Source: Escherichia coli (GTDB lineage: Bacteria; Pseudomonadota; Gammaproteobacteria; Enterobacterales; Enterobacteriaceae). From it: a stretch of DNA of 64,000 nucleotides. The DNA is taken from the NCBI RefSeq assembly GCF_003334305.1, contig NZ_QOWS01000002.1; one strand, 5' to 3'. This document shows, one piece after another, positions 1-64,000 of the stretch. Position numbers and translations under genes: made by a program. The notes below the pieces were generated by a model. It was not told the origin of the DNA. It saw only the letters and a program-made list of their open reading frames with translations, and did not search any database. Positions within the stretch are counted from its first letter, which is position 1. The number at the start of each line of letters is the position of its first letter.

Positions 1-41
1 GCAGCGTCAATGGCTTCTTCAAGCGTTGCGTACATGGTCAT
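1..41 (-). CDS. msyB: MsyB acidic protein, N-terminal fragment (gene runs off the left edge of the window)
   Basis: Reverse-strand ATG at 39-41 followed by MTMYATLEEAIDA..., which I recognise as the MsyB N-terminus; lies immediately upstream of mdtG as in K-12. Confidence 0.6.
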   Translation of the reverse strand, partial: MTMYATLEEAIDA

Positions 42-123
42 CACGATTCTCCCTTTGAGTTGATGAGGTTTCAGGGAAAAGGATAGCTGATTCTCCGCTT
101 TTGCAAGTATGAAAGGCGAAAAA

Positions 124-1350
124 TCAGTTCGATACCTGGGGTATTCGACGACGACGTAGACTGTTCCATGAATAGACTGCGTTGAATAACACTACGCCAG
201 CGGTGACGAGAAATACCGCTCTGAAACCGTAGTTCGCTGAAATCGCTGCTCCCATCAATGGTCCGGTAACGTTGCCAATATCACGAAACGATTGGTTATA
301 GCTGAAGATACGCCCGGCGATCTGGTTGCTCGAGTTGTAAACCAACAGTGTCTGTACGGCGGGGAGTAGTGCACCATCGGCGGCACCGAGCAAAAAACGT
401 AAAATCCCAAGTTGCAATGGCGTCTGAACGTAAGACATTGGGATCAACAGCAGTACAGAAAAGATCAGCGCTGTAATCAGGATCTTTTCGGGTCCGATTC
501 GATCGCCAAGTTTGCCGAGTCGTGGTGCGCTTAGCAGAGCCGCCACGCCTGGCACCGAGGCGATCATGCCACTGATAAAGGCGACGTTACTGACGTTACC
601 CGCCAGTTCGCGGACATACAGCGTCAGAATGGGGGCAATTGAGCCTGTCGCCACCTGGATGATTAACGTGGTGACAAACAGGCTGAGTACCAGTTTCGGG
701 TTTTTAAGTGATGTCACCACTTCCCGCATGTGCAGCATCTCTTTTTTGCTGACCGGCTGGAATTTTTCTCTGATGCAGAACAGGGTGACGAAAAAGCAGA
801 GTATGAGCACACTGGCGGTAATAAAGAATACCGGACGTAAGCCGTAGCTATCGGCGAGCAGGCCGCCAGCCATTGGGCCGAGCAACGCACCACTAACGCC
901 GCCTGTGGAGAGCGTACCCAGCGCCCAGCCGCTTTTATTACGCGGTACTTGTGTGGCGATAAGAGCATTAGCGTTGGGGACAAATCCGCCAAGTAACCCA
1001 AGAAGCGCCCGTAGGATCAAAAACTGCCAGATATTTTGTGCCAGTCCCATCAACACCATCACGATGCCCATGCCGAGGGCAGAGCGTAATAGCATGAGTT
1101 TTCGGCCTTTACGGTCGGCGAGTCCACCCCAAAACGGTGAGGCGATGGCCGAAAATAAAAATGTAATGCTGAAGACAATACCGGACCACATATTCAGGGC
1201 GGAGTGACCGGTAACGCCAAGCTGCTCAACGTAGAGGGGTAAGAAGGGCATTACCAGACTGAAGGCGGCCCCGGTAAGAAAACAGCCTAGCCAGGCGACG
1301 ATCAGGTTTCGTTTCCAGTTTATAGGGGTGTCATTTTCACAGGGTGACAT
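124..1350 (-). CDS. mdtG: MFS multidrug efflux transporter MdtG
   Basis: 408-aa ORF, hydrophobic multi-TM MFS-like protein; length and sequence match E. coli MdtG. Confidence 0.93.
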
Positions 1351-1521
1351 AGCAATCCGCTGTTGGTGCGCCAGGCGCGGTGAACATAAGAAGAAAAGAT
1401 AAGCACACTAATTATGCGCCCGACTTCCAGGGGGCGCAATCCAGAGAGCTTTTATCGCTAAATCAGGGGGATTTGCTGTGGTAATGCCGGATGCCATTCT
1501 GAAGCATCCGGCATGGGAGAT

Positions 1522-2442
1522 TTAATAGCGTGAAGGAACGCCTTCCGGGCGTGTTTTAAAGCGACGGTGTAACCACATATACTGCTCTGGTGCCATCATG
1601 ATGCATTTTTCGACCACTTTGTTCATCCACGCGGCGGTAGTTTCGGCATCATCCAGTGGCGGAGAACACTCTGGCGGCAGCATAATCAATTGATACCCTT
1701 TGCCATCTGGCTTACGGCGTGGAACGAAGGGCACCAGACATGCGCCGGACATCCGTGCCAGCATCCAGGTTCCGGTCGTGGTCGCAGCCTGCTCAACGGC
1801 AAATAACGGGACGAAAACGCTTGAGCGCGGGCCGTAATCATGATCCGGTGCGTACCAGACCACTTCGCCTTTTTTCAGGGCTTTAATCATGCCTTTTAAA
1901 TCTTTGCGGTCGAGCATCGATTTATTTGAGCGCAAACGGCCCCAGGTTTGTAGCCAGTCAATCAGTGGATTATCGTTCGGGCGGTAAACGCCAATCCCCG
2001 GTTCCTGCATACCAAACTGCCGCGCACCCAGCTCCAGTGTCAGAAAATGGATGCCAACTAACAGGATGCCGCGTTTTTGCGCCTGCACGTCACGAATGTG
2101 TTCCATGCCGATCACTTCCGTCCAGCGGGCGATTCGGCGGTCCGGCCAGAACCACGCCATGCCGGTTTCCATCAGGCCCATGCCAACGGATTCGAAATTC
2201 TTCACCACCATTTTACGGCGTTCTTGTTCGCTCATTTCCGGGAAGCACAGTTCCAGGTTGCGATGCACAATTTTTGCGCGTCGTTTCATAAAACGTAACG
2301 CCAGTTTTCCTAATCCACAACCGAGGCGGTAGATAACCGGGTAGGGCAATTGCACGACTAACCAAAGTACGCCAATACCCAACCAGGTTAACCAATAACG
2401 CGGATGAAGCAGTGCGGTGGAGAACTTGGGTAGATTCGTCAT
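1522..2442 (-). CDS. lpxL: Lipid A biosynthesis lauroyl acyltransferase
   Basis: ORF 1522-2505 trimmed to the internal Met ([17 protein letters not shown]...), giving the 306 aa of LpxL/HtrB. Confidence 0.93.
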
Positions 2443-2666
2443 ATCAATCCTGTTTTTCAACCTATTCGGGCAATTGTATGTATTGTCGCATTTTTTCGCC
2501 CGCAACCAAAATTTGTGGCTGAAGACTGGGCGAAATTGCCGCGCTTGTAAATAACAAATAATTTTTAATGCGCAAATGTAGCGTAAAATGTGTGGATGTT
2601 AATTATCGATAATTGCTATATCATGCCGCGGATTTTTACTTTCCCATCTCGCAGGAACCGTACACC

Positions 2667-3719
2667 ATGCCAGTGTTACACAACCGCATTTCCAACGACG
2701 CGCTAAAAGCCAAAATGTTGGCTGAGAGCGAACCGCGAACCACCATTTCGTTTTACAAGTATTTCCACATCGCCGATCCTAAGGCGACCCGTGACGCTTT
2801 ATATCAGCTGTTTACCGCGCTGAATGTTTTTGGGCGAGTGTATCTGGCGCATGAGGGCATTAACGCGCAAATCAGCGTACCTGCGAGCAATGTTGAAACA
2901 TTTCGCGCGCAGCTCTATGCCTTCGACCCGGCTTTAGAGGGTTTACGCCTGAATATCGCGTTGGATGATGACGGGAAATCCTTCTGGGTACTGCGCATGA
3001 AGGTACGCGATCGCATTGTTGCCGACGGTATTGACGATCCTCACTTTGATGCCAGCAATGTTGGTGAGTATCTGCAAGCGGCGGAAGTGAACGCCATGCT
3101 TGACGATCCCGATGCACTATTTATCGACATGCGTAACCACTATGAGTATGAAGTGGGGCACTTTGAAAACGCGCTCGAAATTCCGGCAGATACCTTCCGT
3201 GAGCAGCTGCCAAAAGCAGTCGAGATGATGCAGGCACATAAAGATAAAAAAATCGTCATGTACTGCACCGGCGGCATTCGTTGTGAAAAGGCCAGTGCCT
3301 GGATGAAACATAACGGATTCAACAAAGTCTGGCATATCGAGGGCGGAATTATTGAATACGCCCGTAAGGCGCGCGAGCAGGGCTTGCCGGTGCGTTTTAT
3401 TGGCAAAAATTTTGTTTTTGACGAGCGGATGGGCGAACGTATATCGGATGAGATTATCGCGCATTGCCACCAGTGCGGCGCGCCGTGCGACAGCCATACC
3501 AACTGTAAAAATGATGGCTGCCACCTGCTGTTTATTCAGTGTCCAGTATGTGCGGAAAAATACAAAGGTTGTTGTAGTGAGATTTGCTGCGAAGAAAGCG
3601 CGTTACCGCCAGAAGAACAGCGACGCCGTCGGGCAGGACGTGAAAATGGCAATAAGATCTTTAATAAGTCTCGTGGACGTCTGAATACAACACTGGGCAT
3701 TCCTGATCCAACGGAATAA
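2667..3719 (+). CDS. trhO: Rhodanese-domain tRNA U34 hydroxylase (YceA/TrhO)
   Basis: ORF trimmed to [17 protein letters not shown]... (350 aa); rhodanese active-site motif CTGGIRC present; C-terminal Cys-rich tail. Confidence 0.9.
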
Positions 3720-3727
3720 ATATCATT

Positions 3728-3748
3728 GCCGGATGCGTGCCATCCGGC
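3728..3748. terminator. Hairpin between the convergent yceA and yceI 3' ends (possible bidirectional terminator)
   Basis: GCCGGATG-cgtg-CCATCCGGC inverted repeat. Confidence 0.5.
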
Positions 3749-3760
3749 AACATTTCACTC

Positions 3761-4336
3761 TTACTTCTGCTGTACGCCTTCCACTGAAATAATCAGATCC
3801 ACTTCCTGAGAAGCTGGACCTAAATCTGTCTTGATATTGAAGTCCTTGAGCTTAATTTTGCCTTCGGCCTCGAAGCCTGCACGTTTACCACCCCATGGGT
3901 CGTCGCCCTGACCAATTAATTTCGCTTCCAGCGTGACGGGTTTGGTTACGCCATTCAGCGTCAGATCGCCGGTAATATCCAGTTCGTCACCGTCTTTCTT
4001 CACGCTGGTGGAGGTGAATGTTGCCTGTGGATATTTTGCGGTATTGAGGAAATCTGCACTGCGAAGATGTTTATCGCGTTCGGCGTGATTAGTATCGACG
4101 CTGGTGGTGTTAATTGTCACATTCACTTTATCGGCAGCCGGATTTTTTTCGTCAAAGGTAAAAGTACCGTCGAAATCTTTAAAGGTGCCGTATAACCAGC
4201 TATAGCCAAGGTGCTGGATGCGGAAATTAACAAAGGCGTGCTGACCTTCTTTGTCAATTTTGTAATCGGCGGCAACCGCTGAACCGGCAGAGAACATCAG
4301 GGACGCGAAGGTTAAACCAAGCAGGCTTTTTTTCAT
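3761..4336 (-). CDS. yceI: Periplasmic YceI-family protein
   Basis: 191 aa with an N-terminal signal peptide ([22 protein letters not shown]); matches E. coli YceI. Confidence 0.9.
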
Positions 4337-4339
4337 TTT

Positions 4340-4906
4340 TTATACTCCATAGTCAGATGACGACTTTCCCAGCATGCGCTTCAGAGTGTCGTCTTTATCG
4401 ATGAAATGATGCTTCAGGGCCATAAATCCGTGCATAACGGACAGTACTACGACGCTCCACGCGAGCCAAAAATGCAGGGCACCGGCAAAGTCTGCCTGTG
4501 CGCCAGCGTCGGCAAGGGTCGCGGGGACGTCAAACCAGCCAAAAACGCTGATCGGTTTACCATCGGCAGTTGAGATCAGATAGCCGCTGATGCCGATGGC
4601 GAACAGCAATAGGTACAATGCGAGATGTCCAGCCTTTGCGGCAAGACGAGTCATGGGCGAATAACTCGGCAGCGGACCCGGCGGTGGAGATATGACACGC
4701 CACAGAACGCGAATAACCAGCCCCATCATTAACAAAATACCGATGCTTTTATGCAGTTCGGGTGCTTTGTGATACCAGCCATCGTAATAACTGAGCGTGA
4801 CCATCCACAGACCTAAAGCAAACATGCCGTAGACAATAATTGCGCTTAGCCAATGGAAGGCCGCAGATATAACACCATAGCGTTCAGGGGTATTTGTGAA
4901 TGACAT
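4340..4906 (-). CDS. yceJ: Cytochrome b561-family inner membrane protein
   Basis: ORF trimmed to MSFTNTPERYGVISAAFHWL... (188 aa); adjacent to yceI in an operon-like arrangement. Confidence 0.85.
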   Translation of the reverse strand: MSFTNTPERYGVISAAFHWLSAIIVYGMFALGLWMVTLSYYDGWYHKAPELHKSIGILLMMGLVIRVLWRVISPPPGPLPSYSPMTRLAAKAGHLALYLLLFAIGISGYLISTADGKPISVFGWFDVPATLADAGAQADFAGALHFWLAWSVVVLSVMHGFMALKHHFIDKDDTLKRMLGKSSSDYGV

Positions 4907-5166
4907 AAGTGCATCCAATGCGAATTTGCGAGAGAAAGAAAATGGCGTGTCGGAGAATGAATTGCAACACAAAAATAACAAATTGAATGATATTTATTTT
5001 TATTTCAATAATTTTGAATTAATAATGAAAGAATCTTCATAAGTTTAGTGGGTTCAGCATCAGAGATGTCTGGTGAGTGCTGTAGAAGCAGGAATAATCT
5101 CATTCAATTTTTCACGCTAAATGAAAGGGAGATTAAATATTTGTCAGTTTATGTCAGTGCGGAAAA

Positions 5167-5307
5167 CTAAAAATAAAACACATAGATCAGATCCATAATT
5201 GCCAACAATCCCCAGAGAAAAAGATAAAGCATCAGATGCTCGCGAATATTATTGATGAGATAGTGCAACAGCCGACGCATTAAATACTCCTGTAAAAACG
5301 GCCTCAT
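5167..5307 (-). CDS. yceO: Small hydrophobic protein YceO (46 aa)
   Basis: Hand-translated reverse-strand [49 protein letters not shown]; absent from the ORF track because it is under 60 aa; sits between yceJ and solA as in K-12. Confidence 0.6.
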
Positions 5308-5327
5308 TCTGGAGGCCGTAATGATGA

Positions 5328-6446
5328 TTATTGGAAGCGGGAAAGCCTGAATGGCGTCAAATCAAAATCGCTTTTTTTGTCTTGCGCAAAATCGGCAGCT
5401 ATTTCCCCTAAAACTGACGCAAATTTAAAACCGTGCCCACTCAGGCCGGTAATGAGCAGTGTATTATCGTGGCCGGGTAGGGTATCGATAATAAAATCTT
5501 CGTCAGGCGAATTATCATAGGTGCAGGCAGCGCCGTACAGGCAGCAACCGATACCCGGCAATACATTGCGCAAGAACGGGAAGGCTTCCGAACCATCGCT
5601 GACCACTTCCGCAAACGGAACACGTTCATCCGCTGAATGGATAACCTGGCCTCCGTTATGTTTGCCAATCTTCAACGCGTCGTTTTCTGCCGGAAAACCA
5701 TAATATTGATCGCCATTGGGCAGTTCACCGGTAAACGCCGGGAATTTATTCTTCACGCTATAGCGGCCATCGGCCTGATACCAGGCAAATACTTTACGTA
5801 CGGGCTGGACAGGCAGCTCCGGGAGCAGGTCTTTTACCCATGTTCCCGCGCAGACAATCGCTTTTTTCGCCTGATACTCACCGTCAACGGTTTCAATAGT
5901 TACGCCATCATCGTCATGACGAATTGCGGTGACCGGGCAGTTGAACAGTTGCGCACAGCCCGCTTCCTTCGCCAGTTGGATCCAGGTTTTAATCGCCAGT
6001 TCGCTGCGCAAAAAACCGGAATCAGTCTCAAATAAGCCGATGTAGTTGTCCGGGACGCGTATTTCTGGCCAGCGGGCCATAATCCCTTGCGCATCGAGCT
6101 TTTCAACGTTGAGTTGCCACTGTTCGGCGCTGTGGGCGACGTTGGCGAGAAATGCGGAGTCAGCCGGGCCGAGGTTAATGACACCAGAGCGTACAAAAAT
6201 GGGATCATCTTCGTTGTGGCGGGAAAGTTCATCCCACAGCGTTTGCGCGCGGAGGACCAGCGGGACATACTTTTCGCCTTCACCATAAGCATGGCGAATT
6301 AATCGCGTATCGCCATGGTGGCTGCCGTGTTGATGCGGTGGCATATGGGCGTCGGTCATTAGCACGTTTAAACCGGCGCGGGTTGCATAATACCCGGCGG
6401 CAGCGCCTACGGAACCGCTGCCAATAATGATGAGATCGTATTTCAT
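5328..6446 (-). CDS. solA: N-methyl-L-tryptophan oxidase
   Basis: 372 aa; N-terminal FAD-binding motif [15 protein letters not shown]; matches SolA. Confidence 0.95.
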
Positions 6447-6560
6447 TTTTTTCTCTCTGCTCTCATGGTTTAAGCAGAGTAATTAACTGAATGCAGATAT
6501 ACAACCCAGAAATGGTAAAGGCACCGGTGAGGTGCCTTTTGGGTGGATGGTCATGTCATG

Positions 6561-6815
6561 TTAATGACGCCGATACTCGTTTACCGGGAAATCACCGGAT
6601 TCAATTTTGGCGATTCCTGCTTCTAATATCGAAATAAATTGTCTGGCAACATCAGTGGTTAACCAGAGCGTCTGACCAACTTCAGTCCCTTCCTGCTCGG
6701 ACTTATTTGGGGTCTGGTAGTGCAAACGCAACATCAGCGCATCATAGCTATCAACGGTGCTGATGTCCCACCCTACGAGCGGATGAGTCTGAATGACTTC
6801 ATTATTTTTTTCCAT
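6561..6815 (-). CDS. bssS: Biofilm regulator BssS
   Basis: 85-aa ORF; second Met (MEKNNEVIQTHPLVGWD...) gives the 84-aa BssS. Confidence 0.88.
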   Translation of the reverse strand: MEKNNEVIQTHPLVGWDISTVDSYDALMLRLHYQTPNKSEQEGTEVGQTLWLTTDVARQFISILEAGIAKIESGDFPVNEYRRH

Positions 6816-7056
6816 CATGGCCCCCTAATTCGTGTTACTAGACAACGTTATTCGAGGTTCAATGCGTTTTTATCTGAAGCAACTTCAGTATACCAATAAG
6901 TAAGGGTATTCACCGAATTTTTAAAGGGGGGAACAGATAAATTTCTGCTTTTAAGATTTATATGAACAATAAAACAGCATGTCATTCATATTTTTTTAGC
7001 ATATTGTGCAATTATTTTGAGGAAGTGTAGAAATTTTGTACTCAAAATTTGTAAGT

Positions 7057-7083
7057 AAAATAAAAAAGCCGGGGCGACCCGGC
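7057..7083 (-). terminator. dinI rho-independent terminator
   Basis: GC-rich hairpin GCCGGGGCGACCCGGC (7068-7083) immediately 3' of the dinI stop, followed on the - strand by a U-run (forward A-run 7057-7067). Confidence 0.6.
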
Positions 7084-7104
7084 AAAAACAAAAATCACTG
7101 CATA

Positions 7105-7350
7105 TTATTCGCTGACAAACCAGTCATCGGCGCTTTCCCACGTTTCCTGGAGAATTTCGCTAATGCGCTGTTTATCTTCTTTTGTTGCGCCAATAACCGA
7201 TAAATTATTCGCTGCGGCATAACGTACCGATACGTGGCCTTCATTATCAGGAAACGCATACTGAATACGGCGGGAAAGTTCGCCAGCCAGGGCGTCAATA
7301 GCCCCAGCTGGCAATGGAGAAGTTTTCGCTATGGTGACTTCAATTCGCAT
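7105..7350 (-). CDS. dinI: DNA damage-inducible protein I
   Basis: Internal Met of ORF 7105-7482 gives the 81-aa MRIEVTIAKTSPLPAGAIDALAGELSRRIQYAF...; a LexA box lies directly upstream. Confidence 0.9.
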   Translation of the reverse strand: MRIEVTIAKTSPLPAGAIDALAGELSRRIQYAFPDNEGHVSVRYAAANNLSVIGATKEDKQRISEILQETWESADDWFVSE

Positions 7351-7361
7351 AATAGCCCCCT

Positions 7362-7377
7362 GTTGAATATACTGGTT
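7362..7377 (-). promoter_or_regulatory. LexA (SOS) box in the dinI promoter
   Basis: Reverse strand reads CTGTATAAATAACCAG (CTGT-N8-CCAG, close to the CTGT-N8-ACAG consensus) within the dinI upstream region. Confidence 0.7.
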
Positions 7378-7423
7378 ATTTATACAGGCAAAATAACCTA
7401 ATGACAACAGGAAGCTACGATTT

Positions 7424-8470
7424 TTATTGTTTAACGGACCAGCGTACCGTTTCCCCGGCGAGGAATGGCACCAGGGTGTCATCAGTCAGTGCGATGCTTT
7501 CAGCAACCTGTTGCTCTTCACGTACCAGTTCGATGAATGTGTCGTTGACCGGCAAGCCATAGAACTGCGGGCCGTTTACAGAACAGAATGCTTCAAAGTG
7601 CTGCAGAGCATTCATCTCTTCAAAGACGGTAGCGTAACTGCCCAGCGCGGTTGGGGCGTTGAAGCAGCCCGCGCAGCCGCAACTGCTCTCTTTGCGATGA
7701 CGTGCATGTGGCGCAGAATCCGTACCGAGGAATACTCGATTAAAACCGCTGGCGACCAGTTCACGCAATGCCTGTTGGTGAATATTGCGTTTGAGGATGG
7801 GTAAACAATACAGGTGCGGACGCACGCCACCAACCAGCATATGGTTGCGGTTAAACATCAGATGCTGCGGAGTGATGGTGGCAGCCAGCCGTTCATTTCC
7901 GTCACGGACATAGTCGGCAGCATCTTTGGTGGTGATGTGCTCAAAAACGACTTTCAGCGCAGTCAGGCGCTGGCGCAGAGGTTCCATCACGCTTTCTATA
8001 AAGCGCGCTTCACGATCAAAAATGTCGATATCTGCATGTGTCACTTCACCATGCACCAGTAGCGGCATACCGATTTTTTCCATGCGCTCAAGTACCGGCA
8101 TGATTGCGTCAATTGACGTCACGCCGTGGCTGGAGTTAGTGGTTGCGTTTGCCGGATAAAGTTTTGCAGCGGTGAACACGCCTTCGTTAAATCCGCGCTC
8201 CAGCTCATTAGGATCCAGCGAATCTGTTAAATAACAGGTCATCAATGGGGTGAAATTGTGCCCGGCAGGTACGGCATCAAGAATACGTTGGCGATACGCC
8301 ACGGCAGCCTCAACTGTGGTCACGGGCGGAGCCAGATTGGGCATTACGATAGCCCGTCCATAAATTTCGCTGGTATACGGCACGACAGTTTTTAACATGT
8401 CGCCATCGCGGAGGTGAAGGTGCCAGTCGTCTGGGCGGCGGATCTTTAATACCTGGGATGGTGCAGTCAT
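7424..8470 (-). CDS. pyrC: Dihydroorotase
   Basis: 348 aa; [27 protein letters not shown] with the HxH metal-binding motif; matches PyrC. Confidence 0.95.
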
Positions 8471-8482
8471 TAATCTCTATGC

Positions 8483-8509
8483 TCCGGCTGAAGGGATGTT
8501 TTTGCCGGA
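8483..8509 (-). promoter_or_regulatory. pyrC leader hairpin able to sequester the Shine-Dalgarno (pyrimidine-responsive start-site regulation)
   Basis: Reverse strand UCCGGC...GCCGGA inverted repeat, whose 3' arm overlaps the GGAG Shine-Dalgarno just upstream of the pyrC ATG. Confidence 0.55.
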
Positions 8510-8521
8510 CACAAAGGATAA

Positions 8522-8537
8522 GCGGAAACGTTTTCCT
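8522..8537 (-). promoter_or_regulatory. PurR operator in the pyrC promoter
   Basis: Reverse strand AGGAAAACGTTTCCGC, a near-palindrome resembling the PurR consensus ACGCAAACGTTTGCGT. Confidence 0.6.
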
Positions 8538-8540
8538 TTG

Positions 8541-8569
8541 CACGAAAAATAAAGGGCGCGAATGCGCCC
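8541..8569 (-). terminator. yceB rho-independent terminator
   Basis: GGGCGCATTCGCGCCC hairpin on the reverse strand followed by TTTATTTTT, directly 3' of the yceB stop. Confidence 0.55.
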
Positions 8570-8575
8570 TCGTCA

Positions 8576-9136
8576 TTAATCCGTAAACGGAATGACAATT
8601 TCGCCTGGCTTCACTTCAATGCCTTTCGCCAGTTTTTTCGCCATTGCTTCGCCCTGACTGCCATCTTCGCGCAGGACGTAAGCAGGTTGCTGGTTAAAGT
8701 AATTGCGTAATGCCTGGTTCAAATAGGGAAGCAACGTTTGCATCACCGTTTGCATTTTTTCCGGTTGTACCGTCGCATCGACCACTTCCATCTCTTTCAG
8801 GAAGATCGCACCTTTTTCTTTATCAAACACGGGCAGCGCTTTCAGCTTCAGTTTCATGGTCGCTTTCTGACTACCGAACAGGGAGTTCATGTCCAGATTG
8901 GCGTCTCCGGTTAGGGTAACCTTATTCGGCTCTTCGCGACCAATTTGGCTGGTCAAGTTTGTCAGAACAATATGGGCGTCAGCCACGCCGGGTAAACCGA
9001 TATCTTTTGAGAAATTATTATGTTTCGCAAGCGACTGGTTAATTTCTTGTTCGGTGATGGTGTATTGGGTGAGTTGATTACAGCCAACGAGCAGGCCACT
9101 GACGATCAATGCAGCGGCAAATAAAAACTTGTTCAT
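8576..9136 (-). CDS. yceB: Lipoprotein YceB (DUF1439)
   Basis: ORF trimmed to MNKFLFAAALIVSGLLVGC... with an LVGC lipobox (186 aa); the upstream extension of the raw ORF would overlap grxB. Confidence 0.85.
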   Translation of the reverse strand: MNKFLFAAALIVSGLLVGCNQLTQYTITEQEINQSLAKHNNFSKDIGLPGVADAHIVLTNLTSQIGREEPNKVTLTGDANLDMNSLFGSQKATMKLKLKALPVFDKEKGAIFLKEMEVVDATVQPEKMQTVMQTLLPYLNQALRNYFNQQPAYVLREDGSQGEAMAKKLAKGIEVKPGEIVIPFTD

Positions 9137-9269
9137 GGTAGTCCTCGACATGAAATCTGCGTCAATATCCTGACACAACGCAGCATGTGTCACCAGCGAT
9201 AAACTCGCCAGCAGAAAAAACTGAAAACGGCGGCAACCCGCGAATACAGGCTGCCGCGGCGGGTCAGGA

Positions 9270-9917
9270 TTAAATCGCCATTGATGATAACAAATTGATT
9301 TGTGTCTGTTTCGCCATATTATCGCGGTAATCAGCAACGCGGCTTGGCCAGTTGATTCCGGCTACCAGCGTCAGATTACGCAGTAGCGGAAATAGCTGAA
9401 TATCATCTTCCGAAAGTTCGCCATTCACGGCGTTCGGTTTGACGATCAGTTTGTCCAGCGCACGCAAATCATCGCTGATATTCTTAATCAGACCGTCAGA
9501 GTGGGCCAGCAGGTCGGCTAAATTACCCGCGCTGGCCTCTTTCTTGTCGACGAAATATTTGCGCGCGGCGGGAGTAGAAAACTCATCAAATGCCGATTTG
9601 GCAAAACGCGGCAACAGCAGTTTGTTTGCGTAGCCATTGACCTTGCGCAGCCACTCTTCAATGGCAGGGGAACGTTTGCCGGTCAGTAACGGTTTGCCGT
9701 CGAGTTTATCGACATAGTGAACGATGTCCATGCTTTCTGGCATATAGCGGCTGTCATCTTTTTGCAGAATGGGAACCTGTTTTTGACCGACCATCCGGGT
9801 GGGTGTTTCTGCGTCGTCGTTGAGCAGAACATGTAATTCGACGGGGATATTTTTCAGGCCGAAAATCATGCGGGCTTTGAGGCAGTAAGGGCAGTGATCG
9901 TAAATGTATAGCTTCAC
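9270..9917 (-). CDS. grxB: Glutaredoxin 2
   Basis: 215 aa; MKLYIYDHCPYCLKARMIFGLK with a CPYC active site. Confidence 0.95.
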   Translation of the reverse strand: MKLYIYDHCPYCLKARMIFGLKNIPVELHVLLNDDAETPTRMVGQKQVPILQKDDSRYMPESMDIVHYVDKLDGKPLLTGKRSPAIEEWLRKVNGYANKLLLPRFAKSAFDEFSTPAARKYFVDKKEASAGNLADLLAHSDGLIKNISDDLRALDKLIVKPNAVNGELSEDDIQLFPLLRNLTLVAGINWPSRVADYRDNMAKQTQINLLSSMAI

Positions 9918-9980
9918 GTGACTCCTCCATTTGGCTGTCAGTTCACTTTCAGTATGGAGGAGTCAGGGGGGAGTATCAAA

Positions 9981-36529: not shown

Positions 36530-37264
36530 ATGAATTTTGAAGGAAAAATCGCACTGGTAACCGGTGCAAGCCGCGGAATTGGCCGCGCAATTGCTGAAAC
36601 GCTCGCAGCCCGTGGCGCGAAAGTTATTGGCACTGCGACCAGTGAAAATGGCGCTCAGGCGATCAGTGATTATTTAGGTGCTAACGGCAAAGGTCTGATG
36701 TTGAATGTGACCGACCCGGCATCTATCGAATCTGTTCTGGAAAAAATTCGCGCAGAATTTGGTGAAGTGGATATCCTGGTCAATAATGCCGGTATCACTC
36801 GTGATAACCTGTTAATGCGAATGAAAGATGAAGAGTGGAACGATATTATCGAAACCAACCTTTCATCTGTTTTCCGTCTGTCAAAAGCGGTAATGCGCGC
36901 TATGATGAAAAAGCGTCATGGTCGTATTATCACTATCGGTTCTGTGGTTGGTACCATGGGAAATGGCGGTCAGGCCAACTACGCTGCGGCGAAAGCGGGC
37001 TTGATCGGCTTCAGTAAATCACTGGCGCGCGAAGTTGCGTCACGCGGTATTACTGTAAACGTTGTTGCTCCGGGCTTTATTGAAACGGACATGACACGTG
37101 CGCTGAGCGATGACCAGCGTGCGGGTATCCTGGCGCAGGTTCCTGCGGGTCGCCTCGGCGGCGCACAGGAAATCGCCAACGCGGTTGCATTCCTGGCATC
37201 CGACGAAGCAGCTTACATCACGGGTGAAACTTTGCATGTGAACGGCGGGATGTACATGGTCTGA
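36530..37264 (+). CDS. fabG: 3-oxoacyl-ACP reductase
   Basis: 244 aa; SDR motifs TGASRGIGRAIA and YAAAKAG. Confidence 0.97.
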   Translation: MNFEGKIALVTGASRGIGRAIAETLAARGAKVIGTATSENGAQAISDYLGANGKGLMLNVTDPASIESVLEKIRAEFGEVDILVNNAGITRDNLLMRMKDEEWNDIIETNLSSVFRLSKAVMRAMMKKRHGRIITIGSVVGTMGNGGQANYAAAKAGLIGFSKSLAREVASRGITVNVVAPGFIETDMTRALSDDQRAGILAQVPAGRLGGAQEIANAVAFLASDEAAYITGETLHVNGGMYMV

Positions 37265-37474
37265 CCGCGATTTGCACAAAATGCTCATGTTGCGCGCAGT
37301 CTGCGTGGTTATGAGTAATAATTAGTGCAAAATGATTTGCGTTATTGGGGGGTAAGGCCTCAAAATAACGTAAAATCGTGGTAAGACCTGCCGGGATTTA
37401 GTTGCAAATTTTTCAACATTTTATACACTACGAAAACCATCGCGAAAGCGAGTTTTGATAGGAAATTTAAGAGT

Positions 37475-37711
37475 ATGAGCACTATCGAAGAACGCGTTAA
37501 GAAAATTATCGGCGAACAGCTGGGCGTTAAGCAGGAAGAAGTTACCAACAATGCTTCTTTCGTTGAAGACCTGGGCGCGGATTCTCTTGACACCGTTGAG
37601 CTGGTAATGGCTCTGGAAGAAGAGTTTGATACTGAGATTCCGGACGAAGAAGCTGAGAAAATCACCACCGTTCAGGCTGCCATTGATTACATCAACGGCC
37701 ACCAGGCGTAA
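37475..37711 (+). CDS. acpP: Acyl carrier protein
   Basis: 78 aa; [18 protein letters not shown]...[19 protein letters not shown] with the phosphopantetheine-attachment DSL motif. Confidence 0.98.
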
Positions 37712-37722
37712 GTGAACATCTC

Positions 37723-37758
37723 CAGGCGGTCGTTCGACCGCCTGAGTTTTATCTTTTT
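37723..37758 (+). terminator. Hairpin and U-rich tract downstream of acpP (partial terminator/attenuator before fabF)
   Basis: CAGGCGGTCG-ttc-GACCGCCTG stem followed by AGTTTTATCTTTTT. Confidence 0.5.
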
Positions 37759-37768
37759 GTCCCACTAG

Positions 37769-39040
<1,272 letters not shown>

Positions 39041-39062
39041 GTTGTCATTTTCCACCCTTATA

Positions 39063-39088
39063 AAAGGTCCGCTTGCGGGCCTTTTTTC
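39063..39088 (+). terminator. fabF rho-independent terminator
   Basis: AAAGGTCCGC-tt-GCGGGCCTTTTTT hairpin plus T-run. Confidence 0.6.
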
Positions 39089-39159
39089 TTAGCTTTTATT
39101 CCGACTTGTTCCGTAGTGAACATGCTGCCACACTAACAATTCTCTGATAAGGAGCCGGT

Positions 39160-39969
39160 ATGTTCTTAATTAACGGTTATAAGCAGGAATCGCTGGCAGT
39201 AAGCGATCGGGCAACGCAGTTTGGTGATGGTTGTTTTACCACCGCCAGAGTTATCGACGGTAAAGTCAGTTTGTTATCGGCGCATATCCAGCGACTACAG
39301 GATGCTTGTCAGCGGTTGATGATTTCCTGTGACTTCTGGCCACAGCTTGAACAAGAGATGAAAACGCTGGCAGCAGAACAGCAAAATGGTGTACTGAAAG
39401 TCGTGATCAGTCGCGGTAGTGGCGGGCGAGGGTACAGCACATTGAACAGTGGACCGGCAACGCGGATTCTCTCCGTTACGGCTTATCCTGCACATTACGA
39501 CCGTTTGCGTAACGAGGGGATGACGTTGGCGCTAAGCCCGGTGCGGCTGGGGCGCAATCCTCATCTTGCAGGTATTAAACATCTCAATCGTCTTGAGCAA
39601 GTATTGATTCGCTCTCATCTTGAGCAGACAAACGCTGATGAGGCGCTGGTCCTTGACAGCGAAGGGTGGGTTACGGAATGCTGTGCGGCTAATTTGTTCT
39701 GGCGGAAGGGCAACGTAGTTTATACGCCGCGACTGGATCAGGCAGGTGTTAACGGCATTATGCGACAATTCTGTATCCGTTTGCTGGCACAATCCTCTTA
39801 TCAGCTTGTCGAAGTGCAAGCTTCTCTGGAAGAGGCGTTGCAGGCAGATGAGATGGTTATTTGTAATGCGTTAATGCCAGTGATGCCCGTACGTGCCTGT
39901 GGCGATGTCTCCTTTTCGTCAGCAACGTTATATGAATATTTAGCCCCACTTTGTGAGCGCCCGAATTAG
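39160..39969 (+). CDS. pabC: Aminodeoxychorismate lyase
   Basis: 269 aa; [28 protein letters not shown], class IV PLP enzyme. Confidence 0.94.
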
Positions 39970-39971
39970 TC

Positions 39972-40994
39972 ATGAAAAAAGTGTTATTGATTATCTTGTT
40001 ATTGCTGGTGGTACTGGGTATCGCCGCTGGTGTGGGCGTCTGGAAGGTTCGCCATCTTGCCGACAGCAAATTGCTTATCAAAGAAGAGACGATATTTACC
40101 CTGAAGCCAGGGACCGGACGTCTGGCGCTCGGTGAACAGCTTTATGCCGATAAGATCATCAATCGTCCACGGGTTTTTCAATGGCTGCTGCGTATCGAAC
40201 CGGATCTTTCTCACTTTAAAGCCGGGACTTACCGCTTTACACCGCAGATGACCGTGCGCGAGATGCTGAAGTTGCTGGAAAGCGGTAAAGAAGCACAGTT
40301 CCCTCTGCGACTGGTAGAAGGGATGCGTCTGAGCGATTACCTCAAGCAATTGCGTGAGGCCCCGTATATCAAGCATACGCTGAGCGACGATAAGTACGCC
40401 ACCGTAGCGCAGGCACTTGAACTGGAAAACCCGGAGTGGATTGAAGGTTGGTTCTGGCCAGACACCTGGATGTATACCGCCAATACCACCGATGTCGCGT
40501 TACTCAAGCGAGCGCACAAGAAAATGGTGAAAGCGGTCGATAGCGCCTGGGAAGGGCGTGCGGACGGTCTGCCTTATAAAGATAAAAATCAGCTGGTGAC
40601 GATGGCATCAATTATCGAAAAAGAAACCGCCGTTGCCAGTGAACGCGATCAGGTTGCCTCGGTATTTATCAACCGTTTACGCATTGGTATGCGCCTGCAG
40701 ACCGACCCAACCGTGATTTACGGGATGGGAGAGCGTTATAATGGCAAACTTTCTCGTGCAGACCTGGAAACGCCGACAGCGTATAACACCTATACCATTA
40801 CCGGTTTGCCGCCGGGTGCGATAGCTACGCCGGGGGCGGATTCGCTGAAGGCTGCTGCGCATCCGGCAAAAACGCCGTATCTCTATTTTGTGGCCGATGG
40901 TAAAGGTGGTCACACGTTTAATACCAATCTTGCCAGCCATAACAAGTCTGTGCAGGATTATCTGAAAGTGCTTAAGGAAAAAAATGCGCAGTAA
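39972..40994 (+). CDS. mltG: Endolytic murein transglycosylase MltG (YceG)
   Basis: 340 aa; N-terminal TM helix; starts 2 nt after the pabC stop. Confidence 0.93.
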
Positions 40995-41625
40995 GTATAT
41001 CGTCATTGAGGGGCTGGAAGGCGCAGGCAAAACTACCGCGCGTAATGTGGTGGTTGAGACGCTTGAGCAACTGGGTATCCGCGACATGGTTTTCACTCGG
41101 GAACCTGGCGGTACGCAACTTGCCGAAAAGTTAAGAAGCCTGGTGCTGGATATCAAATCGGTAGGCGATGAAGTCATTACCGATAAAGCCGAAGTTCTGA
41201 TGTTTTATGCCGCGCGCGTTCAACTGGTAGAAACGGTCATCAAACCAGCTCTGGCTAACGGCACCTGGGTGATTGGCGATCGCCACGATCTCTCCACTCA
41301 GGCGTATCAGGGCGGAGGACGTGGTATTGACCAACATATGCTGGCAACACTGCGTGATGCTGTTCTCGGGGATTTTCGCCCCGACTTAACGCTCTATCTC
41401 GATGTTACCCCGGAAGTTGGCTTAAAACGCGCGCGTGCGCGCGGCGAGCTGGATCGTATTGAGCAAGAGTCTTTCGATTTCTTTAATCGCACCCGCGCCC
41501 GCTATCTGGAACTGGCTGCACAAGATAAAAGTATTCATACCATTGATGCCACCCAGCCGCTGGAGGCCGTGATGGATGCAATCCGCACTACCGTGACCCA
41601 CTGGGTTAAGGAGTTGGACGCATGA
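40984..41625 (+). CDS. tmk: Thymidylate kinase
   Basis: 213 aa; [24 protein letters not shown]-loop; overlaps the mltG 3' end by 11 nt. Confidence 0.96.
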
Positions 41626-42626
41626 GATGGTATCCATGGTTACGACCTGATTTCGAAAAACTGGTAGCCAGCTATCAGGCCGGAAGAGGTCACCATGCGC
41701 TACTCATTCAGGCGTTACCGGGCATGGGCGATGATGCTTTAATCTACGCCCTGAGCCGTTATTTACTCTGCCAACAACCGCAGGGCCACAAAAGTTGCGG
41801 TCACTGTCGTGGATGTCAGTTGATGCAGGCTGGCACGCATCCCGATTACTACACCCTGGCTCCCGAAAAAGGGAAAAATATGCTGGGCATTGATGCGGTA
41901 CGTGAGGTCACCGAAAAGCTGAATGAGCACGCACGCCTAGGTGGTGCGAAAGTTGTCTGGGTAACCGATGCTGCCTTACTAACCGACGCCGCGGCTAACG
42001 CATTGCTGAAAACGCTTGAAGAGCCACCAGCAGAAACCTGGTTTTTCCTGGCTACCCGCGAGCCTGAACGTTTACTGGCAACATTACGTAGTCGTTGTCG
42101 GTTACATTACCTTGCGCCGCCGCCGGAACAGTACGCCGTGACCTGGCTTTCACGCGAAGTGACAATGTCACAGGATGCATTACTTGCCGCATTGCGCTTA
42201 AGCGCCGGTTCGCCTGGCGCGGCACTGGCGTTGTTTCAGGGAGATAACTGGCAGGCTCGTGAAACATTGTGTCAGGCGTTGGCATATAGCGTGCCATCGG
42301 GCGACTGGTATTCGCTGCTAGCGGCCCTTAATCATGAACAAGCTCCGGCGCGTTTACACTGGCTGGCAACGTTGCTGATGGATGCGCTAAAACGCCATCA
42401 TGGTGCTGCGCAGGTGACCAATGTTGATGTGCCGGGCCTGGTCGCCGAACTGGCAAACCATCTTTCTCCCTCGCGCCTGCAGGCTATACTGGGGGATGTT
42501 TGCCACATTCGTGAACAGTTAATGTCTGTTACAGGCATCAACCGCGAGCTTCTCATCACCGATCTTTTACTGCGTATTGAGCATTACCTGCAACCGGGCG
42601 TTGTGCTACCGGTTCCTCATCTTTAA
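41622..42626 (+). CDS. holB: DNA polymerase III delta-prime subunit
   Basis: 334 aa; [28 protein letters not shown]; ATGA overlap with the tmk stop. Confidence 0.95.
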
Positions 42627-42636
42627 GAGAGACATC

Positions 42637-43434
42637 ATGTTTTTAGTCGACTCACACTGCCATCTCGATGGTCTGGATTATGAATCTTTGCATAAGGACG
42701 TGGATGACGTTCTGGCGAAAGCCGCCGCACGCGATGTGAAATTTTGTCTGGCAGTCGCCACAACGTTACCGGGTTATTTACACATGCGGGATCTGGTAGG
42801 CGAACGTGACAACGTCGTATTTTCTTGTGGCGTGCATCCACTCAACCAGAATGATCCCTACGATGTAGAAGATTTACGCCGTCTGGCGGCAGAAGAGGGT
42901 GTGGTTGCGCTGGGTGAAACTGGGCTGGATTATTATTACACGCCGGAAACTAAAGTACGTCAGCAAGAGTCCTTCATCCATCATATCCAGATTGGTCGTG
43001 AACTGAACAAGCCGGTTATCGTCCATACCCGTGACGCCCGCGCCGATACGCTGGCAATTCTGCGCGAAGAAAAAGTGACGGATTGCGGTGGCGTACTACA
43101 CTGTTTTACAGAGGACAGAGAAACGGCGGGTAAATTACTGGATCTCGGATTTTACATCTCCTTTTCCGGCATTGTGACCTTCCGTAATGCGGAGCAACTG
43201 CGCGATGCTGCGCGTTATGTCCCCCTGGATCGATTACTGGTGGAAACTGACTCACCTTACCTTGCGCCGGTACCGCATCGAGGAAAAGAGAATCAACCTG
43301 CGATGGTTCGTGACGTTGCAGAATACATGGCTGTGTTGAAAGGTGTTGCCGTTGAAGAACTGGCGCAGGTAACCACCGATAACTTCGCCCGTCTGTTTCA
43401 CATCGACGCTTCCCGCCTTCAATCCATCCGTTGA
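42637..43434 (+). CDS. ycfH: TatD-family metal-dependent nuclease YcfH
   Basis: ORF trimmed to [18 protein letters not shown]... (265 aa), TatD HxH motif. Confidence 0.92.
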
Positions 43435-43608
43435 ATGAGTTTTTTTAAAGCTCGTAATTAATGGCTAAAACGAGTAAAGTTCACCGCCGAAAATTGGGCG
43501 GTGAATAACCGCGTTTGAAATATTGTGACATATGTTTTGTCAAAATGTGCAACTTCTCCAATGATCTGAAGTTGAAACGTGATAGCCGTCAAACAAATTG
43601 GCACTGAA

Positions 43609-43634
43609 TTATTTTACTCTGTGTAATAAATAAA
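43609..43634 (+). promoter_or_regulatory. Putative Mlc operator in the ptsG promoter
   Basis: AT-rich dyad TTATTTTACTCTGTGTAATAAATAAA upstream of ptsG; assignment from memory of ptsG regulation, exact site not verified. Confidence 0.35.
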
Positions 43635-43689
43635 GGGCGCTTAGATGCCCTGTACACGGCGAGGCTCTCCCCCCTTGCCACGCGTGAGA

Positions 43690-43731
43690 ACGTAAAAAAA
43701 GCACCCATACTCAGGAGCACTCTCAATTATG
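43690..43731 (+). promoter_or_regulatory. ptsG 5' UTR / ribosome-binding region, the known SgrS base-pairing target
   Basis: AAAGCACCCATACTCAGGAGCACTCTCAATTATG immediately 5' of and including the ptsG start codon. Confidence 0.5.
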
Positions 43732-45162
43732 TTTAAGAATGCATTTGCTAACCTGCAAAAGGTCGGTAAATCGCTGATGCTGCCGGTATCCGTACTGCCT
43801 ATCGCAGGTATTCTGCTGGGCGTCGGTTCCGCGAATTTCAGCTGGCTGCCCGCCGTTGTATCGCATGTTATGGCAGAAGCAGGCGGTTCCGTCTTTGCAA
43901 ACATGCCACTGATTTTTGCGATCGGTGTCGCCCTCGGCTTTACCAATAACGATGGCGTATCCGCGCTGGCCGCAGTTGTTGCCTATGGCATCATGGTTAA
44001 AACCATGGCCGTGGTTGCGCCACTGGTACTGCATTTACCTGCTGAAGAAATCGCCTCTAAACACCTGGCGGATACTGGCGTACTCGGAGGGATTATCTCC
44101 GGTGCGATCGCAGCGTACATGTTTAACCGTTTCTACCGTATTAAGCTGCCTGAGTATCTTGGCTTCTTTGCCGGTAAACGCTTTGTGCCGATCATTTCTG
44201 GCCTGGCTGCCATCTTTACTGGCGTTGTGCTGTCCTTCATTTGGCCGCCGATTGGTTCTGCAATCCAGACCTTCTCTCAGTGGGCTGCTTACCAGAACCC
44301 GGTAGTTGCGTTTGGCATTTACGGTTTCATCGAACGTTGCCTGGTACCGTTTGGTCTGCACCACATCTGGAACGTACCTTTCCAGATGCAGATTGGTGAA
44401 TACACCAACGCAGCAGGTCAGGTTTTCCACGGCGACATTCCGCGTTATATGGCGGGTGACCCGACTGCGGGTAAACTGTCTGGTGGCTTCCTGTTCAAAA
44501 TGTACGGTCTGCCAGCTGCCGCAATTGCTATCTGGCACTCTGCTAAACCAGAAAACCGCGCGAAAGTGGGCGGTATTATGATTTCCGCGGCGCTGACCTC
44601 GTTCCTGACCGGTATCACCGAGCCGATCGAGTTCTCCTTCATGTTCGTTGCGCCGATCCTGTACATCATCCACGCGATTCTGGCAGGCCTGGCATTCCCA
44701 ATCTGTATTCTTCTGGGGATGCGTGACGGTACGTCGTTCTCGCACGGTCTGATCGACTTCATCGTTCTGTCTGGTAACAGCAGCAAACTGTGGCTGTTCC
44801 CGATCGTCGGTATCGGTTATGCGATTGTTTACTACACCATCTTCCGCGTGCTGATTAAAGCACTGGATCTGAAAACGCCGGGTCGTGAAGACGCGACTGA
44901 AGATGCAAAAGCGACAGGTACCAGCGAAATGGCACCGGCTCTGGTTGCTGCATTTGGTGGTAAAGAAAACATTACTAACCTCGACGCATGTATTACCCGT
45001 CTGCGCGTCAGCGTTGCTGATGTGTCTAAAGTGGATCAGGCCGGCCTGAAGAAACTGGGCGCAGCGGGCGTAGTGGTTGCTGGTTCTGGTGTTCAGGCGA
45101 TTTTCGGTACTAAATCCGATAACCTGAAAACCGAGATGGATGAGTACATCCGTAACCACTAA
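43729..45162 (+). CDS. ptsG: PTS glucose-specific EIICB component
   Basis: 477 aa; [33 protein letters not shown]; C-terminal EIIB domain with ITRLRV. Confidence 0.97.
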
Positions 45163-45186
45163 TCCGTAAGACGTTGGGGAGACTAA

Positions 45187-45210
45187 GGCAGCCAGATGGC
45201 TGCCTTTTTT
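45187..45210 (+). terminator. ptsG rho-independent terminator
   Basis: GGCAGCCAGATGGCTGCC hairpin followed by TTTTTT. Confidence 0.65.
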
Positions 45211-45221
45211 ACAGGTGTTAT

Positions 45222-47411
45222 TCAGAATTGATACGTGCTGGTAATGCTGAAATTACGCGGTGTGCCGTAGACGATAGAACCTTCCACGTTGGTATCGTAG
45301 GTTTTGTCGAACAGGTTATTGACGTTCCCCTGTAACGAGAAGTTTTTCGTCACCTGGTAGCGGGTGAAGAGATCCACCAGCGCGTAGCTACCTTGCTCGG
45401 CGCGGAAGGTGCCATACGGTGTCACGGTGTCGGTATACACGCGATTTTGCCAGTTAACACCACCGCCGACTGTCAACTCTGGCATGACAGGCAACCGATA
45501 GCTGGTGAACATTTTAACCGTGGTGCGTGGCAGATTAGGATTAACGGCGTTTCCTTCGTTATCCTCTGCAATATAGCGCGTTGCGCCAAATGTCAGCTGC
45601 CAGTTGTCGGTAATTGCGCCGTTGAGTTCAAATTCCACCCCTTTACTGACTGTCCCATCCACCGCTTTATAGGCGGTTTCGCCGTTGCTGCCGGGGATAG
45701 GTGTACCGGTGGACTGAGCGACATTATCCTGCTCAATACGGAAGATGGCTAATGTGGTGGTCAGACGGCTATTCATCCAGTCCGATTTCAGACCCAGCTC
45801 GTAGTTGTTACCGGTGATTGGAGCCAGATATTTGCCTGAACTGTCACGATCATTTTGCGGCTGGAAAATAGAGGTATAGCTGGCGTAGGTCGACCAGTTG
45901 TCATTGATGTCAAACACCAGACCAGCGTAAGGCGTGGTGTGGTTTTTCTCCATGCTGTAAGTCAGCGTATCAACCCGCCAGTTGGTATAACGTGCGCCGA
46001 GGATCAGATGCAGCGGATCGGCAAGGGTGACACGAGTGGCAGCATATAACGATTTCATATGTGTGGTATCGTCCTGCGCCAGGCTCTGTGGTGACCAGTC
46101 GGTTTGTGGGAAATTGCCATTAAAGTTGTAGAAACTGCCAATTTCATCCGGGAAGATGTTGGCCCATGAACTGAAGTAACGATTGTTTTGTTTGCTGTAA
46201 CTGCCACCAAACATTAGATTGTGCTGACGACCAAACAATTCATAACTACCGTCAGCGAACAAATCCAGCGCATCAACTTTACGTTTGCCACTGTTCCAAC
46301 CGGTGCCGCCGACATAATCAAAGCCAGGTCCATAATTACTGTATGGCCCAACCAGCATACCATCCGCTTTGTTTACATAGGCATCGACATACATCATTTT
46401 GCTGTCAAATTCGACTTCAGAGTGGGTGGCATTCAGCGTCGCTTGCCAGGTATCAGCAAACCGCTGCTTCAGGGTCATAAAGACCTTGTTGATCTCTTTA
46501 TCGTTGTACGCCCAGTCAGGTGCGGTACTGCGTGCACGATCGTAACTGTTGCTGCTGCCATCAGTATTCCAGCGCGGTAAACCGCCCCAGGTAGGGCTAT
46601 TAACATCAATGCGCTGATATTCGTAACCGGCTGAAAGCGTCGTAAGATCGCCTAAATCAGCATCGACAATGCCGGAGAAGAAGGTCTTTTCACTGTTGTA
46701 GCGGTCCAGCCATGAGTCGTTATTCTGGTAGCCGCCGACAATTCGCGCGCGGATTTTACCGTCTTCGGTGAGTGGGCTTTGTAAATCCGCCACATACCGT
46801 TCTTTGTTCCAGCTACCGTATTCCGCCGAGACATCGCCTTTAAATTCACGACTGGTCGCGTGTTTTCGAACCATATTAATTGCCGCAGATGGATTACCCG
46901 TCCCGGTCATGAGTCCTGTCGCGCCACGCACTACTTCTACGCGTTCAAAGAGTGCCATATCAGAAAGTGCGTCGCCCAGATTCCAGCGCGATTCAAAATA
47001 GGTGGGGATACCATCAACCATATAGTTATCGATCTGGAATCCGCGGGAATAATAAAGAGCACGATCGGAATCCGCCTGACTTTTGCTGATCCCCAGCGTG
47101 TTTTCCATCACTTCGCCCAGCGTTTGTAACTGCTGATCTTCCATCCGCTGCTGGCTAACAATAGTGACCGACTGAGGAATATCACGTTGAGTCATCTGCA
47201 TTTTGGTACCCGCAGAGGTAGACGTTACGCTGTAATCATTTTCGCCATCATCTGGAGCTGTGGCTGAACCCTCAACAATCACCGTTTCTTCAGTGGCTGG
47301 TGCAGCAAAAGCGGCAGAAGGTAATAGTGCCAGTGCTATGCAACCGGCAAGTAGTGATGGTTTGGTGCTGGCTTGATATTGATTATCCCTGTTAAATTGT
47401 GTTGAAAGCAT
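45222..47411 (-). CDS. fhuE: TonB-dependent ferric coprogen/rhodotorulic acid receptor
   Basis: 729 aa; signal peptide, TonB-box region and C-terminal aromatic residue (...TSTYQF). Confidence 0.95.
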   Translation of the reverse strand: MLSTQFNRDNQYQASTKPSLLAGCIALALLPSAAFAAPATEETVIVEGSATAPDDGENDYSVTSTSAGTKMQMTQRDIPQSVTIVSQQRMEDQQLQTLGEVMENTLGISKSQADSDRALYYSRGFQIDNYMVDGIPTYFESRWNLGDALSDMALFERVEVVRGATGLMTGTGNPSAAINMVRKHATSREFKGDVSAEYGSWNKERYVADLQSPLTEDGKIRARIVGGYQNNDSWLDRYNSEKTFFSGIVDADLGDLTTLSAGYEYQRIDVNSPTWGGLPRWNTDGSSNSYDRARSTAPDWAYNDKEINKVFMTLKQRFADTWQATLNATHSEVEFDSKMMYVDAYVNKADGMLVGPYSNYGPGFDYVGGTGWNSGKRKVDALDLFADGSYELFGRQHNLMFGGSYSKQNNRYFSSWANIFPDEIGSFYNFNGNFPQTDWSPQSLAQDDTTHMKSLYAATRVTLADPLHLILGARYTNWRVDTLTYSMEKNHTTPYAGLVFDINDNWSTYASYTSIFQPQNDRDSSGKYLAPITGNNYELGLKSDWMNSRLTTTLAIFRIEQDNVAQSTGTPIPGSNGETAYKAVDGTVSKGVEFELNGAITDNWQLTFGATRYIAEDNEGNAVNPNLPRTTVKMFTSYRLPVMPELTVGGGVNWQNRVYTDTVTPYGTFRAEQGSYALVDLFTRYQVTKNFSLQGNVNNLFDKTYDTNVEGSIVYGTPRNFSITSTYQF

Positions 47412-47489
47412 TTGAAATCTCTTGGTTTATGTTGTCGTCAGGCTCATGCCGGAGGAGGGTGATGAGCGGTTATATTTAGTGTGCGAATA

Positions 47490-47530
47490 ATTTTGTGTGT
47501 AAATGCAAATGAGAAATATACGCATTCATA
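47490..47530 (-). promoter_or_regulatory. Putative Fur box region upstream of fhuE
   Basis: AT-rich imperfect dyad (AAATGCAAATGAGAAATATACGCATTCATATTT) in the fhuE upstream region; loose match to GATAAT-type hexamer repeats. Confidence 0.3.
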
Positions 47531-47744
47531 TTTGACGTGTAAACCAAACAGAGAATGTCTTTTCAGCGCATTCGCAGGCAGAAATGGGAATAATGGCGAT
47601 ATATACGGCAGCAAAACGATTTTTTGCTTAAGAAATCGTGAGTTAAGGTTGAAAGAGCAGGTTTAACTCGACCATACTCTATACTCGCAGTGTGGCGCGG
47701 CGTAGCATGGCGCAACGCATGGCTATTTGAAAAAGGAAAATGTC

Positions 47745-48104
47745 GTGGCAGAAGAAACTATATTCAGCAAAATTATTCGTCGTGAGATCCCCTCCGATAT
47801 CGTCTACCAGGATGATCTGGTAACGGCGTTTCGCGATATTTCGCCGCAAGCGCCAACGCATATTCTGATCATTCCGAATATCCTCATTCCGACTGTGAAC
47901 GACGTCTCAGCTGAGCATGAGCAGGCGCTGGGACGCATGATCACCGTAGCGGCAAAAATTGCTGAGCAAGAAGGTATTGCCGAAGATGGCTATCGTCTGA
48001 TCATGAATACCAACCGCCATGGCGGACAAGAGGTTTACCACATCCATATGCACTTGTTGGGTGGCCGTCCGCTGGGACCAATGCTGGCACATAAAGGTCT
48101 GTAA
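47745..48104 (+). CDS. hinT: HIT-family purine nucleoside phosphoramidase HinT
   Basis: GTG start gives [24 protein letters not shown]... (119 aa) with the HIT motif HIHMHLLGG. Confidence 0.9.
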
Positions 48105-48106
48105 CG

Positions 48107-48484
48107 ATGAGAAAAGGATGCTTTGGGCTGGTGTCTCTGGCGTTGTTACTGCTGGTGGGCTGTCGTTCACATCCGGAAATTCCGGTGAATGATGAGCAAT
48201 CGCTGGTGATGGAGTCATCTTTATTGGCTGCGGGCATCAGTGCAGAAAAGCCCGTCCTTTCGACGTCTGATATTCAACCTTCAGCATCCTCAACGCTTTA
48301 TAACGAAAGGCAAGAACCCGTTACCGTTCATTATCGTTTTTACTGGTATGACGCCAGAGGGCTGGAGATGCATCCTCTGGAAAGGCCACGCAGCGTTACC
48401 ATTCCCGCACATTCGGCGGTAACGCTGTACGGCAGCGCCAATTTTCTGGGGGCGCACAAAGTCAGACTTTATCTATATTTGTAA
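48107..48484 (+). CDS. ycfL: Lipoprotein YcfL
   Basis: 125 aa; MRKGCFGLVSLALLLLVGC lipobox; starts 2 nt after the hinT stop. Confidence 0.9.
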   Translation: MRKGCFGLVSLALLLLVGCRSHPEIPVNDEQSLVMESSLLAAGISAEKPVLSTSDIQPSASSTLYNERQEPVTVHYRFYWYDARGLEMHPLERPRSVTIPAHSAVTLYGSANFLGAHKVRLYLYL

Positions 48485-48497
48485 GGGGTGAATCTTG

Positions 48498-49119
48498 ATG
48501 ACAAAAATGAGTCGCTACGCCTTGATTACCGCGCTGGCGATGTTTCTCGCCGGGTGTGTGGGGCAACGTGAACCTGCACCGGTAGAAGAAGTGAAACCAG
48601 CGCCGGAACAACCAGCCGAGCCACAACAGCCTGTCCCCACAGTGCCCTCGGTGCCGACGATCCCGCAGCAGCCAGGCCCAATTGAGCACGAAGATCAAAC
48701 GGCACCGCCTGCGCCGCATATTCGCCATTATGACTGGAATGGCGCAATGCAGCCGATGGTCAGTAAGATGCTTGGGGCTGACGGGGTGACTGCGGGTAGC
48801 GTCCTGCTGGTTGATAGCGTTAACAACCGTACTAACGGTTCGCTGAATGCCGCAGAAGCGACCGAAACGCTGCGAAATGCGCTGGCTAATAACGGGAAAT
48901 TTACCCTGGTTTCCGCCCAGCAGCTGTCGATGGCTAAGCAACAGTTAGGTTTGTCGCCGCAGGACAGTTTAGGTACCCGTAGTAAAGCCATAGGCATTGC
49001 CCGCAATGTCGGCGCTCATTACGTGCTGTACTCCAGCGCCTCTGGCAACGTTAACGCTCCGACCCTACAAATGCAGCTGATGCTGGTGCAGACGGGCGAA
49101 ATTATCTGGTCAGGTAAAG

Positions 49120-49139
<20 letters not shown>
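48498..49139 (+). CDS. lpoB: Outer-membrane lipoprotein activator of PBP1B (LpoB)
   Basis: [20 protein letters not shown]... lipobox followed by a Pro-rich linker (213 aa). Confidence 0.92.
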
Positions 49140-50980
<1,841 letters not shown>

Positions 50981-51002
50981 CCCTGGCTTATGTGAGGAAG
51001 CG

Positions 51003-51545
51003 ATGATTATCTATTTACACGGTTTTGACTCTAACAGTCCGGGTAACCACGAGAAAGTCTTACAATTGCAGTTTATTGACCCGGATGTACGCTTGATAAG
51101 CTACAGTACGCGGCATCCGAAACATGATATGCAGCATCTGCTCAAAGAAGTGGACAAAATGTTGCAACTGAACGTCGACGAGCGTCCGCTGATTTGCGGC
51201 GTTGGTCTGGGCGGATACTGGGCGGAACGGATTGGTTTTCTTTGCGATATCCGCCAGGTGATCTTCAACCCTAATTTGTTCCCTTATGAGAACATGGAAG
51301 GCAAGATTGATCGCCCGGAAGAGTATGCCGATATTGCCACTAAGTGTGTGACCAACTTCCGTGAGAAGAATCGCGATCGTTGCCTGGTGATTTTGTCGCG
51401 TAATGATGAAGCGCTTAACAGCCAGCGGACATCTGAAGAGCTGCATCATTATTACGAGATTGTCTGGGACGAAGAGCAGACGCACAAATTCAAGAATATC
51501 TCCCCGCATTTACAGCGCATTAAAGCGTTCAAAACCCTCGGGTAA
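51003..51545 (+). CDS. ycfP: Alpha/beta-hydrolase-fold esterase YcfP
   Basis: ORF trimmed to [18 protein letters not shown]... (180 aa). Confidence 0.88.
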
Positions 51546-51553
51546 ATGCCCTC

Positions 51554-51668
<115 letters not shown>

Positions 51669-51794
51669 ACGACCAAACGCCCTCGATATACGCTTCACCC
51701 TATATCGCCCTTCCGGACTTGCTCAAATAATAAACAATAAACTCTGTTTTTTGATCTCACCCGGTAAAGTCGCCTATCTTTTCAGCAACAAAAC

Positions 51795-51808
51795 TTGATT
51801 AACATCAA
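51795..51808 (+). promoter_or_regulatory. FNR-type site in the ndh promoter
   Basis: TTGATTAACATCAA matches the FNR dyad TTGAT-N4-ATCAA; ndh is known to be FNR-repressed. Confidence 0.55.
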
Positions 51809-51944
51809 TTTTGGTATGACCAATGCACCATTCATGTTATTCTCAATAGCGAAGAACATTTTCATTGCTGTAACCTGTTGTTAATTAAGAGCTATGTTAA
51901 TAACCATTAATTAACAATTGGTTAATAAATTTAAGGGGGTCACG

Positions 51945-53249
51945 TTGACTACGCCATTGAAAAAGATTGTGATTGTCGGCGGCGGTGCTGGTGGGCTGGA
52001 AATGGCAACACAGCTGGGGCATAAGCTGGGACGCAAGAAAAAAGCCAAAATTACGCTGGTCGATCGTAACCACAGCCATCTGTGGAAACCGCTGCTGCAC
52101 GAAGTGGCGACTGGCTCGCTTGATGAAGGCGTCGATGCGTTGAGCTATCTGGCCCATGCGCGCAATCATGGTTTCCAGTTCCAGCTGGGTTCCGTCATTG
52201 ATATTGATCGTGAAGCGAAAACAATCACTATTGCAGAACTGCGCGATGAGAAAGGTGAACTGCTGGTTCCGGAACGTAAAATCGCCTATGACACCCTGGT
52301 AATGGCGCTGGGTAGCACCTCTAACGATTTCAATACGCCAGGTGTCAAAGAGAACTGCATTTTCCTCGATAACCCGCACCAGGCGCGTCGCTTTCACCAG
52401 GAGATGCTGAATCTCTTCCTGAAATACTCCGCCAACCTGGGCGCAAATGGCAAAGTGAACATTGCGATTGTCGGCGGCGGCGCGACGGGTGTAGAACTCT
52501 CCGCTGAATTGCACAACGCGGTCAAGCAACTGCACAGCTACGGTTACAAAGGCCTGACCAACGAAGCCCTGAACGTAACGCTGGTAGAAGCGGGAGAACG
52601 TATTTTGCCTGCATTACCGCCACGTATCTCTGCTGCGGCCCACAACGAGCTAACGAAACTTGGCGTTCGCGTGCTGACGCAAACCATGGTCACCAGTGCT
52701 GATGAAGGCGGCCTGCACACTAAAGATGGCGAATATATTGAGGCTGATCTGATGGTGTGGGCAGCCGGGATCAAAGCGCCAGACTTCCTGAAAGATATCG
52801 GTGGTCTTGAAACTAACCGTATCAACCAGCTGGTGGTGGAACCGACGCTGCAAACCACCCGCGATCCAGACATTTACGCTATTGGCGACTGCGCGTCATG
52901 CCCGCGTCCGGAAGGGGGCTTTGTTCCGCCGCGTGCTCAGGCTGCACACCAGATGGCGACTTGCGCAATGAACAACATACTGGCGCAGATGAACGGTAAG
53001 CCGCTGAAAAATTATCAGTATAAAGATCATGGTTCGCTGGTATCGCTGTCGAACTTCTCCACCGTCGGTAGCCTGATGGGTAACCTGACGCGCGGCTCAA
53101 TGATGATTGAAGGACGAATTGCGCGCTTTGTATATATCTCGCTATACCGAATGCATCAGATTGCGCTGCATGGTTACTTTAAAACCGGATTAATGATGCT
53201 GGTGGGGAGTATTAACCGCGTTATCCGTCCGCGTTTGAAGTTGCATTAA
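51945..53249 (+). CDS. ndh: Type II NADH:quinone oxidoreductase NDH-2
   Basis: Probable TTG start giving [25 protein letters not shown]... (434 aa); two Rossmann GxGxxG motifs. Confidence 0.92.
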
Positions 53250-53261
53250 TCGACGTACACT

Positions 53262-53348
53262 GGCGGATGTGGCATAAACGCCTCATCCGCCCTGGACAAA
53301 TGGTACGAGTGGTAGGCCTGATAAGACGCGTTAAGCGTCGCATCAGGC
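53262..53348. repeat. REP elements between ndh and ycfJ
   Basis: GGCGGATGTGGCATAAACGCCTCATCCGCC and GCCTGATAAGACGCGTTAAGCGTCGCATCAGGC palindromes. Confidence 0.65.
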
Positions 53349-53475
53349 ATTCCTTCAGACTCCTCCGAATCATTAAGTATTTCCAGCCATTCCCGCGCTT
53401 TTCATCTTCTGTCTGATAGCTGCTTTTCTCCTTCGCTTGCATGATTGGCATAACTGCAAAGAAGGAGGTGTTCCC

Positions 53476-54015
53476 GTGAATAAATCAATGTTGGCGGGTA
53501 TCGGGATTGGTGTCGCAGCTGCGCTGGGCGTAGCGGCAGTGGCCAGTCTGAACGTGTTTGAACGTGGCCCGCAATACGCTCAGGTTGTTTCTGCAACCCC
53601 AATCAAGGAAACGGTTAAAACACCGCGTCAGGAGTGTCGCAACGTCACAGTGACCCATCGTCGACCGGTGCAGGATGAAAATCGCATTACCGGGTCGGTG
53701 CTCGGCGCTGTTGCTGGCGGCGTGATAGGGCATCAGTTTGGCGGTGGTCGCGGTAAAGATGTCGCCACTGTTGTGGGGGCGCTGGGTGGTGGATATGCCG
53801 GTAACCAGATCCAGGGCTCTCTCCAGGAAAGCGATACTTACACGACTACGCAACAGCGTTGTAAAACGGTGTATGACAAGTCAGAAAAAATGCTCGGTTA
53901 TGATGTGACCTATAAGATTGGCGATCAGCAGGGCAAAATCCGCATGGACCGCGATCCGGGTACGCAGATCCCGCTAGATAGTAATGGGCAACTGATTTTG
54001 AATAACAAAGTATAA
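53476..54015 (+). CDS. ycfJ: Glycine-zipper outer-membrane protein YcfJ
   Basis: GTG start after an AGGAGG Shine-Dalgarno gives MNKSMLAGIGIGVAAALGVAAVASL... (179 aa); Gly-rich segment. Confidence 0.88.
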   Translation: MNKSMLAGIGIGVAAALGVAAVASLNVFERGPQYAQVVSATPIKETVKTPRQECRNVTVTHRRPVQDENRITGSVLGAVAGGVIGHQFGGGRGKDVATVVGALGGGYAGNQIQGSLQESDTYTTTQQRCKTVYDKSEKMLGYDVTYKIGDQQGKIRMDRDPGTQIPLDSNGQLILNNKV

Positions 54016-54037
54016 CAAGGCTGTACTCTGCAATTTG

Positions 54038-54071
54038 GCCCCTCATTCGCTCAGGCTGAGGGGCTTTTTTT
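54038..54071 (+). terminator. ycfJ rho-independent terminator
   Basis: GCCCCTCA...TGAGGGGC stem followed by TTTTTTT. Confidence 0.6.
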
Positions 54072-54076
54072 GCGAC

Positions 54077-54709
54077 TTATTTCACCAGTTCGGGCCATAA
54101 ACGCAAAGTCGTTCCGGCAATCTGCATTAGTTTTTCCAGCGATGCACCTTCGCGTGCGCTGATCGACATCCCCTGAATAATACAATTAAGGAATTCTGCC
54201 AGATGTGTCACGTCACAGTGGGTCGGGATTTCCCCGCGCGCTTGTCGTTGACATAAAAACTGCTGCAAAGTGCGCTCTTGCATCGCATGGCGTGATTTCA
54301 ACGTATTGGCGATATCTCCTGAATCTGGGGAGAGGGTGGTGCAGTTGTTGATCATGAAGCAGCCTGCCGGGGTGTCTTTGCTGGTAAAGCAGTTGGCGAT
54401 GGCAGCAAAATAGTCAGCCAGCGCAGACTCCACGCTTTTCTCTTCACAAAACAGCTGTGCTTCATGCTTAGCGGCAAAACGATCGATATAGCGGTCGAGA
54501 ACGGCACGAAATAACCCCTCTTTGTTGGTAAATTCCGCGTATAGCGTGGGCGCTTTGGCTCCGGTCGCTTCGACGAGGTCCGCAAGAGAAGTCGCTTCAT
54601 AACCGTGTTGCCAGAACAATTTCATGGCCTTATCAAGCGCGGCATCCCTGTCGAACACTTTTGGGCGGCCACGGCTTTTTTTTACACATTGTGTTGAGTC
54701 AGTTGCCAT
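54077..54709 (-). CDS. comR: TetR-family transcriptional repressor ComR (YcfQ)
   Basis: ORF trimmed to MATDSTQCVKKSRGRPKVFDRDAALDKAMKLFWQHGYEATSLADLV... (210 aa) with a TetR helix-turn-helix. Confidence 0.9.
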   Translation of the reverse strand: MATDSTQCVKKSRGRPKVFDRDAALDKAMKLFWQHGYEATSLADLVEATGAKAPTLYAEFTNKEGLFRAVLDRYIDRFAAKHEAQLFCEEKSVESALADYFAAIANCFTSKDTPAGCFMINNCTTLSPDSGDIANTLKSRHAMQERTLQQFLCQRQARGEIPTHCDVTHLAEFLNCIIQGMSISAREGASLEKLMQIAGTTLRLWPELVK

Positions 54710-54949
54710 GATGCCGTTGTACCTGGTGACTGTGAATGAAAGGTTATTATAAAAATAATCACCTCCGTTCACCAGTCCAGATCCCATAAAAATAATTGCT
54801 TTCTATTTAACTGAAATTTAAAGATTTTTAAATTAATTAATGATTGTTATAAAAAATATCTTGTATGTGATCCAGATCACATCTATCATTTAGTTATCGA
54901 TCGTTAAGTAATTGCTTGCGACGTCATTCATCTGCATAAGGCCACTATT

Positions 54950-55207
54950 ATGAAAAACGTAAAAACCCTCATCGCTGCGGCGATTTTAAGCTCCATGTCA
55001 TTTGCCAGCTTTGCGGCTGTCGAAGTTCAGTCAACGCCAGAAGGCCAACAAAAAGTCGGTACAATCAGTGCTAACGCGGGGACAAATCTGGGATCGCTGG
55101 AAGAGCAGCTGGCGCAAAAAGCGGATGAGATGGGCGCAAAATCTTTCCGTATTACTTCTGTAACCGGTCCGAATACCCTCCATGGAACAGCAGTAATTTA
55201 TAAATAA
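54950..55207 (+). CDS. bhsA: Multiple-stress-resistance protein BhsA (YcfR)
   Basis: 85 aa with signal peptide; YdgH/BhsA/McbA-like; divergent from comR. Confidence 0.92.
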   Translation: MKNVKTLIAAAILSSMSFASFAAVEVQSTPEGQQKVGTISANAGTNLGSLEEQLAQKADEMGAKSFRITSVTGPNTLHGTAVIYK

Positions 55208-55239
55208 GCATTAACCCTCATTAATGCCTGCTACTGCTG

Positions 55240-55280
55240 ATTTTTTCCCCGCGACATGCCGTGTCGCGGGGAGTTTTTTA
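55240..55280. terminator. Bidirectional terminator between the convergent bhsA and ldtC
   Basis: CCCCGCGACA...GTCGCGGGG hairpin flanked by T-runs on both strands. Confidence 0.6.
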
Positions 55281-55288
55281 TCCAGGAT

Positions 55289-56251
55289 TTACAGAGTTTG
55301 TGGGCTCACTTGATGACGGCGGACATCCACCGGCATCCCGGAACGGACATCCATCACATGTTGCATCACTTCAGCGTCAGTTTGTGCTGCATCTTTAAAT
55401 GATTGCATTGCGCTATTCAGCGTAATTGGCAGCAGCTGCGGATCGTCATCAATCTTCTCTGACAGCGGCTGATGTACTTCAACCAGACGCGCACCGTTTG
55501 GTTCGGCAGAGACTTTTATCGGAGTGTTGATGATATTCACTTTGGTGCCTGGGGTGACCTGGCTAAAGAGTGTTTTGATATCGTCATCCCGCAGACGAAT
55601 ACAGCCAGAACTTACCCGCATGCCAATGCCGAAATCGGCGTTCGTACCGTGAAGCAAATAAACGCCGCCATAGGCCGCCAGACGAATCGCATGATGGCCC
55701 ATTGGGTTATCCGGTCCAGCCGGCACTACCGCAGGCAACTCAATTCCCTGTGCTTTATAACGGGCGCGGATGTTTGCCGTTGGCGTCCAGGTTGGGTTTG
55801 CACGTTTGTCTGAAACGGTGGTCACCATTGTCGGTGTCAGCGTGTCACCACCTAACTGACCAATACCTATTGGATACACGGTTACCGAATTTTTACCCGG
55901 CGGGTAGTAATAGAGACGCAGCTCCGCAATGTTGATCACAATGCCTTCGCGCGGCGCGTCTGGAAGTAGGGTTTGCAACGGGATCGTTAACACGCTGCCC
56001 GCGCGCGGTACGTAAGGATCAACGCCGGGGTTAGCCTGTAACAGAGCGAGAAAGCCGACGTTATATTTTTTGGCGATGGCTTCCAGAGAACCACCGTCAT
56101 TTTCCACCACATGAAATTTGTTTTCGCCAACCAGACGACTGCCCGCTGGCGGCAGCGGCCAGGTGTTGGCTTTTGCCGGTAGCGCCAGCGCCACGGCAGC
56201 GGCGAACGTAAAAAACGTTAGCCAGCGAGAAAAACGCGTTTTGATCATCAC
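55289..56251 (-). CDS. ldtC: L,D-transpeptidase LdtC (YcfS)
   Basis: Probable GTG start (MMIKTRFSRWLTFFTFAAAVALALPAKA..., 320 aa); LysM and YkuD domains with a catalytic Cys in SSGCIRL. Confidence 0.9.
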   Translation of the reverse strand: MMIKTRFSRWLTFFTFAAAVALALPAKANTWPLPPAGSRLVGENKFHVVENDGGSLEAIAKKYNVGFLALLQANPGVDPYVPRAGSVLTIPLQTLLPDAPREGIVINIAELRLYYYPPGKNSVTVYPIGIGQLGGDTLTPTMVTTVSDKRANPTWTPTANIRARYKAQGIELPAVVPAGPDNPMGHHAIRLAAYGGVYLLHGTNADFGIGMRVSSGCIRLRDDDIKTLFSQVTPGTKVNIINTPIKVSAEPNGARLVEVHQPLSEKIDDDPQLLPITLNSAMQSFKDAAQTDAEVMQHVMDVRSGMPVDVRRHQVSPQTL

Positions 56252-56394
56252 CAAAAATCCATAATAAATATAAGGTTATTGTAATAAACAGATAAGCCTG
56301 AATTATGGATGGTGACAGTGTCGGATAGTGCAGGGAAGTGCAAAGAATTTGTAAATGTTGCAGATGGGGGCGCAGAAACGCCCCCGATTTACCA

Positions 56395-59300
56395 TTAAGC
56401 GATCGCGTTCTCTTCCAGTTCACGCATAAACTGGCGTACCCATTCGATACGCGTTTTCCGCTCACTCAAATCCTGAATAAATTTCAGGCGCGTCGGACCA
56501 TCAAGGCGGTAATGCTGCGGCTGTTTTTGCAGCAAACCAATCAACCAGGCCGGATTAACGTGATTCTTCTCGGCAAATTCGATCACCCCGCCTTTCTCAT
56601 TACCTTCCAGCTTCCTGATCCCCAGTTTCTGCGCTTGCTGGCGCAGACGGGCAACATCCAGCAGGATACGCGCCGGATCCGGCAGCAGGCCGAAGCGATC
56701 GATAAGCTCGACTTTGATCTCTTCCAGTTCGTTTTCCGTTTTGGCGCTGGCAATACGTTTATAGAACGACAAACGCGTATTCACGTCAGGAATGAAATCA
56801 TCTGGCAATAGCGACGGCATCCGCAGCTCGACTTCTGTTTGCTGGCTGGTGAGATCTTCCAGCGACGGCTCGCGTCCGGCTTTCAGTGCATCGACGGCGT
56901 TTTCCAGCAGCTCCATATACAGCGAGAAACCGATGGTTTCCATTGAGCCGCTTTGTTCTTCGCCAAGCAGTTCACCCGCGCCGCGAATCTCCAGATCGTG
57001 CGTTGCCAGCGCAAAACCTGCCCCGAGATCTTCCAGCGAGGCAATCGCTTCAAGACGTTTTTGTGCATCGGTAGTCATCGCTTTTGGATGCGGCGTCAGC
57101 AACCATGCATATGCCTGATGATGCGAACGTCCGACGCGACCGCGTAACTGGTGCAGCTGCGCCAGACCGAAGTGATCCGCACGTTCAATGATAATGGTGT
57201 TGGCTGTCGGGATGTCGATCCCGGTTTCGATAATGGTGGTACAAACCAGCACGTTGAAACGTTGATGATGGAAATCATTCATCACCCGTTCCAGTTCGCG
57301 CTCGCGCATCTGCCCGTGACCGATGGCGATCCGCGCTTCTGGCACCAGTTCTGCCAGCCGTTCGGCGGCTTTCTGAATGTTTTCCACATCATTGTAGAGA
57401 TAATAAACCTGTCCTCCGCGCAAAATTTCACGCAGGATCGCCTCCCGGACCACCAGGCTGTCATACTCACGGACAAAGGTTTTAACTGCCAGACGACGGG
57501 CGGGCGGCGTGGCGATAATCGACAGGTCACGCATTCCGCTCATTGCCATATTCAGCGTACGTGGGATCGGCGTTGCAGTAAGCGTCAGAATATCCACGTT
57601 CGCGCGCATCGCTTTAATACGCTCTTTATGACGCACCCCGAAGCGGTGTTCTTCATCGACAATCAGCAGGCCTAAATCTTTAAACTTGACGTCACTTTGC
57701 AGCAGTTTGTGCGTACCGATCAGAATATCGATTTTCCCTTCCGCCACTTCCGCAAGGATTTGCGTCTGCTCTTTGGCGCTGCGGAAACGGGAGATCATTT
57801 CGATACGTACCGGCCAGTTGGCGAAACGGTCGCGGAAGTTGTCGTAATGCTGCTGCGCGAGAAGGGTGGTAGGCACCAACACCGCCACCTGCTTGTGGTT
57901 ATCTACTGCCAGGAAAGCGGCGCGCATCGCCACTTCTGTTTTACCAAAGCCAACATCGCCGCACACCAGACGATCCATTGCCAGCGGCTGACACATGTCG
58001 CTAAGTACCGCATTAATGGCCTGCGCCTGATCCGGCGTGGTTTCAAACGGGAAGCTGTCGCAGAACAACTGATACTGCTCACGATCGTGTTTAAACGCGA
58101 AGCCCTCTTTGGCGGCGCGTTGCGCGTAGATATCCAGCAATTCCGCCGCCACATCACGCACTTTTTCCGCCGCTTTCTGCCGCGCGCGTGACCACGCATC
58201 GCCGCCAAGTTTATGCAGCGGGGCGTTTTCTTCCGCGCCACCTGCGTAACGGCTAATCAGATGCAGTGACGACACCGGAACATACAGTTTGGCGTCGTTG
58301 GCATAGGTGAGCATCAAATACTCGCCAGTAATGCCGCCCGCTTCGAGCGTGGTCATTCCGGCATAGCGCCCGACACCGTGCTCCAGATGGACCACCGGCT
58401 GACCAATATGCAGCTCCGCAAGGTTACGGATCAGTGTATCGGGGTTGATGGTGCGGCGAGAATCCTGACGACGGCGGGCAACACGTTCACCGAGCAGATC
58501 GCTTTCGCAGATCAGCGCCAGATTACGCACCTTATCGACAAAACCATGTTCGGCAGCGCCAATCATCAGATAACGCCCACGGTCGCTGGCTTCATCAAGA
58601 CGCATAATGCGTTGCGGAGCAATTTTAATTCGTGCGAGCAGTTCACCCAGCGCTTCACGGCGACCTTCACTTTCTACCGAGAACACCACCGGACCGTCGA
58701 AAGTCTCGAGGAACTTACGCAGCGCATCCAGCGGCGCTTTTTGTTGCGCCTGAACGGCCAGGTCTGGCAGTTTCTGGAAACCTAAATTGGCATTCGCGGC
58801 TTTTGTCGGTAAATGTTCAGTTTTTAGCTGCACCCGGGGCCAGTTTTTCAGCTCTGAGAAGAGCTCGTCCACCCGCAGCCAGAGCGATTGTGGTGGCAAC
58901 AGCGGGTGCATCGGATCGACGCCGCGATTCTCAAAACGCGCCAGCGTGTCAGCCTGGAAACGTTCGGCACTGGTTTCCAGATCGCCAGTATTCACGAGCA
59001 AGGTATTGGCAGGGAAATAACTGAACAGCGGCGGCAGTGGTTCGCTGAAGAACAATGGCTGCCAGTACTCGATCCCGGCAGGTAATGTGCCTTTACTCAC
59101 TTGCTGGTAAATATGTTCCGGATCGCGCTTCACTTCGAAGGTATCGCGCCACTGGCTGCGGAACAGTTCAATTGCCGCTTTATCGGTCGGAAATTCGTGC
59201 GCGGGCAGCAGATTGATCGCTTCTACTTCCTCCAGCGTGCGCTGGCTGTCGACGTCAAACACCCGCAGGCTGTCGATTTCATCATCAAAGAAATCAAGAC

Positions 59301-59841
59301 GATAAGGCAGCTCACTCCCCATCGGGAAGAGATCCAGCAACGCGCCGCGCGTGGCGTATTCGCCGTGCTCCATCACCTGGTCAACATGGCGATAACCGGC
59401 GCTGTCCAGTTGGGTTCGTAATGCATCTCGTGACAGGCGCTGACCTTTTTTCATCACCAGCGCATGACCGTGGAGAAAACTGTGTGGGCAAACGCGCTGC
59501 ATAAGCGTATTCACCGGAACAATCAGTACGCCACGCTGCATCGTCGGTAGCTGGTAAAGGGTGGAAAGGCGCGAGGAGATAATGTCCTGATGAGGCGAAA
59601 AACTGTCGTAGGGAAGAGTTTCCCAGTCCGCCAGATTCATCACCATCTGATCGGTGAACTGGCTGATTTCATCATGCAAACGCAGAGCATTTTGCATATC
59701 TGGTGCAATGAGTACCACCGGACCGGCGTGACGTTCGGCAATTTCCGCTACCAGCGTTGCACAGGCTGCGCCGGTTAACTCGCCCAGCAGACGCTGCTCA
59801 CCCGCTTTGACGGGCAGCGTATAACGATATTGTTCAGGCAT
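56395..59841 (-). CDS. mfd: Transcription-repair coupling factor Mfd
   Basis: ORF trimmed to MPEQYRYTLPVKAGEQRLLGELTGAACATLVAEI... (1148 aa); superfamily-2 helicase motifs (GDVGFGKTEVA, DEEHRFG). Confidence 0.96.
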   Translation of the reverse strand: MPEQYRYTLPVKAGEQRLLGELTGAACATLVAEIAERHAGPVVLIAPDMQNALRLHDEISQFTDQMVMNLADWETLPYDSFSPHQDIISSRLSTLYQLPTMQRGVLIVPVNTLMQRVCPHSFLHGHALVMKKGQRLSRDALRTQLDSAGYRHVDQVMEHGEYATRGALLDLFPMGSELPYRLDFFDDEIDSLRVFDVDSQRTLEEVEAINLLPAHEFPTDKAAIELFRSQWRDTFEVKRDPEHIYQQVSKGTLPAGIEYWQPLFFSEPLPPLFSYFPANTLLVNTGDLETSAERFQADTLARFENRGVDPMHPLLPPQSLWLRVDELFSELKNWPRVQLKTEHLPTKAANANLGFQKLPDLAVQAQQKAPLDALRKFLETFDGPVVFSVESEGRREALGELLARIKIAPQRIMRLDEASDRGRYLMIGAAEHGFVDKVRNLALICESDLLGERVARRRQDSRRTINPDTLIRNLAELHIGQPVVHLEHGVGRYAGMTTLEAGGITGEYLMLTYANDAKLYVPVSSLHLISRYAGGAEENAPLHKLGGDAWSRARQKAAEKVRDVAAELLDIYAQRAAKEGFAFKHDREQYQLFCDSFPFETTPDQAQAINAVLSDMCQPLAMDRLVCGDVGFGKTEVAMRAAFLAVDNHKQVAVLVPTTLLAQQHYDNFRDRFANWPVRIEMISRFRSAKEQTQILAEVAEGKIDILIGTHKLLQSDVKFKDLGLLIVDEEHRFGVRHKERIKAMRANVDILTLTATPIPRTLNMAMSGMRDLSIIATPPARRLAVKTFVREYDSLVVREAILREILRGGQVYYLYNDVENIQKAAERLAELVPEARIAIGHGQMRERELERVMNDFHHQRFNVLVCTTIIETGIDIPTANTIIIERADHFGLAQLHQLRGRVGRSHHQAYAWLLTPHPKAMTTDAQKRLEAIASLEDLGAGFALATHDLEIRGAGELLGEEQSGSMETIGFSLYMELLENAVDALKAGREPSLEDLTSQQTEVELRMPSLLPDDFIPDVNTRLSFYKRIASAKTENELEEIKVELIDRFGLLPDPARILLDVARLRQQAQKLGIRKLEGNEKGGVIEFAEKNHVNPAWLIGLLQKQPQHYRLDGPTRLKFIQDLSERKTRIEWVRQFMRELEENAIA

Positions 59842-59945
59842 AACGGTTGTCAGATTCTCGTTAGGATATGCCTCAACATATGGGGGCATATCTCTGATAA
59901 GCAATGCTGTTCATTATCCGTAATCGACATGGTTTAGCAAATTGA

Positions 59946-59965
59946 ATCGCCCCGGCTGGGGCGAT
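59946..59965 (-). terminator. Hairpin 3' of ycfT (possible terminator, overlapping the mfd upstream region)
   Basis: ATCGCCCC-ggct-GGGGCGAT perfect 8-bp stem. Confidence 0.4.
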
Positions 59966-59968
59966 GGC

Positions 59969-61042
59969 TTAGCGGGAGTAACTGACGGCAGCGGGCAGTG
60001 AAGGCGGGGAGAACAACAGATCGCTGAATGCACGCTGTGAAAGTTTTCTTACCAGCAAGCCCGCAACAGTACAGATGAACAAACTGACAAAGGGATAAAC
60101 CAGCAGGAGTGTCAGTTCGACTTGCGGCGACCAGCGTGCTGCGTTCATTTGCGCAAGCAGAGTTAAGCTGAATATTTCAACCAGAATGCGATGGGTGGTG
60201 TAGATAGCAATGGTGTTGGAGCCAATCACATTCAGCAGGCTGGTGGAGCGCATACCGAATCGTTGCTCGTATTGATAAAACAGCTTCATGATCACCACAA
60301 TCGATACCAGCGACAACAGCAGCGAGATAGTAAACAACCAGGCACCGACCGCCAGAACGGTAAGCAAAGAAGCCATCAGCAGATGGCGGCGCAACGGCAC
60401 CTCTTTAACACAGGTCATTATTGTTGCGCCAAACCATGCGCCAAGGCTGTAATAAGGCAAATTGCGGATCACACTGTTCATTCCCCACCACGGCGTGGGA
60501 ACGAAATTAACCGCCACACTCAACAGTACAAACAAGGCGAATAGTGGCAGCGCCAGACGGCTAAAAATTTTACATACCACGAAATAGACAATTAACGCAT
60601 ACAGATACCACAAGCTGGTGCTGGCGGTGATCATCCCGTGCAGGAACTCACCGGTGGAATCGGCATAAGCGGCATTGGAGGCATTGCTTAAATCGCGCTC
60701 AGGTGCCAGCCACTGGTTCAGCGCACTTAACGCCAGCCACTGCACCACGCCCCAAAGCGCCAGCACCCAGAAGATGTTCCAGATCCGTTTATCGAGACAA
60801 TTTCCCCACGGTACGCTGTCGATATAGCGGCGAATCAAATAGCCGGAAATAAAGAAAAAAACCGGCATACGAAAGGGGGCAAGGTAAAGATTGAAATAGA
60901 TCCAGCATTTGCTCAGGACTTCCGATAACGGATGCTGAAAAGTGGTCAGATGCGGATAAAAGGTAATGACCGAGTGATAAATCACCACCAGACAAATACA
61001 TAACCCTTTGATCTGGTTAATCCATAGCTCTTTTTGTTTCAT
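59969..61042 (-). CDS. ycfT: Inner-membrane acyltransferase-family protein YcfT
   Basis: 357 aa, polytopic membrane protein. Confidence 0.88.
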   Translation of the reverse strand: MKQKELWINQIKGLCICLVVIYHSVITFYPHLTTFQHPLSEVLSKCWIYFNLYLAPFRMPVFFFISGYLIRRYIDSVPWGNCLDKRIWNIFWVLALWGVVQWLALSALNQWLAPERDLSNASNAAYADSTGEFLHGMITASTSLWYLYALIVYFVVCKIFSRLALPLFALFVLLSVAVNFVPTPWWGMNSVIRNLPYYSLGAWFGATIMTCVKEVPLRRHLLMASLLTVLAVGAWLFTISLLLSLVSIVVIMKLFYQYEQRFGMRSTSLLNVIGSNTIAIYTTHRILVEIFSLTLLAQMNAARWSPQVELTLLLVYPFVSLFICTVAGLLVRKLSQRAFSDLLFSPPSLPAAVSYSR

Positions 61043-61192
61043 CAGGACAACACGCTCTTTTTTAATTTACATGCGGTTGATCCTGCGGGTTATGACCCGA
61101 GGTGTAATGGGTATCTGTCTGTATTGGATGATTTTTCAGATTAAGATCAGGCGGCAAGATTGATGATAAAACATGGCAATTTAGCCGATTGA

Positions 61193-64000
<2,808 letters not shown>

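Follow-up and report, generated by a model that had tools for sequence, protein, structure and literature searches.

Base-level conservation suggests that the dinI–bssS spacer of Escherichia coli is an ordinary terminator-plus-promoter region

Introduction

Several described systems resemble parts of the DNA between dinI, a DNA-damage gene, and bssS, a gene of stress and biofilm formation, which are neighbours on the same strand in Escherichia coli. With the intrinsic terminators of enterobacteria, the terminator of dinI shares a 6-bp G+C stem, a 4-nt loop and a U-tract, located about 18–21 nt past the stop codon, but it differs in that its loop and flanks are fixed, whereas the loop of the neighbouring bssS terminator varies freely. 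With the extended −10 promoters of σ70 (TGnTATAAT), bssS shares the element TGgTATACT, a poor −35 region and a transcription start 7 nt downstream. Promoters for σ32 and σ70 reportedly overlap, and the bssS spacer resembles such overlapping pairs in that the RpoD and RpoH holoenzymes both bind it in vitro; it differs from them in that its match to the σ32 consensus is weak (10/14) and not distinctive.

Two further classes of regulatory element invite comparison. Leaders that sequester the ribosome-binding site (ROSE, fourU and the targets of sRNAs and Hfq) have in common with bssS a conserved leader on a heat- or cold-responsive gene, and the bssS leader contains a CCUC that could pair with GGGG as well as an (ARN)3-like stretch near its 5΄ end; however, it folds about as well as shuffled sequence, and shows neither covariation nor an Rfam match. 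Curved A/T-rich DNA that is bound by H-NS upstream of promoters is similar to the spacer in G+C content (33.6% in the spacer), in the presence of an H-NS site detected by genomic SELEX, and in a top-ranking predicted curvature approximately 160 bp upstream of the transcription start. In contrast to such DNA, bssS is a core gene that was not horizontally acquired, no silencing in vivo was found in the literature searched, and the curved segment of the spacer is short (∼40 bp) and drifts in position between species.

Here, we analyzed the spacer in detail, and conclude with a probability of roughly 0.85 that it is an ordinary regulatory region between two same-strand, independently controlled core genes of Enterobacteriaceae. 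The main parts of the spacer are already present in public start-site, SELEX and RegulonDB-type resources; what is new is a base-level constraint map of the spacer in 78 Enterobacteriaceae species, the recognition of the second ATG as the conserved start of bssS, and the observation that the A/T ‘repeats’ of the spacer are its least conserved part.

Materials and Methods

The window denotes the whole stretch of E. coli DNA analyzed (64,000 nt), and positions are those of the window unless a genome accession or the MG1655 genome is named. Conservation is given as the share of the 78 compared species that agree with E. coli, with coordinates in the orientation of bssS. DNA curvature was calculated by the wedge model of Bolshoy and Trifonov, the parameters being those of the literature (Bolshoy et al. 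1991) rather than those of a tool. For comparison, 35 intergenic gaps were used, as delimited by crude gene calls over the 64 kb of the window.

Results

On the minus strand, positions 5328–8470 of the window encode SolA, BssS (6561–6818), DinI (7105–7350) and PyrC. A 1.1-kb query around the spacer found a match in all 5426 of the 5426 complete E. coli genomes, under which only solA, bssS, dinI and pyrC are annotated. Between bssS (b1060, 1120701–1120955) and dinI (b1061, 1121242–1121487) of MG1655 there are zero annotated features, and of the matches listed, the 15 best E. coli genomes likewise carry no annotation in the spacer. The order dinI–bssS was observed at 80 of the 80 loci fetched, one per species, and the spacer, which was measurable at 79 of these, had a median length of 279 bp and a G+C content of 32–48%. 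Compared with MG1655, the window strain carries a 3-bp AAC insertion at 7087–7089 and single-nucleotide differences at 6931 and 7050.

The spacer extends over 286 bp (6819–7104) when measured to the first ATG of bssS, with a G+C content of 33.6%, and over 289 bp (6816–7104) when measured to the conserved start of the gene. This G+C content is the lowest among the 35 gaps between crude gene calls (median gap, 47.7%; whole window, 51.7%), in agreement with the first-pass annotation of this DNA, which had described an AT-rich gap of 286 bp between dinI and bssS. The same annotation had called the gap unusually long, a description that did not survive comparison: with a median gap of 154 bp, 8 of the 35 gaps equal or exceed it in length, and it is close to the median of 279 bp found across 79 species.

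We determined the conservation of each part of the spacer from dinI to bssS. After the TAA stop codon of dinI (7107–7105), the 3΄ untranslated stretch (7104–7084), in which the AAC indel relative to MG1655 is located, had a conservation of 0.49, followed by the terminator segment (7086–7062, 0.993), a variable segment predicted to be strongly curved, to which no strand is assigned (7061–7020, 0.29, about the neutral level), a conserved upstream block (7019–6935, 0.655, approximately −55 to −139 from the transcription start), a short variable patch (6934–6927, 0.27), the core promoter (6926–6881, 0.71) and the bssS leader (6880–6816, 0.80), all on the minus strand except for the curved segment. 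By the same measure, codon positions 1, 2 and 3 of bssS scored 0.93, 0.94 and 0.65, respectively.

Within the core promoter, an extended −10 element for σ70, TGgTATACT (6895–6887, minus strand), was identified by eye and then supported by a published start-site table. The form TGnTATA[AC]T was present in 69 of the 78 species, the TATAnT positions were invariant in all 78, and the sequence TTATTGnTATACTGA of the core promoter was nearly invariant. In the table of Kim et al. 2012 (PMC3415461), the start of bssS is placed at NC_000913.2 position 1120243 on the minus strand (26 reads, 65-nt leader); this position corresponds to 6880 of the window, the coordinate offsets between genome and window having been verified, and the 51-nt start-site sequence given there, which ends in …TTATTGGTATACTGAAGTTG, has a flank identical to the window. 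The start nucleotide (6880, minus strand) is a G located 7 nt past the −10 hexamer, and it is invariant in the 78 species. Both features that characterize an extended −10 promoter were therefore found, namely TGn before a TATAAT-like hexamer and a mapped start 6–8 nt downstream, and inspection by eye revealed no good −35 element upstream of TGgTATACT. Neither candidate promoter of bssS was recovered by a generic promoter scan, whose rules for the −35 element and T6 excluded them.

Published binding and transcription data point in the same direction. Genomic SELEX (Ishihama 2014) detected an RpoD-holoenzyme site in the spacer, and in in vitro run-off arrays Eσ70 outperformed EσS 1.92-fold in transcribing a minus-strand probe of the spacer. 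The table of Kim et al. 2012, which comprises gene-assigned starts from few conditions, lists this single start in the spacer and none elsewhere between bssS and dinI. The presence of a bssS promoter in the spacer, presumed in the first-pass annotation, is thus borne out by a published start at 6880 with an invariant extended −10 element just upstream, and, as far as the accessible data reach, they reveal no feature other than the promoter of bssS and the terminator of dinI, the outcome that the annotation itself had named as refuting it. Two further signals lie within the bssS coding region on the minus strand: a weak start (2 reads) at NC_000913.2 position 1120141, approximately 6778 of the window, which Kim et al. 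2012 (PMC3415461) assigned to solA with a 332-nt leader, and a match of the promoter scan, GGGACA-17-TATGAT, at 6769–6741.

The case for a second, σ32-dependent promoter at the same place comes mainly from published work. Genomic SELEX located an RpoH-holoenzyme peak at approximately 6867 and an RpoS-holoenzyme peak at approximately 7009, and the SELEX study starred bssS as a RegulonDB target of RpoH; it is thus from the literature alone that holoenzyme binding and RpoH dependence are available for this promoter. In one source, the induction of yceP (bssS) by cold, heat shock and oxidative stress is credited to the σ32 regulon paper (Nonaka 2006). By eye, we picked the σ32-like elements CTTTAAA (6926–6920) and CCCTTACT (6906–6899), separated by 13 nt (6926–6899 overall, minus strand), in which TTTA and CCCTTA were moderately conserved in the 78 species. 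The pair matches CTTGAAA-13–15-CCCCATnT at 10 of 14 positions, and because approximately 105 sites in the window match equally well, the σ32 elements are not established by sequence alone. In our reading, bssS is transcribed from the extended −10 σ70 promoter starting at 6880, and the σ32-dependent promoter reported at the same place fits the induction of bssS by heat and general stress.

The bssS gene opens with ATGATG, and the first ATG was used both by mechanical ORF calling and in the coordinates of the first-pass annotation, while the second is used in MG1655. The second ATG (6815–6813, minus strand) is supported by the MG1655 annotation and by conservation across genera, whereas the extra upstream ATG (6818–6816, minus strand) is not conserved, being replaced by ATA, ACG, ACA or AAA in several genera. 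Downstream of the ribosome-binding site AGGGGG (6826–6821, minus strand), the first ATG follows after only 2 nt, and the second after 5 nt. Because the first ATG is unconserved and lies only 2 nt past AGGGGG, we regard the second ATG as the true start of bssS.

The 5΄ leader of bssS defined by this start site (65 nt, 6880–6816, minus strand) has a conservation of 0.80, which is higher than that of the third codon positions of bssS (0.65). It carries the ribosome-binding site for the second ATG, and it includes an A-rich, (ARN)3-like stretch, AGAUAAAAA, near its 5΄ end (6875–6867, minus strand), as well as a CCUC (6857–6854, minus strand) that was invariant in the alignment and could base-pair with GGGG within AGGGGG. 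The minimum free energy of the leader was −13.9 kcal/mol (z = −0.20), no better than that of shuffled sequence, and the covariation term of the leader alignment was −0.1 kcal/mol, where the CCUC/GGGG pairs are invariant and hence uninformative. A structured leader or RNA thermometer was accordingly rejected on the basis of the z value and the lack of covariation.

In addition to the promoter at 6895–6887, bssS might possess a distal promoter that is active in some conditions, through either σ70 or σS. Its elements, ATGACA-17-TATAAA (6985–6957, minus strand), were predicted from sequence by Ishihama 2014, where they are the best sequence match under the RpoD-holoenzyme SELEX peak; the RpoS-holoenzyme peak at approximately 7009 and the conservation of the surrounding block are also consistent with such a promoter. 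It would give rise to a leader of approximately 135 nt, and part of the conservation of the upstream block would then act at the RNA level. However, the table of Kim et al. 2012 contains no start near 6950, and the distal −10 sequence (TATAAA or TATAAT) is limited to Escherichia, Salmonella and Citrobacter; in Enterobacter, Lelliottia and Leclercia it is GAACAA or AAACAA, although the block is still conserved there. Against σS, moreover, σ70 was the more effective of the two in the in vitro array. We therefore consider a distal promoter possible but doubtful, noting that it could coexist with the proximal extended −10 promoter, which we retain as the main promoter of bssS.

The conserved upstream block (7019–6935) was further analyzed as a candidate binding site. 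Within it, on the minus strand, an A-tract, TAAAAAA (6998–6992), precedes the two arms of an inverted repeat, ATGAATGA (6989–6982) and TTGTTCAT (6969–6962), whose centres are 20 bp apart around a dyad near −95.5. The repeat takes the form ATGAAYAA-N12-TTRTTCAT (6962–6989 of the window, minus strand), approximately 95 bp upstream of the bssS start. Individual columns of the block are near-invariant, including T6972 and C6964 (each 77/78 species) and A6995 (75/78). We infer from this pattern that the 85-bp block with its inverted repeat near −95 may be a binding site for one or more transcription factors.

Several regulators could be considered for such a site. In a ChIP-seq experiment with over-expressed CsiR-FLAG, a peak at 1120353 (approximately 6990 of the window) falls on the inverted repeat, and upon CsiR induction both bssS and dinI are up approximately 4-fold; since the over-expressed, tagged protein also gave many peaks inside genes in the same experiment, the CsiR peak is treated only as a lead. 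In a gel-shift assay from Dickeya oryzae, a fragment of the bssS promoter was retarded by ArcA. The RpoS-holoenzyme SELEX peak at approximately 7009 falls within the block, as does a one-mismatch site (6994–7012, minus strand) for the marbox AYNGCACNNWNNRYYAAAY of MarA, SoxS and Rob, of which the window contains 2 compared with 1.29 expected by chance. When the block was compared by eye with the motifs of ArcA, Fis, IHF, NagC, RcsB, PhoP and CsiR, no convincing match was observed; a partial resemblance to a Fis site was seen, by eye only.

Another interpretation of the upstream half of the spacer is that it serves only as a non-specific landing pad for H-NS or Fis, where A/T content and shape would be what counts, without any regulator that recognizes a particular sequence. 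The predicted curvature of the spacer peaks at 34.6° (position 7041), the second highest peak in the 64 kb and the highest among 25 intergenic gaps, and the mean curvature of the spacer ranks in the top 0.8% of 289-bp windows. The strain differences are without effect on this prediction (35.0° in the MG1655 spacer). In each of 77 other species, the spacer peak ranked within the top 5% of values for the surrounding 5-kb locus, and in 56 of them it ranked within the top 1%; A/T richness and predicted curvature are thus shared by the spacers of all species, which, together with the H-NS site flagged in the spacer by the genomic SELEX of Ishihama (in vitro), is what a landing pad would lead one to expect. 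However, shape cannot account for the base-by-base conservation of 6935–7019, as exemplified by T6972, C6964 and A6995, and the adjoining curved segment varies freely. The landing pad is therefore an unlikely explanation, and we continue to favour sequence-specific binding at the conserved block. Other peaks of predicted curvature among the highest in the window (33–35°) were located at 46402, 54258, 4538 and 37459, of which 46402 exceeds that of the spacer.

The spacer has the character of A/T-rich, curved DNA expected of H-NS targets, with the lowest G+C content of 35 gaps and the second-highest curvature peak, whereas the best match to the high-affinity motif TCGATAAATT is CAGATAAATT, which has two mismatches and is at chance level. 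The proposal in the first-pass annotation that the curved AT tract is a target of nucleoid proteins is accordingly supported, for H-NS, by the in vitro SELEX and by the wedge model, but not by the H-NS motif. The position of the predicted curvature peak shifts between species. Any action of H-NS at the spacer in vivo would be deduced from these in vitro and predicted properties, from which the curved segment may nucleate H-NS or otherwise shape the architecture of the promoter.

The A/T ‘repeats’ of the first-pass annotation, to which no strand is assigned, are located in the variable segment (7061–7020), at 7031–7040 (AAATTTTGTA) and 7044–7053 (AAAATTTGTA). The annotation had reported AAATTTGTA twice, which proved incorrect: a single exact copy is present (7045–7053; 0.8 expected by chance in the window), the other ‘copy’ being AAATTTTGTA with one extra T, and both lie in the least conserved stretch of the spacer. 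An imperfect A/T palindrome, of which these two form the arms, is the more apt description. Furthermore, the C at 7050 in MG1655 breaks the second copy, and the T of the window strain creates it. Direct repeats in the spacer were rejected as a feature, the repeat families being short two-copy chance matches.

Next to dinI, the terminator scan found an intrinsic terminator on the minus strand (7083–7058; hairpin, 7083–7068), confirming the terminator anticipated in the first-pass annotation. Its stem is GCCGGG/CCCGGC (6 G-C pairs), with the loop UCGC and the tail UUUUUUAUUU; the U-tract tail reported by the scan for 7083–7058 is TTTTTTATTT. The folding energy was −13.1 kcal/mol (z = −2.2), and a G+C hairpin followed by a U-tract is thus present on the coding strand after the stop codon, as expected from the sequence of an intrinsic terminator. 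In the same scan, no T-run at the hairpin and no terminator were found on the plus strand, and since a matching T-run is lacking there, the terminator is one-directional.

The degree of conservation of this terminator is high even compared with coding sequence. The 21-mer GCCGGGTCGCCCCGGCTTTTT, which includes the loop and flanking bases, was exact in 77 of the 78 species, covering approximately 20 genera, and the column identity of 0.993 is higher than that of codon positions 1 and 2 of bssS. By comparison, the bssS terminator of the same genomes keeps its stem, AGGCACC/GGTGCCT, while its loops differ in dozens of versions. The dinI hairpin sequence occurs once in the 64-kb window and was absent from the viral contigs searched for it.

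This conservation might be taken as a sign of an independent sRNA or antisense transcript in the spacer, for instance a 3΄-terminal fragment of dinI that ends at the invariant terminator. The dinI hairpin and loop are identical in 77 of 78 species as against dozens of loops in the bssS terminator, and the conservation of dinI third codon positions rises slightly toward the 3΄ end (0.58–0.64 over the last 27 codons; mean, 0.50). However, the approximately 18 nt between the dinI stop codon and the hairpin, where the seed would be expected, are poorly conserved (0.49), no plus-strand terminator exists, and only one start is listed in the spacer in the table of gene-assigned starts from few conditions. 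Neither does any Rfam family match: a search of both strands of 6400–7500 with Rfam 15 yielded a top score of 22.7 bits, compared with a gathering threshold of 46 bits, and a lowest E-value of 0.34. Weak Rfam matches to STnc240 and RyhB, with E-values above 1, were rejected. A separate RNA is consequently very improbable, and the terminator of dinI remains our reading of the hairpin.

The spacer contains four small ORFs of 45, 31, 23 and 22 codons, the longest being an ATG ORF at 6985–6848 and the next a TTG ORF at 7091–6996, both on the minus strand. Depending on the ORF, the start codon was kept in 11 (the 45-codon ORF, whose length is also variable) to 65 of the 78 species; lengths varied widely, and no Shine-Dalgarno sequence was present. 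The first-pass annotation, which had seen no ORF of at least 30 codons with a plausible ribosome-binding site, thus needs amendment only in that ORFs of 45 and 31 codons exist, neither of them conserved or preceded by a Shine-Dalgarno sequence. That one of the four ORFs, such as the 45-codon ORF, encodes an unannotated small protein is effectively refuted, because the ORFs are unconserved, with unstable starts and lengths across the 78 species and no Shine-Dalgarno sequence upstream, and no such protein is annotated in MG1655 or among the 15 listed E. coli genomes with the best matches. Judged from sequence comparison, the spacer appears to hide neither a gene nor an RNA, since nothing suggests either.

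We finally considered how far this arrangement reaches. BssS forms a narrow family, for which clustering at 50% leaves 39 representatives. In one divergent BssS locus of metagenomic origin (L082, 61% identity, 1–310), the end of a pyrC-like gene lies directly upstream of bssS and dinI is missing; the −10 sequence TATACTGAA is kept there, and the leader and the rest of the spacer differ. A second locus, L083, is an error-ridden, Enterobacter-like contig, and the footprint was not usefully extended by either locus.

Discussion

The terminator, the start site, the −10 element, the conservation pattern and the in vitro binding are documented either here or in the literature, and they are best explained by a spacer in which the end of one core gene is followed by the promoter of the next. 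In this arrangement, a strong intrinsic terminator would end dinI transcripts, so that bssS would be insulated from SOS-driven transcription of dinI. After the terminator come approximately 40 bp of unconstrained, curved A/T DNA, and the spacer is bound in vitro by H-NS and by RNA polymerase holoenzymes. The binding of a factor at the conserved block, as well as any function of the leader, is suggested by conservation.

A more specific, joint reading is that the block at 6935–7019 serves as operator for a regulator so far unconnected with bssS, and that the loop-invariant hairpin of dinI is read in a sequence-specific manner. As a whole we regard this as tentative, with the odds against it. 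In its operator part, the regulator may integrate the many stresses that induce bssS, and CsiR, whose ChIP-seq peak falls on the repeat, may be a candidate. In its hairpin part, the reader may be an RNA-binding protein, or the hairpin may be the 3΄ end of a stable RNA derived from dinI.

As it stands, the spacer matters little, being a normal terminator-plus-promoter region of well-known core genes. If the conserved block were a specific operator, it would help to account for the frequent appearance of bssS in transcriptomes of stress and biofilms.

Follow-up and report, generated by a model that had tools for sequence, protein, structure and literature searches.

The LexA operator of Escherichia coli dinI and an inverted repeat that brackets it

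The pyrC-dinI junction and its promoter

The window, by which we mean the whole 64-kb stretch of DNA that was analysed, contains the solA-bssS-dinI-pyrC-yceB-grxB region of E. coli, in which all these genes lie on the minus strand according to the ORF listing. The part of this region that concerns us here is laid out as follows.

5328-6446, minus strand: solA (ORF listing)
6561-6818, minus strand: bssS (ORF listing)
7058-7083, minus strand: terminator-like hairpin GCCGGGTCGCCCCGGC followed by TTTTTTATTT, 3' of dinI (terminator scan)
7105-7350, minus strand: dinI coding sequence, 81 aa plus stop (ORF listing, RefSeq annotation, homologues with PF06183)
7424-8470, minus strand: pyrC (dihydroorotase), the upstream neighbour, on the same strand as dinI (ORF listing and annotation)

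The pyrC stop codon (7424-7426) and the dinI ATG at 7350 are separated by a gap of 73 nt (7351-7423), the minus-strand letters of which are TAAAAATCGTAGCTTCCTGTTGTCATTAGGTTATTTTGCCTGTATAAATAACCAGTATATTCAACAGGGGGCTATTATG. The gene downstream of the dyad described below is dinI because its 81-aa product is 100% identical to DinI of MG1655 (K-12), because a 501-nt query spanning the gap matches 5426 of 5426 complete E. coli genomes, in which the features at this place are annotated dinI and pyrC, and because its homologues carry the DinI family signature. The product is thus a homologue of ~80 aa that belongs to the DinI family (Pfam PF06183); this domain is found on all 120 DinI homologues listed, although these matches share at least 74% identity and hence add no diversity. 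From the pyrC stop codon to the end of dinI, the hairpin at 7058-7083 is the sole sense-strand terminator-like site returned by the terminator scan, which gave none in the pyrC-dinI gap.

The gap and its immediate border with pyrC also hold a LexA box and the elements expected of a promoter and a ribosome-binding site.

7356-7361, minus strand: dinI Shine-Dalgarno (SD) sequence AGGGGG, 5 nt before the ATG (read from the sequence)
7370-7389, minus strand: LexA 20-mer GCCTGTATAAATAACCAGTA (matrix scan)
7372-7387, minus strand: LexA (SOS) box, 16-mer core CTGTATAAATAACCAG (exact match to CTGT-N8-CCAG)
7379-7384, minus strand: putative -10 hexamer TATAAA, inside the LexA box and 17 nt after TTGTCA (read from the sequence)
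7402-7407, minus strand: putative -35 hexamer TTGTCA of the dinI promoter (read from the sequence, conservation)
7421-7431, minus strand: A-rich tract AACAATAAAAA across and just past the pyrC stop codon, moderately conserved at 0.75 bits/column (position and composition)

The dinI promoter was assigned by eye and by conservation. It was not listed by the promoter scanner because this program requires a T at position 6 of the -10 hexamer, while TATAAA ends in A. The columns of the -10 hexamer are invariant across 76 aligned orthologues, those of the -35 hexamer have a mean of 1.48 bits/column in the same alignment, and those of the SD block ACAGGGGGC are nearly invariant (1.83 bits/column). 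Judging from the position of the -10, transcription of dinI would start near 7372, and the A-rich tract, at about -49 to -59 of the putative promoter, is a possible UP element. The LexA box covers TATAAA and thus overlaps the putative core promoter, and the end of the 20-mer is 19 nt away from the dinI ATG.

The LexA box: position, score and conservation

An earlier note on this DNA had reported a minus-strand CTGT-N8-CCAG dyad in the gap between dinI and pyrC. Such a dyad does exist, but it lies at 7372-7387. The interval given for it, 7362-7377, is shifted down by 10 nt and shares 6 nt with the true box. The minus-strand letters at the misplaced position are AACCAGTATATTCAAC, and we rejected this stretch as a LexA site on the score of its 20-mer (-4.57 bits, on the matrix described below). 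The wrong placement may have come from plus-strand CTGT (7360-7363)-N8-CTGG (7372-7375), which forms no inverted dyad. Gammaproteobacterial LexA boxes are 16-bp imperfect palindromes, CTGT-N8-ACAG, with an A/T-rich spacer (20-mer consensus TACTGTATATATATACAGTA). The dinI box is of this kind, with a spacer composed entirely of A/T and a right half-site that departs once from the consensus (CCAG for ACAG).

A chance LexA-like match devoid of any regulatory role would sit well with the frequency of the bare motif. CTGT-N8-CCAG occurs three times in the 64-kb window as against 1.16 expected, which is not significant since 13 of 100 shuffles reach three, and CTGT-N8-ACAG with at most one mismatch gives 18 matches versus 18.9 expected. 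Not being enriched over shuffles, the bare dyad patterns were given no weight of their own as evidence, and because they are uninformative we built a full 20-position LexA matrix. This matrix was symmetrised and made from the 17 published boxes of PMC3009722 Table 4, with dinI excluded, and was used to scan both strands of the 64 kb. On this leave-dinI-out matrix, the 20-mer at 7370-7389 is the top site in the window with 19.71 bits, the runner-up having 11.18, and it falls within the range of the 17 proven LexA boxes, which score 13.65-28.56. On neither strand of the window does any other site score as high as even the lowest of the proven boxes. According to the exact score distribution, a match this good has p = 1.3e-7 per position, that is, 0.008 expected occurrences per 64 kb and ~0.6 per 4.6 Mb. 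The position weight matrix scan proposed in the earlier note therefore returned the best score in the window, not the poor one that would have spoken against an operator.

The same box is found in published lists, which give the K-12 dinI LexA box as TTACCTGTATAAATAACCAGTATAT (PMC3009722 Table 4) and the dinI LexA box as CTGTATAAATAACCAG (PMC2585105). The K-12 box ACCTGTATAAATAACCAGTA and that of the window share the locus, the gene, the 16-mer core and the distance to the ATG. Between the window and MG1655, the pyrC-dinI gap differs by one base, at position 7389 (minus strand, position 1 of the 20-mer), where K-12 has A and the window has G, and the G allele scores 1.7 bits lower (19.71 versus 21.39 bits). 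A 48-nt version of the window's sequence is found exactly in 251 of 5426 complete E. coli genomes, while 4970 differ from it at one base. The G at position 1 of the 20-mer, carried by ~5% of complete E. coli genomes, would thus represent a small natural variant of operator strength, as far as the matrix score goes.

Conservation of the box was assessed at 80 orthologous dinI loci from about 25 genera of Enterobacteriaceae, with one genome per species. At every one of these loci the immediate upstream neighbour is pyrC, on the same strand as dinI, and the pyrC-dinI gap measures 65-81 nt save in four loci with insertions. A LexA box is kept at each of these 80 orthologous promoters: at 76 junctions it scores 19.7-29.9 bits and is situated 18-21 nt before the ATG, and at the other four (two Trabulsiella, two Buttiauxella) it is kept with an insertion downstream of it. 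In the alignment of 76 sequences, the LexA 20-mer has 1.73 bits/column compared to 0.38 in the spacer, and the box is rated as the non-coding block with the strongest conservation. The right half-site is CCAG, as in the window, in 25 of 77 orthologues and ACAG in the remaining 52. Syntenic orthologues with much lower protein identity (L088, 65%; L094, 64%; L089, 60%; L098, 44%) have boxes of 22.9-28.6 bits at 18-22 nt from the ATG, and all six phage dinI or tum paralogues are preceded, at the gene itself or at its operon, by LexA boxes that score 11.7-29.9 bits. Two representatives of the 50%-identity library were left out, namely L092, a 398-nt contig without box, and L093, a C-to-T converted artefact.

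Some peculiar loci were seen in the course of this survey. In L093 (Logan SRR8137538), one strand is nearly devoid of C, and the contig looks like a dinI junction of the Salmonella type after C-to-T conversion. It is an artefact, apparently of bisulfite-type reads that were assembled into the public collection, and its "protein" is a spurious cluster representative (P0137). In Buttiauxella gaviniae and B. brennerae (L061 and L079, about 1300-1490), an ERIC-like repeat of ~127 nt lies between the LexA box and the Shine-Dalgarno sequence, and both arms of the inverted repeat described below are retained despite it. Finally, L096 (1249-1746) has two tandem DinI-family genes of 80 and 81 aa behind one LexA box, which scores 24.7 bits and is situated 19 nt upstream of the first ATG, at a non-syntenic locus that is possibly part of a mobile element.

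The dinI box of Salmonella is closely comparable. In Salmonella enterica, the boxes of dinI and of the Gifsy-1/2/3 prophage dinI genes likewise lie 19 nt before the ATG of genes strongly induced by damage (PMC8072944), and in the S. arizonae orthologue (L023) the box reads AACTGTATATATATACAGTA, again with 19 nt between it and the ATG. The Salmonella box differs from that of the window in being nearer to the consensus (29.9 versus 19.7 bits).

The DNA-damage induction that the earlier note had suggested checking is on record. By RNA-seq, dinI is induced 49-fold by AZT with a 39-fold dependence on LexA cleavage, and its K-12 site, with a heterology index of 4.8, is classed as a classical box (PMC11228462). 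The box was also recovered among UV-induced genes (PMC3009722), and Salmonella dinI, whose main box is 19 nt from the ATG, is up 22.8-fold with nalidixic acid (PMC8072944). A chance match is extremely improbable in view of the p-value of the full 20-mer, of the fixed position of the box over the -10, of its conservation in about 25 genera and in paralogues, and of this LexA-dependent induction. In a side observation on the upstream neighbour, pyrC and the entire de novo pyrimidine pathway are AZT-induced in a LexA-cleavage-dependent manner without a LexA box (PMC11228462), and pyrC lies directly upstream of the dinI operator.

We are therefore nearly certain that the minus-strand dyad at 7372-7387 is the LexA operator of chromosomal dinI in E. 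coli, as the near-identity with the published dinI box, the high matrix score and the published LexA-dependent induction all indicate. The reading of the earlier note as an SOS operator is correct and already known, and only the coordinates of the dyad need mending. The site, its score, its placement relative to the promoter-like hexamers and its conservation were established here, and LexA dependence and damage induction, taken from the literature, presumably extend to the window allele.

In the SOS system, LexA blocks initiation until RecA-stimulated self-cleavage removes it. Applied to dinI, a LexA dimer on CTGTATAAATAACCAG would cover TATAAA (7384-7379), the -10 of a sigma-70 promoter with TTGTCA (7407-7402) as its -35, and in undamaged cells bound LexA would keep RNA polymerase off this promoter, probably by steric occlusion given the overlap. 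Upon DNA damage, RecA filaments formed on single-stranded DNA would promote LexA self-cleavage, the operator would be vacated and dinI would be transcribed into an mRNA that has a strong SD (AGGGGG) in a predicted leader of some 22-25 nt. The DinI product would then modulate RecA filaments. Such modulation has been reported, as has the fact that DinI overproduction prevents SOS induction (PMC12448304).

The inverted repeat around promoter and operator

Minimum-free-energy (MFE) folding pairs two complementary arms that bracket the promoter and the operator.

7405-7418, minus strand: 5' arm GUAGCUUCCUGUUG of the inverted repeat, which overlaps and precedes the -35 (MFE fold)
7352-7365, minus strand: 3' arm CAACAGGGGGCUAU, which holds the dinI Shine-Dalgarno sequence (MFE fold)

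Just upstream of the putative -35, GCCCCCTGT is the reverse complement of the SD block ACAGGGGGC, and in the orthologue alignment it stands out as a second conserved block with no obvious promoter role. The predicted stem joins 7418-7405 to 7365-7352 by 14 bp, G-U pairs among them; it encloses the LexA box together with the -35, the spacer and the putative start site. Since the 5' arm is upstream of this start site, the stem is possible only on RNA that reads through from pyrC. For read-through RNA extending from the pyrC stop codon to codon 10 of dinI, the MFE fold closes the stem at -26.9 kcal/mol (z = -2.86). The same stem is predicted in Enterobacter read-through RNA (z = -3.3), and a stem is also predicted in a divergent Enterobacterales genome in which the SD is GGAGG and the 5' arm GCCUCUG (z = -2.4). 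The predicted probability of the SD being unpaired is 0.001 in read-through RNA versus about 0.2 in RNA from the putative start. In the plus-strand direction, GATTTTTATTGTTT (7419-7432) comes after the inverted repeat, which therefore resembles an intrinsic terminator more closely in antisense than in sense orientation.

The bracketing repeat might act as a translational insulator, a model we advance tentatively. By folding back on itself, RNA reading through from pyrC would bury the dinI SD, while RNA started at the dinI promoter would lack the 5' arm and be translated, so that DinI would be made only from LexA-controlled transcripts. We see this as a plausible scenario that nonetheless falls short of being probable; it is compatible with the LexA operator and would be a second layer of control. 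A reason for controlling dinI tightly can be found in the above-mentioned prevention of SOS induction by overproduced DinI (PMC12448304), and no sense-strand terminator separates pyrC from dinI in the 65-81-nt junctions.

The strength of the pairing is in line with such an insulator. For 53 annotated genes of the region, we computed the best duplex that the 18 nt preceding the start codon can form with the segment from -100 to -29, and ranked the genes accordingly. With -21.7 kcal/mol, dinI ranks second of the 53, the other 52 genes having a mean of -9.4 (sd 3.7). It is preceded by grxB (-22.1) and followed by the PyrC leader (-20.8), which is known to sequester its SD and the ranking of which implies that this statistic picks out real cases. 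When the upstream segment was shuffled, p was 0.001 for E. coli and 0.03-0.18 in four lineages with different but matching arms, the latter values being a weakness of the model. Combined over lineages by Fisher's method, these give roughly 1e-4, a value to be read with the caveats that the windows were selected post hoc and that it is uncertain whether the lineages are independent.

Sequence comparison argues both ways, and it is here that an explanation without any RNA function has to be considered. According to this explanation, the G-run is kept as an SD and the C-run for a DNA-level reason, such as a protein site or promoter geometry, or else the repeat is an antisense terminator. The 5' arm core GCCCCCUGU has 1.48 bits/column, exactly like the -35, though it sits where the A/T-rich subsite of a UP element would be expected, and in the alignment 77% of cells are paired across the arms compared to 35-65% in slid controls, both of which favor the insulator. 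However, the 9-bp core hardly varies, which is why two-sided changes are confined to two outer pairs (28 cells, a number reached in 1 of 500 shuffles), and these pairs are unpaired in about half of the sequences. Moreover, RNAalifold run de novo on the 76-orthologue alignment predicted no long-range stem. A nearly invariant core is also compatible with the conservation of two separate elements, and the plus-strand stretch GATTTTTATTGTTT that follows the hairpin is a better U-tract than that of the sense strand. What the absence of an RNA function leaves unexplained is that lineages with other SDs carry matching upstream complements: GGAGGC/GCCUCU (SD/5' arm) in L051 and L088, AGGAGCAA/UUGCUCUU in L094, and GAGGC/GCCUC in L098. 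An antisense terminator in particular is at odds with the neighbouring genes, all on the minus strand, as the site is not reached by any gene of the plus strand or by a known antisense RNA. We thus rate this explanation as rather unlikely. The matching complements support the RNA fold-back, with the reservation that in these distant lineages the 5' arm is found at shifted positions and at differing distances from the box, so that the helices are analogous rather than aligned.

A further explanation is that the hairpin is an element of the pyrC 3' end, acting as a weak intrinsic terminator or as a stem-loop that stabilises this end, and that it happens to enclose the dinI promoter because the intergenic gap is so short. 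No other strong hairpin is present from the pyrC stop codon to dinI, this one has an A-tract before it and a moderately U-rich stretch after it in E. coli and Enterobacter, and UUUUUU follows the 3' arm in L051. An argument for such an element, and one against the insulator, comes from Trabulsiella (L032 and L033, about 1455-1500), where ~42 nt are inserted between ACAGGGGG and the dinI ATG: the CCCCCTGT/ACAGGGGG stem is kept upstream although its 3' arm has moved 42 nt from the ATG and no longer holds the SD, a different one (GAAGGA) apparently being used before the start. As for L094, it keeps the SD pairing in addition to a separate canonical terminator hairpin after pyrC, and this counts against both explanations. 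Of 79 orthologues, none has five or more T among the 8 nt that follow the 3' arm, and 18 have at most two. The enclosed ~40-45 nt are far above usual terminator loops. The published Term-seq tables (PMC7815308) have no 3' end at MG1655 1121100-1121699, possibly on account of too low an expression; the one entry that they have for pyrC (1122569) falls close to the 5' end of that gene. The supplements of PMC12207403 contain no entry for pyrC or dinI. A canonical intrinsic terminator of pyrC was rejected on the U-tract count (0/79), the 40-45-nt loop and the lack of a terminator-scan match in the gap, and we find the broader notion of a pyrC 3' end element improbable.

Of the explanations considered, the fold-back that would insulate dinI from pyrC is the one we favour, in the tentative terms used above. 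The block that the hairpin may exert on the translation of dinI from read-through RNA is the only possibly new point of this analysis, and it leaves the classification of the LexA site unchanged.

Related systems and significance

Davis, Simons and Kleckner are said to have described in 1985 a fold-back inhibition in IS10 (Tn10), by which transposase translation is inhibited on read-through transcripts. The likeness concerns the inverted repeat only: at dinI too, a segment complementary to the ribosome-binding site lies upstream of the gene's own start, as placed from the putative -10, and only transcripts from outside would be silenced. Unlike IS10, dinI is a chromosomal SOS gene rather than a transposase gene, the loop holds the LexA operator and the whole core promoter, and the effect at dinI is a prediction of our model. 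The repeat is not shared by the phage dinI/tum paralogues, and the Salmonella prophage dinI copies, found in other gene contexts, are without the C-run/G-run inverted repeat.

A second parallel is provided by the neighbouring gene itself. No Rfam family matches the pyrC-dinI gap, the only match being the leader of pyrC.

8471-8520, minus strand: PyrC leader (Rfam RF02372), 68.7 bits, E = 3.6e-10

This leader folds into an SD-sequestering hairpin whose formation is set by the first nucleotides of the transcript, which amounts to translational control by start-site selection. What it has in common with the dinI repeat is a hairpin that sequesters the SD depending on where the transcript starts. 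In the PyrC leader, however, the alternative start sites are a few bases apart in one promoter and respond to CTP/GTP pools, while at dinI the choice would be between read-through and promoter-initiated RNA.

A similar layout was noticed in the mdtH-grxB gap, where a 12-bp hairpin, GACUCCUCCAU...AUGGAGGAGUC (9919-9965, minus strand; -21.9 kcal/mol, z = -3.5), covers the grxB Shine-Dalgarno sequence and ends 2 nt before the GTG start. It resembles the arrangement at dinI, and fold-backs of this kind may be in general use where genes of the same strand lie close together.

As an operator, the dinI site adds nothing new, since dinI is a classical SOS gene whose box has been in published lists for decades. 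It can serve as a positive control, since of all sites in the 64 kb it alone stands out with a simple leave-one-out LexA matrix. If the fold-back exists, it would account for the way in which dinI, whose overproduction blocks SOS induction, can lie 73 nt behind pyrC, a metabolically regulated gene with no terminator, and yet be strictly controlled by LexA.

Follow-up and report, generated by a model that had tools for sequence, protein, structure and literature searches.

The expression of pyrC is a classic case of regulation that works without a dedicated repressor: RNA polymerase senses CTP/GTP through the choice of the start site, and translation reads out that choice. At high CTP/GTP, CTP initiates the pyrC transcript 6-7 nt past the Pribnow box, and the resulting RNA has two C residues more than the G-initiated RNA made at low CTP/GTP (PMC6524683). 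With the extra C residues, the 5' end can fold into a stable structure in which the ribosome-binding site is hidden, and this start switch has been reported for both pyrC and pyrD in E. coli and Salmonella (PMC6524683). In the UTP-sensitive genes pyrBI, codBA, and upp, RNA polymerase also senses the nucleotide pools at initiation and no repressor protein is involved, but this is done by reiterative transcription and start-site switching that depend on slippage of the polymerase on runs of T or A in the initially transcribed region (PMC6524683). The start of pyrC (CCGG) has no such run, and the control is exerted on translation, by means of an RNA hairpin.

The gene is also among the targets directly repressed by PurR, a regulator of the LacI family whose motif is ACGNAAACGTTTGCNT (PMC3159470). 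The binding site (PUR box) lies between the -35 and -10 elements in 44% of the PurR-regulated promoters (PMC3159470). The box of pyrC resembles the operators of the pur regulon, such as those of purF and purHD, in this position and in being a 16-bp palindrome around a central CG, but it is a weaker match and the repression is modest. Two known targets, pyrC and glnB, went undetected in a PurR ChIP-chip analysis, and pyrC is absent from its 35 regions (PMC3159470). The gene pyrD likewise has a PUR box, CGGAAAACGTTTGCGT, which is nearer to the consensus and, unlike the one of pyrC, showed up in ChIP-chip (PMC3159470). A review likens the repression of pyrC by PurR to the three- to fourfold repression of carAB P1 by purines, far below that of the pur genes.

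We analyzed the region between yceB and pyrC within a stretch of 64 kb of an E. coli genome (hereafter, the window). The annotated neighbors are mdtH-grxB-yceB-pyrC-dinI-bssS-solA, and every gene is on the minus strand of the window. The span given in the original prediction, 8471-8575, matches exactly the whole 105-nt intergenic region between yceB, whose TAA is at 8578-8576, and pyrC. A stretch of 501 bases around the feature has 100% identity to several RefSeq genomes, where the identical DNA is annotated "yceB: lipoprotein" and "pyrC: dihydroorotase", and it is present in all the complete E. coli genomes searched (5426/5426). Of 5425 E. coli genomes, 5213 carry the 115-nt control region with an identity of 99% or more. 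In strain IHE3034, the one variant we looked at, a single base is changed at 8574, outside all the elements. For the comparison across species, we ran a PyrC scan with one genome per species, which returned 80 loci, and used an alignment of 18 Enterobacteriaceae sequences (alignment A1). The elements of the region are the following, from yceB to pyrC:

8576 to 8578, minus strand: stop codon TAA of yceB, end of the lipoprotein CDS (open reading frame list; RefSeq annotation of identical DNA)
8552 to 8571, minus strand: stem-loop of the yceB intrinsic terminator, GAGGGCGC-AUUC-GCGCCCUU (terminator scan; folding)
8571-8564 and 8559-8552, minus strand: the two arms of the terminator stem, GAGGGCGC and GCGCCCUU, with 8 pairs, of which 6 are G-C
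8563-8560, minus strand: terminator loop AUUC (sequence)
8545 to 8551, minus strand: terminator U-tract UAUUUUU (sequence; terminator scan; spacing analysis)
8544, minus strand: single base C between the U-tract and the -35 hexamer (sequence)
8538 to 8543, minus strand: -35 hexamer GTGCAA, 3/6 to consensus (alignment A1; 17-nt spacing to the -10 hexamer)
8537-8521, minus strand: promoter spacer, 17 nt (sequence)
8522 to 8537, minus strand: PurR operator (PUR box) AGGAAAACGTTTCCGC, 16 bp (matrix scan; conservation; published PurR target)
8515 to 8520, minus strand: -10 hexamer TATCCT (near-invariant in A1; first 6 positions of the Rfam PyrC_leader model)
8514-8504, minus strand: bases after the -10 hexamer, T1 T2 G3 T4 G5 U6 C7 C8 G9 G10 C11 (sequence)
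8506 to 8509, minus strand: cluster of alternative starts U6/C7/C8/G9, numbered from the -10 hexamer (fit to the published description)
8504 to 8509, minus strand: 5' arm of the leader hairpin, UCCGGC (folding; CCGGC invariant in A1)
8489 to 8503, minus strand: hairpin loop, 15 nt in E. coli (alignment A1)
8483 to 8488, minus strand: 3' arm of the hairpin, GCCGGA, overlapping the Shine-Dalgarno sequence (folding; GCCGGAGC invariant in A1)
8482 to 8485, minus strand: Shine-Dalgarno sequence of pyrC, GGAG, 11 nt before the ATG (sequence)
7424 to 8470, minus strand: pyrC CDS, dihydroorotase of 348 aa, with the ATG at 8470-8468 (open reading frame list; RefSeq annotation of identical DNA)

Compared with the described pyrC promoter-leader of E. 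coli K-12 (RF02372), this is the same locus, with the C start 6-7 nt past the -10 hexamer, the two extra C residues, and the hairpin that hides the ribosome-binding site, and nothing of substance differs. The pyrC gene of Salmonella Typhimurium and the pyrD genes of E. coli and Salmonella have the same C-or-G start that decides whether a 5' hairpin covers the ribosome-binding site (PMC6524683), although the Salmonella Typhimurium pyrC and the pyrD leaders belong to other genes and loci. We are confident, with a probability of about 0.95, that the 105-nt gap is the canonical and already known control region of E. coli pyrC, with three layers. The feature is known as a curated Rfam family, as a documented PurR target, and as textbook start-site-dependent control. 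The present data leave the picture of pyrC unchanged, and the small additions that we make are comparative.

What we report for this locus is the set of sequence elements with their spacing and conservation, the match to Rfam, and the prediction that the hairpin depends on where the RNA begins. The mechanism can be proposed as follows, taking from the literature the choice of start as a function of the nucleotide pools, the binding of PurR, and the effect sizes. Transcripts of yceB would stop at a strong intrinsic terminator 5 nt past its stop codon, and a weak sigma-70 promoter (GTGCAA, 17 nt, TATCCT) would act directly after the terminator. Since the spacer of this promoter is almost wholly PUR box, PurR bound to hypoxanthine or guanine would compete with RNA polymerase for it, leading to modest repression by purines. 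RNA polymerase would initiate at one of several neighboring bases, 6 to 9 nt past the -10 hexamer. When CTP is high, most transcripts would start at C7 and have CCGGC as their 5' end, which would pair with the GCCGG at the Shine-Dalgarno sequence and block the binding of the ribosome. When CTP is low and GTP is high, transcription would start at G9, and the RNA, having neither the two C residues nor the stable hairpin, would be translated.

The promoter itself is hard to recognize by its consensus. A consensus sigma-70 scan of positions 8300-8800 did not pick it up because the -35 hexamer has only 3/6 positions in common with the consensus, and we set its position by conservation and by the published register. 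The sequence has the adjacent C and G start positions 6-9 nt past the -10 hexamer (TATCCT, then TTGTG-U6-C7-C8-G9-G10), and this start register is common to 17 other Enterobacteriaceae sequences in A1. The block formed by the -35 hexamer, the PUR box, the -10 hexamer, and CCGGC...GCCGGAGC was found in all the loci with a yceB homologue directly upstream (17/17). These loci are from Escherichia, Citrobacter, Kluyvera, Pseudocitrobacter, Superficieibacter, Enterobacter, Cedecea, Mangrovibacter, a Klebsiella-labelled isolate, and several MAGs. In A1, there is little or no variation in the TGCAA core of the -35 hexamer, the core of the box (AAACGTTT), CCGGC, and GCCGGAGC; the -10 hexamer shows one substitution (TATTCT), and CCGGC occupies positions 7-11 past this hexamer throughout. 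The sequence upstream of the -35 hexamer is not conserved. The hairpin loop varies between 14 and 32 nt in Enterobacteriaceae, and its sequence is variable except for an A-rich start and for a TGACTGA-like block common to most long-loop genera. The U6-A pair is restricted to Escherichia and Citrobacter.

The terminator of yceB precedes this block. Its stem begins 5 nt past the TAA, on the same strand, and both the sequence and the scan identify it as a Rho-independent terminator. It folds with -15.2 kcal/mol (z = -4.3 relative to dinucleotide shuffles), and the scan of a 500-nt region revealed 2 terminator-like sites when 0.8 were expected. As modeled, the terminator is a strong one. It had been placed initially at 8541-8569: the element is real, but this range is 2 nt short on the 5' side and goes 4 nt too far on the 3' side, where it enters the -35 hexamer. 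We also considered that the terminator could be bidirectional, and rejected it: the hairpin folds on the plus strand, but it is followed by CGTCATTAAT, which is no T-tract, and there is no convergent gene.

The original prediction also held that termination and regulation share sequence space. The elements are indeed adjacent but they do not overlap, since the U-tract ends at 8545 and the -35 hexamer begins at 8543, which leaves 1 nt between them; the PurR box starts 7 nt past the U-tract. With C7 as +1, the U-tract covers about -43 to -37, and the stem-loop extends over about -63 to -44. Only the upstream contact zone of RNA polymerase (~-40 to -60) would fall on the DNA of the terminator. 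This position is where the alpha C-terminal domains normally contact the DNA, and upstream contacts could matter at a promoter with such a weak -35 hexamer (3/6). An alternative reading is a functional coupling of the two elements, in which the T-rich tail and the hairpin DNA double as a contact zone resembling an UP element. We regard this as unlikely. The 1-nt gap is found only in Escherichia and Citrobacter, whereas nine other genera have a recognizable terminator 9-28 nt or more away and an A-rich tract, and the T-tract of one E. coli strain is interrupted by an IS200C that parts the stem from the promoter. Since the abutment is limited to one lineage and an insertion sequence is found inside the T-tract, the packing looks like a lineage-specific compaction and not like a conserved dual-use sequence. 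The close arrangement of the two elements is of recent origin and has not been conserved.

Two observations can be added on this junction. Other Enterobacteriaceae (loci L005-L016 and L032; columns 1-12 of A1) have an A-rich tract, e.g., AAAAGAG or GAAAGGAG, at -38 to -46, i.e., where a proximal UP-element subsite would lie and where Escherichia and Citrobacter have the T-tract of the terminator. The strain with the insertion is E. coli 2022H048 (L082, NZ_AP029609.1, about 1790-2510), in which an IS200C with a frameshifted tnpA is inside the T-tract (window positions ~8548-8553). The stem and TTTATT stay on the side of yceB and TTTATTTTTC-GTGCAA on the side of pyrC. Despite the insertion, this strain retains an intact terminator stem, promoter, PurR box, and leader.

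The leader of pyrC was matched by the Rfam family RF02372 (PyrC_leader) with 68.7 bits, for a gathering score of 50 bits, along the entire model (1-50 of 50) and at 8520-8471 of the minus strand. The match stops at 8471, directly before the pyrC ATG at 8470. All matches to other Rfam families between 8000 and 9000 (E <= 10) were at chance level and well under the gathering scores. Across the species, the gathering score of RF02372 is reached only in Escherichia and Citrobacter. The family misses the forms of -10/CCGGC/GCCGGAGC with loops of 19-32 nt, located ~60 nt before the ATG, that we found in Kluyvera, Enterobacter, Cedecea, Mangrovibacter, and others (L005-L016, L032). In other words, RF02372 recognizes only the short-loop Escherichia/Citrobacter form of an architecture that is spread across the Enterobacteriaceae.

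The hairpin across the Shine-Dalgarno sequence is exactly where it was predicted to be (8483-8509). UCCGGC and GCCGGA are fully complementary, the 3' arm overlaps GGAG, and the share of the 5' arm that is present in the RNA is set by the start site. Folding the RNA from alternative 5' ends had been put forward as a check of the hairpin, and we folded the leader from each 5' end up to the ATG. The predicted energy of the hairpin was -9.7 kcal/mol for U6, -8.1 for C7, -5.0 for C8, and -3.0 for G9, and no such hairpin was predicted from G10 onward. The loss is thus stepwise (U6 > C7 > C8 > G9). The folding probability that the two G's of the Shine-Dalgarno sequence are unpaired was 0.00-0.01 in the C7 RNA and ~0 in the U6 RNA, and ~0.8 in the G9 RNA. 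A stepwise drop in predicted stability is what the published CTP/GTP-sensitive start switch requires. The Rfam match, the graded loss of the hairpin, and the agreement with the literature (PMC6524683) all support the claim that this is the known start-site-dependent pyrimidine control.

These predictions must be read with some care. When 20-40 nt of coding sequence were added (3' ends at 8450 and 8430), the Shine-Dalgarno sequence of the short RNAs, including that of G9, was paired with downstream sequence. The accessibility computed in silico varies with the length of the RNA that is folded, and the predicted contrast is cleanest for the leader alone. Judged by its energy alone, the leader hairpin deviates only mildly from expectation, with z = -2.3 (U6 RNA) and z = -1.7 (C7 RNA). 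Five of the six pairs never vary in 17 distinct sequences, and there are no two-sided changes; at the level of the alignment, such invariant pairs point to a constraint on the two arms without proving that they pair. The case for the hairpin is made by its position and conservation, by the match to Rfam, and by the published experiments, and not by its energy. The experimental work on the pyrC promoter-leader is reportedly that of Wilson et al. 1992 and of Liu and Turnbough 1994, as cited in the review.

A different structure is predicted for transcripts that start further upstream. An RNA including 8516 onward is expected to form a helix of 13 pairs with one bulge, between CUUUGUGUCCGGC and GCCGGA-G-CAUAGAG, with an energy of -17.4 kcal/mol (compared with -8.1 for the C7 RNA). 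This extended helix pairs 8516-8504 with 8488-8475 and spans the entire spacer between the Shine-Dalgarno sequence and the ATG. Its seven extra pairs (8516-8510 with 8481-8475) are found in E. coli and E. albertii and are absent in Citrobacter. One may speculate that the extended helix helps to silence stray read-through RNA. A doubtful scenario along these lines, based on the comparison of the sequences, is that a deletion in Escherichia/Citrobacter would have fused the T-tract to the -35 hexamer, with the loss of the A-rich tract, and that Escherichia would have gained the seven bases, resulting in a two-layer insulator. If so, RNA arriving from upstream would be locked in a -17 kcal/mol helix over the ribosome-binding site, and the insulator made of terminator and hairpin would offset the lost spacing. 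This would be a small, lineage-specific refinement of a known system.

It is very unlikely that the leader hairpin mainly guards against read-through, or stabilizes the mRNA, instead of sensing pyrimidines. RNA started upstream, such as the read-through from yceB, would then be silenced by the extended helix, and the predicted 13 pairs covering the region from the Shine-Dalgarno sequence to the ATG are consistent with it. However, the seven extra pairs are not conserved even in Citrobacter, little read-through is expected past a strong terminator, and the conserved register of CCGGC, 7-11 nt past the -10 hexamer, is already accounted for by the published mechanism. The idea of read-through is a supplement to the start-switch explanation and does not replace it.

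The PurR operator is also found exactly at the position predicted for it (8522-8537), where it takes up 16 of the 17 positions of the spacer between GTGCAA and TATCCT, and it is a documented PurR site. To score it, we used a position weight matrix made from the 28 ChIP motif instances that Cho et al. 2011 list (Table 1; PMC3159470), among which pyrC is not included. The box scored 17.0 bits. A PurR motif scan had been suggested as a further check, and the box came out as the best match in the 64-kb window on either strand; simulations of random sequences lead to an expectation of 0.23 sites this good per 64 kb, or ~4e-4 per 105 nt. Among the training sites, whose scores span 11.8 to 25.0 bits and mostly lie at 18-25, the box belongs to the lower third, and it differs from the motif at positions 2, 13, and 16. 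A search for perfect PUR palindromes with up to 3 mismatches gave no match because the pyrC box carries 4 mismatches. The PurR site of pyrC is weak, and its modest score agrees with the miss in ChIP-chip. According to the literature, PurR acts on pyrC as an established and modestly repressed target. Choi and Zalkin 1990 and Wilson and Turnbough 1990 are said to have described the binding of PurR and the purR-dependent repression by purines at pyrC.

The next matches to the PurR matrix in the window are at 1811-1826 (plus strand, 15.0 bits) and 29578-29593 (minus strand, 14.0 bits). Both are within long open reading frames, the former in one of 327 aa encoding an lpxL-like acyltransferase and the latter in one of 1061 aa, the size of rne. 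Both matches are likely to be fortuitous. Fur is also named as a regulator of pyrC in a network derived from RegulonDB. The best match to a Fur box between 8400 and 8640 had 12 of the 19 positions of the 19-bp consensus, and 114 matches in the window are as good or better. This match overlaps the PurR box and the -10 hexamer.

Outside the Enterobacteriaceae, the scores of the PUR box at pyrC are at most 7 in Yersinia, Serratia, Pectobacterium, Erwinia, Hafnia, Edwardsiella, and Photorhabdus. We found boxes upstream of pyrC in Vibrio hannami (L076; GCGTAAACGTTTGCGT, 21.2 bits) and in Photobacterium piscicola (L059; CAGCAAACGATTGCTT, 15.2 bits). They are 75-120 nt upstream of the gene and are separate from the enterobacterial box. 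In short, the enterobacterial box is confined to the Enterobacteriaceae, and those of Vibrionaceae are separate boxes.

The absence of pyrC from the 35 ChIP-chip regions, the lower-third score of the box with its departures from ACGNAAACGTTTGCNT at positions 2, 13, and 16, and the assignment of Fur to pyrC could suggest that the box is a chance palindrome or the site of another regulator, with PurR inactive here in vivo, but we find this extremely improbable given that the box has the best score of the window (0.23 expected per 64 kb), is kept at a fixed promoter spacing in 17/17 yceB-pyrC loci (the weakest, in Cedecea, with 11.0 bits), is lost as a unit in other families while Vibrio and Photobacterium have independent PUR boxes at pyrC, is backed by binding in vitro and repression in vivo cited in the literature, and faces no Fur box above background (best 12/19).

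A pairing of the CCGGC/GCCGG type is kept in Erwinia, Rosenbergiella, Serratia plymuthica, and Edwardsiella, and it is shifted in Photorhabdus. In Yersinia, Rahnella, Pectobacterium, Brenneria, Hafnia, and Acerihabitans, the start region carries CCCCGCCG, and its predicted pairing with the Shine-Dalgarno region is no better than in shuffled controls. The shift in Photorhabdus concerns the 3' arm of the leader, in which GGAGCCGG pairs with CCCGGCC. In three Photorhabdus loci (L023, L025, and L027; positions 1048-1783), 2-3 tandem tRNA genes with identical scores replace yceB directly upstream of pyrC.

Follow-up and report, generated by a model that had tools for sequence, protein, structure and literature searches.

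The genes pabC, mltG (yceG), tmk, holB, and ycfH form a known transcription unit of Escherichia coli K-12 (b1096-b1100), and the last four are listed together as DOOR operon 3220 (yceG-tmk-holB-ycfH), with the operon grouping given in Table S3 of PMC6544118. Adjacent reading frames that overlap by 4 (NTGA), 1, or 8 nt have been described as spatially coupled ORF pairs (Huber et al. 2019, PMC6728339; reviewed by Brown and Wade 2025, PMC12548453), and such overlaps, like short spacers, are the usual arrangement (PMC12548453). Essential genes that overlap or abut in series also occur in the dcw (mra) cluster of E. coli, which differs in its genes and functions and serves here as an example of how routine these blocks are. 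The ORF distances of ftsL, murE, murF, mraY, murG, ddlB, and ftsA in that cluster are -3, -13, -3, -6, -3, -7, and -3, respectively, and neighboring genes differ several-fold in translation efficiency (PMC5318159, supplementary file 1). In Pseudomonas putida and P. aeruginosa, the fabF-pabC-mltG-tmk-holB neighborhood is conserved as in the DNA analyzed here, and a "translational coupling architecture" at tmk-holB was assumed and engineered as TGATG (PMC10653934; 10.1101/2023.11.22.568328). KT2440 differs in that tmk is split by a 60-gene island, a phage-type dNMP kinase replaces tmk beside holB, and the overlap motif is another one.

The window analyzed here is a stretch of 64,000 nucleotides from the E. 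coli chromosome. Megablast matched positions 39100-43500 at 100% identity to several E. coli chromosomes in RefSeq, and 5425 of 5426 complete genomes have the five-gene locus. The gene ends in the RefSeq annotation of a 100% identical chromosome map exactly onto the open reading frames of the window. All five genes are on the plus strand: pabC (39160-39969; aminodeoxychorismate lyase, the first cistron), mltG (39972-40994; endolytic murein transglycosylase with an N-terminal membrane helix), tmk (40984-41625; dTMP kinase, essential), holB (41622-42626; DNA polymerase III δ′ subunit, essential), and ycfH (42637-43434; TatD-family metal-dependent hydrolase, the last cistron). Residues 72-340 of MltG, 1-213 of Tmk, and 1-334 of δ′ (HolB) match the PDB constructs 2R1F, 4TMK, and 1A5T, respectively, and the C-terminus of MltG agrees with that of its construct. 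The equivalent of ycfH in distant loci carries PF01026 (TatD_DNase). The order, strand, and annotated ends are identical to those of the E. coli operon, and the block does not differ from the K-12 transcription unit, at the junctions or otherwise. We read the block as the known K-12-type pabC-mltG-tmk-holB-ycfH operon, packed as tightly as is usual for bacterial operons; this reading, together with the transcription and the mixed mode of translation described below, has a probability of about 0.75. Neither the locus nor its overlaps and what they probably mean are new; this is textbook operon architecture.

The spacings at the four junctions had been given as +2, -11, -4, and +10 nt in a sequence-only reading of this DNA, and all of these coordinates were confirmed by inspection of the sequence, the list of open reading frames, and the RefSeq annotation. 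At the pabC/mltG junction (39967-39974) the pabC stop codon TAG (39967-39969) is followed by "tc" and the mltG ATG at 39972. The mltG/tmk junction (40974-40994) contains a Shine-Dalgarno sequence, AAGGA (40974-40978), a run of A residues (40978-40984), the tmk ATG at 40984, and the mltG TAA at 40992-40994. At the tmk/holB junction (41608-41625) the Shine-Dalgarno sequence AAGGAG (41608-41613) is separated by an 8-nt spacer from the ATGA at 41622-41625, within which the holB ATG starts at 41622 and the tmk TGA occupies 41623-41625. The second codon of holB is AGA, and its first base is shared with the tmk stop codon. At the holB/ycfH junction (42624-42639) the holB TAA (42624-42626) is followed by a 10-nt spacer, which contains GAGAGA (42627-42632), and the ycfH ATG at 42637.

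The tightness of these junctions is not beyond what operon membership already predicts. Among the 50 co-directional adjacent gene pairs in the window, 6 overlap, 15 are 10 nt or less apart, and 21 are 15 nt or less apart, and a comparable tight run within the window is formed by hinT-ycfL-lpoB-thiK-nagZ. Relative to the spatially coupled ORF pairs, the tmk/holB overlap is the canonical ATGA. The overlap of mltG/tmk (-11 nt) is longer, as is that of lpoB/thiK (-20 nt), and the coupling efficiency at such lengths is reported to be lower. The block also differs from those pairs in that its downstream genes retain Shine-Dalgarno sequences of their own and in that its products are not known to be complex partners.

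The conservation of the junctions was determined using the best 80 of 472 matches from a scan of contigs of relatives, all of them Enterobacteriaceae, and eight representatives at 50% identity for wider diversity, two of which (L082 and L088) are on contigs too short to inform. The pabC/mltG spacing among 78 relatives is +2 nt in 42, -4 nt in 24, and +1 nt in 7, and in almost every Enterobacteriaceae locus the pabC stop and the mltG start are -4 to +8 nt apart. The mltG/tmk overlap was found to be 11 nt in 75 of 79 Enterobacteriaceae loci, with AAGGAAAAAA in 69 of 75; in Atlantibacter the overlap is 23 nt. The tmk/holB overlap is 4 nt in 76 of 79 loci, with GGAG retained in 72 of 77, and the holB/ycfH spacing is +10 nt in 66 of 78, with T(G/A)AGAGAGA in 59. 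The Shine-Dalgarno cores are kept in about 77 Enterobacteriaceae species while the residue preceding the Glu codon varies, and the entropy at the third codon position of the upstream gene falls by half close to where the next gene begins (0.56 vs 1.15 for mltG and 0.69 vs 1.46 for tmk). In the distant relatives, the gene order and the tight spacing are retained, but the exact overlap length differs: -10, -4, -1, -31, -4, -23, and +3 nt for tmk/holB and -4, -4, and +6 nt for YceG/tmk. The near-invariance of the 11- and 4-nt overlaps could reflect selection for coupling or, equally, short divergence combined with a double coding constraint. The odd junction values of two loci were rejected as assembly artifacts, arising from N bases (L047) and apparent indels (L066).

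At the upstream edge of the block, an intrinsic-terminator-like hairpin with a U-run is found 3′ of fabF on the plus strand (39062-39091); the folding energy of the hairpin (39062-39085) is -13.3 kcal/mol (z -2.5). This terminator-like element is leaky, going by the published SMRT-Cappable-seq reads that run on from acpP-fabF into pabC and mltG (PMC6131387). The mRNA abundance of fabF was reported to be 2337, and those of tmk and ycfH were similarly low, at 120 and 103, respectively (PMC5318159). At the downstream edge, a strong 10-bp hairpin is found 3′ of ycfH on the plus strand (43479-43506), and the fold of 43432-43525 (-30.4 kcal/mol, z -4.7) was equaled in stability by 0 of 200 shuffles. 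It is a putative terminator that lacks a U-run and whose function we infer. A scan of the plus strand located no terminator-like hairpin with a U-run inside the block; the sole match was a 5-bp stem at 42026, which is weak and does not exceed the level of shuffled sequences. In an Rfam scan no RNA family was found in the block, and the only matches in the window (rne5, SraB, and the PyrC leader) all lie outside it.

An intragenic promoter ahead of tmk-holB was reported in an analysis based on SMRT-Cappable-seq (PMC11195188). A simple σ70 consensus scan found no plus-strand promoter inside the block, so that the internal tmk-holB promoter is taken from the published Cappable-seq data; the SMRT-Cappable-seq supplements make no mention of the genes of the block. 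The five genes are probably co-transcribed at a low level, from a start upstream of pabC and by read-through of the acpP-fabF terminator, and at least one promoter within the upstream coding sequence would supply extra tmk-holB transcripts.

The energies of the Shine-Dalgarno duplexes were compared with a background of -2.7 ± 2.3 kcal/mol. The first cistron, pabC, has a strong Shine-Dalgarno sequence, AAGGAG at 39149-39154, with a duplex energy of -8.5 kcal/mol. The duplex energies for tmk, holB, and ycfH were determined to be -6.1, -8.7, and -5.4 kcal/mol, respectively. Three of the four downstream genes thus have a conserved Shine-Dalgarno sequence of their own, which is located within the last codons of the upstream gene for tmk and holB and in the spacer for ycfH. 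It is missing only for mltG, where no recognizable Shine-Dalgarno sequence was found (-1.9 kcal/mol, against the background mean of -2.7 kcal/mol) and where none appears in the consensus of the relatives.

The Shine-Dalgarno sequences of tmk, holB, and ycfH should allow ribosomes to start de novo on all three genes. Ribosomes that finish the upstream gene probably contribute, either by holding the site open or by reinitiating, which would amount to partial coupling. [quoted passage not shown] The anatomy of the junctions, its conservation, and the Shine-Dalgarno sequences are directly shown, as are the published data on the promoter, on separation of the genes, and on abundance; the share of coupled translation at each gene is what we infer. 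The overlaps themselves are probably byproducts of compaction, in which the start codon and Shine-Dalgarno sequence come to lie within the tail of the upstream gene, whose stop codon shifts position over time.

The sequence-only reading had taken the junctions as a sign that translation is coupled across the block, joining cell-wall, nucleotide, and replication functions. At the junctions, partial coupling of translation is plausible from the anatomy, and the spacings are within the measured range; there is nothing to indicate that the genes must be coupled or that their protein ratios follow from coupling. Independent promoters and ribosome-binding sites for the downstream genes had been named as the evidence against coupling, and for tmk and holB these are partly in place, as the Shine-Dalgarno sequences and the published intragenic promoter. 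The functional part of the proposal is unsupported beyond co-transcription. MltG is an inner-membrane lytic transglycosylase, Tmk is a soluble kinase, δ′ is a clamp-loader subunit, and YcfH is a TatD-family hydrolase. To our knowledge, no complex contains these four proteins together as subunits.

A different explanation is that the overlaps and spacers are a neutral outcome of compaction and deletion bias and that every cistron, mltG included, recruits free ribosomes. The Shine-Dalgarno sequences of tmk, holB, and ycfH and the lability of the overlap lengths among lineages are consistent with this explanation, as is the abundance of 4-nt overlaps, which has been ascribed to the ease with which they evolve (review PMC12548453). 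Translation efficiency in operons is reported to track ORF-wide mRNA structure genome-wide (PMC5318159), and the RNA at and near the start of mltG is rich in A and U and lacks structure (fold z +0.5). However, the start of mltG, with no Shine-Dalgarno sequence, stays within a few nucleotides of the pabC stop, the pattern expected if reinitiation matters, and reporter studies in E. coli generally see some coupling at such spacings (PMC12548453). Fully independent initiation at all of the cistrons is therefore unlikely.

Under obligatory coupling, the same ribosomes would translate all five cistrons in turn, pabC first and ycfH last, by termination-reinitiation and so tie the protein outputs together. 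All four spacings are inside the range over which measurements in E. coli have shown coupling (review PMC12548453): pabC/mltG (+2) and tmk/holB (-4) are within the range of efficient reinitiation, from about -4 to +3 nt, and mltG/tmk (-11) and holB/ycfH (+10) are at distances where coupling is lower yet can still be measured. The near-invariant overlaps in the Enterobacteriaceae, the tight junctions of the distant relatives, and the missing Shine-Dalgarno sequence of mltG also favor such a mechanism. Against it are the conserved Shine-Dalgarno sequences in three of the four downstream genes and the differing overlaps outside the Enterobacteriaceae; in addition, transcripts from the internal promoter cannot give translation of mltG from its start. 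The lack of an own ribosome-binding site, which is typical of strict coupling and not required for it, is seen for mltG alone and is not a property of the block overall.

Published work also argues against obligatory coupling in the block. The copy numbers per cell of YceG, Tmk, HolB, and YcfH are 71, 133, 36, and 125, respectively (PMC6544118), and thus depart from the fixed or equimolar ratio of complex partners expected of coupled pairs. The protein levels differ by up to 3.7-fold, and HolB is the lowest despite having the strongest Shine-Dalgarno sequence and the ATGA overlap. The translation efficiencies of tmk and ycfH were reported to be 0.92 and 1.31 (PMC5318159). In a recoded strain, a promoter placed between the separated mltG stop and the native Shine-Dalgarno sequence of tmk led to better growth, not worse; after the promoter insertions growth was only partly restored, with a doubling time of 83 min vs 35 min for the parent (PMC11195188). 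A viable strain was also obtained after the tmk/holB overlap had been altered by an inserted 3-nt stop codon (10.1101/069385). Tight coupling is typically found among genes for subunits of one complex (PMC10666635), and the products of this block are not known to form one. We found no experiment in the literature on the dependence of mltG, tmk, holB, or ycfH translation on the upstream cistron. Taken with the de novo starts that the Shine-Dalgarno sequences allow, the published results make obligatory coupling distinctly improbable.

Coupling by RNA unfolding would require that a hairpin of the last ~45 nt of tmk masks the holB Shine-Dalgarno sequence and AUG and is opened only by ribosomes finishing tmk. 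The minimum-free-energy fold of the E. coli junction does pair the Shine-Dalgarno region with upstream tmk (-40.8 kcal/mol, z -2.0), but this z-score is modest (6 of 200 shuffles were equally stable), and no excess RNA structure was found in the E. coli folds of the other three junctions. RNAalifold returned no consensus pair across the 79 Enterobacteriaceae tmk/holB sequences; a conserved RNA structure at this junction was rejected on these grounds, and the explanation retains very little probability.

It is hardly credible that the 11-nt mltG/tmk overlap (AAGGA-A6-ATG) and the +2 pabC/mltG junction with no Shine-Dalgarno sequence act as a tuned relay in which the synthesis of Tmk and δ′, both essential, would partly report the translation of pabC (folate) and mltG (cell wall), which, if true, would link envelope growth to DNA-precursor or replication capacity at the level of translation, beyond shared transcription.

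The known operon, with plausible partial coupling, is of little weight as a discovery, and its practical relevance is to genome recoding and engineering. The AGA codon of holB and the stop codon of tmk have a base in common, and the tail of mltG carries the ribosome-binding site of tmk, so a synonymous edit can harm two essential genes simultaneously. Damage from such edits at these overlaps has already been met by recoding projects, and the conflict between the holB AGA and the tmk stop, together with its repair, is described in 10.1101/069385.

Seven A residues in a row occupy 40978-40984, and the reading frame of tmk is +1 relative to mltG. A programmed frameshift on this run to give an MltG-Tmk fusion was judged to be implausible because the cytoplasmic Tmk would follow the periplasmic domain of MltG; the fold of the junction (z -0.6) provides no stimulatory structure. 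In the representative library, two long proteins labeled "Tmk" (P0002 and P0003) were found to be PanB-Tmk and Tmk-MurA chimeras and not MltG-Tmk fusions.

Elsewhere in the window, the overlaps that had been noted for flgI/flgJ (1 nt), lpoB/thiK (20 nt), and lolC/lolD (8 nt) are borne out by the RefSeq annotation. The same annotation contains a 1-nt overlap of lolD/lolE that was absent from the earlier list. The lolC/lolD (-8), flgI/flgJ (-1), and lolD/lolE (-1) overlaps fit the other common classes of spatially coupled ORF pairs.

The block was found to be the known E. coli locus b1096-b1100 itself, with nothing new in it. The open reading frames of pabC (39160-39969), yceG/mltG (39972-40994), tmk (40984-41625), holB (41622-42626), and ycfH (42637-43434), all on the + strand, match the mapped RefSeq features exactly, and the protein termini are consistent with the deposited constructs 4TMK (1-213), 1A5T (1-334), and 2R1F, which ends at MltG residue 340. 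Several RefSeq genomes match positions 39100-43500 at 100% identity, and this stretch is single-copy in 5425 of the 5426 complete E. coli genomes; the window is collinear end to end with E. coli strain H15, and its source is the E. coli chromosome. Of the 5425 genome matches, five come from records that carry a plasmid label, and the remaining complete genome gave no match even though tmk and holB are essential; replicon mislabelling or assembly problems are the probable cause.

The junctions read TAG-tc-ATG for pabC/mltG (+2), ATGCGCAGTAA for mltG/tmk (-11), ATGA for tmk/holB (-4), and TAA, 10 nt, and ATG for holB/ycfH (+10), where negative spacings are overlaps in nt. These four values, as reported in the sequence-only reading, were confirmed in full by the sequence and the RefSeq ends, and RefSeq annotation bears out the overlaps that it listed for flgI/flgJ (1 nt), lpoB/thiK (20 nt), and lolC/lolD (8 nt). 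The 1-nt overlap of lolD/lolE at 62981 was absent from that list. The lpoB/thiK overlap (49120-49139) is the longest of the window and lies where coupling is reportedly weak.

One genome per species was scanned, and the five proteins were mapped in the best 80 loci of 472 matches, all from Enterobacteriaceae, with Tmk 84-98% identical. The spacing was -11 at mltG/tmk in 75 of 79 loci, -4 at tmk/holB in 76 of 79, and +10 at holB/ycfH in 66 of 78 (most others 8 to 53); pabC/mltG was +2 in 42 loci, -4 in 24, and +1 in 7. Two Atlantibacter loci (L077:3440-3520 and L080:3440-3520) have lost the mltG TAA, by which the mltG/tmk overlap grows to 23 nt, and tmk/holB is TAATG (-1) in this genus; the overlaps are therefore labile even inside the family. 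The holB/ycfH junction can also be broken, as seen in Enterobacteriaceae bacterium RIT691 (L019:5144-6900), where 1757 bp with two opposite-strand genes are inserted. The first resembles a GT2 polyprenyl-phosphate glycosyltransferase, with NCBIfam matches under the equivalog cut-offs; the second encodes a hydrophobic protein of 145 aa that matched no family and looks like a putative GtrA-like protein. The ATGA overlap fixes A as the first base of holB codon 2 (41625-41627; alignment A1 columns 69-71). Most Enterobacteriaceae have AAA (Lys) at this codon; E. coli, E. albertii, and a small number of others have the rare AGA (Arg). The record titled Chryseobacterium sp. 18061 (CACSKA010000011.1) contains a pabC-mltG-tmk-holB locus of Enterobacteriaceae type, its Tmk sharing 87% identity with that of E. 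coli; this assembly is probably contaminated or mislabelled.

The anti-Shine-Dalgarno duplex energy was computed on the 22 nt 5' of each start, against a window background of -2.7 ± 2.3 kcal/mol. The values for pabC (AAGGAG), mltG (no Shine-Dalgarno), tmk (AAGGA, then A6), holB (AAGGAG, 8-nt spacer), and ycfH (GAGAGA, within the holB/ycfH spacer) were determined to be -8.5, -1.9, -6.1, -8.7, and -5.4 kcal/mol, respectively. Three of the four downstream genes (tmk, holB, and ycfH) therefore have their own ribosome-binding sites, those of tmk and holB being encoded in the final codons of the gene upstream. The Shine-Dalgarno cores are conserved across the Enterobacteriaceae loci: tmk is preceded by AAGGAAAAAA in 69 of 75 loci, holB by GGAG in 72 of 77, with the codon ahead of Glu variable (Gln, Lys, Ala, Glu, Arg), and ycfH by T(G/A)AGAGAGA in 59, counts that come from related sequences and hence are not independent events. 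Third-codon-position entropy is 0.56 in the 18 nt of mltG before the tmk start versus 1.15 further upstream, and 0.69 in the 18 nt of tmk before the holB start versus 1.46.

Neither the overlaps nor the short spacings of the block are unusual. Of the 50 adjacent co-directional pairs in the window, 6 overlap, and the spacing is ≤10 nt in 15 pairs and ≤15 nt in 21; the run hinT-ycfL-lpoB-thiK-nagZ (+2, +13, -20, +10) is equally tight. Overlaps involve up to a third of the genes of prokaryotes, with -4 (NTGA) by far the commonest motif and -1 and -8 next (2025 translational coupling review, PMC12548453), and serial overlaps likewise occur in the dcw cluster (PMC5318159 supplementary file 1). The junctions are of types already known among spatially coupled ORFs. 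Strictly coupled pairs are typically partners of one complex in a fixed ratio and have no downstream Shine-Dalgarno, and the block shows neither feature.

SMRT-Cappable-seq previously demonstrated that the acpP-fabF operon reaches into pabC and mltG (PMC6131387). A 57-codon genome preprint derived intragenic promoters of the "tmk-holB operon" from Cappable-seq data, and their recoding lowered fitness (PMC11195188). The repair oligonucleotide in its supplement, mapped here, sets the recoded mltG tail physically apart from tmk and places a constitutive promoter after the mltG stop and ahead of the native tmk GAAAGTGCTTAAGGAAAAAA-ATG; strains edited in this way grew faster. On transcripts from the inserted promoter, the tmk start must occur without any translation of mltG. 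In an AGR-recoding study, changing holB codon 2 from AGA to CGU, which removes the tmk stop and adds 14 residues to Tmk, appeared deleterious, and a 3-nt stop inserted ahead of the holB ATG, altering the overlap, was tolerated (10.1101/069385). Mass spectrometry gave 71, 133, 36, and 125 copies per cell for YceG, Tmk, HolB, and YcfH, respectively (PMC6544118 Table S3), a 3.7-fold spread in which the lowest value belongs to HolB, whose gene has the ATGA overlap and the best Shine-Dalgarno. For tmk and ycfH, respectively, translation efficiency is 0.92 and 1.31 and mRNA abundance 120 and 103, with fabF mRNA at 2337 (PMC5318159). In P. putida, tmk/holB was described as a "predicted translational coupling architecture" and rebuilt as TGATG (PMC10653934). 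Our literature search found no direct coupling measurement for the block genes.

The best reading of the block is an ordinary compact operon. The five genes would share low-level transcription, and an internal promoter would lift expression of tmk and holB, both of them essential. Translation of tmk, holB, and ycfH would start from their own Shine-Dalgarno sequences, partly aided, to an extent that we infer, by ribosomes ending the upstream gene. Termination-reinitiation is likely to be needed only by mltG, since it has no Shine-Dalgarno and its start is held a few nt from the pabC stop. Complete independence of initiation at every cistron is possible and would suit the three genes with their own sites, but it fits mltG poorly. 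Strict coupling across all four junctions, the sequence-only proposal for joining cell-wall, nucleotide, and replication functions, is unlikely because the published promoter, separation, overlap-edit, and abundance data speak against it; overall, the sequence-only interpretation has partial support. For the compact operon, the only interest of the overlaps is a practical hazard for recoding, already reported.

In E. coli, tmk/holB is the only one of the four junctions whose fold is somewhat more stable than those of shuffled sequences (z -2.0); a hairpin there contains the holB Shine-Dalgarno. A conserved unfolding switch is unsupported there, because RNAalifold predicted no consensus pair over 79 species. 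At its upstream border, 3' of fabF, the block has a hairpin and U-run that resemble a terminator (39062-39091, fold z -2.5). Downstream, a very stable 10-bp hairpin without a U-run (TTCACCGCCG...GGGCGGTGAA, 43479-43506) begins 45 nt past the ycfH stop, in a 94-nt stretch with z -4.7; it is a candidate terminator, stabiliser, or protein site. Scans within the block found neither a credible terminator nor a + strand sigma-70 consensus nor an Rfam family. In other parts of the window, Rfam gathering-score matches are to the RNase E 5' UTR element (30252-30588, -), SraB sRNA (32449-32617, +), and the PyrC leader (8471-8520, -), as expected for this E. coli region.

A wider sample was drawn from 50%-identity Tmk representatives, and eight encoding contigs were fetched (Tmk 41-58% identical). 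The order (fab genes)-[pabC]-[YceG]-tmk-holB-[TatD] recurs, with spacings of -10, -4, -1, -31, -4, -23, and +3 at tmk/holB, -4, -4, and +6 at YceG/tmk, and -7, +18, and -22 at holB/tatD. The conserved feature is thus tight packing and not any particular overlap. Two reduced genomes, probably of insect symbionts (CP132901.1, 599 kb; CP012849.1, 529 kb), carry fab-pabC-tmk-holB-tatD without mltG, with pabC/tmk gaps of 55 and 122 nt and called (predicted-start) tmk/holB overlaps of 31 and 23 nt, respectively. In a metagenomic relative (L084:2080-3504), the YceG-domain gene comes immediately after fabF, with no separate pabC, and is called at 474 aa versus 340 in E. coli; the start may have been called too far upstream, or the N-terminus may be fused or extended. 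Two long "Tmk" proteins in the representative library, P0002 and P0003, are chimeras (a PanB N-terminus with Tmk, and Tmk with a MurA-like C-terminus), most likely assembly or gene-call artefacts.

Follow-up and report, generated by a model that had tools for sequence, protein, structure and literature searches.

The closest described system to the sequence studied here is the ptsG promoter/operator region of Escherichia coli K-12, which comprises the promoter P1, a CRP site and two Mlc operators (Plumbridge 1998; Kimata et al. 1998; both through citations in PMC8846999 and PMC1874608). PMC8846999 cites earlier reports in which Mlc, CRP, Fis and ArcA act on this promoter; in the ChIP-qPCR of that study, neither Mlc nor Fis was significantly enriched at the ptsG promoter under the conditions used. 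The Mlc site is described as a quasi-palindrome of 23 bp in which TT at -6 and -5 and AA at +5 and +6 are invariant, with AT-rich positions ±7 to ±11 and A or T at ±11 (PMC4288165, PMC1874608). Mlc is released by binding dephosphorylated EIICB-Glc, and the two sites of two-site promoters are stated to lie ~98 nt apart (PMC1874608). The operators of NagC, the paralogous ROK-family repressor of the nag regulon, share the 23-bp quasi-palindrome, the TT/AA at ±5 and ±6 and the occurrence of paired sites. However, high-affinity NagC sites carry G/C at ±11, whereas T occupies both -11 and +11 in the two ptsG sites, as is characteristic of Mlc (PMC4288165).

The described counterpart at the mRNA level is the SgrS-ptsG interaction (Vanderpool & Gottesman 2004; Kawamoto et al. 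2006; Rice & Vanderpool 2011, PMC3089445; Wadler & Vanderpool 2009, PMC2760806). Lead acetate footprints cover G76-A78, A82-G89 and C92-C95 of ptsG and G168-U181 of SgrS, and regulation is lost with the SgrS changes G176C and G178C but regained when ptsG carries compensatory mutations (PMC3089445, PMC2760806). Pairing over 14 nt that include the Shine-Dalgarno sequence is reported to suffice (PMC5480111). In vivo, a sequence identical to the present one has been reported to undergo translational repression that requires Hfq and decay that requires RNase E (PMC3089445, PMC2760806, PMC5480111).

The ycfH-ptsG region and its identity with K-12

In the window, the whole 64-kb stretch of E. coli DNA that was analysed, ycfH is followed by ptsG. 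According to the list of open reading frames (ORFs), the ycfH stop codon occupies 43432-43434 and the ptsG ATG starts at 43729, so that the intergenic region is 294 bp long, exactly the length of the upstream region given in a preliminary description of this DNA.

43435..43728, + strand: ycfH-ptsG intergenic region with the ptsG promoters, operators and leader (ORF list, colinearity with MG1655)
43729..45162, + strand: ptsG coding sequence, EIICB-Glc, 477 aa (ORF and RefSeq annotation)

The window is colinear with MG1655, with base-for-base numbering, from MG1655 position 1114141 onward, and the gene neighbours are the same (ycfH upstream, fhuE downstream). The ptsG upstream region is identical to that of MG1655 at 296 of 297 bases, and all the elements named below lie within the identical part. 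The sole intergenic difference is position 43511, G here and A in K-12. This polymorphism falls in poorly conserved spacer between a terminator-like hairpin and the CRP site, outside every named element. Compared with the K-12 region, which has P1, the CRP site and two Mlc operators in the same sequence and with the same neighbours, there is no functional difference, and the operators conform to the Mlc rule as published.

In a search with 497 bp around the region as query, all but one of 5426 complete E. coli genomes (5425) gave a single match, annotated ycfH / ptsG. Among these matches, five fall on records labelled plasmid, and a single complete genome lacks a match; these may represent mislabelled replicons and a strain with a deletion of the ptsG region, respectively.

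We are almost certain that the region comprises the regulatory sequences and the 5' leader of E. coli ptsG, through which the main glucose transporter is controlled both transcriptionally and post-transcriptionally. Our own data show that the sequence matches the characterised one, and they cover the sites, how far these stand out statistically, the SgrS duplex and the conservation; protein binding, regulation in vivo and the sequestration of Mlc are taken from the literature (PMC8846999, PMC1874608, PMC4288165, PMC3089445, PMC2760806, PMC5480111).

Promoters, CRP site and Mlc operators

The elements of the transcriptional control region are as follows.

43440..43462, no strand assigned: distal Mlc operator TTTTTTTAAAGCTCGTAATTAAT, centre 43451, -175 from P1 +1 (rule, rank 1 with a position weight matrix, PWM)
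43575..43596, no strand assigned: predicted CRP site, core CGTGA-N6-TCAAA at 43578-43593, centre 43585.5, -40.5 from P1 +1 (sequence, conservation)
43609..43631, no strand assigned: proximal Mlc operator TTATTTTACTCTGTGTAATAAAT, centre 43620 (-6), P1 -17 to +6 (rule, PWM rank 2, near-invariance)
43626..43728, + strand: 5' UTR from P1, 103 nt, +1 set at 43626 (published residue numbering, PMC3089445)
43634..43651, + strand: first stem-loop of the 5' leader, GGGCGC/GCCCU, +9 to +26 (minimum free energy, MFE, fold)

The P1 start at 43626 is a predicted position derived from the published numbering, with which five of the six published end-residues agree; the sixth, 'C92', falls on a G, the C being at +93. 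The predicted CRP site matches TGTGA-N6-TCACA at eight of ten positions and its centre at -40.5 corresponds to a class II position, where cAMP-CRP would be required for transcription from P1. The mapping of P1 and P2 and the footprints follow secondary citations; the minor promoter P2 lies ~140 bp upstream of P1, near the distal Mlc operator, which presumably overlaps it. The position of this second promoter was reportedly given by Plumbridge in 1998. The leader stem-loop at 43634-43651, whose columns are 60-80% conserved, might protect the 5' end.

Other candidate elements of the region were discarded. A 16-codon upstream ORF MPCTRRGSPPLPRVRT on the + strand, running from ATG 43645 to TAA 43695 and with AAGGG 8 nt before its ATG, was rejected as a chance ORF because most relatives lack it, another E. 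coli lineage (L059) among them; only Escherichia and a few relatives retain it. The promoter-like TTGTCA-17-AATGAT at 43537-43565 is in the stretch of spacer with the lowest conservation and was not taken as a promoter since such matches are as numerous as expected from shuffles (one found, 0.7 expected). Minus-strand terminator-like matches at 43651-43634 and 43724-43697 were set aside because they are the reverse complements of leader hairpins and no minus-strand gene runs into them.

Both ptsG operators conform to the Mlc rule, with TT-N9-AA, T at -11 and +11 and A/T at 10 of 10 positions at ±7 to ±11, and the proximal one is symmetrical at seven of 11 dyad positions. The strict form of the rule, with 10/10 A/T flanks, selects three sites in the 64 kb, two of them in these 294 bp, against 0.5 ± 0.8 in first-order Markov sequences of the same composition. 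A symmetrised PWM was also built from only four training sites, chosen by the rule in MG1655 promoters reported to be Mlc-controlled (ptsH, manX, malT and mlc) and including no ptsG site. Over 63,978 positions of the window, it placed the distal operator first (18.6 bits) and the proximal one second (16.9 bits, with the register one base to the left), the PWM scan proposed in the preliminary description thus recovering both. That description had mentioned a single AT-rich dyad resembling an Mlc operator: the resemblance holds by rule and by PWM, whereas the number does not, since two dyads were found in addition to the CRP site.

The distal operator is located just past the ycfH stop codon, 169 bp upstream of the proximal one, which overlaps the -10 region and start site of P1. 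Given that the proximal operator spans -17 to +6, Mlc bound there would exclude RNA polymerase and thereby block P1. During glucose transport, dephosphorylated EIICB-Glc, the ptsG product itself, would hold Mlc at the membrane and the repression would be lifted. A rule-matching site ~98 bp from either ptsG operator was sought and none was found; the canonical pair is 169 bp apart, unlike the statement in PMC1874608.

For conservation, a degenerate pattern of the PtsG N-terminus was used to gather 120 loci of various species, three of them from Vibrio and most of the others from Enterobacterales, and counts were made on the 109 loci with at least 300 nt upstream. In the alignment, columns at least 95% identical to E. 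coli form three islands, namely the CRP site, the proximal Mlc operator and the leader sequence ACTCAGGAG; the distal operator is 70-90% identical to E. coli, and the rest of the spacer 10-50%. The proximal operator is nearly invariant and was found in 106 of 109 species, in 103 of which the CRP centre lies exactly 34.5 bp upstream of the operator centre. A rule-matching distal operator is present 150-190 bp upstream of the proximal one in 78 of 109 species, and the spacing is 167-170 bp in 71 of these 78.

Two further Mlc-like sequences occur in the window. TTATATTTAGTGTGCGAATAATT at 47470-47492 (centre 47481), ~70 bp upstream of the start of fhuE (- strand, 45222-47411), is the only other match to the strict Mlc/NagC rule in 64 kb and has PWM rank 6; it could be a chance match in an AT-rich, Fur-controlled promoter. 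ATATTTTTCAGGCCGAAAATCAT at 9847-9869 (centre 9858), within the coding sequence of grxB (- strand), near the 5' end of this gene and upstream of mdtH, ranks third with the non-ptsG Mlc matrix (16.8 bits), probably by chance.

These two sequences, together with the looseness of the TT-N9-AA rule and the AT-richness of intergenic DNA, lend some weight to the idea that the ptsG dyads are themselves AT-rich promoter sequence, such as UP elements or sites of Fis or other nucleoid proteins, matching a loose rule by chance; the same idea would accommodate the lack of Mlc ChIP-qPCR enrichment at ptsG and the Fis and ArcA sites reported in the same region (PMC8846999). Chance matching would, however, have to account for the two dyads being the top two of 63,978 scores with a matrix free of ptsG sites, and for the near-invariance of the proximal site in 106 of 109 species, which extends to its non-AT centre ACTCTGYGT and is accompanied by a fixed distance of 34.5 bp to the CRP site. 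The sequence is moreover identical to the MG1655 operator that serves as the standard Mlc target (ptsG-lacZ) in PMC4288165. We consider a chance origin of the dyads very improbable and regard them as Mlc operators.

The hairpin between the operators and possible DNA looping

The DNA between the two Mlc operators contains one further structured element.

43479..43506, + strand: 10-bp stem-loop TTCACCGCCG/CGGCGGTGAA with an 8-nt loop, terminator-like, downstream of ycfH (fold, structure conservation)

This hairpin has a folding energy of -18.8 kcal/mol (z = -5.2), and in most of the 72 distinct relatives with both operators, a hairpin of different stem sequence occupies that offset. Pairs were counted on an explicitly stated helix in 56 ungapped anchored sequences. 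The paired fraction of the cells is 82% in register and falls to 40-57% on sliding the 3' arm, and double-change cells number 43 in register against 17-23 slid; compensatory examples include a change from A-T to T-A at one pair and from G-C to C-G at another. RNAalifold returned no structure for the ungapped hairpin alignment, and an Rfam search of the region gave nothing meaningful, a single match to a viral element on the hairpin having E = 0.78. A run of at least four T follows the stem in 28 of the 56 relatives. In E. coli the tail after the stem is AAUAACCGCGUUUG, a degenerate T-run, and the terminator scan made no call there. The hairpin is probably the ycfH terminator, its T-run being degenerate in E. 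coli.

A conserved GTAAAGT, containing a TAAAGT-like -10 element, stands directly before the hairpin at 43474-43480. Judging from its sequence, it could be the -10 element of the minor ptsG promoter P2.

The operator spacing of 167-170 bp corresponds to about 16 helical turns of poorly conserved DNA, and this spacer always contains the structure-conserved, terminator-like hairpin of ycfH. We tentatively propose, as a possibility we ourselves rate as unlikely, that an Mlc tetramer binds the two operators at once, the segment with P2, the terminator and the CRP site forming a loop, as with NagC at nagE-nagB, and that P2 starts inside the 5' arm of the hairpin. With such a start, P2 transcripts would escape the terminator that stops read-through from ycfH. 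No statement of either the Mlc looping or the P2-in-hairpin idea was found in the literature searched, which did not extend to the primary promoter papers, and these may contain either.

The SgrS pairing site and its use as a control

The third conserved island of the region belongs to the leader of the ptsG mRNA, next to the start codon.

43701..43720, + strand: SgrS pairing region, ptsG +76 to +95, GCACCCATACTCAGGAGCAC (top interaction in the window, pairs with SgrS 168-187)
43707-43714, + strand: proven core ATACTCAG within the pairing region (SgrS complementarity, published mutations)
43713..43717, + strand: Shine-Dalgarno sequence AGGAG within the SgrS duplex, separated from the ATG by 11 nt (sequence, at least 95% conserved)

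The SgrS gene itself is not in the window, where Rfam gave no SgrS match. The only matches at the gathering threshold were the RNase E 5' UTR (rne leader; 30252-30588, - strand), the SraB sRNA (32449-32617, + strand) and the PyrC leader (8471-8520, - strand), none of them unexpected in this stretch of the E. coli chromosome. In MG1655 the SgrS gene occupies 77367-77593 (227 nt), ~1.08 Mb from ptsG, and the full-length RNA from this strain was used to search the whole 64 kb on both strands. Plain duplexfold, applied to the leader with the complete SgrS, produced a meaningless 200-nt duplex. A window scan by hybrid energy only, in which many GC- or GU-rich sites came out above ptsG, down to -38 kcal/mol, was uninformative for that reason, and accessibility was therefore added. 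This was done with an IntaRNA-like script of our own (not IntaRNA or CopraRNA) that combines ViennaRNA duplexfold with plfold accessibilities in 30-nt windows moved in steps of 5, the opening energies of both partners, calculated from local unpaired probabilities, being added to the hybrid energy.

The pairing of ptsG 43701-43720 with SgrS nucleotides 168-187 ranks first in the window, with a hybrid energy of -27.8 and a total of -18.97 kcal/mol. When only the leader is considered, the total amounts to -18.3 kcal/mol, against -7.5 ± 1.9 (sd) in 300 dinucleotide-preserving shuffles, none of which reaches it (z = -5.6). The runner-up, at 3217-3236 on the + strand with SgrS 156-176 (total -16.75 kcal/mol), is deep in the coding sequence of trhO and does not correspond to a reported target.

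With +1 at 43626, ptsG +82 to +89 (A82-G89) reads AUACUCAG at 43707-43714 and G76-A78 reads GCA; on the other partner, C174-U181 reads CUGAGUAU with G176 and G178 in place. The ends of the predicted duplex (+76 to +95; SgrS 168-187) agree with the published footprints and with the G176/G178 core, and the MFE fold of the leader is predicted to place the core CAUACUCA in a hairpin loop. Compared with the known SgrS-ptsG system, the target sequence is identical, the duplex coincides and no difference was noted, the sRNA gene simply being outside the window.

The preliminary description had located the SgrS target at the ptsG ribosome-binding region and had named a predicted duplex over the ribosome-binding site as the decisive check. 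The IntaRNA-like scan found this duplex, as the best SgrS interaction sits on the ptsG Shine-Dalgarno region, and the claim is borne out. The 31-mer AAAGCACCCATACTCAGGAGCACTCTCAATT quoted there as the target occurs once in the window, at 43698-43728; it does contain the pairing site, but is longer than both the pairing stretch (43701-43720) and the proven core (43707-43714).

Among the 109 species, ACTCAGGAG is found in 102 and is absent in the three Vibrio loci, so that the target site, which is what was compared, is conserved in the enteric bacteria, the group from which homologues of SgrS have been described. Several leaders (L058 and L090, from Citrobacter youngae and a relative, and L017, L035, L047 and L113) have a length of 167-226 nt, with 60-120 additional nt just upstream of an intact SgrS site; for some Citrobacter-group leaders the insert measures ~80-120 nt. 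In C. youngae and its relative it forms a long, imperfect palindrome similar to ERIC elements, which are intergenic repeat units.

The conservation of ACTCAGGAG might be ascribed to the needs of translation initiation only, that is, to the Shine-Dalgarno sequence and its context, with an incidental complementarity to SgrS. AGGAG is indeed the consensus Shine-Dalgarno sequence and would be conserved regardless of SgrS, and by hybrid energy alone many stronger duplexes, down to -38 kcal/mol, exist elsewhere in the window. The conservation nevertheless extends to the ACTC located 5' of the Shine-Dalgarno sequence, which the ribosome does not need and which is at least 90% conserved in Enterobacterales (three of its four bases at least 95%) and replaced in the three Vibrio loci. 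Once accessibility is considered, the ptsG site is first in the window and uses the single-stranded nucleotides 168-187 of SgrS, and the pairing has been proven by published compensatory mutations (PMC3089445, PMC2760806). An incidental complementarity thus appears to us even less credible than a chance origin of the Mlc dyads, close to untenable, and we retain ACTCAGGAG as part of the SgrS target. Under sugar-phosphate stress, the Hfq-dependent SgrS would be made from its gene ~1.08 Mb away, and its nucleotides 168-187 would pair with +76 to +95 of the leader, covering the Shine-Dalgarno AGGAG. The duplex would block translation initiation and lead to RNase E-dependent decay of the ptsG mRNA.

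The control of ptsG by Mlc, CRP and SgrS is textbook knowledge, and the feature is already known in full, with nothing new in it. Its interest here is that of the positive control suggested at the outset, and in this use it performs well, because the sRNA scan recovers the SgrS site as the top match of the window, provided that the SgrS sequence is brought from outside. The region is a clean internal positive control for scans of sRNA targets and operators over the 64-kb window, and the recovery of both operators as the top two hits by a matrix of only four sites calibrates the trust to be placed in such scans on lesser-known DNA.

Follow-up and report, generated by a model that had tools for sequence, protein, structure and literature searches.

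Direct repression of Escherichia coli fhuE by Fur, probably through a non-canonical operator at the -10 element

We analyzed the region upstream of the gene fhuE in a stretch of DNA of 64,000 nucleotides (hereafter, the window). The fhuE gene, which encodes the TonB-dependent receptor for ferric-coprogen and rhodotorulic acid, very probably has a sigma-70 promoter with a non-canonical Fur operator wrapped around its -10 hexamer and start site (47501-47526), through which it is repressed by Fur directly. Fur control of fhuE is already known and is textbook material, and the site has been both predicted and mapped genome-wide. Here we map the published data onto the window and show that Fur occupies the bases of this operator, that fhuE expression depends on Fur, and that the operator is conserved across genera.

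The fhuE-hinT intergenic region and its promoters

The segment 47412-47744 had been described in an earlier note on this DNA as the fhuE upstream region. This description is correct: the list of open reading frames and the RefSeq annotation identify the segment as the complete 333-bp divergent spacer between fhuE on the minus strand and hinT on the plus strand, the latter starting with GTG at 47745. The window represents E. coli chromosome: a 733-nt query (47212-47944) had a match in each of the 5426 complete E. coli genomes, with identities of 90-100% overall and of at least 95% in all but one, and with the flanks annotated as fhuE and hinT. Compared to K-12 MG1655, the spacer contains four base differences (47469, 47497, 47535, and 47537), and 47498-47534 are identical. 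No terminators were found in a scan of the spacer.

A scan for consensus elements called one promoter-like site on each strand of the spacer (Table 1). The hexamers of the predicted and conserved fhuE promoter are of the sigma-70 type, matching the consensus at 10 of 12 positions across a 17-nt spacer, with the transcription start expected at about 47504-47510. On the opposite strand (47648-47680), all 40 orthologous spacers share GTTGAAAG and CATACTCT without change as the -35 and -10 elements of the hinT promoter, and the sequence AAGAAAT immediately 5' of the hinT -35 hexamer (47630-47636) is widely conserved as well.

A 15-bp palindrome, TGAAAC-N3-ATTTCA, is located approximately 33 nt upstream of the fhuE -35 hexamer in Citrobacter, Enterobacter, Leclercia, and Buttiauxella (loci L021-L060); it is degenerate and displaced in Escherichia (remnant at 47551-47566) and absent in Klebsiella and Raoultella. 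Many of the spacers bearing this palindrome, which may be an activator site, also contain GTTACA 10 bp upstream of TTTACA.

Table 1. Features of the fhuE-hinT locus, in window coordinates
Feature	Position	Strand	Basis
fhuE coding sequence, 729 aa	45222-47411	-	ORF list; RefSeq annotation of identical E. coli locus; K-12 b1102
Candidate Fur-like 19-mer GATATTGATTATCCCTGTT (GATAATCAATATC on the minus strand), fhuE codons 7-13	47375-47393		7.7 bits, classic matrix; status uncertain
Hairpin GCUCAU...AUGAGC in the fhuE 5' UTR	47442-47467	-	Best local fold of the UTR, z = -2.8
Unexpanded (basal) allele of the hexanucleotide repeat TR4/O157-25, TGTAAA TGCAAA	47498-47509	+	One perfect and one degenerate unit
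Fur ChIP-exo peak P31 of MG1655 (1160863-1160895)	47500-47532		Gao 2023; offset checked against K-12 annotation
Fur ChIP-exo peak of CFT073 (1305141-1305153)	47500-47512		Gao 2023; no offset needed
Phylogenetically conserved operator block	47501-47526		Mean identity 0.95 vs 0.56 in the rest of the spacer
Second, weaker Fur register TATATTTCTCATTTGCATT, 6 bp downstream of the core, centre 47511	47502-47520		5.6 bits
Fur ChIP-exo peak of W3110 (1163221-1163233)	47504-47516		Gao 2023; no offset needed
Core Fur site, imperfect dyad AATGCGTATATTTCTCATT (fhuE sense), centre 47517	47508-47526		Best match of the seedless matrix
Fur ChIP-exo peak of BL21(DE3) (1164217-1164229)	47510-47522		Gao 2023; no offset needed
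fhuE -10 hexamer TATATT	47515-47520	-	Consensus scan; invariant in 40 orthologs
fhuE -35 hexamer TTTACA	47538-47543	-	Consensus scan; unchanged in 40 of 40 orthologs, with a constant distance to the box
AT-rich dyad AGCAAAACGATTTTTTGCT, not a Fur site	47610-47628		7/9 symmetric pairs; matrix score -7
hinT promoter: -35 TTGAAA (47649-47654), 18-nt spacer, -10 CATACT (47673-47678)	47649-47678	+	Consensus scan

Fur binding and Fur-dependent expression in published data

Mapping of MG1655 coordinates involved an offset between U00096.2 and U00096.3, which we take to be 777 bp. This value agrees with the position of the fepA peak relative to the gene coordinates and is backed by W3110, CFT073, and BL21, for which no offset was needed, the gene coordinates being taken from the same records.

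Among the nine strains studied by Gao et al. (2023), all eight that carry fhuE show a Fur peak at this gene. The four peaks listed in Table 1, from MG1655, W3110, CFT073, and BL21, were all reported for iron-replete conditions only. The information-theory model of Chen et al. (2007; PMC2189734) predicts a 12.4-bit fhuE site at 1160880, which, with the 777-bp offset applied, corresponds to 47517, the exact centre of the core dyad. In the literature searched, there was no in vitro Fur footprint, gel shift, or start-site mapping for fhuE, and this gene is not among the footprinted or gel-shifted sites of Chen et al. (2007).

Deletion of fur changed fhuE expression by a log2 value of 5.0 in MG1655 and of 3.0-8.4 over the eight gene-carrying strains (Gao et al., 2023), that is, derepression of about 8- to 330-fold. 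The values for hinT in three strains were -0.17 to -0.47 (Gao et al., 2023). Published fhuE promoter-lacZ and translational fusions are repressed by Fur and do not depend on CsrA. Thus, the published data contain both iron-dependent occupancy of the fhuE operator by Fur in vivo and increased expression of the gene upon fur deletion. The expectation in the earlier note that fhuE is iron-regulated through Fur is borne out by the peaks at 47500-47532, the response to fur deletion, and the repressed lacZ fusions. The note would have abandoned this expectation had there been neither a matrix match nor iron-dependent expression; the match proved to be marginal (see below), and expression and binding are unambiguous.

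An additional MG1655 peak, P32, labeled 'hinT, intergenic' and bound under both iron-replete and iron-starved conditions (Gao et al., 2023), maps via the version offset to 47802-47835, inside the hinT coding sequence.

The Fur dyad at the -10 hexamer

The core site, which reads AATGAGAAATATACGCATT on the plus strand, is a Fur-like dyad with six of nine symmetric pairs. Its centre is located 106 nt upstream of the fhuE ATG, within the predicted -10 hexamer, so that the operator overlaps the core elements of a promoter that is itself predicted and conserved. Symmetric 19-nt matrices were trained on 17 promoter regions from K-12 operons whose repression by Fur is well known, with fhuE excluded. 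The seeded run converged on the classic motif, GATAATGATAATCATTATC, and the seedless run on a version of it displaced by 3 nt, the shifted motif AATGATAATCATTATCATT. The best regional match of both matrices falls inside 47505-47526, the seedless one selecting 47508-47526. Outside the core site, the second register (Table 1) is the sole positive one within 47490-47540.

The scan with a Fur matrix that the earlier note had proposed as a check gave a marginal result: the classic matrix found nothing above 3.9 bits in the spacer (shuffle p = 0.38), and the best match of the shifted one reached 7.6 bits when scored against an AT-rich background (shuffle p = 0.05). The individual information content (Ri) of the core site is 9.5 bits, compared to a leave-one-out median of 19.1 bits for the 17 known sites, only two of which are below it; five positions in the 64-kb window score at least as high as the core site, two of them at fhuE. 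The best matches to the classic and shifted consensus sequences are 11/19 (shuffle p = 0.85) and 13/19 (shuffle p = 0.14), respectively, and a 19-mer with at least seven of nine symmetric pairs occurs in 38% of the dinucleotide shuffles of the region. Accordingly, the caveat of the earlier note that the match to the Fur consensus is loose was accurate. Of its claim of an imperfect AT-rich dyad, for which no coordinates were given, the existence of a Fur-like dyad stands, at 47508-47526, and its symmetry does not exceed chance. Judged on sequence alone, both the dyad symmetry and the consensus match of the core site are within chance and the matrix match is marginal; it is the location of the site, the conservation, and Fur binding in published data, rather than the match as such, that raise it above chance. 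A seeded search for inverted repeats recovered only the arms at 47616-47639 and missed the Fur dyad because the arms of the latter share only 4-5 nt seeds.

The strongest Fur-like 19-mer of the window, AATGATATTTATTTTTATT (4986-5004, 16 bits), falls, according to the K-12 offset, within the AT-rich spacer that precedes yceJ-yceI. Gao et al. (2023) list iron-replete Fur ChIP-exo peaks in the yceI/yceJ intergenic region of W, KO11, and CFT073, but not MG1655. Another Fur-like 19-mer, ATTGAAAAAGATTGTGATT (51956-51974, 12.6 bits), overlaps the first codons of ndh, a gene for which no MG1655 ChIP-exo peak is listed and the log2 change in the fur deletion is just 0.39.

The main or an auxiliary operator could, alternatively, be the box within the leader-peptide codons of fhuE, acting as a roadblock, a possibility that we consider improbable. 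By hand count, this box matches the classic consensus at 13 of 19 positions, and it scores at least as high as the promoter site, with an overlapping 19-mer at 47378-47396 (box span 47375-47396, codons 6-13) reaching an Ri of 9.6 bits with the shifted matrix. Furthermore, the ChIP-exo peak of strain Sakai (1520750-1520762) maps to 47374-47386, within the same box, if its coordinates refer to the current record, NC_002695.2. However, the mapping is ambiguous with regard to the genome version, and the label 'Intergenic' given by the authors points to older coordinates, whereas the peaks of MG1655, W3110, CFT073, and BL21 are found at the promoter instead. The leader-peptide codons around the box also diverge outside Escherichia.

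Conservation of the operator

A scan of representative genomes yielded 54 fhuE loci, and the 40 of these with hinT as the divergent neighbor, which represent many enterobacterial genera, were used for the alignment. The operator block is the most conserved 26-nt window of the spacer, followed by windows in the hinT promoter. All 40 orthologs retain TTTACA-N17-TATATT together with AATG(C/A)GTATATTTC at fixed spacing, and the flanks diverge. The 19-mer homologous to the core site is the top matrix match in 31 of the 40, and some lineages possess additional, stronger boxes farther downstream.

Variation at the two symmetric inner positions of the dyad keeps or improves its symmetry. These positions are C/T in Escherichia and Klebsiella; C/G in Citrobacter, Enterobacter, and Leclercia, resulting in a perfect AATGCG/CGCATT dyad; and A/T in Buttiauxella, resulting in a perfect AATGAG/CTCATT dyad. 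An exact 28-nt word of the operator 33-mer is retained in 88% of the 5426 E. coli genomes, and the 33-mers flanking it retain one in 62% and 51%.

A share of the conservation of the block must be owed to the -10 and start region and not to Fur. In an alternative explanation, the block is a core promoter only (-10, discriminator, and start), with Fur control being indirect or exerted from elsewhere. The marginal matrix score and the location of TATATT in the centre of the block are compatible with this explanation, but the conserved stretch goes beyond the needs of sigma-70, including 6 nt on the upstream side of the -10 hexamer (AATGCG) and some 14 nt on its downstream side (TCTCATTTGCATT), and the 13-33-bp ChIP-exo peaks of four strains fall on the block, making it very unlikely. 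It is barely conceivable that the dyad meant in the earlier note was the one at 47610-47628 and that this is the Fur site: although it is the most symmetric 19-mer of the spacer, it has a negative matrix score (Table 1) and no listed ChIP-exo peak, lies 67 bp away from the fhuE -35 hexamer on its upstream side, adjoining that of hinT, and shows no conservation beyond Escherichia and, in part, Citrobacter.

The O157 repeat and the 5' UTR hairpin

The Fur operator of fhuE overlaps a locus used for strain typing. TR4, also denoted O157-25 or VNTR-25, an MLVA locus of E. coli O157:H7, is the same locus as the repeat in this spacer: the TR4 primers map to 47364-47382 (one mismatch) and 47677-47696 (exact), so the locus is present in the window with the array unexpanded. 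Its perfect TGCAAA unit (47504-47509) directly follows the fhuE -10 hexamer, and the repeat lies inside the Fur ChIP-exo footprint. In the fhuE sense, the window contains CATTTG CATTTA, compared to four CATTTG units in O157:H7 Sakai (L076) and five in TW14359 (L073). In O157 clades, the copy number is typically 3-8, and the typing papers treat the locus as an anonymous marker; in the literature searched, we found no paper linking the repeat with fhuE or its operator. In TW14359, RefSeq annotates a 62-aa hypothetical protein, ECSP_RS29930, spanning the fhuE promoter and the repeat, which is probably a spurious call.

Because the repeat lies inside the Fur-protected start region and its 6-bp period is also that of the Fur recognition units, a gain or loss of units in O157:H7 could modulate the repression by Fur or the fhuE 5' UTR, although we regard this as doubtful. 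In the data of Gao et al. (2023), Sakai, with four copies, displays the largest effect of fur deletion on fhuE (log2 8.4) and, among the eight strains, is the only one in which the fhuE peak is listed as bound under both iron-replete and iron-starved conditions, which hints in the direction of such tuning. When the O157 allele was scored with the Fur matrix, the extra CATTTG units added no positive registers, and there is therefore no matrix support for additional Fur binding units in this allele.

Separately, and with the same low level of confidence, post-transcriptional control of fhuE may be exerted by the 5' UTR hairpin, as an element not described before. In 18 of 20 orthologs, a hairpin of unrelated sequence occupies the corresponding place, some 50 nt ahead of the ATG. 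Within the Enterobacter-type clade (nine sequences), 92% of the cells pair and compensatory changes occur in five of 10 pairs, values reached by only 3-10 of 500 shuffles. RNAalifold applied to 27 diverse UTRs (MAFFT alignment) detected no shared structure, as this alignment did not bring the 5' arms into register, and the within-clade alignment alone worked. The Rfam 15 covariance models gave no matches up to E = 1 across 47200-47950, the hairpin included.

Mode of repression and comparison with known Fur operators

When iron is plentiful, Fe2+-Fur binds the dyad AATGCG-TATATTT-CTCATT centred on the -10 hexamer. Binding probably involves two dimers whose registers (centres 47517 and 47511) are offset by 6 bp, and the second, downstream register would cover the expected start site. 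The bound Fur would then exclude RNA polymerase from the -10/start region and thereby repress by occlusion. When iron is scarce, Fur would leave the operator and fhuE expression would rise within the approximately 8- to 330-fold range given above.

Similarly to the Fur boxes of E. coli fhuA, fepA-fes, cirA, fiu, and fecA, the fhuE operator is an AT-rich dyad over the core promoter of a gene for a TonB-dependent receptor, is occupied by Fe-Fur only under iron-replete conditions, and is associated with strong derepression in the fur deletion. Unlike those boxes, it matches the motif much more poorly (9.5 bits compared to the 19-bit median), although it is nearly invariant across genera. Relative to the shifted consensus, AATGAT...ATCATT, fhuE has lost all but the outer AATG and CATT, and its dyad has the -10 hexamer itself as its centre. 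The two positive registers 6 bp apart resemble the model of Chen et al. (2007; PMC2189734), in which a single-dimer (M9) site is combined with 6-bp clusters, and the score of 12.4 bits assigned to fhuE there is just above that of the weakest site (11.1 bits) in their 11-site model.

The fhuE operator can serve as a calibration case for the identification of Fur sites. The gene is among those most strongly repressed by Fur, and yet its operator does not reach significance in a consensus or matrix scan alone, whereas position at the -10 hexamer combined with conservation across genera picks it out cleanly.

Follow-up and report, generated by a model that had tools for sequence, protein, structure and literature searches.

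The comR-bhsA locus

The genes comR (ycfQ) and bhsA (ycfR, comC) lie back to back on the Escherichia coli chromosome. In the 64-kb stretch of DNA analysed here, which we refer to as the window, they occur in the gene order ndh-ycfJ-comR-bhsA-ldtC-mfd, with comR on the minus strand, bhsA on the plus strand and a divergent spacer of 240 bp between them (54710-54949; Table 1). The original prediction had described this spacer as AT-rich, flanked by genes for a TetR-family repressor and a small secreted stress protein, and typical of a local repressor and its target. All of this was borne out: the boundaries follow exactly from the open reading frames, the G+C content is 31% (12% for 54786-54860, 52% for the whole window), the gene identities are supported by Pfam domains, a BhsA equivalog score and a signal peptide, and the adjacent, divergent arrangement is kept in 68 orthologous loci and agrees with the literature on ComR and ComC. 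In E. coli genomes with 100% identity, RefSeq likewise gives the flanking genes as comR and bhsA.

The locus is part of the E. coli core genome. A 1.3-kb query across the spacer found matches in 5426 of 5426 complete E. coli genomes, with a coverage of at least 80% in 5419, and the spacer of K-12 MG1655 is identical to that of the window. The region 54000-55300 is also 100% identical to strain 2013C-3181 and others. When the window is aligned with K-12 on comR and bhsA, the coordinates of ndh are off by 17 bp, which points to an indel between ndh and ycfJ, at about 53250-53475 of the window. The window thus stems from a strain other than K-12.

Table 1. Features of the comR-bhsA region in window coordinates
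Feature	Position	Strand	Basis
comR (ycfQ), TetR-family repressor, 210 aa	54077..54709	-	ORF from annotated ATG, RefSeq, Pfam
Predicted comR -10 hexamer	54746..54751	-	Plus strand ATTATA, i.e. TATAAT on the minus strand; kept in 67/69 spacers
Invariant CCAG (minus strand CTGG), at the comR -35 position	54772..54775		Conservation across spacers
Upstream box ATTAATTAATGATTGTTATAAAAA, candidate auxiliary ComR operator	54832..54855		Core TAACGATCGTTA in most genera; second-best matrix match
Predicted bhsA -35	54860..54866	+	CTTGTA/TTGTAT in Escherichia; TTGAC(G/C) at 54860-54865 in 62/69 spacers
CRP binding site, core TGTGATCCAGATCACA at 54866-54881	54863..54884		Inverted repeat, consensus, conservation, ChIP-seq
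Predicted bhsA -10, TATCAT	54884..54889	+	TATCAT or TATGAT in 58/69 spacers
Candidate main ComR operator, 24-bp near-palindrome TTTAGTTATCGA-TCGTTAAGTAAT	54889..54912		Conservation, matrix, position
Conserved 5'-UTR blocks, GCGAC (54918-54922) and TTCATCTGCA (54927-54936)	54918..54936	+	Alignment
Shine-Dalgarno-like AAGG, 8 nt before the bhsA ATG	54938..54941	+	Sequence; AAGG or AGG in the alignment
bhsA (ycfR/comC), 85-aa DUF1471 stress protein with signal peptide	54950..55207	+	ORF, RefSeq, NCBIfam
BhsB small RNA, from the bhsA 3' UTR	55180..55279	+	K-12 annotation b4832 at 1169303-1169402, PMC8175672

The regulator and its target

ComR combines a TetR_N domain (E 2e-15) with a TetR_C_13 domain (E 2.4e-7), and its relatives in the PDB are all TetR-family proteins. 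The closest solved one (E 4e-32, residues 12-206 aligned) is CifR, the epoxide-sensing repressor of the Pseudomonas aeruginosa morB-cif system (PDB 6NSN; PMC10827105). In the divergent spacer of that system, CifR binds two operators of at least 23-27 bp, with one dimer per operator; recognition of the AT-rich outer minor grooves falls to an arginine at its N-terminus, and sensing of the inducer to a Gly-Cys pair (PMC10827105). Across 77 ComR orthologues, the helix-turn-helix region is essentially invariant, and the cysteines C8, C88, C107, C117 and C176 are each kept in at least 94%. In the alignment with CifR, the invariant pair G116-C117 falls on the sensing Gly-Cys, and the ComR segment SRGRPKVFDRD, of which the RGRP motif is kept, on the minor-groove-reading N-terminus. 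By analogy, the conserved cysteines suggest thiol-based sensing and not a classical metal site.

The relation between ComR and comC, i.e. bhsA, goes back to Mermod et al. (2012, Biometals 25:33), whose results are quoted here through later papers (PMC10141476, PMC4280137, PMC8464067). As cited in PMC10141476, ComR represses comC, the purified protein binds the comC promoter region at a site about 60 bp upstream of the gene and is released by copper, and ComR is reportedly free of autoregulation. According to a 2024 review, no direct copper binding by ComR has been reported. In a 2026 preprint, 2 mM copper raised bhsA 13.8-fold and comR 2.2-fold.

The target protein is a member of the DUF1471 (YdgH-BhsA-McbA) family. 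It matches the NCBIfam BhsA equivalog NF047859 over its full length with 137.4 bits (curated cut-off 90), and judged from the sequence, its N-terminus is a typical signal peptide, MKNVKTLIAAAILSSMSFASFA, followed by AVE. Its transcript also carries the small RNA BhsB, which we placed in the window from its K-12 position (K-12 coordinate = window coordinate + 1114123). BhsB ends at the bhsA terminator, for which a terminator scan found a stem at 55245-55273; it has been verified by northern blot and is linked to ompC and ytfK by RIL-seq (PMC8175672). In Rfam, it matched no family and gave only sub-threshold, terminator-like matches. The control region in the spacer accordingly has two outputs, bhsA and BhsB.

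Conservation of the spacer

To compare the spacer across species, we used a ComR scan of representative bacterial genomes, which covers 80 loci from Escherichia to Siccibacter, Kosakonia and Buttiauxella; 73 of them carry a divergent upstream bhsA orthologue. The alignment discussed in the following contains 69 distinct spacers of 238-250 bp, namely that of the window and those of the 68 loci with a fully extracted spacer, and spans more than 15 enterobacterial genera. Conservation is unevenly distributed along it, with a mean column identity of 0.78 for the whole spacer and of only 0.56 for 54759-54785.

Four loci have lost bhsA: those of Enterobacter sp. ENT03, Enterobacter sp. Bisph1, Pseudescherichia vulneris and Escherichia sp. 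ESNIH1. In each, a full-length comR (71-76% identity) abuts ldtC (at about 2375-2500 of the locus). The comR-proximal blocks of the spacer survive there over at least ~50 bp and up to ~100 bp, while the bhsA promoter, the CRP site and the element at 54889-54912 are all absent. From this pattern it follows that the left part of the spacer serves the expression of comR and the right part that of bhsA. Furthermore, the retention of comR in these four loci after the deletion of bhsA hints at ComR targets beyond the comR-bhsA locus. The reverse situation, a surplus of the system, is seen in Kosakonia sacchari and Kosakonia arachidis, which have two comR-bhsA pairs each, with all spacer blocks present in both copies.

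Predicted promoters

The conserved blocks delineate two predicted promoters. For bhsA, the -35 block has an identity of 0.97 across the 69 spacers, and the gap between TTGACG and the -10 hexamer measures 18 bp in 60 of them. This arrangement predicts that transcription begins near A54896 and that the 5' UTR is ~54 nt long. In E. coli itself, just three of the six -35 bases match the consensus, which is why a generic promoter scan of the spacer made no call there. The scan called only two weak sites, one of which we discarded as implausible, as it overlaps the comR start codon.

On the opposite strand, the predicted -10 hexamer of comR is a perfect TATAAT, separated by about 157 bp from the start predicted for bhsA. 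This hexamer is part of the invariant block ATTATAAAAA, which is also retained in the four loci without bhsA, and would place the comR start near 54739, with a 5' UTR of ~30 nt. A direct repeat of ~24 nt, which reads TTTTTATAA(T/C)... on the minus strand, occurs at 54731-54758 and again at 54832-54855, 101 bp apart. One copy contains the predicted comR -10 TATAAT; the other (TATAAC) coincides with the upstream box and may be a weak extra comR promoter or a protein site only.

The Escherichia lineage departs from the other genera in two places: its bhsA -35 reads TTGTAT where the others have TTGACG, and its upstream box (54838-54849) reads TGATTG where the others have CGATCG. Since two elements are weakened in this way, the basal expression of bhsA and its control may differ from those in Citrobacter or Enterobacter.

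Candidate ComR operators

Apart from the CRP site, the most conserved element among the 69 spacers is a 24-bp near-palindrome at 54889-54912, with a mean column identity of 0.93. Its 13-nt core TATCGATCGTTAA (54895-54907) is identical in 66 of the 69 spacers, and its ends are AT-rich and of the TTTA/TAAA type. It extends from -61 to -38 relative to the bhsA ATG and, counted from the predicted transcription start, is centred at +5.5, so that it overlaps this start. This position fits the reported ComR site about 60 bp upstream of the gene. A matrix derived from the element has its top match in the 64-kb window at the element itself, with 37 bits. Dyad symmetry by itself does not argue for a ComR operator in the E. 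coli sequence: 18 of the 24 positions are self-complementary, a value also reached by 105 of 500 spacer shuffles (21%). As the symmetry is not significant, the case for this operator rests on conservation, and in this regard its invariant core matches the invariant DNA-binding region of ComR.

A second, weaker copy of the element lies upstream. In 63 of the 69 spacers, the second-best matrix match is found 56-58 bp upstream of the main site, and in 88% it exceeds the 95th percentile of shuffled sequences. This upstream box has a mean column identity of 0.86, is centred at about -52.5 from the predicted bhsA start and overlaps a UP-element-like A-tract (54851-54856). In Escherichia it is degenerate, with 0.2-8 bits versus 34-37 for the main site. 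The spacing of 57 bp puts the two boxes out of helical phase, on roughly opposite faces of the DNA. We infer that both are ComR operators, the one at 54889-54912 being the main candidate and the one at 54832-54855 a candidate auxiliary site.

Several further observations concern sites resembling these boxes or the factors that might read them. The third-best match of the operator matrix, with 9.8 bits versus 37, is an AT-rich palindrome, ATTAATTAACAATTGGTTAATAAA, at 51906-51929, just upstream of ndh; two other genera have something similar, and it is probably an unrelated regulatory site of ndh. The consensus sequences of CpxR, IHF, Fur and MqsA were also compared visually with the conserved blocks, and none gave a fit across genera. 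Four GATC (Dam) sites occur in the AT-rich 240 bp, at 54780, 54869, 54875 and 54899; the CRP site contains two of these and the candidate operator has one at its centre, and methylation-sensitive binding is conceivable.

Two other explanations of the conserved element deserve attention. Firstly, the two CGATCG-centred boxes could be the sites of another regulator, with the true ComR site located elsewhere or poorly conserved. The link between ComR and these boxes is indeed indirect, bhsA is induced by many unrelated stresses, and the spacer contains further conserved blocks to which no role is assigned. Moreover, ChIP-exo of tagged YcfQ in K-12 gave no peak at bhsA; the three that it did yield, at cspA, metR and uxuA, were weak. 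We retrieved the peak sequences from their K-12 version 2 coordinates with an estimated shift of +1977, which is supported by the annotations of cspA, metR and uxuA. The sequences bear no similarity to the candidate operator and were rejected as a source for a ComR motif; the peaks are probably non-specific signals at active promoters. Against another regulator, comR is accompanied by the boxes in every locus with bhsA, including both copies in the two Kosakonia genomes, the invariance of the putative operator parallels that of the ComR DNA-binding domain, no further conserved palindrome remains for ComR, and the position of the CGATCG box agrees with the reported binding site. On balance, we find a different owner of the boxes improbable.

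Secondly, the block 54889-54925 could act as RNA, in the form of a 5'-terminal stem-loop (UCGUUA...UAACGA) that makes the bhsA mRNA more stable or provides a pairing site. The block does contain an inverted repeat, TCGTTA-N10-12-TAACGA, the minimum-energy fold of the E. coli sequence includes the TCGTTA/TAACGA hairpin, and for the named helix 81.5% of the alignment cells can pair, versus 15-53% with a slid partner. Yet the RNAalifold consensus amounts to only -0.77 kcal/mol, with four pairs and no compensatory change. Double-sided changes occur in no pair of the helix, and since the 5' arm is invariant, the shuffle control has no power to discriminate here. The folding energy of the E. coli leader is ordinary (z = 0.23; 116 of 200 shuffles fold as well), and Rfam has no family match in the spacer, even at E <= 1. 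An invariant 5' arm next to a drifting 3' arm is, in contrast, the pattern of a protein site. For want of covariation, an unusual folding energy and an Rfam match, we rejected an RNA element in the bhsA 5' UTR as the main explanation and consider it unlikely. We accordingly prefer to see the near-palindrome as a protein-binding site, with ComR as the putative ligand.

A CRP site in the predicted bhsA core promoter

The region is not a one-repressor switch, as its most prominent dyad is a CRP site. The original prediction had stated that operator dyads are not obvious by eye and had suggested a search for dyad symmetry. Such a repeat search returned a perfect inverted repeat with arms of 8 nt around a 2-nt centre, ATGTGATC-CA-GATCACAT, at 54865-54882, which had been overlooked and is the sole perfect dyad of the spacer. 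The perfect dyad belongs to CRP and is not a ComR operator; for the candidate ComR operator, with its 18 symmetric positions, the statement is fair. The core TGTGA-N6-TCACA occurs once in the 64-kb window, versus 0.06 expected occurrences, and the 22-mer around it agrees with the CRP consensus AAATGTGATCTAGATCACATTT in 18 of 22 bases. The core is found exactly and in the same place in 43 of the 80 orthologous loci, and with at most one mismatch in 66 of the 69 spacers. TCACA is present in 64 and (T/C/A)GTGA in 67 of these spacers, and the N6 centre has an identity of 0.73 versus 0.87 for the 16-mer, i.e. the pentamers contacted by CRP are kept and the centre is variable.

CRP has been reported to occupy this site in vivo. 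In a ChIP-seq study of the enterotoxigenic E. coli (ETEC) strain H10407, which is not the strain of the window, a high-confidence peak with the site TGTGATCTGGATCACA was assigned to ycfQ/bhsA (Haycocks et al., 2015; PMC4287617, Table 1). This site is the reverse complement of positions 54866-54881, so that the 16-mer is identical, and the flanking genes are the same. A literature search for the operator and dyad strings returned CRP papers only. A survey based on EcoCyc and RegulonDB assigns bhsA to an incoherent type-2 CRP feed-forward loop; in loops of this type, it describes CRP as a repressor (PMC6121374). The geometry fits this sign: with the promoter elements as predicted, the CRP site is centred at -22.5, between the -35 and the -10 of bhsA, from which we infer a repressive arrangement.

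As the only perfect dyad of the spacer, situated in the core promoter and thus in the classic position for a repressor, the palindrome might instead be bound by ComR, which would compete with CRP or replace it and leave the CGATCG boxes to another factor or to nobody; the wording '60 bp upstream' is loose enough to include a palindrome that ends 68 bp before the ATG. The palindrome is, however, a textbook CRP site that is occupied by CRP in ETEC H10407, and it is conserved only where CRP makes contacts. CifR requires at least 23 bp with AT-rich ends, which a G+C-richer palindrome of 16-18 bp does not offer, and the near-invariant 13 nt at 54895-54907 would be left unexplained. We regard binding of ComR to TGTGATC-CA-GATCACA as very unlikely. 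Lastly, a start of bhsA near 54915 would turn CRP into a class II activator at -41.5 (54873.5 + 41.5 = 54915), with TTAAGT or AGTAAT (54903-54911) as weak -10-like hexamers, but these match just three to four of six bases, the CRP site is enclosed by the elements of the conserved TTGACG-18-TATCAT promoter, and the database-derived classification lists CRP as a repressor of bhsA (PMC6121374), which makes activation highly improbable. In what follows, we take the palindrome as the CRP site and the near-palindrome downstream of it as the probable operator of ComR.

Relation to known systems

The locus described here is that of the E. coli ComR (YcfQ)/ComC (YcfR, BhsA) copper switch itself, with the same genes, orientation, repressor-target relation and spacer. 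The feature is real, and its regulator, target and CRP site are already in the literature and in databases; what we add is a map of the conserved blocks, drawn from the comparison of spacers, together with a specific candidate for the operator.

In its general layout, the locus resembles type I TetR-family pairs such as TetR/tetA and AcrR/acrAB (PMC6790063), in which a divergently encoded repressor controls a single local target, and the candidate operator would likewise lie over the predicted target promoter. Unlike in those pairs, the target is a small envelope protein and not an efflux pump, ComR has no reported autoregulation and the core promoter of bhsA contains a site for the global regulator CRP. 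The spacer of 240 bp is also slightly longer than the ~200 bp within which the majority of type I pairs are quoted to fall (PMC6790063).

The likeness to CifR is closer on the level of the regulator. Both repressor genes are divergent from their targets, the comR-bhsA spacer contains candidates for two long, AT-flanked operators, and ComR keeps the RGRP motif as well as G116-C117. The two systems differ in organism, targets and signal (epoxides versus copper), and autorepression, seen in CifR, is reportedly absent from ComR. The CifR mechanism can be carried over to ComR by analogy only.

A model for the control of bhsA

The gene identities, the CRP site and its occupancy in vivo, the ComR-dependent control of bhsA and the pattern of conservation are established, either here or in the literature. 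Combined with the predicted elements, they suggest the following model. The spacer would hold two back-to-back promoters of the sigma-70 type together with the sites that control bhsA, and comR would be transcribed leftward from its own promoter, with TATAAT on the minus strand. At the bhsA promoter, cAMP-CRP bound to TGTGATCCAGATCACA between the -35 and the -10, with its centre at -22.5, would exclude RNA polymerase by steric hindrance. ComR would most likely sit on the conserved 24-bp near-palindrome over the bhsA start and may also occupy the weaker copy that lies 57 bp upstream. On inactivation by copper or another thiol-reactive stress, ComR would leave the DNA, and bhsA and BhsB would be transcribed. 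We consider this model to be quite probable.

A more far-reaching version would join these elements with the CifR analogy. ComR would be a CifR-like repressor that places one dimer on each of two long, AT-flanked operators, which bracket the CRP-occluded core promoter; its release would come about through chemical modification of, or binding of a metal to, Gly116-Cys117, and it would have other targets outside the locus. We offer this reading tentatively and think it doubtful that it holds in all its parts.

Implications

This work refines a known system and does not discover a new one. It corrects the anatomy of the control region in that the dyad belongs to CRP, and the operator of ComR likely lies over the start site of bhsA. 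In E. coli, bhsA ranks among the genes with the strongest induction by copper, oxidants and other stresses, and a base-level map of its promoter indicates where catabolite control through CRP meets stress control through ComR, and offers precise targets for mutagenesis. If the more far-reaching reading were true, ComR would be a general sensor of thiol-reactive stress and not a dedicated copper sensor.
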